Positions 1 to 64,000 of a stretch of 64,000 bases of DNA are shown piece after piece. Position 1 is the stretch's first letter, and the number at the start of each line of letters is the position of its first letter. The translations under genes were made by a program, and so were the position numbers. The notes below the pieces were generated by a model, which saw only the letters and a program-made list of their open reading frames with translations, searched no databases and was not told the origin of the DNA. Source of the stretch: Candidatus Kerfeldbacteria bacterium (lineage in GTDB: Bacteria > Patescibacteriota > Patescibacteriia > UBA9570); NCBI GenBank assembly GCA_016182495.1, contig JACPGK010000022.1, positions 11,092 through 75,091 on the forward strand, read 5' to 3'.

Positions 1-347
1 ACGTTACATATCCGGCCGCTGGCAATGGTTTACCAGTCCGTAACGATGAAGTGTTTCGAGAGTTGAGTGCTATTGTGCCAATGAGTCATTTAATTGAAGT
101 GTCGCCCAATCGGCAATATTATTTAGAGGCCCAGCAGTATCAATTAACCTGGCATAACACTACCACTATTACAGTGCCTAGTAGCACTAGGCATGTTATT
201 ATTATGCTTCAAACTATTCCGCCACAGCAATTACCCCAAGGTATCCTATTAGAACGCCGCTCGGCCAACTATGGTCAAACCTACTATGTCGGAGTAATGA
301 CTGGACCATTCTCTTTATTCAATTACACGGTGACGTATGAACCTTGA
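1..347 (+). CDS. hypothetical protein, 3' part (open from window start)
   Basis: Frame open from position 3 to TGA at 347, overlapping the lepA start. Confidence 0.55.
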   Translation, partial: VTYPAAGNGLPVRNDEVFRELSAIVPMSHLIEVSPNRQYYLEAQQYQLTWHNTTTITVPSSTRHVIIMLQTIPPQQLPQGILLERRSANYGQTYYVGVMTGPFSLFNYTVTYEP

Positions 348-2118
348 TCGGATTCGAAATTTTTGCATCATTGCCCATATTGACCATGGTAAAAGCACCT
401 TGGCTGATCGTTTGTTAGAAATTACCGGTACCGTATCAACTCGTGAACTAAAAGCCCAAATGTTAGATACCATGGATTTAGAACGGGAACGTGGCATTAC
501 CATTAAACTGCAGCCGGTTCGGATGAACTACCAAGGCTATATCTTGAACTTAATTGATACACCCGGACATGTTGATTTTACCTACGAAGTGTCACGCTCA
601 TTAGCCTGTTGTGAAGGAGCCTTATTAATAGTTGACGCCACTCAAGGTATTCAAGCGCAAACCTTGGCGAATTTATATTTAGCCGTTGAACAAAATTTAG
701 AGATTATACCGGTGATTAACAAAATCGATTTGCCAGCTGCGAATGTGTCGGCTGTGCGTGAAGAAATAAAAAAAATTCTCGGTAGTAAAGATGAAGAAAT
801 TATCGCGGTATCAGCTAAAACCGGTGAGAATATAACGGCGGTATTGCAGGCGGTGATTAATCGGGTGCCACCTCCAACGGTGTCAGCCGATACTACCCAA
901 GCGTTAATTTTTGATTCCACCTTTGATGATTATCGTGGGGTAGTGGCCTATGTGCGCCTAATGCAAGGTACCATCAAGCGCTTTGATCAACTCACCTTTA
1001 TGGCTACTCATAAACAATCCGAGGCTTTAGAAGTAGGGTTTTTTTCACCGAAATATCTTGCTCAACCGCAACTGCTCCCCGGCGAAATTGGTTATGTCAT
1101 TACCGGTTTTAAAGAAGTGGCCGATTGTAAAGTAGGCGATACCATTACCTTAACAAAAACTCCAGCCACCAAGCCTTTGCCAGGATACACTGAAGTAAAG
1201 CCGATGGTGTATGCCAGTTTATTTTGTAAAGAAGGGGATGATTACCCCCAGCTGCGCGAAGCTTTGGGTAAATTAAAATTAAGTGATGCTGCTTTAGCCT
1301 TTGAACCGGAAAATTCCAAAGCCCTAGGTTATGGTTTTCGCTGTGGTTTTTTAGGATTACTGCATTTAGAAATTGTCCAAGAACGCTTAAAGCGTGAACA
1401 CGAACTTGATGTCATCGTTACTGCTCCTTCGGTAGCTTATCGAGTCACCCAGCGCGCTGGCCAAGTGATCATGGTATCATCACCGTTAGATTGGCCCGAT
1501 CCTACCGTCATCGAATTAGTAGAAGAACCGGTCATGCAGGTTGATGTACTTACTCCGAGTCAATATATTGGTGGTACTATCAGTTTACTGCAAGATAAAC
1601 ATGGTCAACCGACCGCTTCTGAAATTGAATATCTCGATGCCAATCGGGTGATTATTCATTACCTGGTACCATTAGCTGGTATTATTGTTGACTTTTATGA
1701 TAAATTAAAAAATGTATCCTCGGGATATGCTTCAATGAATTATGAGTTTAAAGGCTATATTCCTTGCCAGGTTCGACGCATGGATATTCTGGTGGCTGGC
1801 GACCAGGTTGAAGCTTTAGCCACCATTGTGTATCAAGCCGAAGCCATTAGTGCTGGCCGTAAGATTGTGGAAGAGTTAAAAAAAATCTTACCCCGTCAAT
1901 TATTTGAAGTGCGGCTACAAGCGGCTTTAAACGGCAAAGTGGTTGCTTCAGAACATATTCCGGCGATGCGTAAAGATGTCACCGCCAAGTTGTATGGTGG
2001 CGATGTCACTCGCAAACGTAAATTATTAGAAAAACAAAAAAAAGGTAAAGCCCGCATGAAATCAATTGGTAAAGTGGATATTCCCAAAGATGCTTTTTTA
2101 GCAGTGTTAAAACGATAA
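337..2118 (+). CDS. lepA: elongation factor 4 (LepA GTPase)
   Basis: IRNFCIIAHIDHGKSTLADR, ERERGITIK, DTPGH, NKID, C-terminal RKDVTAKLYGGDVTRKRKLLEKQK. Confidence 0.98.
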   Translation: MNLDRIRNFCIIAHIDHGKSTLADRLLEITGTVSTRELKAQMLDTMDLERERGITIKLQPVRMNYQGYILNLIDTPGHVDFTYEVSRSLACCEGALLIVDATQGIQAQTLANLYLAVEQNLEIIPVINKIDLPAANVSAVREEIKKILGSKDEEIIAVSAKTGENITAVLQAVINRVPPPTVSADTTQALIFDSTFDDYRGVVAYVRLMQGTIKRFDQLTFMATHKQSEALEVGFFSPKYLAQPQLLPGEIGYVITGFKEVADCKVGDTITLTKTPATKPLPGYTEVKPMVYASLFCKEGDDYPQLREALGKLKLSDAALAFEPENSKALGYGFRCGFLGLLHLEIVQERLKREHELDVIVTAPSVAYRVTQRAGQVIMVSSPLDWPDPTVIELVEEPVMQVDVLTPSQYIGGTISLLQDKHGQPTASEIEYLDANRVIIHYLVPLAGIIVDFYDKLKNVSSGYASMNYEFKGYIPCQVRRMDILVAGDQVEALATIVYQAEAISAGRKIVEELKKILPRQLFEVRLQAALNGKVVASEHIPAMRKDVTAKLYGGDVTRKRKLLEKQKKGKARMKSIGKVDIPKDAFLAVLKR

Positions 2119-2123
2119 ACCAA

Positions 2124-3248
2124 ATGAAACGTAACTGGCATGAACCAAATTATACTCTGATCGGTACTATTATTTTGTTGATAATCTTTGGTTTAATCAT
2201 GCTGTCATCGGCTAGCTCTGTAGAGGGCTTTGAAAAATTTTCTGATCCGAACTATTTCGTCAAACATCAGTTACTGTATGGTGTGTGTTTGGGATTGCCG
2301 ATGATGTGGTTATTAACGCGATTAGATTATCACATTTGGAAACAGCTAGCTTTCCCCATGATGGCGGTTAGCGTGGTATTGTTGCTATTAGTATTGGTGC
2401 CTGGTATCGGTGTAGAATTACTTGGTGCCAAACGTTGGATCGGATTCGGTGGGATTATTTTTCAACCATCTGAAATTGTTAAGCTCACTTTTTTAATTTA
2501 TTTGGCAGTATGGCTAGAAGCCAAAGAGAAAGCTATTCATGATTGGTCTACCGGGTTAGCCCCTTTCAGTATCATGATAGGATTTTTAGTGTTCATGATT
2601 GCGTTAGTACAAAAGGATCTCGGCACCATGATTGTGATTGGGATAATTGCCATGGCCGCTTATTTTGTGGCCGGTGCTCCCTGGAAACATTTATTGGTCT
2701 TAGGTGGCAGTGGCCTGGCCGTTATACTTTTTTTTGTAAAAGTGTTACCACTGATTATTCCCTCATTCAGTTATCGCGCTCATCGCTTGACGGTATTTTT
2801 GAATCCCGATTTAGACCCTCTTGGCATTGGCTATCATATCAACCAAGCTTTATTGGCGATTGGTTCGGGTGGTTTATTAGGGGTTGGTTTAGGTCGATCA
2901 CGTCAAAAATTTAACTATTTGCCTGAAGCCAGTAACGATTCAATTTTTGCCGTGGTAGCCGAAGAAATGGGTTTTATCATCTCCGTCGGTTTAGTGATAT
3001 TGTATATGGTATTCATGGTGCAAGGCTATCGCGTCGCCAAAACTGCTCCGGATACCTATGGCAAAATTTTAGCAGCTGGCATTACCACTTGGATAATTTT
3101 TCAGGCCATTGTTAACATTATGGCGATGTTGGCTTTGGTGCCACTCACTGGTATTCCACTGCCACTGGTGAGTTATGGTAGCACTTCGTTGGTAATGTTA
3201 TTAGCTGCTTTGGGGATTTTGATTAATATTTCAAGACAAACGAAATAG
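2124..3248 (+). CDS. ftsW: SEDS-family peptidoglycan polymerase FtsW
   Basis: GAKRWI, QPSEIVK, YLPEASNDSIFAVVAEEMG, GIPLPLVSYG; directly upstream of murG. Confidence 0.93.
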   Translation: MKRNWHEPNYTLIGTIILLIIFGLIMLSSASSVEGFEKFSDPNYFVKHQLLYGVCLGLPMMWLLTRLDYHIWKQLAFPMMAVSVVLLLLVLVPGIGVELLGAKRWIGFGGIIFQPSEIVKLTFLIYLAVWLEAKEKAIHDWSTGLAPFSIMIGFLVFMIALVQKDLGTMIVIGIIAMAAYFVAGAPWKHLLVLGGSGLAVILFFVKVLPLIIPSFSYRAHRLTVFLNPDLDPLGIGYHINQALLAIGSGGLLGVGLGRSRQKFNYLPEASNDSIFAVVAEEMGFIISVGLVILYMVFMVQGYRVAKTAPDTYGKILAAGITTWIIFQAIVNIMAMLALVPLTGIPLPLVSYGSTSLVMLLAALGILINISRQTK

Positions 3249-3328
3249 AATCATGAATCATGAATTAAGAATTAAGGAGCATGAATCAAGGAATTACGAT
3301 AATTCATTATTCTTAATTCATGATTCTA
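3246..3328. repeat. 7-nt-periodic palindromic element over the murG start
   Basis: Perfect 18-bp inverted repeat GAATCATGAATTAAGAAT (3255-3272) / ATTCTTAATTCATGATTC (3309-3326). Confidence 0.85.
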
Positions 3329-4335
3329 AAATCGTACTCACTGGTGGCGGCACAGCTGGATCAGTCACGCCTTTGCTGGCTGTAGCGGAACACTTGCCAA
3401 AGCAACAATTATTTTTTTTTGGCAGCCGCCGGGGCATTGAACGTCAACTGATTCCACCAATCATTCGGTACCAACCAATCTTGGCTGGTAAGTTTCGGCG
3501 GTATTGGTCGTGGCGGCATCTGTCTGATCCAATCATTATTCTGGCAGCTTTTTGGCAGTCTTTGTATCTGTTATTGAAACTGCGTCCACAGGTAGTAGTG
3601 TCGGCTGGTAGTTTTGTATCCGTACCAGTAGTATGGGCCGCTTGGTGTTGTGGGATTCCTACCATAGTACATCAACCCGATGTAACGGTTGGTCTAGCTG
3701 TGCGTTTAATGGCTCCGTTTGCTAGTCGCCTCACTAAAGCCTTGGTCGACACTCATTTACGCGGGGCTGATTGGATTGGTAATCCGGTACGTAACTTAAC
3801 CCCAACTACACAACAATTAATCATTGATGCTAGTTATCCCACGGTATTCATTTTTGGCGGCAGTACCGGCGCTCAAGGATTAAATACTTTAGTCACCACA
3901 GCAATTTGTGCTGAAGCAAATGTGATTCATGTTACCGGAAAAAATAAGTTGCCCAAAACTATCTCACCGCATCCACGGTATCAGCAATTTGAACTTTTGG
4001 CTGAACCGATGAAAGAAGCTTTACATCAGGCCGATGTGATAGTATGTCGGGCGGGGATAGGTACCCTGGCCGAGTTAGGAGCTTTAGCCAAAGCAGCTAT
4101 CATCATACCATTACCTCATAGTCATCAAGAAAAGAATGCTGCTCTGTTGATCAAACACCAAGCGGCCATAGTGCTAGATCAAACCAAGTTAACCCCTGAA
4201 CAGTTGACGCGTTTGATTCAGGATGTGTTGCATGATGCCTCCCGTCGTAGTCAATTAGGCCAAGCCATTCAGCAATTATTTCCTCCGGCGGCGGCCAACA
4301 CCTTAGCTGACTACATCGTTCAGCTAACCCAATGA
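3253..4335 (+). CDS. murG: MurG glycosyltransferase with a repeat-derived N-terminal extension
   Basis: IVLTGGGTAG, GNPVR, FIFGGSTGA, VCRAG, HQEKNA. Confidence 0.93.
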   Translation: MNHELRIKEHESRNYDNSLFLIHDSKIVLTGGGTAGSVTPLLAVAEHLPKQQLFFFGSRRGIERQLIPPIIRYQPILAGKFRRYWSWRHLSDPIIILAAFWQSLYLLLKLRPQVVVSAGSFVSVPVVWAAWCCGIPTIVHQPDVTVGLAVRLMAPFASRLTKALVDTHLRGADWIGNPVRNLTPTTQQLIIDASYPTVFIFGGSTGAQGLNTLVTTAICAEANVIHVTGKNKLPKTISPHPRYQQFELLAEPMKEALHQADVIVCRAGIGTLAELGALAKAAIIIPLPHSHQEKNAALLIKHQAAIVLDQTKLTPEQLTRLIQDVLHDASRRSQLGQAIQQLFPPAAANTLADYIVQLTQ

Positions 4336-5549
4336 AGTTTATCAACTTCAGCCAAGTTGAACGGTATCTACAGCGACAAGATCAGCACCGAGATGATTAT
4401 TACCAATTGCAACGGATGCAAACCGCCGTTAACCGATTACAGCATCCCGAACTGCGGTATCAAGTGATTCAGGTTGGCGGCACATCGGGTAAGGGTTCTA
4501 CCTGTGCTATGATCGCTGCTATTGTGCAACAAGCCAGCTGGCGCGTTGGGCTCTATTCATCACCAGCTCTGCCAACAACGTTGCACCGTATCATGGTGAA
4601 TCAGCGGCCAGTGGCTGCTGGCACGGTAGTACGCTTAATGAATACAATACAATCCCGTTTAACAACTTGTCACCTCACCAGCTTTGAATGGTGGACAATC
4701 CTAGCCTTTCAATATTTTGCTGAACAGCAGGTTGATTACGCCATAGTAGAAGTAGGCGTTGGCGGTCGCTACGATGCTACCACTGTAGTACAACCAACGG
4801 TCGCAATTGTAACCGACATTGGTTTAGATCATACCGAAATACTGGGTAAAACCAAAACTGCTATTGCTCAACACAAAGCCGCTATTATCAAACCAGGTGT
4901 AGTGGGTTTTACTGGTTCACGCTTGGTTAAGCGCGGTCGATACGTTAATTTGAATGGTGCGAGCATACATCACGCTAGTCTACGCGGCACGACCTTTTCC
5001 TATAAACAGTGGCATCATATTACTTTAGGTGTACCGGGTGTATTTCAAGTACGCAACGCTATTTTGGCCCTCACCGTGGCTAATCACTTATCCATTCCAG
5101 TAACAGTCGTGCGTCGAGCTTTAGCCCATCTAACATTACCGGCTCGTTTTCAAATACTGCAACGCCAACCATTAATCATTGCCGATGGCGCTCACAATCC
5201 TCAAAAAATGGCTGCCTTTATTGATTCGTTTCAACAGCTGGTGCCGCGTAAACTTGACCAGCGGGTGATTGTATTGTTATCCATCAAGTATACCAAAGAT
5301 CTTTACCATACCTTGCAGCCAATTATGGCAGTGGCCGACGAGGTCATCATCACAGCTTTCTCTGATAGTGCCCCACTGGGCGATATTAAAACAGTGCTGC
5401 AACAGTTTAAACCAACCTTACCAATACAGCTGATGCCAAATAGCCAGCAAGCCTATCAACAGTTGCAACATCGTTTGACAAGACGCGATGTTGGTGTTAT
5501 TACGGGTTCGTTGTATTTGTTAGCCGACCTCTATTCTGTGATATACTAG
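4332..5549 (+). CDS. folC: FolC-family folylpolyglutamate synthase / Mur-ligase superfamily protein
   Basis: VGGTSGKGST, EVGVGGRYDAT, IGLDH, DGAHNP, GSLYL. Confidence 0.88.
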   Translation: MKFINFSQVERYLQRQDQHRDDYYQLQRMQTAVNRLQHPELRYQVIQVGGTSGKGSTCAMIAAIVQQASWRVGLYSSPALPTTLHRIMVNQRPVAAGTVVRLMNTIQSRLTTCHLTSFEWWTILAFQYFAEQQVDYAIVEVGVGGRYDATTVVQPTVAIVTDIGLDHTEILGKTKTAIAQHKAAIIKPGVVGFTGSRLVKRGRYVNLNGASIHHASLRGTTFSYKQWHHITLGVPGVFQVRNAILALTVANHLSIPVTVVRRALAHLTLPARFQILQRQPLIIADGAHNPQKMAAFIDSFQQLVPRKLDQRVIVLLSIKYTKDLYHTLQPIMAVADEVIITAFSDSAPLGDIKTVLQQFKPTLPIQLMPNSQQAYQQLQHRLTRRDVGVITGSLYLLADLYSVIY

Positions 5550-5558
5550 CGCTAGGGT

Positions 5559-6926
5559 ATGGATATGAAACTCGTGCAATCAATTTATTGCATTGGCATT
5601 GCCGGAGCTGGTATGTCAGGTTTGGCGCGACTACTAAAATTACGTGGTAAACAAGTCAGTGGATCAGATTTAGTTGATAGCCCAATAACCCAAGCATTGC
5701 AGGCTGAAGGGATTATGGTGCATGTATTACAACAGGCCAATCACGTACCGCTGGATTGTGATTTGTATGTCTATTCCGATGCTGTACCAGAAACAAATCC
5801 AGAACGAGCTGTTTTAATTCAGCGTGGGTTAGGTGATAAAACAGTCAGCTATTTTACGGCGGTTGGCGCTTTGATGAAACAGTATACACACCGCATCGCT
5901 ATTTCTGGCACGCATGGCAAAACCACTACTACGGCTATGCTCACTATGGTGTTACAAGAAGCTGGCCTAGATCCCACCGCTATCATGGGCAGTATGCTCA
6001 AGGAACTACATAGTAATGTGCGCGTGGGCGCTAACCAAGATGTTTTTATTATCGAAGCCTGTGAATACAAAGCGCACATGCTGCAGCTGCATCCCACCAC
6101 GATCATTGTGAGCAATATTGAAGAAGACCATTTAGATTATTATCGGGATATTGATCATATCCAAATGACCTTCCAGCAATTTGTGAATATGTTGCCGGCT
6201 GATGGGTTATTTATCCGCAACGCCGACGATTCTGAAAGTCGGGAACTCGGTTTTGATGGTACCACTGTTTCGTATGGCTTAGTTGAACCAGCCGATGTGA
6301 TGGCTATCGATATTAAAAAAGATGGTCAAAAGCAATCATTCAAAGTAGGGGACACGCGGTATACGTTATCCGTGCCAGGCGATTTTAATATTTATAATGC
6401 TCTAGCGGTAATTGCCTATGCTCGGCATTTAGGTATTGCTGGTAAAATTATTCAAGCCGCTTTGAGAAAGTTTACTGGTACTTGGCGTCGCTTTGAAGTG
6501 GTCGGAGAATATCGCCAAGCTACCATTATTTCTGACTACGCCCATCATCCTACGGCTGTCACCGCCACTATTAAGGCGGCTAAAGAATGTTATCCGCAAC
6601 GCCGCATCGTAGTGGTATTTCAACCCCATCAGCATAATCGCACTCGGCGTTTATTCAAAAAATTTGTCACCGCCTTCGACGCGGCTGATTTAGTCATTAT
6701 TCAAGAAATTTATGATGTGGCTGGCCGCGAAGCCAAAGAGGATCAAACTGTGTCATCACATGATATCGTGAATACGATTGAACAAACCGGTAAATTAGTA
6801 TTGTATTCGCCGGATGGCACAAAAACAAAAAAACTTTTGGCCGAACATATTGAACCAAACGATGTTGTATTGATTATTGGAGCGGGAGATATTTATCGAG
6901 TAGCTGAAGAATTAAGCAATGTTTGA
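5559..6926 (+). CDS. murC: UDP-N-acetylmuramate--L-alanine ligase
   Basis: IGIAGAGMSGLA, GTHGKTTTT, EACEY, DHLDYY, DYAHHP, VFQPH. Confidence 0.95.
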   Translation: MDMKLVQSIYCIGIAGAGMSGLARLLKLRGKQVSGSDLVDSPITQALQAEGIMVHVLQQANHVPLDCDLYVYSDAVPETNPERAVLIQRGLGDKTVSYFTAVGALMKQYTHRIAISGTHGKTTTTAMLTMVLQEAGLDPTAIMGSMLKELHSNVRVGANQDVFIIEACEYKAHMLQLHPTTIIVSNIEEDHLDYYRDIDHIQMTFQQFVNMLPADGLFIRNADDSESRELGFDGTTVSYGLVEPADVMAIDIKKDGQKQSFKVGDTRYTLSVPGDFNIYNALAVIAYARHLGIAGKIIQAALRKFTGTWRRFEVVGEYRQATIISDYAHHPTAVTATIKAAKECYPQRRIVVVFQPHQHNRTRRLFKKFVTAFDAADLVIIQEIYDVAGREAKEDQTVSSHDIVNTIEQTGKLVLYSPDGTKTKKLLAEHIEPNDVVLIIGAGDIYRVAEELSNV

Positions 6927-7788
6927 AGGTTTGCCGATCGAGCAGCAGGTGCCATTAGCTCCGTTCACCACATTCAAAATTGGTGGACCAGCTAAATATT
7001 TTTTACGAGCCAAAACGCTAGCCGAATTATTACAAGCCTTGACCATGGCTCAATCCAGCAACATGGCGGTGTATATTTTAGGAGGGGGTAGTAATGTGCT
7101 CGTTCATGACCGCGGGTTTGATGGGTTGGTCATCAAGATGGAATTGCATGATATCAGTATTACCACTACCAGGCTTACGGCTGGAGCCGGTGTATTATTA
7201 AACACTGCCATTCGTTTAGCTGTGAACGCTGGCTTGGCTGGTTTGGAATTTGCCACTGGCGTACCGGCTTCGGTTGGGGGAGCGGTGTGGGCTAATCTCG
7301 GTTGTCGTGGCTCTGATATTAGTCAGATAGTCGAATCGGTTGTAGCGTGCGATCGTCAGGGTAATCAAAAAATATTTACTCGGGCCGATTGCCAGTTTCA
7401 GTATCGCGACAGTATGTTTAAACATCAGCCGTGGATTATTCTCCAAGCCAGTTTTCAGCTTCACTTTGGCGACAACACTGCTCTGCGCCAACGGATGGTA
7501 GCATTAACGAAGCTCAAGAAGAATGAACAAAATGTCGGTGAAGATACCGCCGGTTGTGCCTTTCGTAATCCAATAAACAGTACTGCCTCGCAATTAATCG
7601 ATCAATTAGGTTTAAAGGGTTTTCAAATTGGTGGCGCTAAAGTATCCGAACGACACGCTAATTTCATTATCAATACTGGTCAGGCTACCGCTGATCAGGT
7701 TGTGCAATTGATTTCTTATATTAAACAACAAGTCCGCGATCAGCTGGGGGTGCAACTGCAGGAAGAGATTGAATACGTTGGATTTTAG
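6919..7788 (+). CDS. murB: UDP-N-acetylenolpyruvoylglucosamine reductase
   Basis: TTFKIGGPA, LGGGSNVL, FQYRDSMF, AGCAFRNP, HANFIIN. Confidence 0.95.
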   Translation: MFEGLPIEQQVPLAPFTTFKIGGPAKYFLRAKTLAELLQALTMAQSSNMAVYILGGGSNVLVHDRGFDGLVIKMELHDISITTTRLTAGAGVLLNTAIRLAVNAGLAGLEFATGVPASVGGAVWANLGCRGSDISQIVESVVACDRQGNQKIFTRADCQFQYRDSMFKHQPWIILQASFQLHFGDNTALRQRMVALTKLKKNEQNVGEDTAGCAFRNPINSTASQLIDQLGLKGFQIGGAKVSERHANFIINTGQATADQVVQLISYIKQQVRDQLGVQLQEEIEYVGF

Positions 7789-7829
7789 TGCTATACTAGA
7801 TCCGCTTAATTATTAGGTGTTTCTTAACC

Positions 7830-8186
7830 ATGAACTTCAACCTTGCCGGGAAAAATTTAGATTTAACCCCTGCCTTGAAAGCCTATAGCGAAGAAAAAAT
7901 TGGCGGTTTAAGTAAATTCGATGATCAAATTATTGAATTACGGGTTACCATTGAATCATTACGCGAACAACATGCCGAATCATTTCGAGTGACTGCTCAA
8001 TTGCATGTATCGCATGATGTGTTATATACCGAAGAAGTAGCCGCCACCGCCTATGCCGCTATTGATATTGTAAAAGATGAACTCGAACGCCAGCTGCGTG
8101 ATCGTAAAGAACGTTATCAAGCCAAGCAACGTAAAGCCGCTTCCACCCAGCGTGCTCTCAAATCAACCCTGGCTACTGAAGAGTAA
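7830..8186 (+). CDS. hpf: ribosome hibernation factor (HPF/RaiA)
   Basis: [23 protein letters not shown]; usual position upstream of secA. Confidence 0.88.
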
Positions 8187-8191
8187 TTGTC

Positions 8192-10885
8192 ATGGCACTG
8201 CTCACAAAATTATTTGGCGATCCTAGCGCCAAAGCAATTAAACAGTTGCAGCCAGTAGTGCAACGCATTACGGCCCTAGAAGCACAGTTTCAGTCATTGA
8301 GCGATGATGAACTGAAAGCTAAAACTGTCGAATTCAAACAACGGCTAAGCCAACATGAAACCCTTGAGCAACTTCTGCCAGAAGCTTTTGCCACAGTTCG
8401 AGAAGCTTCGCGCCGAGTGTTAGGGCAACGTCATTACGATGTGCAATTGCTTGGCGGCATGGTGTTACATCATGGTAAAATTGCCGAAATGAAAACTGGT
8501 GAAGGCAAAACGCTTACTGCTACTCTGCCAGTGTATTTGAATGCCTTAACTGGTCGAGGCGTACATGTGGTGACAGTGAATGATTATTTAGCTCGCCGTG
8601 ACGTTGATTGGATGGGGCGGTTATATCATTGGTTAAATTTGAGTGTTGGGTGCATTCAAAACCAAGGGGTGAGTTATCTATTTGATCCCGATTATCAAAA
8701 GCGGGCTGATACCACTGACCAAAGTACCGTCACCGATACCGAATTGGCCTTTAAAGTAGACATGGATAATTTACGAGCCGTTGATCGTACAACAGCCTAT
8801 CAAGCCGATATCACCTATGGCACCAATAACGAATTTGGTTTTGATTATTTGCGTGATAATATGGTGCAAACCATTGATCAGCGCGTGCAACGAGGCTGGT
8901 TATCTTATGCCATTGTCGATGAAGTCGATAGTATCTTAATCGATGAAGCCCGCACCCCATTAATTATTTCCGGGCAAGCCGAGGCAGCTACCAAGCAGTA
9001 TTATCGGTTTAGTCAGTTGGTGGAGCAATTGGTGGAAAATGACGATTATAACATTGATGAAAAAATGCGCGTGGCTACCTTAACCGATGGTGGCATTGCC
9101 AAAATGGAACAGTGGTTGGATGTGGTCAACATTTACGAAGCTGGCGGCGTAACTTTAGTACATCATATTGAGCAAGCCTTAAAAGCCCAAACCTTGTTCA
9201 AGCGCGATCGTGATTATGTCGTCAAAGATGGCGAGGTGATTATTGTCGATGAATTCACCGGTCGTTTAATGCCCGGACGTCGTTACAGTGAAGGATTACA
9301 TCAGGCCATTGAAGCGAAAGAACGCTTAGAAATTAAGCGCGAATCACGCACTCTGGCTACCATTACCTTTCAAAACTTGTTCCGGTTGTATGAAAAATTA
9401 GCCGGTATGACCGGTACAGCCGAGACAGAAAAAGAAGAATTTTACAAAATTTATAAATTAGATGTCGTTGTCATTCCAACCAATCAACCAATGGTGCGAC
9501 GCGATGGTTCAGATGCTATTTATCGTACCGAACGAGGCAAGTTTAAAGCCGTCGTCAACAAGGTTAGTGAGTTGCATCAGCAAGGGGTGCCAGTATTGGT
9601 TGGAACAATTTCAATTGAAAAAAATGAAATTCTGTCACAGTTATTAAACCAAGCTGGCGTGCCACACCAAGTGTTGAATGCTAAACAGCACGAACGCGAA
9701 GCCGAGATTATCGCGCAAGCTGGTCAGTCTGGAGCGGTCACCATTGCCACCAATATGGCTGGGCGAGGGGTAGATATCATCTTAGGCGGCAATCCGCCCG
9801 ATACTGTCCAGGCCGAGATCGTTCGCAGTGTTGGTGGTTTATTTGTGCTTGGTACCGAGCGTCACGAAGCCAGGCGAATTGATAATCAGTTACGTGGTCG
9901 ATCTGGTCGGCAGGGTGATCCCGGCAAGACGCAATTTTTTGTATCAATGGAAGATGACTTAATGCGTATTTTTGCCACCGATCGGATTAAAAAAATTATG
10001 GGTACACTGAATTGGCCCGAAGATATGCCCATTGAGAATGCCATTGTCAGCCGATCAATTGAAACTGCTCAAAAGAAGGTTGAGGGACATAATTTTGATA
10101 TTCGTGAACATCTCGTTAAATACGATGATGTCATGAATAAACATCGAGAGGTGATTTATCGAAAACGCAATGAAATTTTAAAATCCCCACCTGAAGATAT
10201 TAGTACACTGATCATGGAATTGGTTGAAAACGAAATTGAACAAATTGTATCATTTCATACCAATTTAGAAAATGAACATCAATGGAACATTCAAGAAATT
10301 TACGAATCAATCCGATCAATCTTTCCGGTGGATGAGCAGGTATTGGCTGATATAAAAGCTAAACAGCAGCAAGCCGGTAACAAACTGCAAGATGCCCAAG
10401 CACGTACTAGCCTGGTAGAATATTTGGTACGATTAGCTACTAACCGCTATCAAGCGATGGTGGCCGAAGTTGATAACGCCGAAGTGGTCTATAAAATTGA
10501 ACAAGGCTTTTATCTGCGCGCCATTGATACGTTATGGATCGAACATCTCGATCAAATGAGTTATTTACGTGAAGGCATTAGCTTGCGTGGTTATGGCCAG
10601 CGCGATCCATTAGTAGAGTATAAAAAAGAAGCCTACAGCATGTTTAGCGAATTAATCGCCAACATCCAAAAGCAAGTAGTGTACAGTATTTTCAAAATGG
10701 CCGATGCGTATTCGTTAGCACCATCGGAAATGAAGCAAGTGAAACAAGAGCTACACGGTGCTAAAAAAACGATGGGAAATGATCAAGCCGACTCGCCGAA
10801 CGACTTAGCAAAAGTAGGACGCAACGATCCTTGCCCCTGTGGCTCGGGGAAGAAGTATAAAAAGTGCCATCTCATTGGGAACTAA
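8192..10885 (+). CDS. secA: preprotein translocase ATPase SecA
   Basis: [44 protein letters not shown]; SEC-C motif [18 protein letters not shown] followed by an atypical LIGN end. Confidence 0.99.
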
Positions 10886-11028
10886 TTCTGCCCAAAAGCC
10901 ATAGTAAATTTGATGATTGCTGAGTTAGCAACTACCTAAAATAGGGGATGGGTTTGCAAAATAGGTAAGAAGGCTAACTTGACATCTAGTTGACACTTGT
11001 CAAGTAAAACATTATTATATTGACATCT

Positions 11029-12171
11029 ATGGAGAACGTAAAATTAGGAAAATTCGTCAATCAACCTACCGGTTATAAGGCCTTTATTCCTGCAAAGTTT
11101 CCTCCAAGCCAGGCAATTCCTTTTACTGTATTAACGGCCCGGCTTGACGCTAAGGCGACATTAGCCGTTGGCAAGCTTGATGGCATTACCCAACTTTTAC
11201 CAGATCTGGACTTTTTCATCTTCATGTATGTGCGTAAGGAAGCAGCACTGTCGAGTGAGATTGAAGGAACCAAGGCAACGATGAGCGACTCCATCCGGGC
11301 CGAGATTGAAATGACAAAAGATATTCCAGAAGATGTGGATCGAATTTTGCATTATATTAAAGCAATGAACTATGGGTTGAAACGCCTGGAGACATTGCCG
11401 TTGTCACTACGATTGATTCGAGAAGTACATAAAACCTTATTGGCAGGAACTGGTGATGCCCCGGGCAAAACACCAGGTGAGTTTCGTCGTTCGCAAAATT
11501 GGATTGGAGGCGCTTCACCGCAAACTGCCCGTTTTGTGCCACCACCGGTTTCAGAGATGGATCAGGCGTTATATGATCTTGAGAAATTTATGCATGACAC
11601 CAGCGATTTGTCTCCGCTCATCAAGACCGCTCTGTTGCACGCTCAGTTTGAAACAATCCACCCATTTTTAGATGGTAACGGACGCACTGGTCGTCTGTTA
11701 GTTACTTTCTATCTCTGCCAGCAAGGTATTTTGGAGCGACCTACTCTTTATCTCTCGGAGTTTTTCAAACGACACCGACAGCTCTACTTTGATTTGCTAG
11801 AGGGCTATCATCATCGTAATGAGATTGTGCCTTGGGTGAACTTTTTTCTTGAGGGTATTGCAGATGTGGCAGCCAAGGCAGTTGAGACTTCGAAAAAGAT
11901 TAACGTGTTACGCGAGACGGATATGGCAAAAATTCATACCCTCGGTGGCCGACGGTCTAAAACTGGTATGGCAGTCTTGAGGAATCTTTACAAGCTTCCC
12001 ATCGTGAATGTGAGTAAGATAGGGGAATGGACAGGGCTTAGTCGTCAAGGCGCTAATACACTCACCGCCGAGTTGGTAAAGATTAGCATTCTTGAACAGC
12101 GTAATCGTAAAACAACATATGGTCGGGATTTTGAATACCGCAACTATCTTCGTTTATTCACTAAAGAGTGA
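11029..12171 (+). CDS. Fic-family protein (class II) with C-terminal HTH
   Basis: HPFLDGNGRTGR active site, SSEIEG inhibitory motif; ATG at 11029 preferred to TTG at 11020. Confidence 0.92.
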   Translation: MENVKLGKFVNQPTGYKAFIPAKFPPSQAIPFTVLTARLDAKATLAVGKLDGITQLLPDLDFFIFMYVRKEAALSSEIEGTKATMSDSIRAEIEMTKDIPEDVDRILHYIKAMNYGLKRLETLPLSLRLIREVHKTLLAGTGDAPGKTPGEFRRSQNWIGGASPQTARFVPPPVSEMDQALYDLEKFMHDTSDLSPLIKTALLHAQFETIHPFLDGNGRTGRLLVTFYLCQQGILERPTLYLSEFFKRHRQLYFDLLEGYHHRNEIVPWVNFFLEGIADVAAKAVETSKKINVLRETDMAKIHTLGGRRSKTGMAVLRNLYKLPIVNVSKIGEWTGLSRQGANTLTAELVKISILEQRNRKTTYGRDFEYRNYLRLFTKE

Positions 12172-12197
12172 TTATGAAACTAGAAATGAAATTAGAC

Positions 12198-12275
12198 ATT
12201 AAAATAACACTACAGTATTACTATAGCCTCCCACTTGGTAATGTCGGCCATATCAAAAAATGCCATGGTCAATAG
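12198..12275 (+). repeat. secA-tail repeat copy 1 (split by ~41 bp)
   Basis: ATTAAAATAACACT...TCAAAAAATGCCATGGTCAATAG; encodes K-K-C-H-G-Q-stop. Confidence 0.8.
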
Positions 12276-12343
12276 GACTAGTCTGATTCAAGGTTGACAT
12301 TTGTCTAAAAATCGTCTAATATACGTCTATACAGTATAGATTT

Positions 12344-13369
12344 ATGTTTGAACCAAAATACACAATAACGAATAAATTACTCGCCAATGTTAAAAAAATT
12401 GGTCAGTTAGTAAGTAGTTTAAATGAGCGGCGCTTTCCGCAAGTGGTGTTATTTGAAATGGAGCGCATCGCTCGAGAAGTTTCAGCTCATGCTTCAACCA
12501 GCATTGAAGGGAATCCGCTCCCACTCACTGATGTGAAGCGCTTACTGAAACAAACGCCTGCACATATCCGTGATACCGAACGAGAAGTATTGAATTACAA
12601 TGAAGCTTTATTGGAGCTGAAAAAACAAGTTGATGCTGGGGTACAGACCTTACAAGAAAAACAAATACTTTCCATCCACGGCATGGTGACGAAGGAGTTG
12701 TTGCCGGTGAGTACGTCTGGGGCATTAAGGACTGAACCTGTGTTTGTGAATGATCCAAAAACACGGCAAACTATTTTCTGGCCGCCTGATCATACTGACG
12801 TACCAAAATTACTAAATGATTTATTGGAATTCGTAAACACACAACATGGTACTGTTGACCCCTTGCTATTAGCTGGAGTTTTTCATAAACAATTTGTTCT
12901 GATTCATCCGTTTATAGATGGCAATGGTCGCACTGTACGCTTAGCCACTAAACTACTTCTAGCTGGATTAGGATTAGATACATTTCATTTATTCAGCTTT
13001 GAACGATACTACAATGCCAATGTCACCAAGTACTTTACCATCGTTGGAGAACGTGGTAGTTATTATGATCTCAAGGTAGACTCTACTGTATGGTTGGAAT
13101 ACTTTACCGATGGTATTATCGATGAACTGATTCGAGTTAAAACTGAATTAGAAAAATCAATTGCAGCACCAGCTTCAGGATTAAAAGCACATCATCGCTT
13201 AATCTTGGATTACTTACGGGAACATGGTTCAATGAATGATGCTATCTACGCTACTCTAGTGAAAAGAGCTAAACCAACCCGGGCTTTAGATTGGCGCTAC
13301 TTGCTTATTAGTGGTTTAATTGAACGACAAAACCAGGGCAAGTCTACTTATTATCGTTTAAAGCAATAA
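12344..13369 (+). CDS. Fic-family protein (class II) with C-terminal wHTH
   Basis: HPFIDGNGRTVR, STSIEGN, C-terminal LIERQNQGKSTYY. Confidence 0.92.
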   Translation: MFEPKYTITNKLLANVKKIGQLVSSLNERRFPQVVLFEMERIAREVSAHASTSIEGNPLPLTDVKRLLKQTPAHIRDTEREVLNYNEALLELKKQVDAGVQTLQEKQILSIHGMVTKELLPVSTSGALRTEPVFVNDPKTRQTIFWPPDHTDVPKLLNDLLEFVNTQHGTVDPLLLAGVFHKQFVLIHPFIDGNGRTVRLATKLLLAGLGLDTFHLFSFERYYNANVTKYFTIVGERGSYYDLKVDSTVWLEYFTDGIIDELIRVKTELEKSIAAPASGLKAHHRLILDYLREHGSMNDAIYATLVKRAKPTRALDWRYLLISGLIERQNQGKSTYYRLKQ

Positions 13370-13379
13370 TTTTAATCCC

Positions 13380-13416
13380 ATTAAGATAACACTTCAAACG
13401 TTGCCATGGTCAGTAA
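13380..13416 (+). repeat. secA-tail repeat copy 2
   Basis: ATTAAGATAACAC TTCAAACGTTGCCATGGTCAGTAA (F-K-R-C-H-G-Q-stop). Confidence 0.95.
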
Positions 13417-13478
13417 ATTTATCGATTAAGTCAATTACACCTACAGGTCGCTGTTAGGAAAAAACCAAAAGTAGACTT

Positions 13479-13920
13479 TTAGAAATTTAGCTTTAAATCG
13501 CTGTGCTTTACTAATTGTGTGGCTACGAGTTTATCCTTAAACCAAATTCTGACCTCGGCCAGCCCAGGTTGCGTATTTGGCACAACTCTTAAATCAACGG
13601 CGTGTCGTTGTGGTACGCCGGACACGGTAATTTCCAGATTATGAAAGGATATTTTTCGGTAGTTGTCGACGACGCGTTGGTCGCGCAAGGCAAAGATATC
13701 CTTACTCGATTTAAATGGTGGCTTAATGGTAAATGGTCTAAACAATGTCTGTCCGGTATGGATAGCCTGGTCTAATCTGACCCTGGGAATTTGTTTGGTA
13801 GTGGAATGTACCCAAACATTGTTGTATTGGTAAACCAGTTCTTTTAAGACCTTTCTTACTTCTTCTGGTTCAGTAATCTGTTCTTTACAGTATAATGACG
13901 ATGCGATCTTGTAGCCACTG
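13479..13920 (-). pseudogene. C-terminal remnant of an rve/DDE transposase (IS481/ISNCY-like), frameshifted
   Basis: Manual translation QWLQDRIV / CKEQITEPEEVRKVLKELVYQYNNVWVHSTTKQIP continuing into the 88-aa ORF. Confidence 0.6.
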
Positions 13921-13924
13921 GTAG

Positions 13925-14068
13925 GATCCTAGTCAGTTCAACGACCAGTTGATGGATTATCTAGTGTGGTACAATACCGAACGACCGCACTGGAGTCTAC
14001 AACTCCAGTCGCCGATCCAGTTTCTACTTAAACAGCATCCGGAGTGCAGTATGTGGTGGCCTCATACA
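13925..14068 (+). pseudogene. C-terminal remnant of an IS481-family transposase ending in ACA
   Basis: Translation DPSQFNDQLMDYLVWYNTERPHWSLQLQSPIQF...CSMWWPHT; YN-x2-RPH-x-SL-x3-SP motif; terminal ACA. Confidence 0.7.
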
Positions 14069-14108
14069 AAAGTTTGCTTTTTAGCTTCATTAATGCTAGG
14101 GTTTATTT

Positions 14109-14438
14109 ATGAAGTTTAAGAATACTCTACAAAAAGGATCGGTTAGGTATGTCGTCTTTAAAGAAGGTGAGGATTGGTATGCTGTTGGTTTAGAGTTTAA
14201 TATTATTGAAAGTGGCACCACTCCTCAGGAAGCCCTTTTATTACTTTTTGAAGCCTTGCAGGGTTATGTTGAGACGGCTCAAAAAATTAAGGCTCGTCCT
14301 GCTGTTCTGAACCAAAGAGTTGATTCTGAGTATGAAAGAATGTTCGCCCCCTCTAGAGTTGTAAAAGATCAAAAAAGAGAGATTTTTACCATCGGTGAAT
14401 TTTCTTTGTCTACTGTTAAAGCACTTGCATTCGTTTAG
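14109..14438 (+). CDS. HicB-like antitoxin
   Basis: VFKEGEDWYAVGLEFNIIESGTTPQEA, HicB-type fold; paired with HicA. Confidence 0.7.
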   Translation: MKFKNTLQKGSVRYVVFKEGEDWYAVGLEFNIIESGTTPQEALLLLFEALQGYVETAQKIKARPAVLNQRVDSEYERMFAPSRVVKDQKREIFTIGEFSLSTVKALAFV

Positions 14439-14441
14439 GCT

Positions 14442-14672
14442 ATGTCACGAGGACTCTTCAATTGGACCGCGGAAGAGGTTGTTCGTTTTTTAAGGGATCA
14501 TAACTTCACTCCTCATCATTCGCGAGGAAGTCATATGTATTATGTTGGCCATGCTGCGGGTTCTTTTCGTATGGTATGTGTGCCATTTCATGGTAGTAGG
14601 GCTATCAAACCGAGAACGCTTAAAGGTATTATTAGTCAATCTGGGATTTCAAAAGATGTATGGCTAGACTAG
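14442..14672 (+). CDS. hicA: HicA-family toxin
   Basis: RGSH motif, VPFHG, TLKGIISQSG. Confidence 0.88.
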   Translation: MSRGLFNWTAEEVVRFLRDHNFTPHHSRGSHMYYVGHAAGSFRMVCVPFHGSRAIKPRTLKGIISQSGISKDVWLD

Positions 14673-14687
14673 TATTAAATAGTTCCT

Positions 14688-14724
14688 ATTAAGATAACAC
14701 TTCAAACGTTGCCATGGTCAGTAA
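14688..14724 (+). repeat. secA-tail repeat copy 3
   Basis: 37/37 identical to copy 2. Confidence 0.95.
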
Positions 14725-14789
14725 TTCATCAGTGAGGTTTGCGCGATTCTTGCGCGATTGGGTATTTTGATCTATACTGATGGTACATT

Positions 14790-15848
14790 ATGTTTCATCC
14801 TGAATATCAATTAACTAATAAAGTTGTAGACTTGCTCACTACTATTGCTGAAGGTCGAGCAGTGATTCAACGTGCTAGACTTCTTCCCAAACAGGAGTTT
14901 AAGCTGCGTCGTCAGGCATTGGTTCGTATGACACATAGTTCAACAGCGATCGAAGGGAATAGATTAAATGTGCGTGAAGTCGAGGCATTGGTAAACAATC
15001 AGAAGGTCGATGCACCAGCGCGTGATGTGTATGAAGTAGAGAACTATCTCAAGGCTTTAAAATACATCGAGCAAGTTATCAAAGAAAAAAAGATAGTGAC
15101 CAAAAATGTTATTCTAAAAATCCATCGCCTGGTCACAACCAAAACATTATCCACTGAATCATCAGGCCGGTATAGAAAAAACATGGTCTATGTCGTCAGA
15201 CGGCATGCCGGCGGTAAGCAAGAGGTCATGTATACAGCTCCAGCAGCCACTCAGGTACCAGGTTTAATGGATGATCTGATTCATTGGGTTCAACGTAGCG
15301 CCAGCCAGGAAATTAATCCGGTAATTGTGGCAGGGATTGTCCATCAAGAAATAGCCGCCATCCATCCCTTTGCTGATGGTAATGGTCGCACTGTTCGAGC
15401 CTTGGCAACCCTAGTGCTCTATCAACGCGGTTACGATTTTCGACGTTTGTTTGCATTGGAAGATTATTATAACAATGACCGGCCGGCTTATTATGCGGCT
15501 ATTAATATTGGAAAAGATTATGTCACTCGGCGTAAAGATTTTACTCCATGGCTTGAATATTTTGTAAATGGGTTTAAAGAAGAAATTGATCAAGTGAGAC
15601 ATCAGGTCGTCAGTTTGTCCTTCAAAAAAATTGATACTGATATTAACTCACAAGTTTTTCTTGATAAAGATCAAGTGGCTATTCTAGATTTTCTTGAATC
15701 GCTTGGTAGAATCACAGTAGGCGATGTAGTGGATATTGTACATTGTCCAAAACGTACCGCTCAATTACAGTTAAAAAAACTGAAGCAGCTCAAACTGATT
15801 GTTGCCAAAGGCAAAGCTCGAGCAACATACTACATCCGTAAGCAGTAG
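14790..15848 (+). CDS. Fic-family protein (class II) with C-terminal wHTH
   Basis: HPFADGNGRTVR, STAIEGN, C-terminal KRTAQLQLKKL...GKARATYY. Confidence 0.92.
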   Translation: MFHPEYQLTNKVVDLLTTIAEGRAVIQRARLLPKQEFKLRRQALVRMTHSSTAIEGNRLNVREVEALVNNQKVDAPARDVYEVENYLKALKYIEQVIKEKKIVTKNVILKIHRLVTTKTLSTESSGRYRKNMVYVVRRHAGGKQEVMYTAPAATQVPGLMDDLIHWVQRSASQEINPVIVAGIVHQEIAAIHPFADGNGRTVRALATLVLYQRGYDFRRLFALEDYYNNDRPAYYAAINIGKDYVTRRKDFTPWLEYFVNGFKEEIDQVRHQVVSLSFKKIDTDINSQVFLDKDQVAILDFLESLGRITVGDVVDIVHCPKRTAQLQLKKLKQLKLIVAKGKARATYYIRKQ

Positions 15849-15851
15849 TCC

Positions 15852-15888
15852 ATTAAAATAATACTTCAAGAAGTGTCACGGGCAATAG
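15852..15888 (+). repeat. secA-tail repeat copy 4
   Basis: ATTAAAATAATAC TTCAAGAAGTGTCACGGGCAATAG (F-K-K-C-H-G-Q-stop). Confidence 0.93.
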
Positions 15889-15945
15889 ACAGATTTCAAG
15901 ACAGGTTTTGACCGCATAATGATACTCAAGTAGAATAACATTGTC

Positions 15946-18192
15946 ATGGCAAGTCAAAAAGGAAAAACCAAAGTAATAATCATCTCGTGTAGCGTGGCGT
16001 TGGGTTTTGCAGCTCTAGTTCTCATCGGCGCGTTTATTTTTGGCATAATTATAGGTTTTAAACAGAATTTAACATCAACCGAAAAGGCAGCCGTCGTTGC
16101 GAATTTACCAAGTATAGATCCCACTACGGAATTAACCACCAACAGCGCTGGCCTCACTGTGGTAAAAAACGTTTTGGAAATTATTTGGCAGAATACAGCT
16201 ACTCCCGAACAGCAAGTTATCGCGCTGGCTTCGGTTCCTGGAGCGACGGTGCGTGGACAAGTGACAGAATTTTATTTTACTGAAATCAGCGTACCAGATG
16301 GTAGTATCGCACTGGCCTTAGCCAACCTGGCTATACAGCCCGGCGTAGCGGCAGTTACGGAAGCGTATGTTGTCGAAGACAATTATGAACCACTCGATCC
16401 TGATTATCAAGATACGGCCAAAAACTGGTGGTTGAAACAAATTGAAGCTGAACCTGCCTGGGAAATTAATCAAGGCGATCCGACTATGCTGGTAGCCGTA
16501 ATTGATGCGGGATTTGAAGTAGATCATCCCGATTTAGCGAGTGTATTTAAAACCGATCTTGGCTTTAATTACAGCTTGCGTGACTGGAATGAAAAACCCG
16601 ACCATGGTACCCATGTGACTGGTATTATTGCCATGCAGCCTAATCAAGTTGGCCTGGTTGGCATTGCTCCAAATATAAAAATTGTGCCGTACAAAATTAT
16701 CACATTTGCCCAAATGGCCGATACCATTCGGATGGCCGCTAATACTGCTAACGTGCAGGTAATCTCCATGAGCCAGGGCTTTAATTGGTGGAATACCAAT
16801 CAACAACGGGCGGCTCAGGGTCTACCGGCTGTGACGACGGCTAACATGCAAACTGCGACACAAGCCGTTGATTTAATCATGCAGCCGGCGGCGGTTTACG
16901 CAAAACAAAAAGGCGTCATCTTGGTACATTCAGCCGGCAATGATGCTCAAAGTGCGGCTTATAATACTTTAAATACCACAGATGTAGTAACAGTGGCTAA
17001 TACCGATACAGTTGATGGTTTAGCGGCTTCATCTAATTTTGGGTCACCGGTGACAATTGGTGCTCCAGGCGAAGGTATTTGGAGTACAGTGGGCGGAAAT
17101 AATTGGACCTATCTATCCGGCACATCAATGGCAACACCATTAGTGGCTGGAACTATTGCCCTAATCCGTTCGGCAAATGCCCAATTATCCTTTGCTGATA
17201 TTGTGAACATTATTCAGAAAACTGGCGAACCTAGTATTTCAATAAGCTTGGATAAGCGTATCAATGCCTGGCAAGCTTTATTGGAAGTCACTCAACAGTA
17301 TGGTGTAAAGGGAATGGTGGTTAATAAAAATGGCGATCCAATTAGCGGTGCCACGGTGCAGCCAAAAGGTTTGCCGGAGTGGGGCTCGGTGAGTGACAAG
17401 TTTGGTCAATTTACCTTAGCGGCTATTCCACGAACCGGTCCTTGGGAAATTACCGGTAAGTATGGAGAAGACATTGGCACATTGATACTAACACCCCTAC
17501 CAGCTGATCAATGGGTAGCGCGCGATGTTGTTCTGACCTTAAAGAATCCTGCCGAACCGCAACTCGACGCCGTCAACTTAGGCTTTCATGGGCAAGCCAT
17601 TAGTCAATGTAGTTATCAAGATAGTGGTTTTCAACCGGGCGATGATTTTTTTGCACTGGGTTGTGATGCAACCGGCTTGTGTACGCAAACAACCAGTTTA
17701 GATATTCGTTTTGATGGTCCAATTACTTTTGCGATGCCGAGCAGTTTGGATGGCGCGTTTACCGGCGAGTTAAGTGAGTATTGGAAACAAAATTATCGTG
17801 ATGGCGAGCTTGATAATATTACCTTTAGTGGCAGCGCCACCCAGTTGGCCAAGAATGAACACATTATTCTCGATGTGATCGGCGTGCAACATACGTATAC
17901 GAAAGATATAGATATTCATGCGGTTGTTACCGGTACCATTGTTAATATCAGTAATCAGAATGATTTGCATTATAGCTATACCATTAGAGTTGATTCGTTT
18001 ATCATTGATCCATTCAAGATTAAAGTGCAAAATCCGCATTATCAAACGCAAACGGCGACATGTACATATACGTTCGATCCCAGCACCGATCCACTGTATA
18101 TCAGTCCAACTGATGGTTATTTTCATATCAGCGCTGATTATACTTTAGGTACGATCACCAATTACGATGCGTTAGAAGGTTTAGCCAATTAA
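15946..18192 (+). CDS. membrane-anchored S8 (subtilisin) serine protease with C-terminal beta domains
   Basis: N-terminal TM; triad VAVIDAG / HGTHVTG / SGTSMATP; SAGND oxyanion motif. Confidence 0.92.
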   Translation: MASQKGKTKVIIISCSVALGFAALVLIGAFIFGIIIGFKQNLTSTEKAAVVANLPSIDPTTELTTNSAGLTVVKNVLEIIWQNTATPEQQVIALASVPGATVRGQVTEFYFTEISVPDGSIALALANLAIQPGVAAVTEAYVVEDNYEPLDPDYQDTAKNWWLKQIEAEPAWEINQGDPTMLVAVIDAGFEVDHPDLASVFKTDLGFNYSLRDWNEKPDHGTHVTGIIAMQPNQVGLVGIAPNIKIVPYKIITFAQMADTIRMAANTANVQVISMSQGFNWWNTNQQRAAQGLPAVTTANMQTATQAVDLIMQPAAVYAKQKGVILVHSAGNDAQSAAYNTLNTTDVVTVANTDTVDGLAASSNFGSPVTIGAPGEGIWSTVGGNNWTYLSGTSMATPLVAGTIALIRSANAQLSFADIVNIIQKTGEPSISISLDKRINAWQALLEVTQQYGVKGMVVNKNGDPISGATVQPKGLPEWGSVSDKFGQFTLAAIPRTGPWEITGKYGEDIGTLILTPLPADQWVARDVVLTLKNPAEPQLDAVNLGFHGQAISQCSYQDSGFQPGDDFFALGCDATGLCTQTTSLDIRFDGPITFAMPSSLDGAFTGELSEYWKQNYRDGELDNITFSGSATQLAKNEHIILDVIGVQHTYTKDIDIHAVVTGTIVNISNQNDLHYSYTIRVDSFIIDPFKIKVQNPHYQTQTATCTYTFDPSTDPLYISPTDGYFHISADYTLGTITNYDALEGLAN

Positions 18193-18224
18193 GATAACAC
18201 TTCAAGAAGTGCCACGGGCAATAG
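18188..18224 (+). repeat. secA-tail repeat copy 5
   Basis: ATTAAGATAACAC TTCAAGAAGTGCCACGGGCAATAG; supplies the S8 gene stop codon. Confidence 0.95.
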
Positions 18225-18258
18225 ATTACAAATATATTTGCTATTTTAAGTATATATA

Positions 18259-19404
18259 TTGTATACTATATACGTGAATTATATAAGAACAATTTTTGAT
18301 CAACTGTACGAAAATATAGGCAAAAAACCTATCGTAGTGTTATATGGAGCGCGACAAGTTGGCAAAACTACTTTAATAAAGTCTATTCTGGCGAAATTTT
18401 CTCACACCTTATATTTACAGGGAGATGATCCCAAAGAAGCTCTTTTACTTGAACACCGGTCAGCCAAAGAATTGGCGGAGCTTGTCTCCGGATATGAATT
18501 AGTAGTAATTGACGAAGCTCAGCGAGTGAAAGATATTGGTATTTCACTCAAGCTCATGGCAGATAACGTAGAACAGATACAAGTTATTGCTACTGGATCA
18601 TCTTCTTTTGAATTAGCTAATAAATTAAATGAGCCATTAACAGGGAGAAATCGTAAATTTTATTTGTACCCACTATCCATTAAAGAAGTAGTGGCTGCGC
18701 ATGGCCAGATAGCTATCAGTAAAGAACTGGATTCTCTAGTCACATTTGGCTTGTATCCAGCTATAGTAAATGCTCCATCCAGAGCAGATAAAGCGACTTT
18801 GATTAAAGAATTAGCCGGAGATTATTTATTTAAGGATCTATTTTTATTTGGAGATATACGCAACTCATTTGCCTTTGAAAAATTAGTAAAACTACTCGCC
18901 TTGCGCATAGGGAGTCAAATATCATATTCAGAACTGGCCAAAGAAGTTGGTATCAGTAGAGATACTATTTACAATTATATAAATCTACTTGAACAAGCGT
19001 TTATTATTTTTCGTTTAACGCCACTGTATACTAATAAAACCAAAGAGATTAATAAAAGTCACAAAATATATTTTTATGATGTCGGTATACGAAATGCCCT
19101 GATCGGTAACACTGACCCAATCGATCTGCGACCAGATAAAGGGGCAATATTTGAGAATTTTTTTATTGCCGAAAAAATAAAAGAGCGGGCTTATAATATG
19201 CGTTCAAGCGATATTCATTTTTGGAGAAATAGACAAGGATCCGAAATAGATTTTGTTGAATCAAGTAATGCGCACAAGGAAATTTTTGCTTATGAATGTA
19301 AATGGAAAGAAACTATCACTGTACCCAAAGCCTTCAAAGCAGCTTATCCGCAGAGTCAGTTTGAATGTATCACCACTGAAAATATCGTTAAGCATTTTGT
19401 ATGA
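18259..19404 (+). CDS. AAA_14 ATPase with DUF4143 / PD-(D/E)xK C-terminus
   Basis: GARQVGKTT, IDEAQ, TGSSS, EPLTGR, KIYFYDVG, EIDFV...YECK; start may be GTG 18274. Confidence 0.88.
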   Translation: MYTIYVNYIRTIFDQLYENIGKKPIVVLYGARQVGKTTLIKSILAKFSHTLYLQGDDPKEALLLEHRSAKELAELVSGYELVVIDEAQRVKDIGISLKLMADNVEQIQVIATGSSSFELANKLNEPLTGRNRKFYLYPLSIKEVVAAHGQIAISKELDSLVTFGLYPAIVNAPSRADKATLIKELAGDYLFKDLFLFGDIRNSFAFEKLVKLLALRIGSQISYSELAKEVGISRDTIYNYINLLEQAFIIFRLTPLYTNKTKEINKSHKIYFYDVGIRNALIGNTDPIDLRPDKGAIFENFFIAEKIKERAYNMRSSDIHFWRNRQGSEIDFVESSNAHKEIFAYECKWKETITVPKAFKAAYPQSQFECITTENIVKHFV

Positions 19405-21383
19405 GAAAAGTGCATCATGACAAGCACGCTGGTCACAATACTGCATCATTCCTGACTAAATTTTGGGTGGCATCAGTCATTACCATCCCGATCTTTTTTT
19501 ATTCCGAAATGGCCATAATGATTTTTAACATCCAGGCGCCGCAGTTTTTTGGATCCCAATACGTTTTCTTACTACTGGGGAGTTTGATCTTTTTTTATTG
19601 TGGTTGGATATTTCTTGTCAGCGCCTATCGTGAATTACGCGCCAAATTGCCCGGGATGATGACACTGATTGCCATTGCTATTTCAGCAGCTTATTTGTAC
19701 AGTCTTTTTTCGATCATATCTGGCCGCAACCATGATTTGTTATTCGAACTGTCGTCCTTAATTGCTATTATGTTGTTGGGTCATTGGATAGAGATGCGTT
19801 CGGTACAGGGTGCTCAAGGTGCCTTAAAAGAGTTAGCTAAGTTGCTACCTGATCACGCCGAAGTGATTCGTGGAGATAGAACGGAAATCATACCATTACG
19901 TGAACTCAAAGAGGGAGATATCGTATTAATCAAACCCGGAGCACAGGTCCCGGCTGATGGGAAAATCATCACAGGGCGTTCGGAACTGAACGAATCAGTG
20001 ATTACCGGCGAATCTAGACCAATTGAAAAATCTGTGGGCGCGCTCGTTATTGCTGGCTCCATTAACGGTGACGGTAGTTTGAAGGTAATGATAGAAAAAA
20101 TCGGAGAGCATACCTTTTTGGCTGGTGTGATGCGTCTAGTCGCTAACGCGCAAGCTTCAAAATCGCGGTTGCAAATATTATCGGATCGAGCCGCTTTTTA
20201 TTTGACGATTATTGCTCTCGTTACTGGTAGTATTACTTTCATTACTTGGTTGCTAGTGGGTGCTGGCATTGTTATCGCCACAGAACGATTGGTGGCAGTC
20301 TTGGTCATTGCTTGTCCACATGCTCTGGGTTTAGCCGTGCCATTAGTGGCTGCAATTTCAACCACTATGGCAGCTCGCAATGGTTTGTTGGTGAAAGAGC
20401 GTCGCGCCCTCGAAGCCGCCCGTACAATTGATACGATTTTGTTTGATAAAACCGGCACACTTACGCAAGGAGCCTTTGGGATTGCAGCCATTATACCTGA
20501 AAGTAATATTGAAGAAATTCAAGTATTGCGAACAGCGGCCTCGGTGAACAATCAATCAGAACATCCTTTAGCTAAAGCGATGGTTAAAGAAGCTAACAAA
20601 AGAAATATCACATTATTAACTGTGCAAGAGTTTAGTCGCGTCGCTGGCAAAGGTGCCAAAAGTATCATTGAAAATAATGAGGTGTATGTTGGTAACGATG
20701 AGTTTTTAAAAGAAAACAATATTACCGTTTCTGCTGACTATCAATCAAAAATAGATGCATCATCCAAAGAGGGTAAAACGGTCATTCATGTCATTGCCAA
20801 TAAAAAATTGCTCGGTAGTATTGCGCTGGCAGACATTATTCGCGAAGAATCCAGAACAGCCGTGCAAACCTTAAAACAGTTGGGTATCAAAACCGCTATG
20901 ATCACTGGCGATTCAGAAGACGTGGCAGCTTGGGTAGCCAAAGAACTTGGCCTAGATGAATATTTTTCGAAAGTGATGCCCGATCAAAAAGCCGAGAAAG
21001 TAAAATTATTACAGAGTCAAGGTCGTACAGTGGCAATGGTGGGAGACGGCGTGAACGATGCCCCAGCTCTAACGCAAGCTGATTTGGGCATTGCCATTGG
21101 TGCTGGTACTAATGTAGCCATCGAATCGGCTGGGATTATTTTGGTCAGAAATGATCCCCGTGATATTCCTAAGGTAATCAAGCTATCTCAATTAACGTAT
21201 CGTAAAATGATTCAGAATTTATTTTGGGCGACTAGCTACAATGTGGTGGCTATCCCGTTAGCTGCTGGTGTATTAGCGGCGCAGGGTATAATATTACAAC
21301 CAGCCATCGCCGCTGTGTTTATGAGTGTATCTACCGTTATTGTAGCGTTCAATGCTGTTGTACTGAAGCGAAAGCAACTATAA
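19401..21383 (+). CDS. P1B-type copper-exporting ATPase (CopB-like, CPH motif)
   Basis: TGES, ACPHALG, DKTGT, HP, GDGVNDAP; His-rich N-terminus. Confidence 0.92.
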   Translation: MRKVHHDKHAGHNTASFLTKFWVASVITIPIFFYSEMAIMIFNIQAPQFFGSQYVFLLLGSLIFFYCGWIFLVSAYRELRAKLPGMMTLIAIAISAAYLYSLFSIISGRNHDLLFELSSLIAIMLLGHWIEMRSVQGAQGALKELAKLLPDHAEVIRGDRTEIIPLRELKEGDIVLIKPGAQVPADGKIITGRSELNESVITGESRPIEKSVGALVIAGSINGDGSLKVMIEKIGEHTFLAGVMRLVANAQASKSRLQILSDRAAFYLTIIALVTGSITFITWLLVGAGIVIATERLVAVLVIACPHALGLAVPLVAAISTTMAARNGLLVKERRALEAARTIDTILFDKTGTLTQGAFGIAAIIPESNIEEIQVLRTAASVNNQSEHPLAKAMVKEANKRNITLLTVQEFSRVAGKGAKSIIENNEVYVGNDEFLKENNITVSADYQSKIDASSKEGKTVIHVIANKKLLGSIALADIIREESRTAVQTLKQLGIKTAMITGDSEDVAAWVAKELGLDEYFSKVMPDQKAEKVKLLQSQGRTVAMVGDGVNDAPALTQADLGIAIGAGTNVAIESAGIILVRNDPRDIPKVIKLSQLTYRKMIQNLFWATSYNVVAIPLAAGVLAAQGIILQPAIAAVFMSVSTVIVAFNAVVLKRKQL

Positions 21384-21395
21384 GGTCGTAAAAAA

Positions 21396-22502
21396 ATGAA
21401 AATTTCTCTTGCCCAAAAGAATTTATTTCACGAACCGGCTCGATTACTCATTAGCGTGAGTGGTGTTACCTTTGCAGTATTTCTCATTATGATTTTACTG
21501 GGGCTATATCGTGGTTGGTCAGAAACATTATCGGAATACATCCATAACGTAGATGCCCAGGTGTGGGTAATGCAGCAAGGTTCAATTGATATGTCCCATT
21601 CGATTTCATTATTACCAAACCAAACGGCTGATCAATTAAAACAAATCAAAGGGGTTGAAGCTGTTCATTATCTCATTGGCAATCGTATTGTTATTACACT
21701 ACACGACGATGAGGTTTCTACTCGGGTGATTGGTTTTGATACCACTGATCAAATTGGTAAGCCTGTCAGTATTGTGGCAGGCGAAGCCATTCCAGCCGAA
21801 GGCGAAATTGTAATTGATCAATTGGTGCATGATAATCATGACGTCAATATTGGTGATACGATTGATCTGAATAGCACACCATTTACAGTAATTGGAATTA
21901 GTGCTGGAGGGCCGTTATTTCAACAATCCTATATTCGGATTGAAGACGCCCGGGCGTTGTTTCACATGGAAGACGTTTCTAATTTTTTTGTGGTATCTAT
22001 TGCAGAAGAACAAACCACCACTACCGTGATGAACAGAATCGAAGATACTATTCCCGGTGTCGATGCTCAAACTGAAGCTGAATTTGCGGAAAATAATGAA
22101 CGAGAAATTATGGATAAATTTTTGCCGATTATACTAGTGTTGGTGTGTATTGGGTTTATTGTTGGCGTAGTGATTATTAGTTTGACGATTTATACAGCCA
22201 CCATTGAAAAAATACGTGAATACGGAGTGTTAAAAGCCATTGGAGCACCTAATTTCTATTTGTATCGCGTGGTGTTAACGCAATCAAGCATCGCCGGTGG
22301 TATTGGATTTATCCTGGGTACCGGGCTGACGTATTTTGGGAGCGATGTCATTAAAAAATTTGAACCATTATTTGTCACCTTAGTGAAATGGCAAGATGTA
22401 GTAGTAGTTGCCGGTATGACATTGGCGATGATTATATTGGCAGCCTATATTCCATTACGTCGGATGATAAAAATTGACCCGGCCATTGTGTTTAAGGCCT
22501 AA
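21396..22502 (+). CDS. ABC transporter permease (MacB/FtsX-like)
   Basis: 4-TM topology with large external loop, REYGVLKAIGA, IDPAIVFK. Confidence 0.88.
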   Translation: MKISLAQKNLFHEPARLLISVSGVTFAVFLIMILLGLYRGWSETLSEYIHNVDAQVWVMQQGSIDMSHSISLLPNQTADQLKQIKGVEAVHYLIGNRIVITLHDDEVSTRVIGFDTTDQIGKPVSIVAGEAIPAEGEIVIDQLVHDNHDVNIGDTIDLNSTPFTVIGISAGGPLFQQSYIRIEDARALFHMEDVSNFFVVSIAEEQTTTTVMNRIEDTIPGVDAQTEAEFAENNEREIMDKFLPIILVLVCIGFIVGVVIISLTIYTATIEKIREYGVLKAIGAPNFYLYRVVLTQSSIAGGIGFILGTGLTYFGSDVIKKFEPLFVTLVKWQDVVVVAGMTLAMIILAAYIPLRRMIKIDPAIVFKA

Positions 22503-22506
22503 TGGT

Positions 22507-23376
22507 ATGAATATCCTAACCGTTATTAATTTAAAAAAAGTGTTTGGTAAAGGGGATACTAAGGTGACTGCGATCAATGATGTTTCTTTCAGTGTCGGCC
22601 AAGGCGAAATTGTATTAATTATGGGACCATCAGGTTCAGGTAAGACCACGTTATTAAGCATGATGGGAGGCTTACTAACCCCAACAGCGGGGGATATCAC
22701 TATTAATGAGGTAAACATTACACAAGCCAAACGGCGAGCCGTGCCACGCATTCGTTTATATGAAATTGGATTTGTCTTTCAATCCTTTAACATTTTGCAA
22801 AACCTTACGGCGCTTGAAAATGTACAAATCGTTGGAGAGTTAGCCGGTATGCCATCGTATCAAGCTAAAGAACGTGCCATGGAGTTGTTAACTAAACTCC
22901 ATATGGAGCCACGCTGGCATTATCTGCCAGTCAAGTTATCGGGTGGTCAACAACAGCGAGTAGCCATTGCTCGTGCCATAATGAATAATCCAAAACTGGT
23001 GTTAGCTGACGAACCGACTGGAAATTTAGATTCTAAGTCAGGACACGAAGTAATGATGCTGTTTCATAATATCGCTAAAGCCGATCACAAAACGGTGGTG
23101 ATTGTATCCCATGATGAGCGCATTAAAGATATTGCTGATCGGGTGCTATGGATCGAGGATGGTAAAGTTAGTACGGCTCCGCCTGAACCAGAAGTAACTG
23201 TTAAAGATCTTGTGTGTGGTATGAAAGTCGATGCCAAATATTCTCCGTTCTCTACTACTATCGAAGGTAAAAATTATACATTTTGTTCTGAAGATTGTAA
23301 AATTAAGTTTGTTGAGCATCCGTATCAGTATGTGCCGACCTTGCATTCAAGTGGTCTAGACAAAATTACTGGTTAG
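22507..23376 (+). CDS. ABC transporter ATPase with C-terminal YHS/TRASH domain
   Basis: GPSGSGKTT, LSGGQQQR, ADEPTG; KDLVCGMKV...YTFCSEDCKIKF. Confidence 0.9.
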   Translation: MNILTVINLKKVFGKGDTKVTAINDVSFSVGQGEIVLIMGPSGSGKTTLLSMMGGLLTPTAGDITINEVNITQAKRRAVPRIRLYEIGFVFQSFNILQNLTALENVQIVGELAGMPSYQAKERAMELLTKLHMEPRWHYLPVKLSGGQQQRVAIARAIMNNPKLVLADEPTGNLDSKSGHEVMMLFHNIAKADHKTVVIVSHDERIKDIADRVLWIEDGKVSTAPPEPEVTVKDLVCGMKVDAKYSPFSTTIEGKNYTFCSEDCKIKFVEHPYQYVPTLHSSGLDKITG

Positions 23377-23407
23377 GTGTACTCTTACTACAGAACATAG
23401 TAGATCT

Positions 23408-23803
23408 ATGACCTACCAACTATTTTCCAAACGCGCCATCCAGATAATCGTAATACTCATGCTCGTATTATTTGCTTGGGTTGCTTATCATCAATTGATG
23501 AGCACCATGTCGATGGATTCGGGCGATTGTATAACATTCTGTTTTATTGCTACAAAAATCGATATCAATCATTTAACCCAGTCGCTGTATTATTCTTTTG
23601 TAGACACAATAAAAACCTTACTAGCAATGAGTGCCTTGGCATATATTGCTTTATATTATGCACGATATCATTGGTCCATCATTCATCCACTGGTGCAACG
23701 GTTAAAGCGGTATTACCATCAACAGCGTTGGAAATTCAAACTATTTCCGCTTTGGTCAAGCCTCTATCAACAAGGTATCATTGCACCGCAAATCTATTCT
23801 TAG
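23408..23803 (+). CDS. small membrane protein with Met/Cys-rich segment
   Basis: TM, MSTMSMDSGDCITFC, second hydrophobic segment; upstream of copper genes. Confidence 0.6.
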   Translation: MTYQLFSKRAIQIIVILMLVLFAWVAYHQLMSTMSMDSGDCITFCFIATKIDINHLTQSLYYSFVDTIKTLLAMSALAYIALYYARYHWSIIHPLVQRLKRYYHQQRWKFKLFPLWSSLYQQGIIAPQIYS

Positions 23804-23860
23804 GAAGGCAGTCGTTTTTTGTATCGGCTCTATTTAGTTTCCTAAGAGAAAAATGTATTT

Positions 23861-25225
23861 ATGACAGAACAATCTTTAACCCACGATCGTATTCGTATTC
23901 GAGGAATGACCTGTACCAGTTGTGAGGTCATCATTGAACGTAAATTAAAACAATTACCTGGAGTCAAGCGAGTAACGGTGAACCATGCAACTGGCTGGTG
24001 CAAGATCGAACACGATTCAACCGTACCACTATATTTGAGCGATATCAGAACCGCTCTTCAGGAGCATGGCTATCAGTTATGGTCTGAATCGGCCACAAAT
24101 AACCAACAAAAACAACAGCATCATTGGCGAGAATTCGGTGTAGTTCTCTTGATACTCTTCGTGGTCTATAAAGTACTCCAAGTTTTTGGTGTCTTTTCTC
24201 TGTCGGCGAATGTTGATGCCTCAATTAATTTAGGAGCTATCTTTGTGATCGGATTGGTGGCGGCTGTTTCAACCTGCACCGCTTTGGTGAGTGGTTTAAT
24301 ATTAAGTGTTGCTGCCAAATATAATGAAACTCATCAAGCCACTACCAAGTGGCAGCGGCTTAAACCACATCTGTTGTTTAATCTGGGTCGTTTAGTCTCG
24401 TATTTTGTTTTAGGTGGTATCATTGGGCTGATTGGTCAAGCTATTACTCCATCAACTCGCTTCACTGGCATCCTGACCATTCTTATCTCTATGGTCATGA
24501 TTCTGTTGGGTATCGATATCTTGAAATTGTTTCAAGGCAAGCGGTTTATTCCTAAAATGCCCAAGTGGTTCAGTCAAAAAATGTATCAACTAGCCGAAAG
24601 TGATCGGCCATGGGTGCCATTGATGCTAGGTGGCTTGACCTTTTTTTTGCCATGTGGGTTTACACAATCGATGCAATTGTATGCTTTAACAACCGGCAGT
24701 TTTTGGCAAGGTGGTTTGACCATGGTTGTTTTTGCTCTGGGTACACTGCCGGCTTTATTAGGCGTTGGCATGTTGGCAAGTTTCGCCAAAGGAAACTTTG
24801 CCCGTTACTTTATGAAGTTTTCCGGGGCCATGGTACTAGTGCTAGGATTGTATAACTTCAATAACGGCTTAGCCTTAGCAGATATTCAACCGGCCAATTG
24901 GTTCAGTTCTGGTGCCAGTGTGTCTGACGGTGCCGCTAGTGTTACCATCACGGGCGACAAACAAGTGGTTAGTATGGCAGTTGAAGGCATATCATATTCA
25001 CCGGCTACCATTACCATCAAACAAGGTGTGCCAGTAGAATGGCATATTGATGGATCCAATGCCCAAGGCTGTGCTCAAATCATTACTATTCCTAGTTTAG
25101 GCATTACCAAACAATTATCGGCCACGACTGATAATGTTATTACGTTTACACCAACGCAAACCGGTCGGATCAATTTTTCTTGCACCATGGGCATGGCCCG
25201 AGGAAGTTTTATCGTCGCCTCTTAA
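23861..25225 (+). CDS. HMA + DsbD_2/TauE-like membrane domain + cupredoxin fusion
   Basis: GMTCTSC; STC...GG-type TM Cys and FFLPCGFTQ; C-terminal FSCTMGM. Confidence 0.85.
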   Translation: MTEQSLTHDRIRIRGMTCTSCEVIIERKLKQLPGVKRVTVNHATGWCKIEHDSTVPLYLSDIRTALQEHGYQLWSESATNNQQKQQHHWREFGVVLLILFVVYKVLQVFGVFSLSANVDASINLGAIFVIGLVAAVSTCTALVSGLILSVAAKYNETHQATTKWQRLKPHLLFNLGRLVSYFVLGGIIGLIGQAITPSTRFTGILTILISMVMILLGIDILKLFQGKRFIPKMPKWFSQKMYQLAESDRPWVPLMLGGLTFFLPCGFTQSMQLYALTTGSFWQGGLTMVVFALGTLPALLGVGMLASFAKGNFARYFMKFSGAMVLVLGLYNFNNGLALADIQPANWFSSGASVSDGAASVTITGDKQVVSMAVEGISYSPATITIKQGVPVEWHIDGSNAQGCAQIITIPSLGITKQLSATTDNVITFTPTQTGRINFSCTMGMARGSFIVAS

Positions 25226-25244
25226 TTGATTAATCAATACTGAT

Positions 25245-25484
25245 ATGAAACAGTTATATACGTTCATGATTAACGGTATGACCTGCCATGCCTGTGAAAA
25301 ATTAATTACCATGGATTTAGCCGAGGCTGGCTATGCCACAAAATCTATTAATCATCAGTCGGGTGAGCTAACGATTGAAATTGAACCGGTCGACGTTGAT
25401 CGCGTCAAACAAGCCATTCAACAGAGTAAAACCTATATCGTCACTGATGCGTACACTGTTACCGACGTTAAGCTTGCTCACTAA
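25245..25484 (+). CDS. CopZ-like heavy-metal chaperone
   Basis: GMTCHAC single HMA domain, 79 aa. Confidence 0.8.
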
Positions 25485-25494
25485 ATATACTTCT

Positions 25495-28197
25495 ATGTTC
25501 ACAACAATTACTCTTCAGGTTAAGGGAATGACTTGTCAGTCTTGCGAAAAAATCATCACGGCAGAATGTGAGGAGTTGCCTGGTATTCAAGATATAGCCG
25601 TTGATCACACTACTGGTGTATTCACTGCTTTGATTGATGATACCCAGACAAATGTGCCAGCTGTACAAGCGGCTATTGCCAAAGCCGGGTACGAATCTAT
25701 CGTTGTATCACAAACAGCTCTTGTAGATGCCAATGTCACTAACGACGTTGCATATCAAACAAACAAGCCATTTCAAGCCGGAGTCGAAACCACTATAGTT
25801 GCTCCTGTTAGCACAACTAAGCGAGTTAACTTGTCACTGTTTGGGATGCACTGTGCTTCGTGTGCCAATATTATTGAGCGCTCGGTCAAGAAGGTACCCG
25901 GTGTCCAGCAGGCTAGTGTGAACTTTGCCGCCGAGAAAGCCTTAGTTACCTATGATGAAGCTGCTACTAATGTTCAACAACTCATAGCAGCAGTTGAACA
26001 GGCTGGGTATACAGCCCAGGAAGTGAACCCCAAAGACACTGAATTTGAAACGCGCAAACGTCAACAAGAAATTCAAAGGTATTGGAAAAAGTTTTTAATC
26101 AGCATGATATTGAGTTTGCCGATGGTGTATTTTATGCTGTTTGATTTTTTTGACTGGATGCCAGGTGCCACGCAGCTATTGCCCTATGTTGGAGTAGCGT
26201 CACTGTTACTTACTACACCGGTGCAGCTTATTATTGGCGCGGGATTCTATAAGGGGGCGTGGGCGGCGTTACGCATGAAAACGTTTAACATGGATAGTTT
26301 GATTGCCATTGGCACCTCGACGGCGTATCTATATAGTATAGTGAATTTTATTCTCTATGCCGTCAATAATCAGTCATTATTTGGGCTGAATGGCGTCAAA
26401 ATTCCAGAGTTGTATTTTGAAACCGCTGCCTTTTTAATCACCTTTGTGATTTTAGGCAAGTGGCTGGAAACGCGCACCAAAGGCAGAACATCGGATGCCA
26501 TTCGTAAATTAATGGGTCTGCAAGCCACCACCGCCCGAGTGGTGCGTGATGGCATTACCCAGGATATTCCCATTGCCGATGTGGTGCTGGGCGACCATGT
26601 CATTATTCGACCAGGTGAAAAAGTACCAGTGGATGGCAAAATAGTCACTGGGTCATCAGCGGTGGATGAGTCGATGATTACTGGCGAGAGTTTGCCAATT
26701 GAGAAACAAATGGGTGATGCCGTGATTGGCGGCACGATTAATAAAACCGGTAGCTTTGAATGTGAGGTGACTAAAGTTGGCAGCGCTACGGCCTTAGCCC
26801 AAATTATTCGTTTAATTGAAGAAGCCCAAGGTTCAAAAGCACCCATTCAAAATTTCGCCGATCGCATTTCAGCGCGATTTGTTCCCATTGTCATTGGTAT
26901 TGCTATCGTGACATTTTTGGTGTGGTATTTGTTATTGGGTGCTAGCTTAACTTTTGCATTAATGGCGTTTACGGCCGTAATTGTGATTGCTTGTCCTTGT
27001 GCATTGGGGTTAGCTACACCCACGGCTTTAATGGTTGGTACTGGTCAAGGCGCCGAACACGGTATTCTCATTAAAGGTGGGGAACCGTTGGAAGCGGCTT
27101 GTAGCATTACCACAGTCGTTTTTGACAAAACTGGCACCCTTACAAAAGGTAAACCGCAGGTCACAGAAGTGATCAGTACAGGGCTGATGGATGACAGTGA
27201 AATTTTAGCGATTACGGCCAGTGTAGAAAAATTATCGGAACATCCCTTAGCCGAAGCTATTTACAGTTACGCCCAAGAAGAAGCGGTTGTTCTAAAAAAT
27301 GTAGAACAGTTTCAGGCTATACCCGGACACGGTGTAGCAGGTACTATTGATGGAACAGGGTATTTTTTTGGCAATCGTAAATTAATCACTGAACGCCTAG
27401 GCTTATCCATTGATAAAGTGCAACGTAAATTAGTACGTTTAGAAGAACAAGGTAAAACTGCCATGATGTTAGCGACAGCGCATGAATTACTTGGTATTGT
27501 TGCCGTGGCCGATACGGTTAAAGAAACATCTCGTGACGCCATTACTCAATTGCAAAAAATGGGTATTGAAACGTACATGATTACGGGAGATAATCAACGT
27601 ACCGCTCAAGCCATTGCTCAACAGGTGGGTATTACTAACATTCTCGCGGAGGTGTTACCGGAACACAAGGCTAATGAAGTAAAAAAGTTGCAACAAGCGG
27701 GTAAGCGCGTAGCGATGGTGGGTGATGGTATTAATGATGCTCCAGCGCTAGCCCAAGCTAATTTAGGTATTGCCATGGGCTCTGGCACCGACGTAGCGAT
27801 GGAAACAGGCGGAATTATTTTGATGAAGAGCGATTTGAATGATGTGGTGACGGCTTTTCAACTAGCCAAAGAAACCATGGGTAAAATTAAACAGAATCTA
27901 TTCTTTGCCCTGTTCTATAATGTGATTGGCATTCCAATTGCGGCCAGAGTTTTTGCTGGGGTTGGTTTAGTACTAAAACCAGAATTAGCCGGTTTGGCCA
28001 TGGCTTTTAGTTCAATTTCGGTGGTCGGCAATGCCTTGTTACTACGCTGGTTCAAACCAAAGCAGAAAAATTATATATCCATGATTGCACCGCTGATCTT
28101 AGCGTTGGTGTTTACTGGAGTCTTTATAGAATTTGCCCGATTAAGCAGTGGTATGGAAGATGAATCGGTCAATCAGAGTCTATCAGTTGCACAATAG
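25495..28197 (+). CDS. copA: Cu(I)-translocating P1B-1 ATPase with two HMA domains
   Basis: [35 protein letters not shown] and MAFSS motifs; ATG at 25495. Confidence 0.93.
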
Positions 28198-28215
28198 CAA
28201 GGCGAGTGGTAACAT

Positions 28216-29016
28216 ATGATTATGGTAGTTTTTTTACTGGCTTTAACCTTAGCAACTGTTCAGGCCGATGCCACCATCGTGGCTAGTCCTGCTTCAACCA
28301 GCCTAACCAAAGTCACTGGTGTAGCGGTAACTGACATCACTACCACCACTGCCGAAATCACCTGGAAAAAACAAGCAACGGCTTTGCAGTATCAAGTGCG
28401 AGTACGAGCTGGTGACGATACTGTTGTGAAAAAGAAAAAAACAGAGCGACGACGATTGACTGTGAGCGAGCTTGAACCAAACACAACCTATACTGTGCAA
28501 GTGCGAGCTATGCGCAAAGCCAAGACCGGGGCATGGTCAAAGGCCATTGCATTTACCACAGTAGCTGAAGAGACAACCTTGTACGATGAGTATAAAGCGG
28601 TGGCTGGTACATCCACTGGTCAGTGGCAGAATTTAACCTATGGTACCAGTGGTGATGCTACCACAGTGGTGGAGATCGATCCGGATGGCCGCGCCGCCTT
28701 TACCCTCGATTTAGGCGGCCTCGTTTTTGAGTTGATTGATCCCGATCCAAAAACTTACGAATCTACCTACGATGAAACGGGTGTAGTATTTACGGCCGAA
28801 GATGATGATCTATTCGGTGATGTGACTATTACGATCGTTGCGAACGGCAACGATACCGCTCAAATTACCTTTACCGGGCTTGATGTTCCCGTGGCTGGCA
28901 TTAGTTCCATTGCCGCCGAGGGTACCTTGTATGACGATGCCGTTGATTTGGATTATACCATTACCTTTACAGATAGTTTAACAGCGGCCGGAGTGATGAA
29001 CCTGACAAAACTGTGA
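28216..29016 (+). CDS. secreted fibronectin type III domain protein
   Basis: Signal peptide; ITW, YQVRV, LEPNTTYTVQVRA, GAWS. Confidence 0.8.
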   Translation: MIMVVFLLALTLATVQADATIVASPASTSLTKVTGVAVTDITTTTAEITWKKQATALQYQVRVRAGDDTVVKKKKTERRRLTVSELEPNTTYTVQVRAMRKAKTGAWSKAIAFTTVAEETTLYDEYKAVAGTSTGQWQNLTYGTSGDATTVVEIDPDGRAAFTLDLGGLVFELIDPDPKTYESTYDETGVVFTAEDDDLFGDVTITIVANGNDTAQITFTGLDVPVAGISSIAAEGTLYDDAVDLDYTITFTDSLTAAGVMNLTKL

Positions 29017-29666
29017 TGCAAACAAAATTTTTATTAGCTGGTCCACTCGCTGCCAGCTTAACTATGTTATTATTGTTTACCGGTGCCAGTTGTATACCAG
29101 TCGAGCCGACTGTTACTACTAATTCAACCACAAATGTAATCACCACACCAAAGGTCACTCAACCAACTTGGAGTACGTTTACCAGCCCACTAATGCACTA
29201 CACTATTGAGTATCCAGCTACTTGGAACACTTGGTCTGGTTCAGATTCGTTTACAGATATGCAGGAGGCTGAATCTGATGCTGATTACTTTAGTATTTTA
29301 CCACCTGAAGATTCATTCACCATTGCGCCGGATCAAATTTTTATTGTTATCGATTTAGATACCAAACAGCCTCTGGTGCCAGGTGAAACTGCTATTGAAT
29401 CTTTCAACGATGTCATAGCCGCAAATTCAAAGGGAGAAAATGTTTCCAATGTTCAAGCCCTGGTAGTTGATGGAAACCTTCCTGCTGTTCAACAAGTCGA
29501 ACAAGATCCAGATGATACTATTGGCGAGTACGGTTATAAGGTCGTTACCTATGTCGATGCTGGTACCAGTGTCTATACAATTCATGTGACCGCCGCTTCG
29601 GCTGCAGATTATGCACGGTATACGGACATTATTCAAAGGATGATTGCATCGTTTGATCGGCAATAA
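29013..29666 (+). CDS. putative lipoprotein (PsbP-like fold possible)
   Basis: Lipobox-like TGASC, Thr-rich linker, YTIEYPATW, MIASF end. Confidence 0.65.
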   Translation: MMQTKFLLAGPLAASLTMLLLFTGASCIPVEPTVTTNSTTNVITTPKVTQPTWSTFTSPLMHYTIEYPATWNTWSGSDSFTDMQEAESDADYFSILPPEDSFTIAPDQIFIVIDLDTKQPLVPGETAIESFNDVIAANSKGENVSNVQALVVDGNLPAVQQVEQDPDDTIGEYGYKVVTYVDAGTSVYTIHVTAASAADYARYTDIIQRMIASFDRQ

Positions 29667-29722
29667 CCTAGCGTGTGCAACGGCAATTTCAGTGGTAAAT
29701 TAAATTATGCTATACTATACGT

Positions 29723-29845
29723 ATGAAAAAATTACTACATGATCAATCAGGTATGAGTCTAGCTACCATGATTGCTTTAGGTTTTGGGGTAGCGGTGCTG
29801 ATTGTATTTGTTATCGGGTTGATTACCTATTTAGTAAAAAGTTAG
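29723..29845 (+). CDS. 40-aa membrane peptide with prepilin-like leader (absent from ORF track)
   Basis: MKKLLHDQSG|MSLATMIALGFGVAVLIVFVIGLITYLVKS; extended -10 TGCTATACT at 29708. Confidence 0.55.
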   Translation: MKKLLHDQSGMSLATMIALGFGVAVLIVFVIGLITYLVKS

Positions 29846-29932
29846 TTGTTCGACGGCGCTAAGAATTTGACATAACCGAATTTTTTTGGTAGTATTATAT
29901 GTAAATAAAATAAAAAAGGAAAAATTAAAATC

Positions 29933-31348
29933 ATGCAGCGGATTACTCGGAAAAATTTTTTTGCAGCTTTAACGGCTGTTTTTTTATTCAGCGCTATTCC
30001 GGTTGTTACCCAAGCTGCTAGCTATATTCGATCACCACAAGTACGTTTGTGGTCAGAAACTAGCAGTGGGTATCAATCACCCAAGCAGTTTTTTGCTTAT
30101 GATGCCAGTTTTACTGGTGGTGGCACAGTCGCAGTGGGCGATGTCGGTAAAGATAGAATTAATGAAATTATTACCGCCGCTGGGCCGGGAGGTAGTCCGC
30201 AAATTCGGATTTTTCGAGTAGATGGCTCATTCATCGGACAATTTTATGCCTACGATCAAGGGTTGCGATCCGGCGTTAATGTGGCCAGTGGCAATATTGA
30301 TAAAGACGCCTCTGGTGAAATTGTCACCGCACCAAAACAAGGTGGTGGTCCGCAGGTGCGGGTATTCACTGGCCGAGGCCAAGTGGACCAAACCGTTGGG
30401 TTTTTTGCCTACGATGAACAGTTTCATGGCGGAGTGAATGTAGCCGTTGGTGACCTCACGGGTGACGGTATTGATGAAATCATTACCGGTAATGGCATAG
30501 ATGGATCACCACACGTGCGCGTATTTTCTGGTGCTGGCCAATGGTTAGGATTAGACTTTTTTCCATTTGCCGAAACTATGCGCGGCGGTGTGAGTGTGGC
30601 TAGTGGTAATATCGATGGCGGCAATGATGAAGAAATTATTACAGCGGTGCAATCAGGCGGTCAGGCTTGGGTAAAAATTTATAAATATAATTCCGCGCGT
30701 ACAATTATAGCTGAATGGAAAGCCTGGCCAGATGATTTTACCGGCGGTATCAACGTGGCGGCTGGTGACGTTGATAATGACGACCGCGATGAAGTGATTG
30801 TGGCTATCAATGGGCGAGGTGGACCGCAAGTAAAAATATTTGAAGCCGATGGCACCGCCATTAATCCAGGCTGGTTTGTGTACGAAGAAGATTTTTATAG
30901 CGGAGTAAGTGTAGCCGTCGGGCAAATTGATCAATCCGCCCAGGCCGAAATTGTCACCTTGCCGAGCAAACTTCCACCCGATGGCCGCACCGATGTTGAT
31001 CGGTATGTGCGGGTTGATTTAAGCGAGCAACGTTTGTACGCTTACGATCATGGTTATCAAGTAAACACATTTTTAATATCGTCTGGTTTACCCCGTACTC
31101 CCACACCGCCAGGGGAATATCATATTCAACGTAAAATTTATAGCCACCTGTATTCTGGCCCGGGTTATTATTTACCAAATACACTCTACAATTTACAATT
31201 TCGCCCGCACTACTATTTACATGGCGCGTATTGGCATAACAATTTTGGTCATCCCATGAGCCACGGTTGTGTGAACATTCACTACGATAACGCTAAGTGG
31301 CTGTACGATTGGATGCAGCCAGGAGATTTAGCAATGATTGAATTATAG
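29933..31348 (+). CDS. secreted FG-GAP-repeat protein with C-terminal L,D-transpeptidase (YkuD) domain
   Basis: Repeated GVxVAxGD..GD..DEII..GGxPQVR units; LHGAYWHNNFGHPMSHGCVN. Confidence 0.9.
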   Translation: MQRITRKNFFAALTAVFLFSAIPVVTQAASYIRSPQVRLWSETSSGYQSPKQFFAYDASFTGGGTVAVGDVGKDRINEIITAAGPGGSPQIRIFRVDGSFIGQFYAYDQGLRSGVNVASGNIDKDASGEIVTAPKQGGGPQVRVFTGRGQVDQTVGFFAYDEQFHGGVNVAVGDLTGDGIDEIITGNGIDGSPHVRVFSGAGQWLGLDFFPFAETMRGGVSVASGNIDGGNDEEIITAVQSGGQAWVKIYKYNSARTIIAEWKAWPDDFTGGINVAAGDVDNDDRDEVIVAINGRGGPQVKIFEADGTAINPGWFVYEEDFYSGVSVAVGQIDQSAQAEIVTLPSKLPPDGRTDVDRYVRVDLSEQRLYAYDHGYQVNTFLISSGLPRTPTPPGEYHIQRKIYSHLYSGPGYYLPNTLYNLQFRPHYYLHGAYWHNNFGHPMSHGCVNIHYDNAKWLYDWMQPGDLAMIEL

Positions 31349-31861
31349 ATTGTCAAAATAGATCGAGTCAGGTATTCTCCTAATACTCTGGAGGAGAGTG
31401 ATGTATCAAATAGGCACCTGTTTTAATTGTGGACGAGTTGATCGACGCCTGCGTTGTCGCAGAAGCGATGATTTGGTACGGTGTGATACTTGAAGGAATA
31501 GCTCATATGGCTGTTCCTTTACCATTTTTCGGGATTATTCCTAATGTACCGGCGGACGAAAAATAATTCCCGTTCAGAATGAATTATTCGTTCATAATAT
31601 CGGGATTGCCATTGAAAATGAAGTAACGGCGGATTTATATGTTTGCATAATTGATGGCAATGAATGACGCGGTAATGGACCGAATGTATTTTTTTTAACG
31701 GGCGTTCGATAATCCTAATCTGATAATCGAATTGATGAAATACGATAACGATTTTGATATTTTTTCTGCCACATAAAAAGCGCTTCCTGGTCTGGCAGCG
31801 TAAAATTTTTGTTGCAATTTCATTTGACCTAAAATCAAAATTGTTTTATTGTACATAAAAT

Positions 31862-33256
31862 ATGAAAAAAGCAATCATTGTTTCGGTGATAACAACTGCC
31901 TGCCTGCCCATAGCTGCCTTGGCAGTTGATAGCATGAATCCAGAAGTACGAGTATTCAATGCTAATTTTGAACAAACTGCCAGCTTTACTGCTCTCGATG
32001 GTAAATTTCAAGGTGGCACAGATGTGGCGGTAGCCGATATCACCGGCGACGGCCAAGCTGAAATTATTGTAGCAGCCAGCCGGGGCGGTGGACCATTAGT
32101 ACAGGTATACCAGGCTGATGGCCAGTTGTTAAATCAATTTTTTGCCTATGATCAAAATTTACGTGCTGGTGTAAAGGTAGCCGCTGGTGATTTAAACAAG
32201 GATGGCAAAGCTGAAATTATTACGGGAGTAGAAGCTGGCGGCGGTCCCCAAATACGAATTTTTAATGGCGCTGGCCAACCCCAATTTACTGGTGGTTTTT
32301 TTGCTTTTGATAGCAGTTTTCGAGGCGGGGTAGATGTGACGGTTGGTGATTTTAATGGCGATGGTACAGTAGAGATCGCCGCTGCGGCTGGCCCAGGCGG
32401 CTCACCCCATGTGCGCCTATTCAACAAAAAAGGTAATTTTATTGGTACAGAGTTTCGGCCTTTTGCCGCTGATAATCATGGTGGCGTTAGCTTAGCCACA
32501 GCCAATGTGGATGGCGGTGCCGATGATGAACTGGTCATGTCTATTCACTCGGCTGGAGAAGGCTGGGTGAAAGTATATAAAAATAATGGTCAAATTATCG
32601 GTGAGTGGAAAAATTTTCCCGGCTTGTATAGTGGAGTGGTGGTAGCAGCTGGCGATGTTGATGCTGATGGGTTTGATGAAATTGCCGTAAGCCCACGACA
32701 AAGTGCCGGGCCACAAGTGTTGTTTTTTGAAGGGCATGGTCAATTGATGAATACCGGTTTTTTTGCTTACCCCAGTGATTTTCGTGGCGGTGTTCGGATA
32801 GCTGGTGGAGATACGAATGGCGATGGAGTTGATGAATGGGTCACTGTGCCAGGTAAAAATCGTGCCCAAGGTAGAGCCGACCTAGTGCGTTATATCGAAA
32901 CTGATATTTCTGAACAAACTACTCGCGTGTACGAATACGGTGAATTGGTGCGCAAATTTAAAGTATCAACCGGCATCGTTCGCTATCCCACACCCATCGG
33001 TCAATGGCAGGTGCTACAAAAAATCTATAATAAAGATTACGAATGGACGTACGGTCCTGATCATCCGGATAATTATAATATCAAAAATGTAAAATGGAAT
33101 TTACGCTATAATGGCCCACTGTATTTACACTATGCCTATTGGCATAATAATTTTGGCTACCGCATGAGTCATGGTTGTACCAATATTGATCGTGTCAATG
33201 CCGAGTGGCTTTATAATTGGGCCCAAGTAGGCGATGTTGTCATTAATAAAGATTAG
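31862..33256 (+). CDS. secreted FG-GAP-repeat L,D-transpeptidase (paralog)
   Basis: Same repeats; LHYAYWHNNFGYRMSHGCTN. Confidence 0.9.
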   Translation: MKKAIIVSVITTACLPIAALAVDSMNPEVRVFNANFEQTASFTALDGKFQGGTDVAVADITGDGQAEIIVAASRGGGPLVQVYQADGQLLNQFFAYDQNLRAGVKVAAGDLNKDGKAEIITGVEAGGGPQIRIFNGAGQPQFTGGFFAFDSSFRGGVDVTVGDFNGDGTVEIAAAAGPGGSPHVRLFNKKGNFIGTEFRPFAADNHGGVSLATANVDGGADDELVMSIHSAGEGWVKVYKNNGQIIGEWKNFPGLYSGVVVAAGDVDADGFDEIAVSPRQSAGPQVLFFEGHGQLMNTGFFAYPSDFRGGVRIAGGDTNGDGVDEWVTVPGKNRAQGRADLVRYIETDISEQTTRVYEYGELVRKFKVSTGIVRYPTPIGQWQVLQKIYNKDYEWTYGPDHPDNYNIKNVKWNLRYNGPLYLHYAYWHNNFGYRMSHGCTNIDRVNAEWLYNWAQVGDVVINKD

Positions 33257-33812
33257 TTTTGGATTATGGTGGTGGCTGCCGATGATGGCTATGGCTGCCA
33301 GTATTCCACAAGCTTCGGATGTGATATTAGTATATGATAATGCTAATACTGAACAACAAGGTAAGTACAATTTTCTTTTTACCGTACAGAATGATCCTAT
33401 CATCTACCCTTGTGAAGGTAATCGTTGTAGTATGGTTAACTTTCGTGCACTAGGTGAAGCTACCATCACAGTATATAAATTACCAGAAGGATTTCCGCGC
33501 GTTGCTGGCCTGCAGGATCAAGCCAAATTACAAGAGTATATTAACCAAGCAGATCAGCACTATAGGCTTACTGGTATCGCCACAAATTGGGATACTACCA
33601 GCGATGGTCGGCCGTACCAGTTAGTGTATCTATCGCCTGATGGTAGTTACCGGATAGAGGCAGAAACCTATTCTAAGCCCAGTACTAACAGTAATGTTAC
33701 CACTGCCACGGATCGTACTACTTTACCCAAGTGGTTATGGGGGCTTATTGGTATCGGCACAGTAGTGATAGTGATAGCAGGGGCATTATGGTGGCGCATT
33801 CGACGACTTTGA
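33234..33812 (+). CDS. hypothetical exported protein with C-terminal TM anchor
   Basis: Signal-like N-terminus; C-terminal TM followed by RIRRL; start uncertain. Confidence 0.6.
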   Translation: MLSLIKISFGLWWWLPMMAMAASIPQASDVILVYDNANTEQQGKYNFLFTVQNDPIIYPCEGNRCSMVNFRALGEATITVYKLPEGFPRVAGLQDQAKLQEYINQADQHYRLTGIATNWDTTSDGRPYQLVYLSPDGSYRIEAETYSKPSTNSNVTTATDRTTLPKWLWGLIGIGTVVIVIAGALWWRIRRL

Positions 33813-33828
33813 TATATACTACGCTGCG

Positions 33829-35532
33829 ATGACCGTTCGACGCCAATTACAACTGATGGTGTTAATGATTGTCTTGCTCACTGTTGGAGCGGCTGTGGTT
33901 GATTATCCTCAAGGACCAAATATTACTTGGCGGGGTGAATTAGTGCGGGAGTTAAAAATTCATCTGGGACTCGATTTACAAGGTGGTACCTCATTGGTCT
34001 ATCAAGCCGATGTTTCACAAGTACCAGCTGATGAAGTGACCGAAGCCATGGCTGGAGTGCGCGATGTGATTGAGCGACGCATCAACGCTTTTGGTGTATC
34101 AGAAGCCGTGGTGCAAACTAATCGGGTAGGGGAGAATTGGCGAGTGATTGTTGAATTACCAGGTGTTACCGACGTTAATGCAGCGGTGAAGCAAATTGGT
34201 GAGACGCCGTTATTGGAGTTTAAGGTAGAAAAAGTTGATGCTGAATTAACCGATGAACAACGTCAATTCATCCAATCATTAAATGAACAGAGTAAACAGG
34301 AAGCCCAAACTCTGCTTGATCGTATTTTGGCTGGAGAAGATTTTGCCGAAATTGCCAAAGCCGAAAGTCAAGATGATGCCAGTGGTGGCAAAGGCGGCGA
34401 TCTGGGTTATTTTGGTCGAGGTGATATGGTAGAATCATTTGAACAAGCTGCCTTTGCTGGTACAGTGGGCGAGGTGATTCCAAATATAGTGGAATCTGAT
34501 TATGGCTATCATATTATCAAGGTGGTTGATCATACTACGGGAAATCCAAATACCCTGAACGCCGCAGATACTAATACGGCTGAAAACGATGCAGTGGCCG
34601 ATGAAGAAGTGGTGCGAGCAGCTCATATTTTAATCAAGAAAATACCAGAATCAATCGATGTGTTTGGTCCGCAATACGATAACACCGAACTGACTGGCCG
34701 TAATTTAAAACGATCCGAGGTACAGTTTGATCCCACCACCAATCAACCCGTAGTCGCTTTACAATTTGATGACGACGGGTCAAAATTATTTGAAGACATC
34801 ACCAAAAATAATGTTGGTAAAACTGTAGCGATTTATTTAGATGGTTCGCCCATTAGTACCCCGTTAGTGAACGAAGCTATTAGCGGTGGTCAAGCCGTTA
34901 TTCAAGGAGAGTTTACGCTTGATGAAGCTAAACAATTAGCTCGGCGCTTAAATGCCGGAGCCTTACCGGTTAAAATTGAATTAGTGAATCAACGCAATGT
35001 TGGGCCCACGTTAGGCGAAGATGCCATTCAACGTAGCGTCACCGCTGGTATTTTAGGTGTTATCTTACTGGCTATTTTTATGATAGCCTATTACCGTTGG
35101 CCAGGGTTGGTAGCTGTACTGGCTTTGGGTATTTACACTCTAGTGTTATTGGCAGTATTTAAATTATGGCCAGTTACCCTCACTTTGGCTGGGGTAGCTG
35201 GGTTTATTTTTTCACTAGGCGTAGCTGTTGATGCCAATGTGCTTATTTTTGAACGCTTAAAGGAAGAACTACGTCAAGGCAAAGCTTTACAAACCGCTAT
35301 TGATGATGGTTTTAAACGAGCCTGGTTATCAATTCGTGATTCCAATGTGTCATCATTAATTACCTGTTTCATTTTAAGCTGGTTTGGCACTTCTATTATT
35401 AAAGGTTTTGCCGTAACATTAGCACTTGGAATTATTATTAGTATGTTTTCCGCTATTACAGTAACACGCACCTTACTCAAAGTATTACCAGTAAAACATT
35501 CATTATGGTACGGAGTGAAACAACCGAAATAA
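33829..35532 (+). CDS. secD: protein translocase subunit SecD with inserted parvulin PPIase domain
   Basis: LGLDLQGG, IERRINAFGVSE, GALP, VDANVLIFER, DSNVSSLI; insert GGDLGYFGRG...GYHIIKV. Confidence 0.95.
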   Translation: MTVRRQLQLMVLMIVLLTVGAAVVDYPQGPNITWRGELVRELKIHLGLDLQGGTSLVYQADVSQVPADEVTEAMAGVRDVIERRINAFGVSEAVVQTNRVGENWRVIVELPGVTDVNAAVKQIGETPLLEFKVEKVDAELTDEQRQFIQSLNEQSKQEAQTLLDRILAGEDFAEIAKAESQDDASGGKGGDLGYFGRGDMVESFEQAAFAGTVGEVIPNIVESDYGYHIIKVVDHTTGNPNTLNAADTNTAENDAVADEEVVRAAHILIKKIPESIDVFGPQYDNTELTGRNLKRSEVQFDPTTNQPVVALQFDDDGSKLFEDITKNNVGKTVAIYLDGSPISTPLVNEAISGGQAVIQGEFTLDEAKQLARRLNAGALPVKIELVNQRNVGPTLGEDAIQRSVTAGILGVILLAIFMIAYYRWPGLVAVLALGIYTLVLLAVFKLWPVTLTLAGVAGFIFSLGVAVDANVLIFERLKEELRQGKALQTAIDDGFKRAWLSIRDSNVSSLITCFILSWFGTSIIKGFAVTLALGIIISMFSAITVTRTLLKVLPVKHSLWYGVKQPK

Positions 35533-36434
35533 AATTATATAATATTTTAGGCACGCGGTACTGGTGGTATGCTATCTCCACTAGTCTGATTATTGTCAGT
35601 TTGGTGATGTATGGCCTGTATGGTTTTCGTTTAGGGATCGATTTTACCGGTGGTTCATTAATACAAGTGCACTATCAAACTAGCGTCCCTAACCCCAGTA
35701 CTATTAATGAACAACTTCAGCCAGTTAATTTAGGCGATACCATCATTCAACCAGCTGGTGATAACACCATGATCATTCGCAGTCGATTTTTAAACGATGA
35801 TGAACGACAAGCAGTACTGGCTGCTCTCGGACCCGATGTAGTGGAAGATAGTTTTGAATCGGTTGGCCCGACTGTGGGAGAAGAGCTTCAACAAAAAGCC
35901 ATTCAGGCTATCGTACTCGTTATCCTAGCCATTGTTATTTATATTACCTGGGCTTTTCGTAGTGTGGCCAAAGGTCCGGTACCATCATGGGCCTATGGTT
36001 TATCAACGATCATAGCTTTAGCACACGATGTTATTATCACAGTAGGTGTATTTGTAGTGTTGGGGCATTGGTATGGTGTTGAACTGAATGCCATGTTTAT
36101 TACTGCTTTGCTCACCATTCTTGGTTTTTCAGTGCATGATACCATCGTGGTATTCGATCGCATTCGTGAAGGTTTACGGCGTAGTGCTCAACGCACCTTT
36201 AGCGGTGTGATTAATGAAAGTATTAATTTCACTTTAATGCGTTCTCTTAATACTTCAACCACCGCCTTGATTGTATTAGCCGTACTGTTTTTATTTGGAG
36301 GGGAATCAACCCGATGGTTTGTGTTTGCTTTACTTATAGGCATTATTGTTGGAACGTACTCTTCTATTTTTATTGCCAGTCCTACACTATTACTGTGGCA
36401 GAAATTTTTACGCGGTAAAAAAGGGTCAATTTAA
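35505..36434 (+). CDS. secF: protein translocase subunit SecF
   Basis: LGIDFTGG, HDV, GFSVHDTIVVFDRIRE, RSLNTS, GTYSSIFIASP; start uncertain. Confidence 0.95.
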   Translation: MVRSETTEIKLYNILGTRYWWYAISTSLIIVSLVMYGLYGFRLGIDFTGGSLIQVHYQTSVPNPSTINEQLQPVNLGDTIIQPAGDNTMIIRSRFLNDDERQAVLAALGPDVVEDSFESVGPTVGEELQQKAIQAIVLVILAIVIYITWAFRSVAKGPVPSWAYGLSTIIALAHDVIITVGVFVVLGHWYGVELNAMFITALLTILGFSVHDTIVVFDRIREGLRRSAQRTFSGVINESINFTLMRSLNTSTTALIVLAVLFLFGGESTRWFVFALLIGIIVGTYSSIFIASPTLLLWQKFLRGKKGSI

Positions 36435-36483
36435 GTTTAACCATAATATTGACAGTTTGTAAAAAAAATGCTATACTTCTGGC

Positions 36484-37560
36484 ATGCAAACTGGTTCTAT
36501 ATTAGATCGCATTATTGCTAGCAAAGAAGATCAAGCCAAACAAAATTTTGATCCAGCCGAGGTTATTGCCATTATTTTAAAAAAGCTCACCACTAAAGAG
36601 GCTGATGTTTTACAGCGCCGATTTGGTTTAAACGGGGTAGCTCAAGAAACCCTCGAAGCCATTGGTAATTCGTACCACGTCACTCGCGAACGAGTTCGTC
36701 AGATTGAAAATTTAGCGATCAAAAAGCTACAACACGATCCTAATTTTAGCAACCTGATGAAACCAATTGAACACGTTGTTATGACTGTTTTAGGTGAACA
36801 TGGTGGTATGATGAGCGAAGCCCAGCTGCTGGAAGAATTATTTTTAGGGGTGCGTTCGGCTAGCAATGATCAAGCTATTCTGTTTATTTTGTCAGAATTA
36901 GTTGATTATCGTTTCGATCAAATTGGTCCTGATGAAGAATTTCTCAAGGCTTGGAAAAATAAAACTACTGATATTGCTGCTATTGAAACAATCATTACCC
37001 AGTTAATTAATATCATCGCTGCTGCTAATCAGCCATTAAGCTTTGTGGATATTTATAATAAGATCAACGATCACACCATATCACGCTCGGCGGTAGAATC
37101 ATACTTACGTATTAGTAATCAGCTGGCTCGTAACCCTTTTGATGAATTTGGTTTGCAACAATGGGGTAGCGTGATACCGCGACGGATGAATGATAAAATT
37201 TATTTAGTATTAAAAAAGTTTGGTAAGCCGATGCATTTTGTAGACATCGCCCAAAAAATAACCGAAGTGTTTAAAAAAGAAGCCTATCCGCCAACCGTGC
37301 ATAATGAGTTGATTTTAAATAAACAGTATGTGTTAGTTGGTCGCGGCATTTATGCTTTACATGAATGGGGGTATCAACGTGGCGTAGTGGCCGATGTGGT
37401 GGCAGAAATTTTAAAAGCTAGCCCGCAACCATTAACGCGCGATGATATTGTGGCAGCGGTCTTAGAACAGCGGCTAGTGAAGCGTAATACCATTCATTTG
37501 GCGCTCACCAATAAACAACGGTTCGTGCGTTTAACGGACGGCCGTTATACTTTAGCGTAA
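36484..37560 (+). CDS. sigma-70 region-4 HTH protein with additional winged-helix domains
   Basis: RRFGL...TLEAIG...VTRERVRQIE; HNELI, VLVGRGIYAL; TTGACA/TATACT promoter upstream. Confidence 0.8.
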   Translation: MQTGSILDRIIASKEDQAKQNFDPAEVIAIILKKLTTKEADVLQRRFGLNGVAQETLEAIGNSYHVTRERVRQIENLAIKKLQHDPNFSNLMKPIEHVVMTVLGEHGGMMSEAQLLEELFLGVRSASNDQAILFILSELVDYRFDQIGPDEEFLKAWKNKTTDIAAIETIITQLINIIAAANQPLSFVDIYNKINDHTISRSAVESYLRISNQLARNPFDEFGLQQWGSVIPRRMNDKIYLVLKKFGKPMHFVDIAQKITEVFKKEAYPPTVHNELILNKQYVLVGRGIYALHEWGYQRGVVADVVAEILKASPQPLTRDDIVAAVLEQRLVKRNTIHLALTNKQRFVRLTDGRYTLA

Positions 37561-37568
37561 TTTTATTT

Positions 37569-39137
37569 ATGCCCCCGTTTCTGCAAGCTCTCCTGATCGA
37601 GTACGGCTCTAATCCATTCAAGGCATTTTGGTTTTTGTTTAGCCATGGTGGGTCCTTGGTGATTATTCCGTTTATGGTGCATTACGCTTGGCGTGGTTGG
37701 ATTTTGTATATTGAAGAATTAGTCAAACATCACCGTAAATACAAAATGTATCGCATTGAAGTACCGCAAAACAACGAACAAAGTATGAAAGCGGTGGAAC
37801 AAATTTTTGTACATATTTATGGCACCAAAGATCATCCTCATAATCGAGTGCATAAGTATTGGCATGGGTTTTGGCAAGAAGAATTTAGTTTTGAACTAGT
37901 TAGTGATGGTGGTTATATCAGTTTTCATGTCCGTACCCCAGCCTACTATGGCGAATTGGTTCAAGCAGCTTTTTATGCACAATATCCTGATGCCGTATTA
38001 ACCGAGATAGAGGATTATACTAAAGAAATTACTCCAGAAATGATTATGTCTGAAAAAATCCGTTGCTGGGGATCAGAAATGGAACTAGAACAAACTGATG
38101 TGAGACCAATTAAATGTTGGCCAGCGTGGGAACATAACTTAGTCGGTCGAGCAGTTGATCCGTTAGCTTCAATTTTAGAATTTATGAGTCGCCTTCAGCC
38201 CGGTGAACGATTGTGGTATCAATTAATTTGTCAACCAGATGACCTGCCAGAATTAAAAGAACGGGCCAAAGAATTGATCGATTCAGTAGTAGAACCTGGC
38301 GGAGTGCATCATGGAGCGTCAATTCTTGACCGTATTATTGATTTCCCAATAAAGTTACTAGAATATCTTGGTATGGCTGTATTTGGTGGAGAGGCTACTC
38401 CGGTCATTCACGAAACAGGTTTAACTGAACGACAACGTCTCACCACTCCAGAACGAGAATTAGTTGAAGAAGTTGATCGTAAAGCCTCTCGCTGGCCATT
38501 TCGCTGCAAGTTACGGTTTATGTATTTTGCTTCTCCAAAACTATACGATGAAAAAAAGGGCCGTCGCGGCATGGTAGGTGGATTAAAGTTGTATCGTTTT
38601 ATTAATGCTTTTGAAGAAGGTCATCGTACGCGTACCGAAGTAGCTACCTTATGGCTTCGTTGGATTGCTCCTCATATCAGAATATTGTGGCGAGCCCGTC
38701 GCATGCTGTGGGCCTATAAATCACGTGATACCGAACGAGGAGAGCATCATGGTTTTATTTTGAGTACCGAAGAAATTGCCAGTGTATTTCATTTTCCGCA
38801 AATTGAAGTGCGGGCGCCATTTGTGGCAAAAACTGCTAGTCGGGGAGTTGAACCACCCACTCAATTACGCTATGGTGCGGTAGAAGAAGCTTTGGTTGGC
38901 GCCAGTGTTAGTATAGAACGAGATGATGTTGCAGCCAACGAGTTACCGCGGGCTAATATTGTGCCTGAAGAGGCGAATAGTCATCCAGGAGCCATTCCTC
39001 CAGGAACGCGCTTCTCTACACCAATCGTTCGGGTTGAACCAACTTCGACTGCGGTTACACCAGTAAACACTGCCCCAGCTAGTGCCAAGGCTGAACCATC
39101 AGGCCCAACCCCACCACCTAATTTACCAATTGTGTAA
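37569..39137 (+). CDS. conserved hypothetical membrane protein, partner of the downstream ATPase
   Basis: N-terminal TM, FSFEL, YAQYPDA, LSTEEIASVFHFP, Pro-rich tail. Confidence 0.7.
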   Translation: MPPFLQALLIEYGSNPFKAFWFLFSHGGSLVIIPFMVHYAWRGWILYIEELVKHHRKYKMYRIEVPQNNEQSMKAVEQIFVHIYGTKDHPHNRVHKYWHGFWQEEFSFELVSDGGYISFHVRTPAYYGELVQAAFYAQYPDAVLTEIEDYTKEITPEMIMSEKIRCWGSEMELEQTDVRPIKCWPAWEHNLVGRAVDPLASILEFMSRLQPGERLWYQLICQPDDLPELKERAKELIDSVVEPGGVHHGASILDRIIDFPIKLLEYLGMAVFGGEATPVIHETGLTERQRLTTPERELVEEVDRKASRWPFRCKLRFMYFASPKLYDEKKGRRGMVGGLKLYRFINAFEEGHRTRTEVATLWLRWIAPHIRILWRARRMLWAYKSRDTERGEHHGFILSTEEIASVFHFPQIEVRAPFVAKTASRGVEPPTQLRYGAVEEALVGASVSIERDDVAANELPRANIVPEEANSHPGAIPPGTRFSTPIVRVEPTSTAVTPVNTAPASAKAEPSGPTPPPNLPIV

Positions 39138-39138
39138 T

Positions 39139-41055
39139 ATGGCCAATGAACACATAACTGTATTTGCTGCTACCAACTTCCGTAATCAACGGCGCAATTT
39201 TGGTATTAAAGTTGATGATCGTCGCCGGCACATGTATTTGGTTGGTAAAACTGGCATGGGCAAATCAACCGTGATTGAGAATACTATTATTAATGATATT
39301 CGCGCTGGTCATGGCGTGGCCTTAGTTGACCCGCACGGTGATTTGGCGGAAAAAGTATTACGATATATTCCTACCAGTCGAGTAAATGACGTGATTTATT
39401 TTAATCCGGCTGACATTAATTATCCCGTAGCTTTTAACATTTTAGAAAGTGTTGGTCCGGAATACAAACATCTGGTGGCCTATGGTTTAGTAGGAGTATT
39501 CAAAAAAATCTGGGCTGATTCCTGGGGGCCACGCATGGAATATATTTTAACCAATACCATTTTAGCTTTGCTGGATTATCCCGGTAGTTCATTATTAGGC
39601 GTCATGCGCATGTTGGTAGATAAAGCCTATCGTAAAAAAGTAGTTTCTAAAGTGACCGATCCAGTGGTCAAAACATTTTGGACGGATGAATTCGCCAATT
39701 ATTCAGAAAAGTTTCGTTCCGAAGCCATTGCTCCAATTCAAAACAAAGTTGGACAATTTTTAGCTTCATCGATTATTCGTAATATCGTTGGTCAATCCAA
39801 AAGCACTATTGAAATGCGCGAAATCATGGATAATCAAAAAATTCTCATCATGAATTTATCAAAAGGCCGGGTAGGCGAAGAGAGTTCTGCCTTGCTTGGA
39901 GCCATGATGATTACGAAATTACAAATTGCCGCCATGAGCCGAGTAGATATTCCGGAAGAAGACCGCAAAGATTTTTATCTCTATGTTGATGAATTTCAAA
40001 ATTTTGCCACGGATAGTTTTGCTGGAATACTATCGGAAGCTCGTAAATACCGCCTCTGTTTAATTATGGCGCATCAATATTTAGAACAATTGGGAGATGT
40101 GGTGAAAGCAGCCGTGTTTGGTAACGTTGGTACTATAGTAGTGTTTCGAGTAGGTGCCACTGATGCCACAGAGATGGAGCCAGAATTCGCTCCCCAGTTT
40201 ACCGCGCAAGATTTAGTGAATTTAAAAAAATATACTTTTTGTTTACGTTTAATGATTGATGGAGTAGCCACCGAACCGTTTTCAGGCATTGGTTTACCAC
40301 CAGTCACCGGCGAAACCGATGTGTTTGATAAAATTATTCGAGTGTCGAGAGAACGCTATGCTCGCCCTCGCGCCATGGTTGAGGAGCGGATATTGCGCTG
40401 GAGTGGAGTGGAAATCACCGGTGCCATTAAACCGGCTGGTGAAGAAGCTAATACTGAAGCGAGCGATGAGGATACCACTGACGATACCACAATGGATATT
40501 CCTGCTGCTGTGGAAACTAATCAACCAGCGACTGGCTCGGTGGTAAGTTTAATACCAGAAGAACCCGACCTGCCAATAACTGTATCAACCAGTCCAGAGG
40601 TAAAGCCAATTCGTCCGAAGATTAATTTTGTTCGTTTGGAACTACCAGATGATGACATCAAGCCAGCTGTTCCGAATCCAGTAACCGTTGAAGCAGTTCA
40701 GCCCAGTACACCAGTCCCACCGTCTAAACCAATAGTTATTCCAGCTCATACTGTGTCCTTGTCAGATTTGCGCCAAGGCAATGTTGAGCGCGTTAGTTTT
40801 TCTGGCAGTCAAAACCGATCACCTCAACAACCACAGCTTCAACCACAGCCATCGACCATGGCAGAAGACCCTGTACGTAAAAAACGCCACCGCCGTCGCA
40901 ATAAAAAACCAAGCCAAGATCAATGGCAAAATACAACACCTGTACAGCCACCAATCCAACCAGTTCGTCCGCCTGCACCCAAGCCAGTGCCACCACCAGC
41001 CAACAATCAAACGATTGATCCAACCAAGGTATCATTGAATGATTTGTTTAATTAA
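39139..41055 (+). CDS. VirD4/TraG/HerA-like (DUF87) ATPase with disordered Pro/Gln tail
   Basis: GKTGMGKST, DPHGD, YVDEFQNF, SEARKY, FGNVGT. Confidence 0.85.
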   Translation: MANEHITVFAATNFRNQRRNFGIKVDDRRRHMYLVGKTGMGKSTVIENTIINDIRAGHGVALVDPHGDLAEKVLRYIPTSRVNDVIYFNPADINYPVAFNILESVGPEYKHLVAYGLVGVFKKIWADSWGPRMEYILTNTILALLDYPGSSLLGVMRMLVDKAYRKKVVSKVTDPVVKTFWTDEFANYSEKFRSEAIAPIQNKVGQFLASSIIRNIVGQSKSTIEMREIMDNQKILIMNLSKGRVGEESSALLGAMMITKLQIAAMSRVDIPEEDRKDFYLYVDEFQNFATDSFAGILSEARKYRLCLIMAHQYLEQLGDVVKAAVFGNVGTIVVFRVGATDATEMEPEFAPQFTAQDLVNLKKYTFCLRLMIDGVATEPFSGIGLPPVTGETDVFDKIIRVSRERYARPRAMVEERILRWSGVEITGAIKPAGEEANTEASDEDTTDDTTMDIPAAVETNQPATGSVVSLIPEEPDLPITVSTSPEVKPIRPKINFVRLELPDDDIKPAVPNPVTVEAVQPSTPVPPSKPIVIPAHTVSLSDLRQGNVERVSFSGSQNRSPQQPQLQPQPSTMAEDPVRKKRHRRRNKKPSQDQWQNTTPVQPPIQPVRPPAPKPVPPPANNQTIDPTKVSLNDLFN

Positions 41056-41058
41056 GTC

Positions 41059-42651
41059 ATGCAACGCGCTTGCGTTCAGTGTCATCAATCCTTCGCAGTG
41101 TTTGAGCGCGATCAAATATATTATCAACAGCTCGGCGTACCTACTCCAACCAAGTGTCCACAATGTCGCTTTCAATTACGCCTGTCGTTTCGGAATGAGC
41201 GTTTTTTGTATCAACGCAACTGCCAGCTTTGCCATCAACCAACGTTATCTCAATATGCAACAGATAAACCATATACAATATATTGTCGCCAGTGTTGGTG
41301 GTCTGATCAATGGGATCCGCTAGATTTTGGCCAAGTGATTGATTGGAACCGATCGTTTTTTGAACAATTCGCAGAGGTAAAACTACAGGTGCCGCGCTTG
41401 GGGTTACTCAATGATGCGGACAGTGAAAATAGTGATTTTTGCAACCGCGTAAACAAACTGAAAAATTGCTATATGATTTTTGACGCCGTTGCTAATGAGA
41501 GCTGCATTTACGGTTCCGGCATGTATGGCAATAAAGATAGTGTTGATTGTGATTATTGTGATCGCGTTGAGCTGTGTTATGACTGTAGCTATTGCACAGA
41601 CAGTTATGGTTTACGTTATAGCCGCGACAGCGTGAATTGTCGTGATAGTGCGCTATTAGTTGATTGTGTGGGCGTTTCCAATAGTTTGATGTGTGTCGGT
41701 TTACGCAATGTCCAATATTGTTATAAAAACAAACAACTAACCCAAGCCGAATTCCAAACCGTTTGGAATAATTCTAATTTTGATAAAATTGAATTTGAGC
41801 AATTTGCCCTAACAATTCCGCGGCGGTATTACCAAGGCGTTCACAATGACGATAGTAGTGGCGATCATTTAGTGAACACCCATGCCGTCCTAAATTCATT
41901 TCAAGTACGTGATAGTGAAAATTGTGGGTACTGCTATGGAGTACATCATGCTAAGGATTCCTATGACTATACGATTTGGGGTGAACAGGCTGAATTAATG
42001 TATGAAGATCATGCTTGCGGCGGGCAATGTTCAAAAATTTGGTTTGGAAACGTGGTGTGGTACGGCCATGATACTTTGTATTGCGACCATTGTTTAAACG
42101 GGGCAATTAATTGTTTTGGTTGTGTTGGTCTTAAGAATCAGCAAAATTGTATTTTAAACAAACAATACTCACCAGACGAGTATCAGCAATTAAGCCAACG
42201 TTTGATTGAGCAGATGCGTTTAACCGGAGAATATGGTCATTTTTTTCCAGCCAGCTTGAGCGATTTTTGTTATAATGAAACTATGGCCCAGGAATTTTTT
42301 CCCTTAACCAAACAACAAGCCTTGGCCAGTGGTTGGCAATGGCAAGATCATTTACCTGGTAGTTACGGCCAGGCTGATTTGGCGAAGCAGATTTATACTT
42401 GTGCAGCATGCACTAAAAATTTTCGTTTAATTGCTCCTGAATTAAAATTTTATCAGCAGCAAGGCATTCCCTTGCCAATCCGTTGCCCAGATTGTCGCCA
42501 TGCCGAGCGCATGAAATATCGTTCACCGTATCAATTATATAATCGTCAGTGTATGAAACCAGGTTGCCCGAATCATTTCCAAACAGCCTATGGTCCAGAT
42601 CGGCCGGAAATTATATATTGCGAGGACTGTTATCAGAAAGAGATGTATTAA
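41059..42651 (+). CDS. Cys-rich zinc-ribbon/repeat protein, paralog 1
   Basis: CxxC...CPxCR..RN-R-LY modules at both ends, Cys-repeat core, GEYG-FFP. Confidence 0.85.
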   Translation: MQRACVQCHQSFAVFERDQIYYQQLGVPTPTKCPQCRFQLRLSFRNERFLYQRNCQLCHQPTLSQYATDKPYTIYCRQCWWSDQWDPLDFGQVIDWNRSFFEQFAEVKLQVPRLGLLNDADSENSDFCNRVNKLKNCYMIFDAVANESCIYGSGMYGNKDSVDCDYCDRVELCYDCSYCTDSYGLRYSRDSVNCRDSALLVDCVGVSNSLMCVGLRNVQYCYKNKQLTQAEFQTVWNNSNFDKIEFEQFALTIPRRYYQGVHNDDSSGDHLVNTHAVLNSFQVRDSENCGYCYGVHHAKDSYDYTIWGEQAELMYEDHACGGQCSKIWFGNVVWYGHDTLYCDHCLNGAINCFGCVGLKNQQNCILNKQYSPDEYQQLSQRLIEQMRLTGEYGHFFPASLSDFCYNETMAQEFFPLTKQQALASGWQWQDHLPGSYGQADLAKQIYTCAACTKNFRLIAPELKFYQQQGIPLPIRCPDCRHAERMKYRSPYQLYNRQCMKPGCPNHFQTAYGPDRPEIIYCEDCYQKEMY

Positions 42652-42652
42652 T

Positions 42653-44092
42653 ATGATCAAGCAATGTGCCCAGTGCAGTAAAACCTTCCAGATTGATAGC
42701 AGTGATCAGGATTTTTATAAACGAATGCAGGTGCCAGTCCCAAAGCTGTGTCCGAATTGTCGTCAACAACGGCGCCTAGCTTGGCGCAATGAACGTAGTT
42801 TGTATCCAGGAACTTGCCAGCATTGTCGTAAGCCTCTGATTTCACTGTATTCACCGAACAAACCGTATACAATTTATTGTCAGGATTGTTGGTTATCTGA
42901 TCAGTGGGATCCTTTTGATTACGCTCGAGATTATAACCCCAAACAATCTTTTTTTGAGCAAGTCAGGGAATTGCAATTGGTTGTTCCGCGCATGGCTATC
43001 ACTATCCGAAATTGTGAAAACAGGATTGCATGGATTTTATCATGCCGTATCAATGTCAATTATGCTACGAAGTGATTGAATGCAGCGATTGTTACCACTG
43101 TTTATTTTCCCAGCGCTGTGCCAATTGCCGAGATTGCTATTTTTCCTATAATTGTCGTAGTTGCCATGATTGTTTTGGTTGCATCAATTTGCGTAATAAG
43201 CAATATTGTTGGTTTAATCAACAACTCACCGAGGCTGAATATAAAGGCCGATTACAAAACATAGCATGGACTCACCAAACCATTGCCGACTATCGTTTAC
43301 AATTCGCTCAATTAAAATTGACTCAACCACATCTGGCCAGTGAACAAATTCATTGCGAAGCTAGTACTGGCGATTTAATGAAAGGATGTAATCATACCGA
43401 GTATGGTTTTGATGTTTACGATCAAGAACACACATCATATGTCTTTGATGTTCGCGAGACCAAAGATAGCCATGATTTATTCATCGGCGGATTTGGTAAT
43501 GAATTAACCTATGAATGTCATAGTGCCTTGCAAACGCAACACGGTGTCAGTTTGAATGTTTGCTGGGATGGTAATTATAATCTGTATTATTGCGATCACT
43601 GTTTTACCTCACATGATTTATTTGGTTGTATTGGATTACGTCAGCAGCAGTTTTGTATTTTAAATACACAGTATAGTGCAGTTGACTATAAAAAAATTAC
43701 ACGACAAATCATCGCCGATATGACACAAACGGGGGAGTGGGGAGAATTTTTTCCAATCTCTTTATCACCATTTGCCTACAATGAAACAGTAGCGCAAGAA
43801 TATTTTTCATTAACTGAAGCAGCCATTAAGGCCAATGGGTGGCAATGGCAGTCAATGTCGAAAAAATTATCGAATTGTGCCAACTGAACTGGCATATTAT
43901 CGGCAATTTGGTGTACCAATTCCACAACTGTGTCCACAGTGCCGACACTTGGCGAGAATGAAAATGCGTAATCCGCGACAGTTGTGGCAACGTCATTGTG
44001 CCAAATGTGCTGCCATGGTTACAACAACCTATGCACCTGATCGGCCGGAAATTATATATTGTCAAGATTGTTATCAGCAGGCGGTGTATTAG
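42653..44092 (+). pseudogene. Cys-rich paralog 2, two internal deletions with frameshifts
   Basis: Three collinear ORF pieces with breaks near 43020 and 43850; segments present in paralogs are missing. Confidence 0.8.
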
Positions 44093-44127
44093 ATCTCATC
44101 CCCCGCCCCTCATTTTATTCGGGACAC

Positions 44128-44151
44128 CCCCTTCTCTTGCAAGAGAAGGGG
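44128..44151. repeat. REP-like perfect palindrome
   Basis: CCCCTTCTCTTG|CAAGAGAAGGGG. Confidence 0.9.
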
Positions 44152-44258
44152 CTATGGTAACAATAATTACTGTCTAAGACGCGTCTATTGCCAAAGGAAG
44201 GTTTCCATGCTACGCTTGTTTAGCGTCCTAGTTTGGGCGCATTTTATTTATTATAAAA

Positions 44259-44669
44259 ATGTTAGCGAAAAATAAGATACCCCCAGAGATTAATTTTCAA
44301 AAGAAATTACATTATATTTCTCGTAAATTACGCGCTCACTCAACCGCAGCAGAGAAATATTTGTGGCAATTTTTACGAAGGAAACAAATATTAGGTTTAA
44401 GGTTTTTACGGCAACATCCAATTGATCGCTTTATAGTCGATTTTGTTTGTTATCGTTTTAAGATTATTATAGAAGTAGATGGTCCAATACATTTAATTCA
44501 TCAAGGCAGAGACAAACAACGAGACGAAAGGTTACAGCAATATGGTTATGTAATATTGCGTTTTAGTAATGATCAAGTTTTACATGAAATTAATAGCGTA
44601 TTAGCTATAATTAAACAACAAACCCTCTCTTCCCTTGTAAGGGAAGAGAGCAGGAGAGATGGGATCTAA
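44259..44669 (+). CDS. DUF559 / Vsr-like endonuclease
   Basis: LR...TAAEKYLW, FLRQHPI, FIVDF, IEVDG..H, DKQRDERL, ILRFSN. Confidence 0.9.
   Translation: MLAKNKIPPEINFQKKLHYISRKLRAHSTAAEKYLWQFLRRKQILGLRFLRQHPIDRFIVDFVCYRFKIIIEVDGPIHLIHQGRDKQRDERLQQYGYVILRFSNDQVLHEINSVLAIIKQQTLSSLVREESRRDGI
44625..44650. repeat. REP-like palindrome
   Basis: CTCTCTTCCCTT GT AAGGGAAGAGAG. Confidence 0.9.
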
Positions 44670-44798
44670 AGTAGTATCTAAATTAAGTTTACATCTCATC
44701 TATTTTTTTTGGCTAACATTAGATTCAATATTAAGCTCAAACAATAAAAATCTAAAACACTTTGACTACGTTTGGCGGTGAAGTATACTAATGTTTAT

Positions 44799-46508
44799 AT
44801 GACAAAACAATGTAAACAGTGCAGCAAGACATTTCAAATTAGTAGTGATGATCAAACGTTTTATCAAAAAATATCAGTGCCTGAACCAACTTTATGTCCT
44901 GATTGTCGATCACAACGGCGGTTAGTGTGGCGCAATGAACGTAGTTTATACTCCCGACAATGTGATTTGTGTCATAAACCTATCATCTCACTCTACCGTG
45001 CTAACAGCCCTTACACAGTGTACTGTTATGCTTGTTGGTATTCTGATCAATGGAATGGATCCGACTACGCTCGCGAGATCGATTGGCAGAGATCGTTTTT
45101 TGATCAGTTTAAAGAATTACAGTTACGGGTACCGCGCCTATCTGCTTTTATGGTAAACAACGAAAATTGCGAATATACCAACGGCACACTGGGTTGTAAA
45201 GATTGTTACATGATTTTTGCTAGCGATCATAATGAAAACTGTATGTATTCATACGGTATTTTTAGCAGTGTGACTACACTAGATGTATTAAGCGGAAAAA
45301 ATTGTGAATTATGTTATGACTGTATTGGTTGCACTAATTGTTTTAATGTACGGTATTCTGAAGATGCCAGTAACTGTAATACTGCTTATTTTTTGTTGGA
45401 TTGTAAAGGTTGTGGTGATTGTTTTATGTCGTATGGTTTACACAACCGTAATTATGTTTGGAAAAATGAACAATTAACAGAGGCTGAATATAAAGAACGC
45501 TTAGCCAAAACTCAACTAGGTAGCACGCAAACCATTAAACGTTTAAAAGCAGATTTTAAAGAATTAAAAAAGAAACATACTTTTAAATATTATCACGGTC
45601 AAAATAATGATAATTTTTCCGGAGATTACTTAGAGCGCTGCCATAATACCTGGCAATCATTTGAATGTTACGAGATTGATAACTGTAAATTTATTACGCA
45701 TGGCAATCAAATTAAAGATTGCTACGATGGTTATATGAACGTCGATCAGTGTGAGCTTGGTTATGAATTAGTCGGTTCGGTTGGGGCCTACAACACTAAA
45801 TTTGCTGCTGCCTGCTATACCGGCTCATATTCCTATTACATTGATTCCTGTAAACAAGTGAAAAATGTGTTTGGGTGCATTGGTTTGCAAAATCAGCAAT
45901 ATTGTATCTTGAATAAACAATATTCTGAACAAGAGTATTGTATTACGCGCGATAAATTAATTAAGCAGATGTCCGCAATCGGTGAGTATGGTGAATTTTT
46001 TCCGGTCAGCTGCTCGCCTTTTACCTATAATGAAACTGCCGCTATGGATTCATTTCCGTTAAGTCAAACCGATGTAGTCAATCGAGGTTGGAATTGGCAC
46101 ACACCACCTGATAAACAACAGCGTTTCAGCAGCTATCGTTTGCCAGATACGATTGATAAAGTGGAAGATGATGTATTGGAAAATTTTCTCACCTGCGAAC
46201 AGTGTCAAACTTTTTATAAAATTATTCCAGCAGAATTACGCTTGTATCGCGAGCACATCATCCCCGTCCCACGGCAGTGTTTTAATTGTCGCCACGCTGG
46301 CCGATTGCAACAACATACTCAACGGTCTTTATGGCAACGCCAATGTATGTGTACCCGCCCGCCAGGGCAAGCCGCAGGCGTTGCGGGCGCGGCCCAACCC
46401 GAACATGGCCATGGTGGTTTGTGTCAGAACAATTTTGAAACGGCCTATAGCACTGATAGTATTACTATCGTATACTGTGAGGATTGTTATAATAAGACTA
46501 TAGTATAA
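44799..46508 (+). CDS. Cys-rich paralog 3
   Basis: MTKQCKQC start; same architecture; 13-aa palindrome-derived insertion near the C-terminus. Confidence 0.85.
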   Translation: MTKQCKQCSKTFQISSDDQTFYQKISVPEPTLCPDCRSQRRLVWRNERSLYSRQCDLCHKPIISLYRANSPYTVYCYACWYSDQWNGSDYAREIDWQRSFFDQFKELQLRVPRLSAFMVNNENCEYTNGTLGCKDCYMIFASDHNENCMYSYGIFSSVTTLDVLSGKNCELCYDCIGCTNCFNVRYSEDASNCNTAYFLLDCKGCGDCFMSYGLHNRNYVWKNEQLTEAEYKERLAKTQLGSTQTIKRLKADFKELKKKHTFKYYHGQNNDNFSGDYLERCHNTWQSFECYEIDNCKFITHGNQIKDCYDGYMNVDQCELGYELVGSVGAYNTKFAAACYTGSYSYYIDSCKQVKNVFGCIGLQNQQYCILNKQYSEQEYCITRDKLIKQMSAIGEYGEFFPVSCSPFTYNETAAMDSFPLSQTDVVNRGWNWHTPPDKQQRFSSYRLPDTIDKVEDDVLENFLTCEQCQTFYKIIPAELRLYREHIIPVPRQCFNCRHAGRLQQHTQRSLWQRQCMCTRPPGQAAGVAGAAQPEHGHGGLCQNNFETAYSTDSITIVYCEDCYNKTIV

Positions 46509-46531
46509 TTTGCAATGATCAATTTAACTCT

Positions 46532-48112
46532 ATGTCTATTTGTCAAACCTGCCAAACCAATTTTACCATCACCAGTAATGATCAGCTATTTTATGACAAA
46601 GTAAAAGCACCGTTACCAGTACAATGTCCGCAATGCCGCTTGCAGAAACGCTTAGCGTATCGTAATGAACGCAGCTTGTTTAGCAGCATTTGCGGTTTGT
46701 GTCATAAAAATATTTTGTCATTATATAATCCAGCTGATCAGTTCACCGTGTATTGCAACGATTGTTGGTGGTCAGATAAATGGGAACCAACCAATTATGG
46801 CCGCGCCATTGATTGGTCGCGTTCCCTGATTGAGCAGTGGAATGAAGTACGCCGAGCGGTACCGCGTTTAGCTTTGGTGAGCTTGAATAGTGAAAACTCT
46901 GATTACACGAACATGTCATCGGATAATAAAAATTGTTATTTATTATTCGCGGCCGAAAATAATGAAAATTGTTCCTATGGTAAATTAGTGCAAAAATGCA
47001 AGGATTGTTTCGATTGTAGTTTTATTTACGATTCTGAATTGTGTTACGGCTGTGTGAATATTCGTAATTGTTATCACAGTATTTATTTGCAAGATTGTCA
47101 GGATTCGCGGGATTGCGGTTTTTCGATTGGTTTGCGCGGTTGCAGTAATGTTTGGTTCAGTGCAAATTTGCACAATAAAGAATATTATATTGCTAATCAG
47201 TCGGTGCCACCAGCTGAATTCCAGCAACGGGTGCAAGTTTTAACAGCTGATGCCGTCGCGTTAAAAAAAAGTTATCAAACTTGGCGAGAATTAAATAAAG
47301 ACAGGATTGTAAAATATGCTCACAACATTAAAAGTGACGGCTGTACCGGCGATAGTTTAACCGACTGTAAACGTATCTATGACAGTTTTGATGTTACCGG
47401 CGGTCAGGACTGTGCGTATATGACCGATGCCTTAGAGTCGCGAGATTGTTATGATGCATCGTTTATTTATTATAAGCCAGAATTAGTGTACGATAGTTTG
47501 AGTATGTTGCAGTGTTATAATGTGCAATATTCCGTGTTTACGTTTTATACATCAGACAGCCAGTATTGCGATCAAGTGCACAATTCAAAAAATATCATGT
47601 TGTCATCCTGTTTACGTAATAAACAATTTGTAATTCTAAATAAACAATACAGCCAAGCAGAATATGAAGTCCTGCTGCCAAAAGTGATTGCCGCCATGAC
47701 TACAGTAAGTGATTATGGTCAACTACCACCAGCTGAACATAGTTTATTTGCCTACAATGATACTGTAGCCCAAGAATATTTTCCGTTAACCAAACAACAA
47801 GCACTGGCGGCTGGGTATCGTTGGAATAATGCCGCGGATGAACGAATACACAAACCATTTAAGCTTACTCAATCAGAATCAGTTTTTTATCAAACCATGA
47901 ATTTACCAGAACCAACTGAACATCCTGAATTACGTCATCGGGCGCGCATGGCTTTACGCAATCCTCGTCAGTTGTGGCAACGACCATGCCAGTGTACCCA
48001 AACAAATCATAATCATGCTACTACTTGCCCAGAAGTGTTTTTAACTAGTTATAGTACTGATCGTCCTGAACAGGTGTATTGTGAGCGGTGTTATCAACAA
48101 ACCGTCATTTAA
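46532..48112 (+). CDS. Cys-rich paralog 4
   Basis: Same architecture; the C-terminal zinc-ribbon Cys pairs are lost (CPxC replaced by HPEL). Confidence 0.85.
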   Translation: MSICQTCQTNFTITSNDQLFYDKVKAPLPVQCPQCRLQKRLAYRNERSLFSSICGLCHKNILSLYNPADQFTVYCNDCWWSDKWEPTNYGRAIDWSRSLIEQWNEVRRAVPRLALVSLNSENSDYTNMSSDNKNCYLLFAAENNENCSYGKLVQKCKDCFDCSFIYDSELCYGCVNIRNCYHSIYLQDCQDSRDCGFSIGLRGCSNVWFSANLHNKEYYIANQSVPPAEFQQRVQVLTADAVALKKSYQTWRELNKDRIVKYAHNIKSDGCTGDSLTDCKRIYDSFDVTGGQDCAYMTDALESRDCYDASFIYYKPELVYDSLSMLQCYNVQYSVFTFYTSDSQYCDQVHNSKNIMLSSCLRNKQFVILNKQYSQAEYEVLLPKVIAAMTTVSDYGQLPPAEHSLFAYNDTVAQEYFPLTKQQALAAGYRWNNAADERIHKPFKLTQSESVFYQTMNLPEPTEHPELRHRARMALRNPRQLWQRPCQCTQTNHNHATTCPEVFLTSYSTDRPEQVYCERCYQQTVI

Positions 48113-48263
48113 TTTTCAAAGCCCACCTTAGAGGCTGATCATTACTTTGTAGTATAAATCAGGTTGACATCTTTGCATTTTTTTATTACCTTACCTTAGC
48201 CTAAATAATAACTTTTCAACAGTAAAAATATAAGGTCGTTTGACCACGGTACGCAATACACTT

Positions 48264-49052
48264 ATGCTTACTACGAAATTAAAGAAAGATCTTTTACAAC
48301 TTGGTTTAAGTGACAACGAGATTAAATTCTATGTGGCTGGTTTAGAACTGGGCTTAGCCACTGTCCCACAAATTGCCCAGCGTGCTGGTTTATCACGCAT
48401 GAGCGGTTACAATATTTATAAAAGTTTGAATCAGCAAGGCTTAGCCGAAATGGACGTGCGCAATTACGGCCAAAAATGCAAAGTCGCCAAACCGGCAAAA
48501 TTATTGACGCTGTATGAGCAAAAAACCCGCCAACTTGATAAACTGGCTACTGACTTGCCGAATTTAATTGGAGAGCTCAATGTGCTGTATGCTAGTGTGC
48601 CGGAAGATTTAGAGATTCATTATTATCGCAGCAAAGATGCCATTATGAAAGTGTGGGATGAAGCACTCACCAACACTAAGAAAGGCGATGATATTTTGAC
48701 GATTGCAGCAGTTGATTTTGCGCCCACGCTCGGTGCACATTTTGTTGAGTATATAGAAGAATTAGCGTTACGCTGTCAAGAAAAAGGCATTCATCATAAG
48801 TTGATTCTTGAACAAACCGGTTCTTATTCCTATGATCGTAAACTATTGCAAAAAATATTTCCAAAATCAATCATGATGAAGTTAGGGGCGACGGTTGAAC
48901 AGATGGTCTATGCTGATTACGCCGCTTTCATTTTTCCCGGCAAAGAATTATTCGCTATCACTATTCATAGCAAAGAATTAGCCAATCACTTTTCAAGAAT
49001 ATTTTATACCCTGTGGAATACGGTACATGCAACGACAATGCGTACAATGTAG
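48264..49052 (+). CDS. TrmB-family HTH transcriptional regulator
   Basis: LGLSDNEIKFY..LELG, IAQRAGLSR..Y..L..QGL; overlaps the next gene by 26 bp. Confidence 0.8.
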   Translation: MLTTKLKKDLLQLGLSDNEIKFYVAGLELGLATVPQIAQRAGLSRMSGYNIYKSLNQQGLAEMDVRNYGQKCKVAKPAKLLTLYEQKTRQLDKLATDLPNLIGELNVLYASVPEDLEIHYYRSKDAIMKVWDEALTNTKKGDDILTIAAVDFAPTLGAHFVEYIEELALRCQEKGIHHKLILEQTGSYSYDRKLLQKIFPKSIMMKLGATVEQMVYADYAAFIFPGKELFAITIHSKELANHFSRIFYTLWNTVHATTMRTM

Positions 49053-50688
49053 CAAAACGTTTCGGATCGAAGATCAAGATCTTGAGTTTTATGAAAAAAT
49101 ATCTGTACCACCACCCACGTTATGTCCGGATTGTCGCCAGCAACGCCGCTTAGCTTGGCGCAATGAGCGCAACTTATATGAGCGAACATGTAGTCTATGT
49201 CACCAAACTATTATTTCAATGTATCGGCCAGACACACCGTACACTATCTATTGCCAACCGTGCTGGTGGAGTGATCGTTGGGAATCCACCGATTACGCTC
49301 AAGCATATAATCCTCAAGGTAGTTTTTTTGAACAATTTTCTGAATTACAACGTCAGGTACCACGAGTTGCCTTGGCAAATAATAATTCCGAAAATTCACC
49401 CTATTGTAATTTTGGAGATGGTAACAAAAATTGCTATTTAGTCACCAGTTGTAATTACAATGAAGATTGTTTTTATGGTTTTTGGATGGTCAACAATAGT
49501 GATTGTGGAGATTTAGCCTATGCCATGGATAATCGGATGTGTTATGAACTAGTGGATTGCAATAACTGCAATCAAGTACGTTACAGTCAGGATTGTCGCG
49601 ATTGTAATGAAGCTTGGTTATTGTATGACTGTGCTGGCTGTTCGAATTGTTTTGGTTGTACCAATTTACGGATGAAACAATATTATATTTTTAATAAACC
49701 GTATGCGCCGGATGCATATACTAAGCTCGTACAACAGTACACTCAAGATCGAGCTCATTTCAATGAAGCGCTTAAGCAATTTTCTGATTTAAAGAAAAAA
49801 TCAATTCAAAAATATACCAAAGGTACTAATAATAGTAACGTTACCGGCGGTGGTATTAGAAATTCGCATAATGCTAAATACTGTTTTGAAGTGGTTGAAG
49901 TAGTTGATAGCGCCTATGTCTTCGATGGTTTGCGCGCTAAAGATTGCTATGATTTAGCTTTTTTTGATGAAACAGAATTATGCTATGAATGCCACAGCGT
50001 GATTGGTTATAACATGCAGTTTAGTACCATGTGTCGGACATCACCTGATACGCAATATTCTGATAGCTGTCATAATTGCAAAAATGTATTCGGTTGCGTT
50101 GGCTTGCGTAATAAACAATTTCATATTTTGAATAAAGCGTATTCTAAATCAGCCTATCAAAAATTACGTGCCAGTATTATTAATGATATGACAATAGCTG
50201 GTGAGTATGGTGAATTTTTCCCAGTCAACTACTCTTTCTTTAGTTATAATGAAACACTAGCACAAGATTTTTATCCATTAACAAAAAAGCATGCCGCGGT
50301 ATTCGGATGGAACTGGTTTGATGCACTTACCAAAGTCATCACCGAACCTATTAGTGTAGTTCCAGATGATATTAGGCTCGTGTCTGATGATGTTGTTCAA
50401 GCAGTGTTTACTTGTAAGCAATGTCAACGACGTTTTAAAATTATTCCACAGGAGTTATCACTCTATCGCCGCTTAGGTGTACAATTACCGCAATATTGTT
50501 TTGTTTGTCGGCAACAACAGCGTGAGCAACTGCGTAATCCGTGGAAATTATTCAGGCGTCAATGTATGTGCACGCAGACCAGCCATGGTCATCAAGGGCG
50601 CTGTGTAACCGAATTTGAAACCAACTATGCACCATCGAGTACAGCCATTATTTATTGTGAGCATTGTTACCAAAAAGAGATATTTTAA
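49027..50688 (+). CDS. Cys-rich paralog 5
   Basis: Same architecture. Confidence 0.85.
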   Translation: MQRQCVQCSKTFRIEDQDLEFYEKISVPPPTLCPDCRQQRRLAWRNERNLYERTCSLCHQTIISMYRPDTPYTIYCQPCWWSDRWESTDYAQAYNPQGSFFEQFSELQRQVPRVALANNNSENSPYCNFGDGNKNCYLVTSCNYNEDCFYGFWMVNNSDCGDLAYAMDNRMCYELVDCNNCNQVRYSQDCRDCNEAWLLYDCAGCSNCFGCTNLRMKQYYIFNKPYAPDAYTKLVQQYTQDRAHFNEALKQFSDLKKKSIQKYTKGTNNSNVTGGGIRNSHNAKYCFEVVEVVDSAYVFDGLRAKDCYDLAFFDETELCYECHSVIGYNMQFSTMCRTSPDTQYSDSCHNCKNVFGCVGLRNKQFHILNKAYSKSAYQKLRASIINDMTIAGEYGEFFPVNYSFFSYNETLAQDFYPLTKKHAAVFGWNWFDALTKVITEPISVVPDDIRLVSDDVVQAVFTCKQCQRRFKIIPQELSLYRRLGVQLPQYCFVCRQQQREQLRNPWKLFRRQCMCTQTSHGHQGRCVTEFETNYAPSSTAIIYCEHCYQKEIF

Positions 50689-50692
50689 TTTA

Positions 50693-50742
50693 GATTCCTC
50701 CCCAACCCCTCCCTTGCAAGGGAGGGGCGAAGGGGAGAGATC
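50693..50742. repeat. solo REP-like element
   Basis: Perfect palindrome CCCCTCCCTTG|CAAGGGAGGGG (50706-50727) within GATTCCTCCCC...GGGGAGAGATC. Confidence 0.85.
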
Positions 50743-50748
50743 AAAAGT

Positions 50749-52425
50749 ATGACCAAGCAATGCGTCCTCTGTAGTAAAACCTTCGTCATCGAACCAGATG
50801 ATCAGGTGTTTTACGATAAAATTCAAGTACCAGCGCCAAAACTGTGCCCAGATTGTCGATTACAGCGTAGATTAGCGTGGCGGAACGAGCGCAGTTTATA
50901 TCTCCGGCAGTGCGATTTGTGTCATAAAAACATCTTGGCATTATATCCAACCAATTCTCCTTACACCGTATATTGTCACGATTGTTATTGGGGAGATCAT
51001 TGGTCGAGCTTCGATTATGGTCGAGCGATTGATTGGTCACGGCCGTTTTTTGATCAATTTGTTGAGCTCTATAGCAGTGCACCGCATGCGGCTGCTTACA
51101 ATGATAATCCAGAAAATAGTGATTACGTTAATTATTGTTATCAAGCGAAAAATGATTATTTAGTGTTTGGTTCAAATTTTACGGAGAATTGTTACTATTG
51201 TTATCATTTAGATAGTTGTAATCAGTGTGTTGATTGTTTAAACTCGGACCACTTGGAATTATGTAGCAGTTGTGTGGATTGTTCACACTGTTATAACACG
51301 CATTATGCACAGGAATGTCATAATATGCGTGATAGTTATTTCTGTTTTGATTGCCGTACTAGTGCTGATTGTTTTGGCTCAACTGGCTTGCGGAATAAAC
51401 AATATGTCTTGTTTAATAAACAACTGGATGCGACTACCTATCATAAACAATTAGAATACTATTTAGCAAAAAATTCGTCAGAACAATTAGCTGATCTGGC
51501 GAGGCAGTTACGCTATAAAGTACCACAGCGCCCGGCCATGATTACCAAATGTGAACAGTCATCCGGTGATCATTTACAAAATTGTTCTAACGCTCAATAT
51601 TGTTTTGATTCTGCTGAACTCACCAATTGTAAATATATTATTCATTGTACCCCCAAAGCGTTTGATTCAATGGATGTGTATGGTGGCGGCGTGAATATTG
51701 AACGTTGTTATGAATTTTTGACTGGCTATGGTCAGAATTTACGTTTTAGTATGCTGTGCTGGAAATCTGTATCAAACTTGGATTATTGTATGTTGACGAA
51801 TTTTGCTCATGATTGTTTTGGCTGTTTCTCTTTGAGAAACGGACAATATTTTATTTTAAATACAGCCTATAACCAGTCAGATTATCAAAAATTACGTCAG
51901 CGTTTAATTAAACATATGCAGAATACAGGTGAATATGGTGAATTTTTTCCAATTGATCGATCAATCTTTGCTTATAATGAAACTGCGGCACAATTAGATT
52001 TTCCATTATCGTCCAAAGATGTGATCGCACAGCAGTGGTCATGGACTGAAGCTGTTGCTATGATCACAGGTCAACAAACAGCCGACATTACGTCATATCC
52101 ACAACTCGCTAGGCAAACCTCAGCTGGTTTGGCTGGAGAAATTTTTCAATGTCAGCAATGTCAACGTAATTACAAAATAATTTCTCAAGAGTTGGATTTC
52201 TATAAAAAGCAAAATGTATTTTTACCGCGGCAATGCTCTAATTGTCGATTTCATAATTTATATAAACTGAGATCGGGTTATCACATTTGGCAGCGTCAGT
52301 GCATGTGCACACAGACCGGCCATGGCCATCATGGTTTGTGCATGACTAAATTTGAAACTACCTACTCCCCGAATCGTAAAGAAATAGTGTATTGTGAAAG
52401 TTGTTACCAAAAAGAGATTTATTAA
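50749..52425 (+). CDS. Cys-rich paralog 6
   Basis: Same architecture. Confidence 0.85.
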   Translation: MTKQCVLCSKTFVIEPDDQVFYDKIQVPAPKLCPDCRLQRRLAWRNERSLYLRQCDLCHKNILALYPTNSPYTVYCHDCYWGDHWSSFDYGRAIDWSRPFFDQFVELYSSAPHAAAYNDNPENSDYVNYCYQAKNDYLVFGSNFTENCYYCYHLDSCNQCVDCLNSDHLELCSSCVDCSHCYNTHYAQECHNMRDSYFCFDCRTSADCFGSTGLRNKQYVLFNKQLDATTYHKQLEYYLAKNSSEQLADLARQLRYKVPQRPAMITKCEQSSGDHLQNCSNAQYCFDSAELTNCKYIIHCTPKAFDSMDVYGGGVNIERCYEFLTGYGQNLRFSMLCWKSVSNLDYCMLTNFAHDCFGCFSLRNGQYFILNTAYNQSDYQKLRQRLIKHMQNTGEYGEFFPIDRSIFAYNETAAQLDFPLSSKDVIAQQWSWTEAVAMITGQQTADITSYPQLARQTSAGLAGEIFQCQQCQRNYKIISQELDFYKKQNVFLPRQCSNCRFHNLYKLRSGYHIWQRQCMCTQTGHGHHGLCMTKFETTYSPNRKEIVYCESCYQKEIY

Positions 52426-52426
52426 T

Positions 52427-54106
52427 ATGACCAAGCAATGTACCCAGTGCAGTAAAACCTTCCACATTGATAGCAGTGATCAAGCCTTTTATGATCGCAT
52501 CAATGTTCCAGCACCAACCTTTTGTCCAAGTTGTCGATTACAGCGACGGTTATCATTTCGAGTTGAACGTAATATTTATCAGCGCACGTGTGACTTAACC
52601 GGCAAACCAATATTATCGGTTTACAATACTACTCGGCCATATCCGGTGTACGATATCGCTGCTTGGTGGACCGATCGCTGGTCACCTTTAACATACGGGC
52701 GAGATTTTGATTTTAAGCGGCTTTTCTTTGATCAATTTTCCGAATTACAAGTGGTGGTGCCCCGTCTGGCTTTGATTCAACAGCAGCCGATGGAAAATAG
52801 TGCCTACTGTAATGCCGCCAGTCGTAATAAAAATTGCTATTTGGTATTTTCCACCAATCAATGCGAAGATTGCTACTATGGCTCGTGGGTTAACAGTTCC
52901 AAAAATTGTGTCGATAATTATAGTATACTGCGCTGTGAATTATGTTATCAGTGCATTGATTGCAAAGATTGTTACCACTGTTGGTATGCTCAAGATAGTC
53001 GCAATTGTACAGACAGTTATTTCATTAAAAGTTGCATCGGCTGCCGCAATATCGCATTTTGTACAAATTTAGTCAACGCTGAATATTGTTTGTTCAACCA
53101 AGCGGTGACTAAACAGGTATTTGAAGAATTTGTGCAGCAATTGCGTGCCGCTACCTCTGAACAGTGGAATATATATCAACAACAGTATATGGACTTGCGT
53201 AAGAAAATGTTCATGCGTTACTACCAAGGAGTGAATAATGAAGCCAGCACCGGTCACCACATTAATAATTGTAAAAATTGTCGCGATTGTTTTTTAGTTG
53301 ATGCTTCTGAAAATATTCGCTATGGTGTCCATTTAGAATTTGTCAAAGATGCCATGGACTATAGTTACTGGGGCCAACAAGCTGAACAATTGTATGAAGT
53401 ACAAGCTTCTGGCTATAACATTACCAATCTAAAATTTTGCAATTTATGTTGGTCGGGCTGTGAAAATTTGGAATACTGCGATCATTCATTTTCATCCAAA
53501 AACTGTTTTGGCTGTGTGGGCTTAAAGAAAAATGAATATTGCATTTTAAACAAACAATATACAGCCACAGAATACGAACGATTGGTAGATAAAATAAAGC
53601 AGTACATGCGTACCACTAAGGAATATGGTGAATTTTTTCCGATGCAGTTAAGCCCGTTTGATTATAATGAAACCTTAGCCCAAGAGTTTTTTCCACTCAC
53701 AGAAACAGATGTACAGCAACGTGGCTGGCGCTGGAAAAATAAAGATCAAACTGATTATCAAGCGCAAACATATCAGCTACCAGATCGAATTGAACAGGTC
53801 AATGATGATATTTTGCAAGCAACGCTAGCTTGCCGACAATGTACTAAGAATTATCGCATTGTGGCGCAGGAACTGGTTTTTTATCGGCAGGAAAAATTGC
53901 TCATTCCAAGGTTGTGTCCGAATTGCCGACACTTGGATCGGCTAGCTCAACGACCAAAGTACGATACTTGGACACGGCAATGTATGTGTACGCAACCAGA
54001 GCATAATCATAATAATCGTTGTGTTAAAGAATTTGTGACACCATATTCACCGAATCAACCAGAGTTAATTTATTGCGAGGATTGCTATAAAAAGCAGGTA
54101 TATTAA
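52427..54106 (+). CDS. Cys-rich paralog 7
   Basis: MTKQCTQC start at 52427; same architecture. Confidence 0.85.
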   Translation: MTKQCTQCSKTFHIDSSDQAFYDRINVPAPTFCPSCRLQRRLSFRVERNIYQRTCDLTGKPILSVYNTTRPYPVYDIAAWWTDRWSPLTYGRDFDFKRLFFDQFSELQVVVPRLALIQQQPMENSAYCNAASRNKNCYLVFSTNQCEDCYYGSWVNSSKNCVDNYSILRCELCYQCIDCKDCYHCWYAQDSRNCTDSYFIKSCIGCRNIAFCTNLVNAEYCLFNQAVTKQVFEEFVQQLRAATSEQWNIYQQQYMDLRKKMFMRYYQGVNNEASTGHHINNCKNCRDCFLVDASENIRYGVHLEFVKDAMDYSYWGQQAEQLYEVQASGYNITNLKFCNLCWSGCENLEYCDHSFSSKNCFGCVGLKKNEYCILNKQYTATEYERLVDKIKQYMRTTKEYGEFFPMQLSPFDYNETLAQEFFPLTETDVQQRGWRWKNKDQTDYQAQTYQLPDRIEQVNDDILQATLACRQCTKNYRIVAQELVFYRQEKLLIPRLCPNCRHLDRLAQRPKYDTWTRQCMCTQPEHNHNNRCVKEFVTPYSPNQPELIYCEDCYKKQVY

Positions 54107-54128
54107 TTTATAGTGAGTTTGTCGAACT

Positions 54129-55714
54129 ATGATTAAACAGTGTGTGCAAAGATTATCGTACCCCAACCAACTTTATGTCCGGATTGTCGGCAACAGCGCC
54201 GCTTAGCTTGGCGCAATGAGCGCAATTTATATCGCGATCAATGCGATTTATGTCACCAGGATATTATCTCGCTCTACCAGGCTGATTCACCCTATATAGT
54301 ATATTGTCAGGATTGTTGGTGGAGTGATCGTTGGGATCCCATCAGTTATGGTCGGGATTATAATCCCCAGCAGTCATTTTTTGAGCAAATGCACACGTTG
54401 CAATTACAAGTGCCTCGGTTAGCGCTGTTCAATTTGCATAGTACCAATAGCGAGTACACTAATCATGCTAGTCACAATAAAAATTGTTACATGGGAGTTG
54501 CGCTGGGCCAATGTGAGGATTGTTTATATGGTTTTTGGGTACTGCAATCGAAAAATTGTGTTGATAATTTATATTGTGAACAATGCGAATTGTGTTATGA
54601 ATGTTCTTATTGTCAAAACTGTTATCAAACCTATTGGTCACAGTATGGTCAAAATTTGCGCGATTGTTTGTTCTGCTTTGAATGCCGTGACAGCAGTAAT
54701 TGTATCGGCTGTGCCCAGTTACAACACAAACAATATTATATTTTGAACAAACCAGTCACGCCAGAAAAATTTGAGCAGGTTAAACAATTATTATTGTGTG
54801 ACCTAAGTGAGCGTCAAAAAATGATTACAGCCTGGGAAGAATTAAAACTGAAGGCACCACGTCGATTTAATCTTCAACAACAATGCGAGTCTAGTACGGG
54901 AGATGATTTATATAATTGTCATAACGCTGTACATTGTTTCAATTGTCACAATTTGGAAAATTGTAAATATATGTATGACCTGGGCAACAATAAAGATGGC
55001 ATGGATTGCTATGAGCATGGTTGGATGGTGCCGAGTGAGCTATGCTATGAAACACATGCCGGTATGGCTGGTTTCAATTTTAAATTTTGTAATATTTGCG
55101 TTGAGAGTCGTGATTTAACCTATTGCGATTTGTGTCAGCAGAATTGCGCCAATTTATTTGGTTGTGTGGCCTTACGTAAAGCCAGTTATTGTATTTTGAA
55201 TCGCCAATACAATGCTACTGATTATCAGGTATTGGTTAAAAAAATGATTAGCGACATGATTAAAACAGGGGAATATGGTGAATTTTTTCCGATGCAGTTA
55301 TCGCCCTTTGCATATAATGAATCCACTGCTCAAGAATATTTTCCGTTGCAGCGCGATCAAGTATTGGCTTCTGGTTGCCAGTGGTATGAAGATAATAGTC
55401 AATTATCCGCCGTCAATGCCCAGCCAGATGTACAGCTGTGCCAACAATGCCACAGATCATTTCGTTTAGTGGCTGCAGAACTGAAATTTTATCAAGAAAC
55501 AGGGATTCCACAACCAGCCTATTGTGCTGATTGCCGTCATCAGCGCCGTATGCAATTACGCAATCCACGCCAATTGTGGCAGCGGCAATGTATGTGCACC
55601 CAGACAGATCATAAACACTCTGGCCGTTGTACGACAGAATTTGAAACGACTTATTCGCCCGACCGAAAAGAATTAGTATATTGCCAAAAATGTTATAATA
55701 AAGCAGTGTATTAA
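54129..55714 (+). pseudogene. Cys-rich paralog 8 with 5' deletion/frameshift (or truncated GTG start at 54140)
   Basis: ATG 54129 gives MIKQCVQ in a different frame from KIIVPQPTLCPDC; about 16 codons missing relative to paralogs. Confidence 0.7.
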
Positions 55715-55870
55715 TTCTGTTCACCAACGTTCTAAGAAATCTAAAAAATAATTCTAATATAAATACTTCCAAGTAGTGGATAAATTATTGCGGTTGAAAA
55801 AAATTGAACGAATCGGGTTAGGAAGAACTACCATACAATAACGGACTGATCTTCAGCGCCTAAGTGAAAT

Positions 55871-56719
55871 CTATGATAGTGGACTTTTTATGTTTTTAAG
55901 CTTTGGATTTGTAACATGGGTATACTGTTGGGTGGTTCTAATATTCTGATGGCCAAGCAACTCTTGAACATAACGAATATCAACACCGTTTTCTAATAAG
56001 TGAGTAGCAAAGCTATGTCTTAAGCTATGAAAGGTGGCATTTTTTTGGATCCCAGATTTTTTTAAAGAATTTTCAAAAATTTTTTGAGCACTTCTCGTTG
56101 TTAAGTTTCCGCCCCGCTCACTTGCAAAGATAAAATCATCATGATTTTTTCCGCTGCACAAATTTTTAAGATCAGCTACCAATTTTTCTGGCAATATACT
56201 CATTCTATCTTTTTGCCCCTTAGCTTGTTTGATATGAATGGTTAGTTCAGCAAGATCAATATCTTTTACCTTTAGTGCAACCACTTCACTCACTCTAAGT
56301 CCTGCGCCATAAGAAAGTGACAATAAAATTTTGTGTTTTGTATTTTTGGTTGTCTCTAAAATTTTTTCAATTTCTATTCTTGATAATACTATAGGCAAAC
56401 TTTTTGGTTTTTTAGCAGATTGGATATCAATTTTTTGGTTATTTTTCACTACATCTCGATAATAAAACTTAATTGCATTTAGAAATAAATTTCTGCTTTG
56501 CGCAGAGGTATTCTTTTGTTTGCACTCTAATAAAAAGTCTTTGATATTATCTGGCTGTACTATTTCAAAGTTTTGTTTTTTAAAGCAAAAGTATTTTTGT
56601 AAGCCATAAAGGTACATTTTTACAGTTTTTGGACTATAATTTCTGATGTTCAGTTCTCGTTCAGTTCTCGTTCAGTTCTCGTTCAGTTCTCGTTCAGTTC
56701 GATTTAGTTGTTTTTGCAT
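55871..56719 (-). CDS. tyrosine recombinase (integron-like), N-terminus interrupted by tandem repeat with an in-frame TGA
   Basis: RNYSPKT, LPIVLS, YGAGLRVSE, KGQKDR, HSLRHSFATHLLE, LLGH, TTQQYTH; ATG 56719 in frame with ORF 55871-56617. Confidence 0.9.
56648..56700. repeat. 11-bp tandem repeat (GTTCAGTTCTC) x4.8
   Basis: Four full copies plus 9 bp, read directly. Confidence 0.97.
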
Positions 56720-56814
56720 AATTGTTTGAAATGTTGTATAATAAAAAAGTTTTATTACGAAACAAATAATACCATCTATTCATATAATATACAATAAAAT
56801 AATTATTTTTAAAT

Positions 56815-56841
56815 TTTTATTCGTATAATAACTAGTTGTGC
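56815..56841 (+). other. putative attI-like site
   Basis: TTTTATTCGTATAATAACTA-GTTGTGC upstream of the divergent recombinase; first cassette starts at G|TT 56835. Confidence 0.55.
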
Positions 56842-56859
56842 AAAATCGCTCCGCTCTTT

Positions 56860-56989
56860 GCACAACGCCTCGCGGTTCCCGCTGTTGCACTCGTCGCTCC
56901 GCGACATCGCACAACAGCGGCTAGACTCCATGTCGATCTGAACACTGCGTGTTCATCTTGCCACGGCGCCTAGCCGCGAGGCGTTAGGC
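56860..56989 (+). repeat. attC-like site 1 (gene-less cassette)
   Basis: GCACAAC GCCTCGCGG ... CCGCGAGGC GTTAGGC. Confidence 0.85.
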
Positions 56990-57125
56990 GACATATTTTT
57001 GAAAATTTGTTTTTAAAAGAGGGTGATTATAAAGTGTTTTCTTCACTTCGTTACGAAAACTATTTAAATATTAGCGGAAATTTTTATATAATGATTACAA
57101 CTTTTAATTTATAAAGAGAAAAAAT

Positions 57126-57578
57126 ATGAAAGAGAAATTTTATGAAAAATATGCTTGGGTAATTTTTCTTGTTATCGGTCTTATGGTTTTAGTAGGGGGA
57201 ATGCCCCATATGTTAGGGGTTAATACAGACCCAGCTTTAGTTGAAACCATTAGCGGACAAACAATAGATGAACTTAAATCATCAAGTCCGATGTTCTTTG
57301 ACTTATATAATTTTTATTTTAGTGGGGGAGGTTTGTCTGATGTGGGGGTTGCTTTTTTCCTGTTAGTCATTTCCATATTTGCCTATAGAACAGGTCAAAA
57401 ATGGGCTTGGTATGCTTTTTGGTTTGTCCCGGTTTACTTTTTATTTTGGATAGCCCTCAGTTCAGCCCTGCCATCCGCATCACAATCGTTGCTACTTTCG
57501 CCATTAATAGTGATTATAGTTTTAAGTCTCGCGGGATTACTCTTGCCTTTTAGAAAGTTTTTTCCAAAAAAACAATAG
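57126..57578 (+). CDS. cassette-borne 4-TM membrane protein
   Basis: Four hydrophobic segments, KWAWY. Confidence 0.75.
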   Translation: MKEKFYEKYAWVIFLVIGLMVLVGGMPHMLGVNTDPALVETISGQTIDELKSSSPMFFDLYNFYFSGGGLSDVGVAFFLLVISIFAYRTGQKWAWYAFWFVPVYFLFWIALSSALPSASQSLLLSPLIVIIVLSLAGLLLPFRKFFPKKQ

Positions 57579-57807
57579 ATTCGATCCAATCGCAGGAGAG
57601 ATTATCTAATATTAACCTCAAATTATGCGTTACTAAAAAAAATCAAATTACCAAAAAATTTTATAACAAATAATTTATAATTAAAAGAGATACTACCATG
57701 AAAAACATAAATAAAAAACCCACAAAAAACGAAAATAATATGGATAAATTTTTCAAAAATACGCAAGGCACGTTGCACTCTCACTCCGCTATCGCTCCGT
57801 TCGGCTC

Positions 57808-57905
57808 GCCTAACACAGTATATGCGATTCGCTCGTTGCACTTCGCTCTCCCATATTTTTCTCCGTTTCACTCCGCAAAACATCGCATATACTGAAACGT
57901 TGTGT
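57808..57905 (+). repeat. attC-like site 2
   Basis: GCCTAAC A CAGTATATGCGAT ... ATCGCATATACTG AAAC GTTGTGT. Confidence 0.85.
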
Positions 57906-57923
57906 AAAATCGCTCCGCTCTTT

Positions 57924-58053
57924 GCACAACGCCTCGCGGTTCCCGCTGTTGCACTCGTCGCTGCGCGACATCGCACAACAGCGGCTAGACTCCATGTCGA
58001 TCTGAACACTGCGTGTTCATCTCGCCACGGCGCCTAGCCGCGAGGCGTTATAT
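57924..58053 (+). repeat. attC-like site 3 (second copy of the gene-less cassette)
   Basis: Near-identical to site 1; ends GTTATAT. Confidence 0.85.
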
Positions 58054-58069
58054 GCCATTAGCAAAAAAA

Positions 58070-58573
58070 ATGAAGCATCCGGTACCAAATCAACATCTAA
58101 TCCATATCGGTGACGTCGTCGTCTCTTTTGCACTATTAGAACTAGCGATCCAAAGTCTAATAGGATCATTAATATTCGAACATCAAAGGGTAGGCCAAAT
58201 TATCACAGCGGAACTTTCATTTAAAAATCTACGCGCACTTGCAATTAGTCTTTACCTTGATAGGCATGGTGAAGATAGCGACTATTCAAAATTGAAACCA
58301 TTGATGAACGAGGCTGGCAAAATTGAGGAGACACGAAACAATATAATTCACTCCATTTGGGCCGCAGGCAAGGATAAAGACCATATCACCAGAATCAAAA
58401 CAACCGCAAAAGAGAAAAAAGGGTTAGCATTTTGCTTTGAAGAATTATCAGTAAGCGACTTAGAAAGTTTCGCTGGGAAAATACAGCAATGTGCTGGAAG
58501 TGTTCAAAGTTTCAATTTTGAATTAATTAAGACCAAGAAGGCTATTAATAATCCTATTCTGAAGTTGTGGTAG
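58070..58573 (+). CDS. cassette hypothetical protein (HEPN-like RxxxxH motif)
   Basis: ETRNNIIHSIW matches R-x4-H; IG..VV.F..LE N-terminus. Confidence 0.65.
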   Translation: MKHPVPNQHLIHIGDVVVSFALLELAIQSLIGSLIFEHQRVGQIITAELSFKNLRALAISLYLDRHGEDSDYSKLKPLMNEAGKIEETRNNIIHSIWAAGKDKDHITRIKTTAKEKKGLAFCFEELSVSDLESFAGKIQQCAGSVQSFNFELIKTKKAINNPILKLW

Positions 58574-58697
58574 TTTTTTTGCTAACAGCATATAACAGCG
58601 TGTATACAGCTTGTTCACTTCCTGCGTGCGTTCACTCGCCCAAATTTGACTTATTTTTTATTTAGTGATAAATTAGAAGCATAAAATTACTAAACAT

Positions 58698-58919
58698 ATG
58701 CGCAAAATAGACCTCAAATCAGTGGTATGGAAAGAGGGTGATTATTACGTCTCCCAATCTTTAGATGTTGATGTTTCCAGTTTTGGCAAAACAAAAAAAG
58801 AGGCCCTGACAATGCTGCAAGATGCTTTGGCGTTATACTTTGAAGATGTTCCACTACCAATAAAGACAGAGCGTGTGAAAGAACCGTCTATTGCTTCGGT
58901 TACTCTGCAGCATGCCTAA
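58698..58919 (+). CDS. hicB: HicB-family antitoxin
   Basis: VWKEGDYYV, SSFGKTKKEAL..LQDALALYFE. Confidence 0.85.
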   Translation: MRKIDLKSVVWKEGDYYVSQSLDVDVSSFGKTKKEALTMLQDALALYFEDVPLPIKTERVKEPSIASVTLQHA

Positions 58920-59127
58920 ACCATATCCACTTCGACTTGTCATTAAAGTCCTTGAAAACAAGGGCTTCTTTTTTGTTTCTCAAACTGGCTCACACGCCAA
59001 ATATCGCAAAGCAGGGATTCAAACACTGACCGCCATTGTGCCAATTCATGGTAAAGAAATCCGTTATGGTACTTTTCGGTCTATTTTGCGACAAACAAAA
59101 TTAAAAGAGGAGGATTTTCAAGATTAA
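58912..59127 (+). CDS. hicA: HicA-family toxin
   Basis: QTGSHAKY, VPIHG, GTFRSILRQ. Confidence 0.88.
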   Translation: MPKPYPLRLVIKVLENKGFFFVSQTGSHAKYRKAGIQTLTAIVPIHGKEIRYGTFRSILRQTKLKEEDFQD

Positions 59128-59152
59128 AAAAATAAGTCAAACTTTGCATACA

Positions 59153-59214
59153 CCATGTCGATCTGAACACTGCGTGTTCATCTTGCCACGGCGCCTAGCC
59201 GCGAGGCGTTAGGC
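59153..59214 (+). repeat. 3' half of the site-1-type attC (hybrid site 4, left arm at 58590)
   Basis: Matches 56928-56989; left arm ATATAAC 58590-58596. Confidence 0.8.
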
Positions 59215-59281
59215 GAAATAATTCTTGAAAATTCCCTATTGAAATGAAATTTTTATTTCCCTTTCCAAAAATTAAGTCCTT

Positions 59282-60196
59282 ATGATGAAAATAGAAAAAG
59301 AAATTGCCGAACGTATCTACAATTACGAAAATCCAAAAAAAATTGCTCTTTCCAGAAAATATCCATTTCTAAAAAAGCCAATTATTTTTTTGCGTCATTT
59401 ATTTCGAGATATACAAAATTTTTTTGATTTTAGGATTAAATATGAAAGAAAAAATGATTTTTTCGACTGTATTATAGCAAGGCATCAATCAGTATTAAGA
59501 CGCAAGCTCGGAGATAGTAATCCAAAGCTACAAGAACAAAAGATTGTTAATCTTAAACAAGCTATTCAACGATTAAATGGCATAGTTATACAACCAAATC
59601 ATGTCTTTTCGCTTTGGAATATTATCGGTAAGCCAAAATATGAAAACGGATATGTTGATGGAATGCTACTGTCAAACGGCAAAGTTGTAGAGGGAATCGG
59701 TGGCGGACTTTGCCAATTATCCAATTTTCTTTACTGGATTTTTCTACATGCCCCAATTGAGACGACTGAGAGGTATCATCACTCTATGGATGTTTTTCCG
59801 GATTCTGGCAGAACTTTGCCGTTTGGCGGAGGAGCAACAATTTTATACAATTTCATTGATCTAAAAGTAAAAAACATATCAATATATCCGTTTCAGTTAA
59901 AAATATGGCTTACCGATAATCATTTGAAGGGTCAAATACTATCTCCTCGCCCCATAGCACAAAAATTTCATATTTTTGAAAAAAATCATTTTTTCGTTAA
60001 AAGAGGTAAAAAATATTTTCGATATAATGAAATTTACAAAGAAACTAAAATTGGTGGGAAAGTAGAAAAAATCGAAAAAATTACCACAAATTTTGCACCA
60101 GCGCTTTACAAGGTGACAGATGAATATCTGCAAAAAAATAATTTTAGGATTTTGGATTTTACGAACAGGGAAATAAAAATTTTAAATAAGGAATGA
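59282..60196 (+). CDS. VanW-like protein
   Basis: FSLW..IG, GIGGGLCQLSN, ERYHHS, DLKVKN. Confidence 0.85.
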   Translation: MMKIEKEIAERIYNYENPKKIALSRKYPFLKKPIIFLRHLFRDIQNFFDFRIKYERKNDFFDCIIARHQSVLRRKLGDSNPKLQEQKIVNLKQAIQRLNGIVIQPNHVFSLWNIIGKPKYENGYVDGMLLSNGKVVEGIGGGLCQLSNFLYWIFLHAPIETTERYHHSMDVFPDSGRTLPFGGGATILYNFIDLKVKNISIYPFQLKIWLTDNHLKGQILSPRPIAQKFHIFEKNHFFVKRGKKYFRYNEIYKETKIGGKVEKIEKITTNFAPALYKVTDEYLQKNNFRILDFTNREIKILNKE

Positions 60197-60207
60197 ATTT
60201 TCAAGAA

Positions 60208-60242
60208 TTACAACGCCTCGCGGTTCCCGCGAGGCGTTAGCT
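60208..60242 (+). repeat. minimal 35-bp attC-like hairpin (site 5)
   Basis: TTACAAC GCCTCGCGG TTC CCGCGAGGC GTTAGCT. Confidence 0.8.
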
Positions 60243-60259
60243 GAAATTCATTTCAAAAT

Positions 60260-60730
60260 ATGAACATAAATAAACATCTCAAAAATCTATCTCCTTATGG
60301 CATGGGCAAGAAAGATTTTGAAATAGAAAAAAATGAACTTGAAAAAAAATTTGGCCAACAGCCAACTGATCAAGATGTGTTGTATTCACTTTTTAATAAA
60401 CTAGTTGTTCAAACAAGTGATTTTCAAGATTTAAAATCTATTTATTATTCAATGGCACTTTTTTTAAATGAAGAAGGACATGACAGTCTAAATGCTAATA
60501 GATCAAGCGCAAAAATGGGACTAGCAGCGTTAAAAAATTTTGGAGTAAAAAAAGTAGAAATTCTTGTTAATTCAGGTTGTGAAGAATGTCAGAAATTAGC
60601 AGGCCAAATTTTTGACATAGATAAAGCAATGACTGATTTGCCCATACCAAACCAGGCGTGCAAATACGATTTGAATAATAATGATAAGCCACTTTGCCGA
60701 TGTGAATATTTACCTGTTATTGATGATTGA
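60260..60730 (+). CDS. cassette hypothetical protein with C-terminal Cys motif
   Basis: GCEEC...LPIP..C...CRCEY. Confidence 0.7.
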   Translation: MNINKHLKNLSPYGMGKKDFEIEKNELEKKFGQQPTDQDVLYSLFNKLVVQTSDFQDLKSIYYSMALFLNEEGHDSLNANRSSAKMGLAALKNFGVKKVEILVNSGCEECQKLAGQIFDIDKAMTDLPIPNQACKYDLNNNDKPLCRCEYLPVIDD

Positions 60731-60740
60731 AATGAACTTC

Positions 60741-61209
60741 ACCTAACACGGGCTAGTCGCTTCGCTCACTAATTTTTTTTCAATGCAACAAAAAATTGAA
60801 TTGCAAGAATTTTCCATCAAACTAACAAATTTATATCCCCGGCTCAGAATTTGGACAGACGGTCGAGTATATGAAATTAAAGAGTTAGTTGGACAAAAAA
60901 ATAGTCTCAAATTTTACATTTATCCTGAAGACCATAATCCACCCCATTTTCATGTTATTAGCCAAAATGGTGACGTAGACGTCAGTTTTAAGATTGAAGA
61001 TGGAAAATTCTTACGAGGAAAGGCTAAACGAAAATTTGACCTAAAGAAAATTCAATATTTTTATGATCAATACAGGCCAGAGTTACAAAGTAAATGGAAT
61101 GCATTTCAAAAAAATTAGTTCGTTCACTCAAATTGCTTCCTGTCGGCTGTGATGATAAGATCATATTACAGCCACAGTCAGCAACTTCGGCTAGCCTGAA
61201 ACGTTAGCT
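60741..61209 (+). repeat. attC-like site 6 enclosing a gene
   Basis: ACCTAAC A CGGGCTAGTCG ... CGGCTAGCCTG AAAC GTTAGCT, same grammar as site 2. Confidence 0.7.
60783..61118 (+). CDS. DUF4160-like protein
   Basis: YIYPEDHNPPHFHV, L..KW end. Confidence 0.75.
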   Translation: MQQKIELQEFSIKLTNLYPRLRIWTDGRVYEIKELVGQKNSLKFYIYPEDHNPPHFHVISQNGDVDVSFKIEDGKFLRGKAKRKFDLKKIQYFYDQYRPELQSKWNAFQKN

Positions 61210-61359
61210 GAAATATTCCTTTTCTTTTTTGGGCTTCGCCCGAGTGTTTACAAAAATTATCAAATTTCTTTCCCTCTCATCATTAAGTAGGGGAAATTTC
61301 AGTATTAATTTAATTGAATTGACATTACGTTTCATATCTGATACACTATTGTCATAATT

Positions 61360-61977
61360 ATGAAAAGCAGGAAAAACCTTTTAGAACAACTTAAAAACTT
61401 ACCTTATTTCAGTAAAAGTACTGTGTATCAGCTTGGGACACAGTTAGGGCTCAAGAATACCTCGGTTGATACTTATATCAGTCGCTTCTTGAAATCCAAA
61501 GAAATTTTCCAGTTAAAAAGGGCTTTATACGTATCCTCAGATTTCTATAACAGAAATAAGGATGATATTTCCTGTTCGTTTTATCTTGCCAATGTTATTC
61601 GTACTCCATCATATGTAAGTTCATGGGCGGCACTTCAGTACTATAATCTCACAACGGAAGCTATTCATTCTGTAACCTCGGTAACGCCCAAGGTTACAAG
61701 ACAGTACCAGACAAAGGCTGGAAACTTTGCCTATCAGTCCATCAAGAAGGAGTTATTTTCAGGATTCTCATTGGTTAAGGGTAGATTTGATTTCTTCATC
61801 GCTTCACCCTCAAAGGCACTATTTGATCTCCTGTATTTCAAGACTCGACAACTTCGTAGCATGAGTCAGGAAAACATTAATATGCTGATAGAGGAACTAA
61901 GAGTAGATATTAATGAGATGGAAACCCAGGAGCGAGAAAAGTTTTATACCATGATTAATAAACACGTTCATGAGTGA
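61360..61977 (+). CDS. AbiEi-like type IV TA antitoxin
   Basis: N-terminal wHTH (LKRALY), SYVSSWAALQYY, IASPSKALFDLLY. Confidence 0.8.
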   Translation: MKSRKNLLEQLKNLPYFSKSTVYQLGTQLGLKNTSVDTYISRFLKSKEIFQLKRALYVSSDFYNRNKDDISCSFYLANVIRTPSYVSSWAALQYYNLTTEAIHSVTSVTPKVTRQYQTKAGNFAYQSIKKELFSGFSLVKGRFDFFIASPSKALFDLLYFKTRQLRSMSQENINMLIEELRVDINEMETQEREKFYTMINKHVHE

Positions 61978-63253
61978 ACAAATATTAATTATTCTTAAAA
62001 GAGAGCTTGATGAGCTCTCTCTGTATGGCGATCTTGATGCCGAAACCCGTAGAAACAAGCTTAAAGAGGCTTTGCAGTATTACATTCTCAATTTCATTTA
62101 TCACCATCCTGAATATAGCAAATGGGTGATGTATGGAGGTTCGGCACTTCGAATCATTCACGGTCTTGATCGAATGTCAGTGGATCTGGATTTTGAAGTA
62201 TCACACACTGTAACAGGAATCTTTTTAGAGGAGCTAAAAAAGGAACTTGAGGATCACTATAAAAATACGTATGGGGTGGGTTCTAATTTCCTGACAATAA
62301 AAATAACGACAGGCAGAGGACTCCTTCTAAAATTCCATGTTGGCGAAGCATTAGGTTTTGGCCACACTTCCAATCAAGTTCATGTAAAAATAGACCTCAA
62401 CCATTTCGTCGCTCCTAAAACTGTTACTGAGCGTCGGCCGATGAACCGTGATCAGCTTTCTTTTGTTATTTCGACCTACAATATGTCTGCTTTGATGGCA
62501 AGTAAGATAGCCGCCATTTTTTTGCGTGGGACTCGCGGTGTGGGTGAAGCTGTGTACAAGGAAAAGGGACGGGATATTTACGACCTTCTTTGGTATATGA
62601 ATAAAAAAGTGGTTCCTGATATTGATTATCTTGTTGCCAAAGGTATTGATGTAAACGATCCACGGGCGATTTTTGACAAGCTCACACTGCAGATGAATAA
62701 AGTGAGCGATGAAAATCTCAAGCAGGACCTTATGCCGCTTTTTACAAATCGCATATACGTTGAGAACTGGCTTCAGAATTGGCGAGAAAGCTATCTGCGA
62801 CTGCTTGATGATTACAAAATACGCACTGTTACAGAAATAGAGCATATCAGAGTGCACCACGACTTAATGCCAGATAATTTCTATTTCATTTATACCTATA
62901 AAACAGAAGATAGCGGGTTTGTTCGCGTTATGTATTCGATGAGCGATTACTGGATTGATTTTAACGAAGGTAATTTGCCAACCAAAGAAAGCGAGAAAAT
63001 AAAAGATAAGGTTGAATTTACAAGCAATGGAGCGACAAGTCATCCGCCGTCTGAAGATAAATTGAGACAGTATGCCACGCTTTTTTATCAGAAGACGGAA
63101 GATTATTTCAAGAAAACTAACCGAATCATGTTCGGTGATACGATCACAACAAAGCTTATACGCATGACGTCAGATAAACTAAATCCAAAAGAGCAGATCG
63201 TGCTTAATAAGTCGGCATTACTCTCTTGTGAGCTTGATGATTTATTGAAATGA
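61970..63253 (+). CDS. AbiEii-like nucleotidyltransferase toxin with C-terminal extension
   Basis: GGSALR, RMSVDLDF, KIAA, KGRDIYDL. Confidence 0.88.
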   Translation: MSEQILIILKRELDELSLYGDLDAETRRNKLKEALQYYILNFIYHHPEYSKWVMYGGSALRIIHGLDRMSVDLDFEVSHTVTGIFLEELKKELEDHYKNTYGVGSNFLTIKITTGRGLLLKFHVGEALGFGHTSNQVHVKIDLNHFVAPKTVTERRPMNRDQLSFVISTYNMSALMASKIAAIFLRGTRGVGEAVYKEKGRDIYDLLWYMNKKVVPDIDYLVAKGIDVNDPRAIFDKLTLQMNKVSDENLKQDLMPLFTNRIYVENWLQNWRESYLRLLDDYKIRTVTEIEHIRVHHDLMPDNFYFIYTYKTEDSGFVRVMYSMSDYWIDFNEGNLPTKESEKIKDKVEFTSNGATSHPPSEDKLRQYATLFYQKTEDYFKKTNRIMFGDTITTKLIRMTSDKLNPKEQIVLNKSALLSCELDDLLK

Positions 63254-63855
63254 AGGCGAAAAGAAATTTGATAATTTTTGCTCGCCTCTCTTGCTATTTA
63301 GATGACCACTCAGACGAAATACCTGAAGAAAGAGTGATGGGTGCCGGAAGTTTCAAAGTGAGGGCAATTGGTTTCAGGGCGCTCTGAGTAACACTGAATT
63401 TGCTCTCCGTACGTATTGCAACAATCCAGAGCTATTATATGATTGAGGGGCGCGCGGTGTTTTCGCAGCGTAGCTGAGAAAACAATTTTTAAAATACACC
63501 CTATCAAAAAAGAACACGCCGTTTGTGGTTGGCGACGTAATAGCTTACAAACGAAACGGTAAATTGTTTAACAGGGCATTCGGCAGAATTGAAAAAGTCA
63601 ACACACTTGACGAAGGTTGATCGTACGAAGTATTTACCGTGTCGGGTGGTCAGGTGTTTACGGAAAAAGTCATGCACGATTGGATCTTTGCCAGAAATTA
63701 AACATTTTAGTAAACGCCCATAAAAATTCAACATTTTAGTTAAAACCCACTTTTTGATGTTACTATATCAGTATAGTGACATAGTAAGTGCAATCTTGAC
63801 TAGACTACCTTAATTGGCTATAATTGGATATAGTTAAAATATCCAATTTGAATAT

Positions 63856-64000
63856 ATGCCTAAGATTAGCCAAAAAAATACAGAAAAACATGAGATTTTT
63901 GACAATTTTGTCAAACGAATTGAACAAATCCCTTTTAACATTGTTTCCAAAATCGCTAAAATTGACGAATTAAAAGGGCAGTGGATAACTGGGGCACGCC
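63856..64000 (+). CDS. probable Fic-family protein, 5' part (runs off window)
   Basis: MPKISQ...IAKIDELKGQWITGAR resembles a Fic N-terminus; catalytic motif not in window. Confidence 0.45.
   Translation, partial: MPKISQKNTEKHEIFDNFVKRIEQIPFNIVSKIAKIDELKGQWITGAR

Follow-up and report, generated by a model that had tools for sequence, protein, structure and literature searches.

Two cassette-end sites in the integron-like array of a Candidatus Kerfeldbacteria bacterium appear to enclose complete gene units

In the genome of an ultra-small groundwater bacterium of the candidate phyla radiation, two cassette-end sites of an integron-like array appear to each enclose a complete, clamp-closed gene unit; the sites are predicted to remain foldable as single-stranded DNA, and the cargo would move only with the host cassette; we assign this reading a probability of about 65%. 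Within the window analyzed (the whole 64,000-nt stretch), these are site 4, which carries a hicBA pair, and site 6, which carries a DUF4160 gene. As the first-pass annotation had claimed, both units lie inside sites. They are placed between the R''/L'' and L'/R' arms, where the site family has its variable hairpins, and neither hicBA nor the DUF4160 gene is divided from its upstream neighbour (ORF167 and ORF156, respectively) by an intact site of its own. Both nested arrangements are also present on independent contigs of public runs, and an assembly artefact is therefore rejected.

The array runs on the plus strand from position 56834 and is composed of small, co-oriented, mostly promoterless genes, with cassette ends of the form GTTRRRY/RYYYAAC and terminal inverted repeats of 20–75 nt beyond the core. 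It is adjoined, in divergent orientation, by the gene of a Xer/IntI-like tyrosine recombinase (55871..56617, minus strand; 248 a.a from the ATG, open frame of 266), which matches the Pfam family Phage_integrase with 152 bits. Against the integron integrase model TIGR02249, the recombinase scored 204.4 bits, under the cut-off of 265, in two stretches (residues 2–153 to profile positions 22–176, then the profile from about 255), and against the XerA model 202.9 bits, below the cut-off of 220. Among PDB structures, XerA (4a8e, 3.8e-41) aligned in one stretch and IntI4 (2a3v, 4.9e-40) in two. The additional domain specific to IntI is absent from the recombinase in the comparisons with both the TIGR02249 profile and 2a3v, and single-strand attC chemistry is thus an assumption here. 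Homologues of the recombinase (E up to 1e-40) occur in 158 of 401 genomes of the class, often at contig ends, including, by a reading of two result tables side by side, 29 of the 41 genomes with attC-like sites.

The first unit of the array is a gene-less cassette (GTTGTGCAAA..TTTGCACAAC) with a "full" three-way-junction site (56834..56985, plus strand; second copy at 57900-58049), formed by an outer stem (AACGCCTCGCGG/CCGCGAGGCGTT), hairpin A, and hairpin B. The same design adjoins the recombinase in genome G207, where the outer stem covaries, and the exact outer-stem pattern of the window's site was found in the window's own genome only (0 of 60 relatives). The short attC-type site 2 (57810..57906, plus strand), which ends the ORF150 cassette, reads GCCTAAC A CAGTATATGCGAT ... 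ATCGCATATACTG AAAC GTTGTGT, and belongs to a conserved attC-like family with the order R''(AAC)-L''-V1-CCCAWATT-V2-AACWTCGC-L'-spacer-R'(GTT). A search of the 401 class genomes with the pattern AACAGCGTGTAT-N10-130-ATACACGC returned 53 sites of 38–134 nt in 41 genomes, and its backwards control 0 matches. The variable parts of these short sites are the positions at which hicBA (after CCCAAATT) and the DUF4160 gene (after the L'' box) are found in the window. The cores (GCCTAAC..GTTGTGT, ACCTAAC..GTTAGCT, etc.) are imperfect palindromes of the RYYYAAC / GTTRRRY type, the canonical pair GCCTAAC/GTTAGGC among them, and spacers of 0–2 nt on the left with 3–5 nt on the right were seen in 38 sites, against 0–3 sites in the controls.

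Could such structured, GC-rich repeats be REP-like or regulatory elements rather than recombination sites? No Rfam family was matched (a single sub-threshold match was seen). Against this stand the GCCTAAC/GTTAGGC core pairs and the one-sided spacer asymmetry. In many genomes, moreover, such arrays adjoin a tyrosine recombinase gene; contigs break at the sites, which also have many alternative neighbours; and one cassette occurs in a second context, its break falling at GTT (described below). We therefore rejected this explanation, which we consider very unlikely.

Site 6 (470 nt) looks intact. It follows the gene compartment of ORF156 (60237..60748; ORF 60260-60730), which is bounded by a 21-nt terminal inverted repeat, with all features of the site on the plus strand. 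The left arm (60742..60767) comprises R'' ACCTAAC (60742-60748) and L'' GGGCTAGTCG (60750-60759), and leads directly into the DUF4160 unit in V1 (60768..61119), whose clamps (60768-60787 / 61100-61119) contain the start and stop codons of the ORF (60783-61118). The right part (61120..61211) continues with TCGTTCACTCAAATT, a V2 hairpin (61130-61187), L' CGGCTAGCCT (61188-61197), TGAAAC, and R' GTTAGCT (61205-61211). Site 6 thereby shares the arm grammar of site 2 (CCTAACAC... on the left, ...TGAAACGTT on the right), and a perfect 12-bp inverted repeat brackets the gene (60768-60779 / 61108-61119), both in agreement with the first-pass annotation. The repeat extends to 20 nt at 90%, and its perfect 12 bp were reached by 3 of 1000 shuffles. 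In the unconstrained fold, the arms of site 6 formed 18 arm-to-arm pairs on the top strand and 16 on the bottom strand.

The enclosed gene matches PF13711 (50.4 bits, cut-off 23), while its score against the DhiT model NF048015 (37.4) is under the cut-off of 100. A partner (antitoxin) gene is absent inside the unit, leaving a lone toxin-like gene, and the protein has no PDB match by sequence. Relatives amount to one chance-like 19-residue match in the genome contigs and one 36% match in the 401 class genomes, such that the comparative data for this cargo consist of the public runs and the L094 locus. Site 6 with its cargo was seen in contigs of three further studies (X6, and partially X8 and X9), where an 813-nt contig from X6 covers 60418-61206 with 22 differences. 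At L094, the ORF156 cassette lies behind a different site and neighbour, with likeness beginning at GTTAG; after the cassette come the left arm and then the DUF4160 unit, of which the locus shows no more than the first 27 nt. This is the one case in which a cassette has changed place with a break at G|TT, and it is also the one direct case bearing on the earlier claim that the nested genes travel with the cassette, for those first 27 nt of the unit.

Site 4 (625 nt, plus strand) carries hicBA in V2 of the site belonging to the ORF167 cassette. The gene compartment of this cassette (58048..58596; ORF 58070-58573, start uncertain) is bounded by a 23-nt terminal inverted repeat (GTTATATGCC.. / ..GCATATAAC), and the left arm (58590..58641), homologous to the AACAGCGTGTAT..CCCAAATT family, comprises R'' ATATAAC (58590-58596), L'' GCGTGTAT (58598-58605), the V1 region, and the CGCCCAAATT motif. 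The unit itself is flanked by a left clamp (AAATTTGACTTATTTTTT, 58642..58659), conserved in homologous modules, and a right clamp (AAAAAATAAGTCAAACTT, 59127..59144). Between them lie hicA (58909-59127; PF07927, 57.1 bits, cut-off 27) and, overlapping it from upstream, a gene for a 73-a.a protein (58698-58919), the sole family match of which is DUF7387 (28.2 bits against a cut-off of 27.9). This protein had no NCBIfam match and no PDB match by sequence; we have assigned it by position as the putative HicB-type antitoxin, and the pair is kept in six aligned modules. The perfect 15-bp inverted repeat that had been reported around hicBA is present (58645-58659 / 59127-59141) and extends to 18 nt at 94% (58642-58659 / 59127-59144), and 0 of 1000 dinucleotide shuffles of 58590-59212 gave 15 bp with a loop of at least 250. 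A 469-bp site had been mentioned; the enclosed loop of site 4 measures 467 nt (58660-59126), not 469. The left clamp overlaps a promoter-like TTGACT-17-TAAATT (58646-58674), which scores 9 of 12 and by itself does not exceed shuffles, and a TTGAC-N17-TATAAT-like leader is conserved in hicBA homologues.

The right end of site 4 (59145..59214) is a hybrid, in which an L' remnant (ATACAC, 59148-59153) is followed by hairpin B and by the "full"-type closure CCGCGAGGC GTTAGGC (R' 59208-59214); intact relatives end in ..CAGATACACGCGGACGTT. We found no R''/L'' partner between the hicA stop and 59208, and no locally pairing site between the ORF167 stop and the hicB start, save a weak 8-bp hairpin that is not conserved in relatives. 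Most likely, site 4 lost about 100 nt, comprising its own L' end, its R', and the left part of the "full" site that followed. Both GTGTAT (58600-58605) and ATACAC (59148-59153), proposed earlier as a pair, are in place, yet they remain unpaired in the unconstrained single-strand fold. Folding of single strands, the check suggested by the first-pass annotation, thus came out differently for the two sites, with the arms of site 6 pairing on both strands and those of site 4 giving 0 pairs on either. Given the truncated L', the borrowed right end, and the unpaired arms, this copy is probably not active. With the loss of about 100 nt, ORF167 and hicBA have probably become fixed where they are, and their unit would now be removable only via homologous recombination between hairpin-B repeats.

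Homologous gene-bearing sites were sought with an arm finder in 21 arrays (170 kb). The census returned 38 sites, 27 of them ≤170 nt, none of 171–300 nt, and 11 of >300 nt with an ORF, whereas reversed or shuffled controls gave 0–3 sites in all and 0 short ones. Full arm grammar together with one ORF (87–163 a.a) was present in 10 of the 11 long sites. In the relatives, we noted 10 clear gene-bearing sites (329–741 nt) in 5 of 20 arrays; two of the nested ORFs (n = 10) are Trypco2 and eight have no family above cut-off, and the clamps around different cargo genes are unrelated in sequence. In unconstrained full-length folds, the arms paired in 19 of 20 strand folds of the 10 long sites of relatives, a statistic that is partly circular, as the long sites and the units bounded by terminal inverted repeats were found via complementarity. 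A looser finder, the controls of which gave 4–6 long matches, produced four long matches without arm grammar (L049 3556, L050 11118, L052 11460, and L058 495) and one cross-pair, all dropped as likely due to chance.

These figures bear on the notion that hicBA and the DUF4160 gene were once ordinary cassettes, fused to their upstream neighbours through decay of the intervening sites. While the right end of site 4 does show decay, two matched deletions would be needed per case, the arms flanking the cargo are complementary to each other, both in the 10 long sites and where hicBA is enclosed, and the cargo is always at V1 or V2, with bimodal lengths and none of 171–300 nt. Cassette fusion is disfavoured on these grounds, and we regard it as very unlikely. 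The same census qualifies the claim that nested genes are of toxin-antitoxin type. Here they are hicA with its putative antitoxin gene and the lone toxin-like DUF4160 gene, and most of the cargo of relatives is not toxin-antitoxin; the view of the cargo as a stabiliser is thus only partly supported.

Nesting of hicBA recurs in other genomes. Homologues of hicA are present in 50 of the 401 class genomes, and among 29 loci examined the finder placed an enclosing site with arm grammar at three (L097, L118, and L122); by eye, hicBA is also nested in L098, L106 (left arm cut by the contig start), and L112 (in V1), giving nested hicBA homologues in at least 4–6 other genomes. The L boxes of these sites differ (GCGTGTATCTG, GTGTGTATCTG, CGGCACATCTG, AAGAATAAAAG, and GGGATAAGCG), and each of the five matches its own partner across a loop of about 470 nt; these pairs were read directly from the loci and left out of the pair count, because the MAFFT alignment placed the left arms of L122 and L106 wrongly. 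Across the six aligned modules, 94.3% of cells in the clamp and inner stems are paired (slid controls 39–57%) and five pairs have changed on both sides, with a covariation score that none of 500 shuffles attained, in a test on six sequences with the structure taken from one of them.

Such conservation might instead reflect a role of the clamps and inner stems in RNA, with long-range 5'-3' pairing that controls translation or stability of each gene, and the position in the site being incidental. In one inner stem, the region around the hicB start codon pairs with sequence from the 3' portion of hicA, with three compensatory pairs, and the codon placement within the DUF4160 clamps fits this idea. 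However, the predicted -35 box falls within the left clamp of hicBA, which hence lies upstream of the module's own transcript, and the L''/L' pairing across the cargo belongs to the recombination site and not to the gene; we consider a role in RNA unlikely.

How the cargo arrived is a separate matter, and here the clamp-flanked units may be mobile modules in their own right, inserting into the variable hairpins of attC-type sites and passing from one such hairpin to another, with nesting the product of target choice rather than a design of the site. This would be compatible with enclosed units that now move with their host cassettes. HicBA modules with the same clamp, which holds the predicted TTGACT promoter element, turn up next to unrelated passenger genes and within sites that have five different L boxes; they occupy V2, or in one instance V1, and some stand free and lack a right clamp. 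Arm type does not track HicA likeness (L097, the closest at 86%, has other arms, and L118, at 62%, has ours). In addition, a V1 hairpin in G207, G057, and G265 (ATTTGAC-N24-GTCAAAT) resembles an empty clamp. On the other hand, the module borders show no target-site duplication or common end motif, the clamps of different cargo genes have no sequence kinship, and a search of the 96%-complete genome for a reverse transcriptase (PF00078), an IS110-family transposase (PF01548), and a Y1 transposase (PF01797) found none of the three. Nor was a well-supported joint removing a module alone found in runs X1–X4 and further runs, the contigs of which drop rare variants. The joints 58659-59127 (X6, side of 21) and 60765-61181 (X6 and X8, side of 24) were not counted as empty sites, owing to short sides and unknown letters between. 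Taken together, independent mobility of the units is possible but doubtful. We are similarly tentative about a further suggestion, that the variable hairpins are loading slots into which clamp-flanked modules are inserted or exchanged by a loop-directed mechanism, making the site a multi-compartment cargo carrier.

Under the main reading, clamp and arms would zip a loop of 350–470 nt shut, bringing the R and L boxes together for the recombinase to act on. By analogy with the proposal for Vibrio toxin-antitoxin cassettes, the cell would pay for losing a cassette whose loop holds hicBA with its putative promoter. The public-run contigs (X1–X4 and others) showed no gene-bearing site that had recombined, and the only well-supported joint (56927 to 59153, run X4, 64 shared letters) is explained equally well by homologous recombination. 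According to PMC5027507, classical sites recombine less from double-stranded DNA when their variable terminal structure is longer.

Should the long sites be active, their hairpins would tolerate loops of 350–700 nt given a clamp, which bears on the folding of single-stranded sites in the cell, in a system whose recombinase is without the domain regarded as the hallmark of integron integrases. A toxin-antitoxin pair that the integrase cannot separate from its passenger gene would be a new means of rendering a cassette addictive. Slots of this kind may bear on the origin of the link between genes and attC sites; the loading-slot suggestion, if true, would add a second layer of gene mobility nested in the integron and a possible route for the birth of cassettes. 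Integron tools and concepts assume a short, non-coding attC of 57–141 bp, and searches are limited to around 200 nt; sites that carry genes therefore escape them, and cassette boundaries are drawn wrongly in such genomes.

Nesting would likely tie such genes to their cassette, and classical integron sites are not known to do this; in the literature searched, with subscription journals outside its coverage, we found no publication that describes an integron-like array in Patescibacteria or an attC site with genes inside it. Extra coding DNA inside attC is seen with group IIC-attC introns and IS1111-attC elements, which bring their own reverse transcriptase or transposase, whereas the units described here encode cargo only, in a genome that yielded no such enzyme. 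Small gene modules, often toxin-antitoxin, are likewise flanked by Xer-type recombinase sites in the dif modules of Acinetobacter plasmids; each dif site is a short double-stranded stretch of 28 bp, and orientations alternate, unlike the long folded palindromes with AAC/GTT cores seen here. With classical and sedentary chromosomal integrons, including the long, branched attC sites of Vibrio (VCRs), the array shares the divergent recombinase, the single direction of its small, mostly promoterless genes, and a variable terminal structure that differs between sites, as well as imperfect palindromes, RYYYAAC / GTTRRRY cores, unequal spacers, and G|TT bounds (PMC5027507). It departs from them in the recombinase without the IntI-specific insertion, in the 20–75 nt terminal inverted repeats at cassette ends, and in sites of 329–741 nt with whole genes in variable hairpins, against attC lengths of 57–141 bp reported in PMC5027507. 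In Vibrio chromosomal integrons, toxin-antitoxin cassettes are proposed to act through "cassette loss killing", and PMC13108822 states that all such systems described had their own attC site. The array here resembles these in its putative type II pair, with a candidate promoter, the loss of which would be costly; in contrast to the Vibrio cassettes, hicBA here has no site of its own and is nested in the site that ends a different gene's cassette.

The host genome (38 contigs, 1.3 Mb, 96% complete), in which a search found none of the known attC-targeting enzymes encoded, carries in the last 8 kb of the window a row of small co-oriented genes that begins next to an opposite-strand tyrosine recombinase of 248 aa (55871–56617). 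GC-rich palindromic sites with classical integron cores at their ends (GCCTAAC … GTTGTGT in site 2, 57810–57906; ACCTAAC … GTTAGCT in site 6, 60742–61211) stand between these genes. The recombinase scored 204 bits against the integron-integrase model (cut-off 265) in two matching stretches, skipping the IntI-specific insertion, and is equally close to archaeal XerA (4a8e, one stretch) and Vibrio IntI4 (2a3v, two stretches). Homologues (E up to 1e-40) were identified in 158 of 401 class genomes, where the contig very often ends on the array side. The stretch that separates the first site from the recombinase start contains an 11-nt unit (GTTCAGTTCTC) five times in tandem (56648–56702); similar GTTCAC-like words reappear within the sites, and these repeats are possible accessory binding sites. 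The first element after the recombinase, both here and in G207 (a complete genome from another family), is a gene-less cassette (GTTGTG, 13 nt, CACAAC) followed by a three-way-junction site (56834–56985, with a second copy at 57900–58049; 1487–1660 in locus L057). Hairpin A of the latter is near-identical between the two families and the outer stem covaries (GCCTCGCGG/CCGCGAGGC vs. GGCCGGCGG/CCGCCGGCC); this combination is a candidate attI-like platform.

The G207 array adjoining its recombinase follows the same site grammar, and a pattern derived from its sites (AACAGCGTGTAT-N10-130-ATACACGC) retrieved 53 sites of 38–134 nt in 41 of the 401 genomes, compared to none in the backwards control. 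The family consensus is R''(AAC)-A-L''-V1-(T)CAC(C)CCAWATT-V2-AACWTCGC-L'-GRAC-R'(GTT), where R'' and L'' are left-arm boxes, L' and R' right-arm boxes, and V1 and V2 hairpins free in sequence and length. It is at these variable hairpins that whole genes are found. In site 4 (58590–59214), the left arm is of the family type (ATATAAC A GCGTGTAT ... CGCCCAAATT), the hicBA pair starts exactly where V2 does, and AAACTTTGCATACAC, the opening of the family right arm, follows the right arm of the inverted repeat (clamp) closing the pair. Site 6 shares its arms with site 2, as the first-pass annotation had proposed, and with a second arm type (ACGGGCTAGCCGG ... CGGCTAGCCCGAAACGTT); its DUF4160 gene lies at V1, after which the site runs through TCGTTCACTCAAATT and a V2 hairpin of ordinary kind (45 nt) to L' and R'. 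Both clamps were exactly as annotated: a perfect 15-bp inverted repeat (58645–58659/59127–59141; reached by 0 of 1000 shuffles) around a DUF7387 gene and hicA (HicA, 57 bits), and a perfect 12-bp repeat (60768–60779/61108–61119; 3 of 1000) around the DUF4160 gene (50 bits). Both nested arrangements also occur in public groundwater-run contigs. No second complete site intervenes on either side of hicBA (from ORF167 to hicB, or from hicA to the next R') or of DUF4160 (from ORF156 to this gene, or from it to the next R'), and thus no separate intact att site divides these genes, in agreement with the proposed nesting.

The predicted folds bear out the hairpin for only one of the two sites. In unconstrained single-strand folds, site 6 is predicted to pair arm to arm (18 and 16 pairs on the two strands) and then clamp to clamp, whereas site 4 gave 0 arm-to-arm pairs on either strand. 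The L' box of site 4 breaks off after ATACAC and continues as hairpin B plus CCGCGAGGCGTT of the three-way-junction ('full') site type, which is present at 56925–56985 and 57989–58049, while homologous hicBA-bearing sites end in ...CAGATACACGCGGACGTT (L118) and ...CAGATATACGCGAACGTT (L098). The simplest history would be a deletion of ~100 nt that took the end of site 4 together with the left portion of a gene-less cassette and 'full' site that came next, an arrangement still present after site 2. In metagenome run X4, one contig (depth 4.3) connects 56927 with 59153 across the 64 nt of hairpin B that both places share and so lacks ORF150, the gene-less cassette, ORF167, and hicBA as one block; other X4 contigs retain them, and array variants therefore coexist in this run. 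This joint is equally compatible with site-specific and homologous recombination.

Gene-bearing sites recur in related arrays. For 20 recombinase loci, the sequence on the array side was retrieved (170 kb with our own array) and scanned for AACA, ACGTT, and at least nine of the next bases pairing. This returned 38 sites (27 of ≤170 nt, none of 171–300 nt, and 11 of >300 nt), a conservative count given that sites 4 and 6 themselves escape the finder; the reversed and three shuffled versions gave 3, 1, 0, and 1 matches, none short. The full grammar was present in ten long sites of 329–741 nt (three each in L047 and L052, two in L050, and one each in L051 and L060), each with one ORF (87–163 aa) at V1 or V2 enclosed by its own clamp and a regular gene preceding it in the same cassette. 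Arm pairing is predicted in 19 of the 20 full-length strand folds of these sites. Two nested ORFs encode Trypco2 proteins and eight have no family above the cut-off; the cargo is therefore not typically toxin–antitoxin.

HicA homologues were found in 50 of the 401 genomes. Among 29 hicA loci read, L097, L118, and L122 have the module inside a site with arm grammar according to the finder, and inspection by eye added L098 (two mismatches), L106 (left arm cut by the contig start; R' = AAT), and L112 (with the module at V1 and GCT as R'). Finder matches at L110 and L117 were discounted as they lack the arm grammar, and the remaining loci are without the right clamp. The clamp (AAATTTGACTTATTTT/AAAATAAGTCAAACTT) is kept together with the module and includes a promoter-like TTGACT-17-TAAATT, which would place its left arm upstream of the module's own transcript, a position that favours a clamp formed in DNA over one formed in RNA. 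In an alignment of six modules, the clamp and two inner stems were 94.3% paired (slid controls, 39–57%), with five pairs changed on both sides and a covariation score reached by 0 of 500 shuffles, in a test limited to six sequences and a structure derived from one of them. One inner stem (58700–58712/59078–59090) joins the region around the hicB start codon to the 3' portion of hicA, shows compensatory changes in 3 of 13 pairs among the six modules, and could be an mRNA control element. The L boxes flanking hicBA vary among genomes, each still matching its own partner. The upstream passenger genes vary and arm type does not track HicA likeness, which suggests that clamp-flanked units may be mobile modules exchanged between site hairpins. 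In L057 (2080–2130), a V1 hairpin (ATTTGAC-N24-GTCAAAT) in sites of 128–130 nt, likewise seen in G057 and G265, looks like an emptied hicBA clamp.

That cargo travels with its cassette was borne out in part. In metagenome contig L094, the ORF156 cassette stands behind a different site (…CGCATACGCTGGAACGTTAGGTGAAATTC…), with likeness to the window beginning at GTTAG; the contig stops after the same left arm and only 27 nt into the DUF4160 unit. Site 6 with its cargo occurs in runs of three other studies (97–99% likeness), and no useful DUF4160 relatives were found in the class. In such metagenomes, a 38-nt cassette leader (CTGAAACGTTAGCTGAAATATTCC..., 61198–61235) is high-copy (summed depth 128–731 vs. 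5–20 alongside), is flanked on either side by a wide variety of neighbours, and has a second copy in contig C1 outside the window (about window-equivalent 65981). The site 2 arms (57727–57887) reach depths of 193–1271 in runs of three other studies.

Elsewhere in the array, the entire VanW cassette (59200–60229), coding sequence included, is predicted to fold as one giant quasi-palindrome (single-strand MFE −161 vs. −102 ± 4 in shuffles, z −14.6), its helices concentric about 59715–59770 and including a perfect 15-bp pair (59621–59635/59906–59920). The VanW CDS by itself (59285–60150) gave z −8.65, seven control stretches +2.1 to −4.2, and relatives' TIR-bounded cassettes, a sample selected by its repeats, −1.5 to −7.3. 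An AbiEi-like/AbiEii pair (61360–63253) lies between perfect 21-nt inverted repeats (61251–61271/63260–63280), beyond which the array continues to the contig end with two further short sites.

We found no published account of such integron-like arrays in Patescibacteria, Parcubacteria, or the candidate phyla radiation, nor of genes located within attC sites, in the literature on these or on toxin–antitoxin systems with attC; one aquifer paper, in its accessible text, only counts IntegronFinder integrons. The recombinase would act on these sites as folded single strands, with the clamp rendering the long loop harmless. Classical attC sites are given as 57–141 bp, with longer terminal structures reducing recombination from double-stranded DNA (both from the accessible text of PMC5027507), and hence the activity of the long sites cannot be assumed. 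Nested hicBA may punish loss of its cassette in the manner of the 'cassette loss killing' of Vibrio integrons; however, according to the accessible text of PMC13108822, every toxin–antitoxin system described there has its own attC, whereas hicBA here is nested in the site of another gene's cassette.
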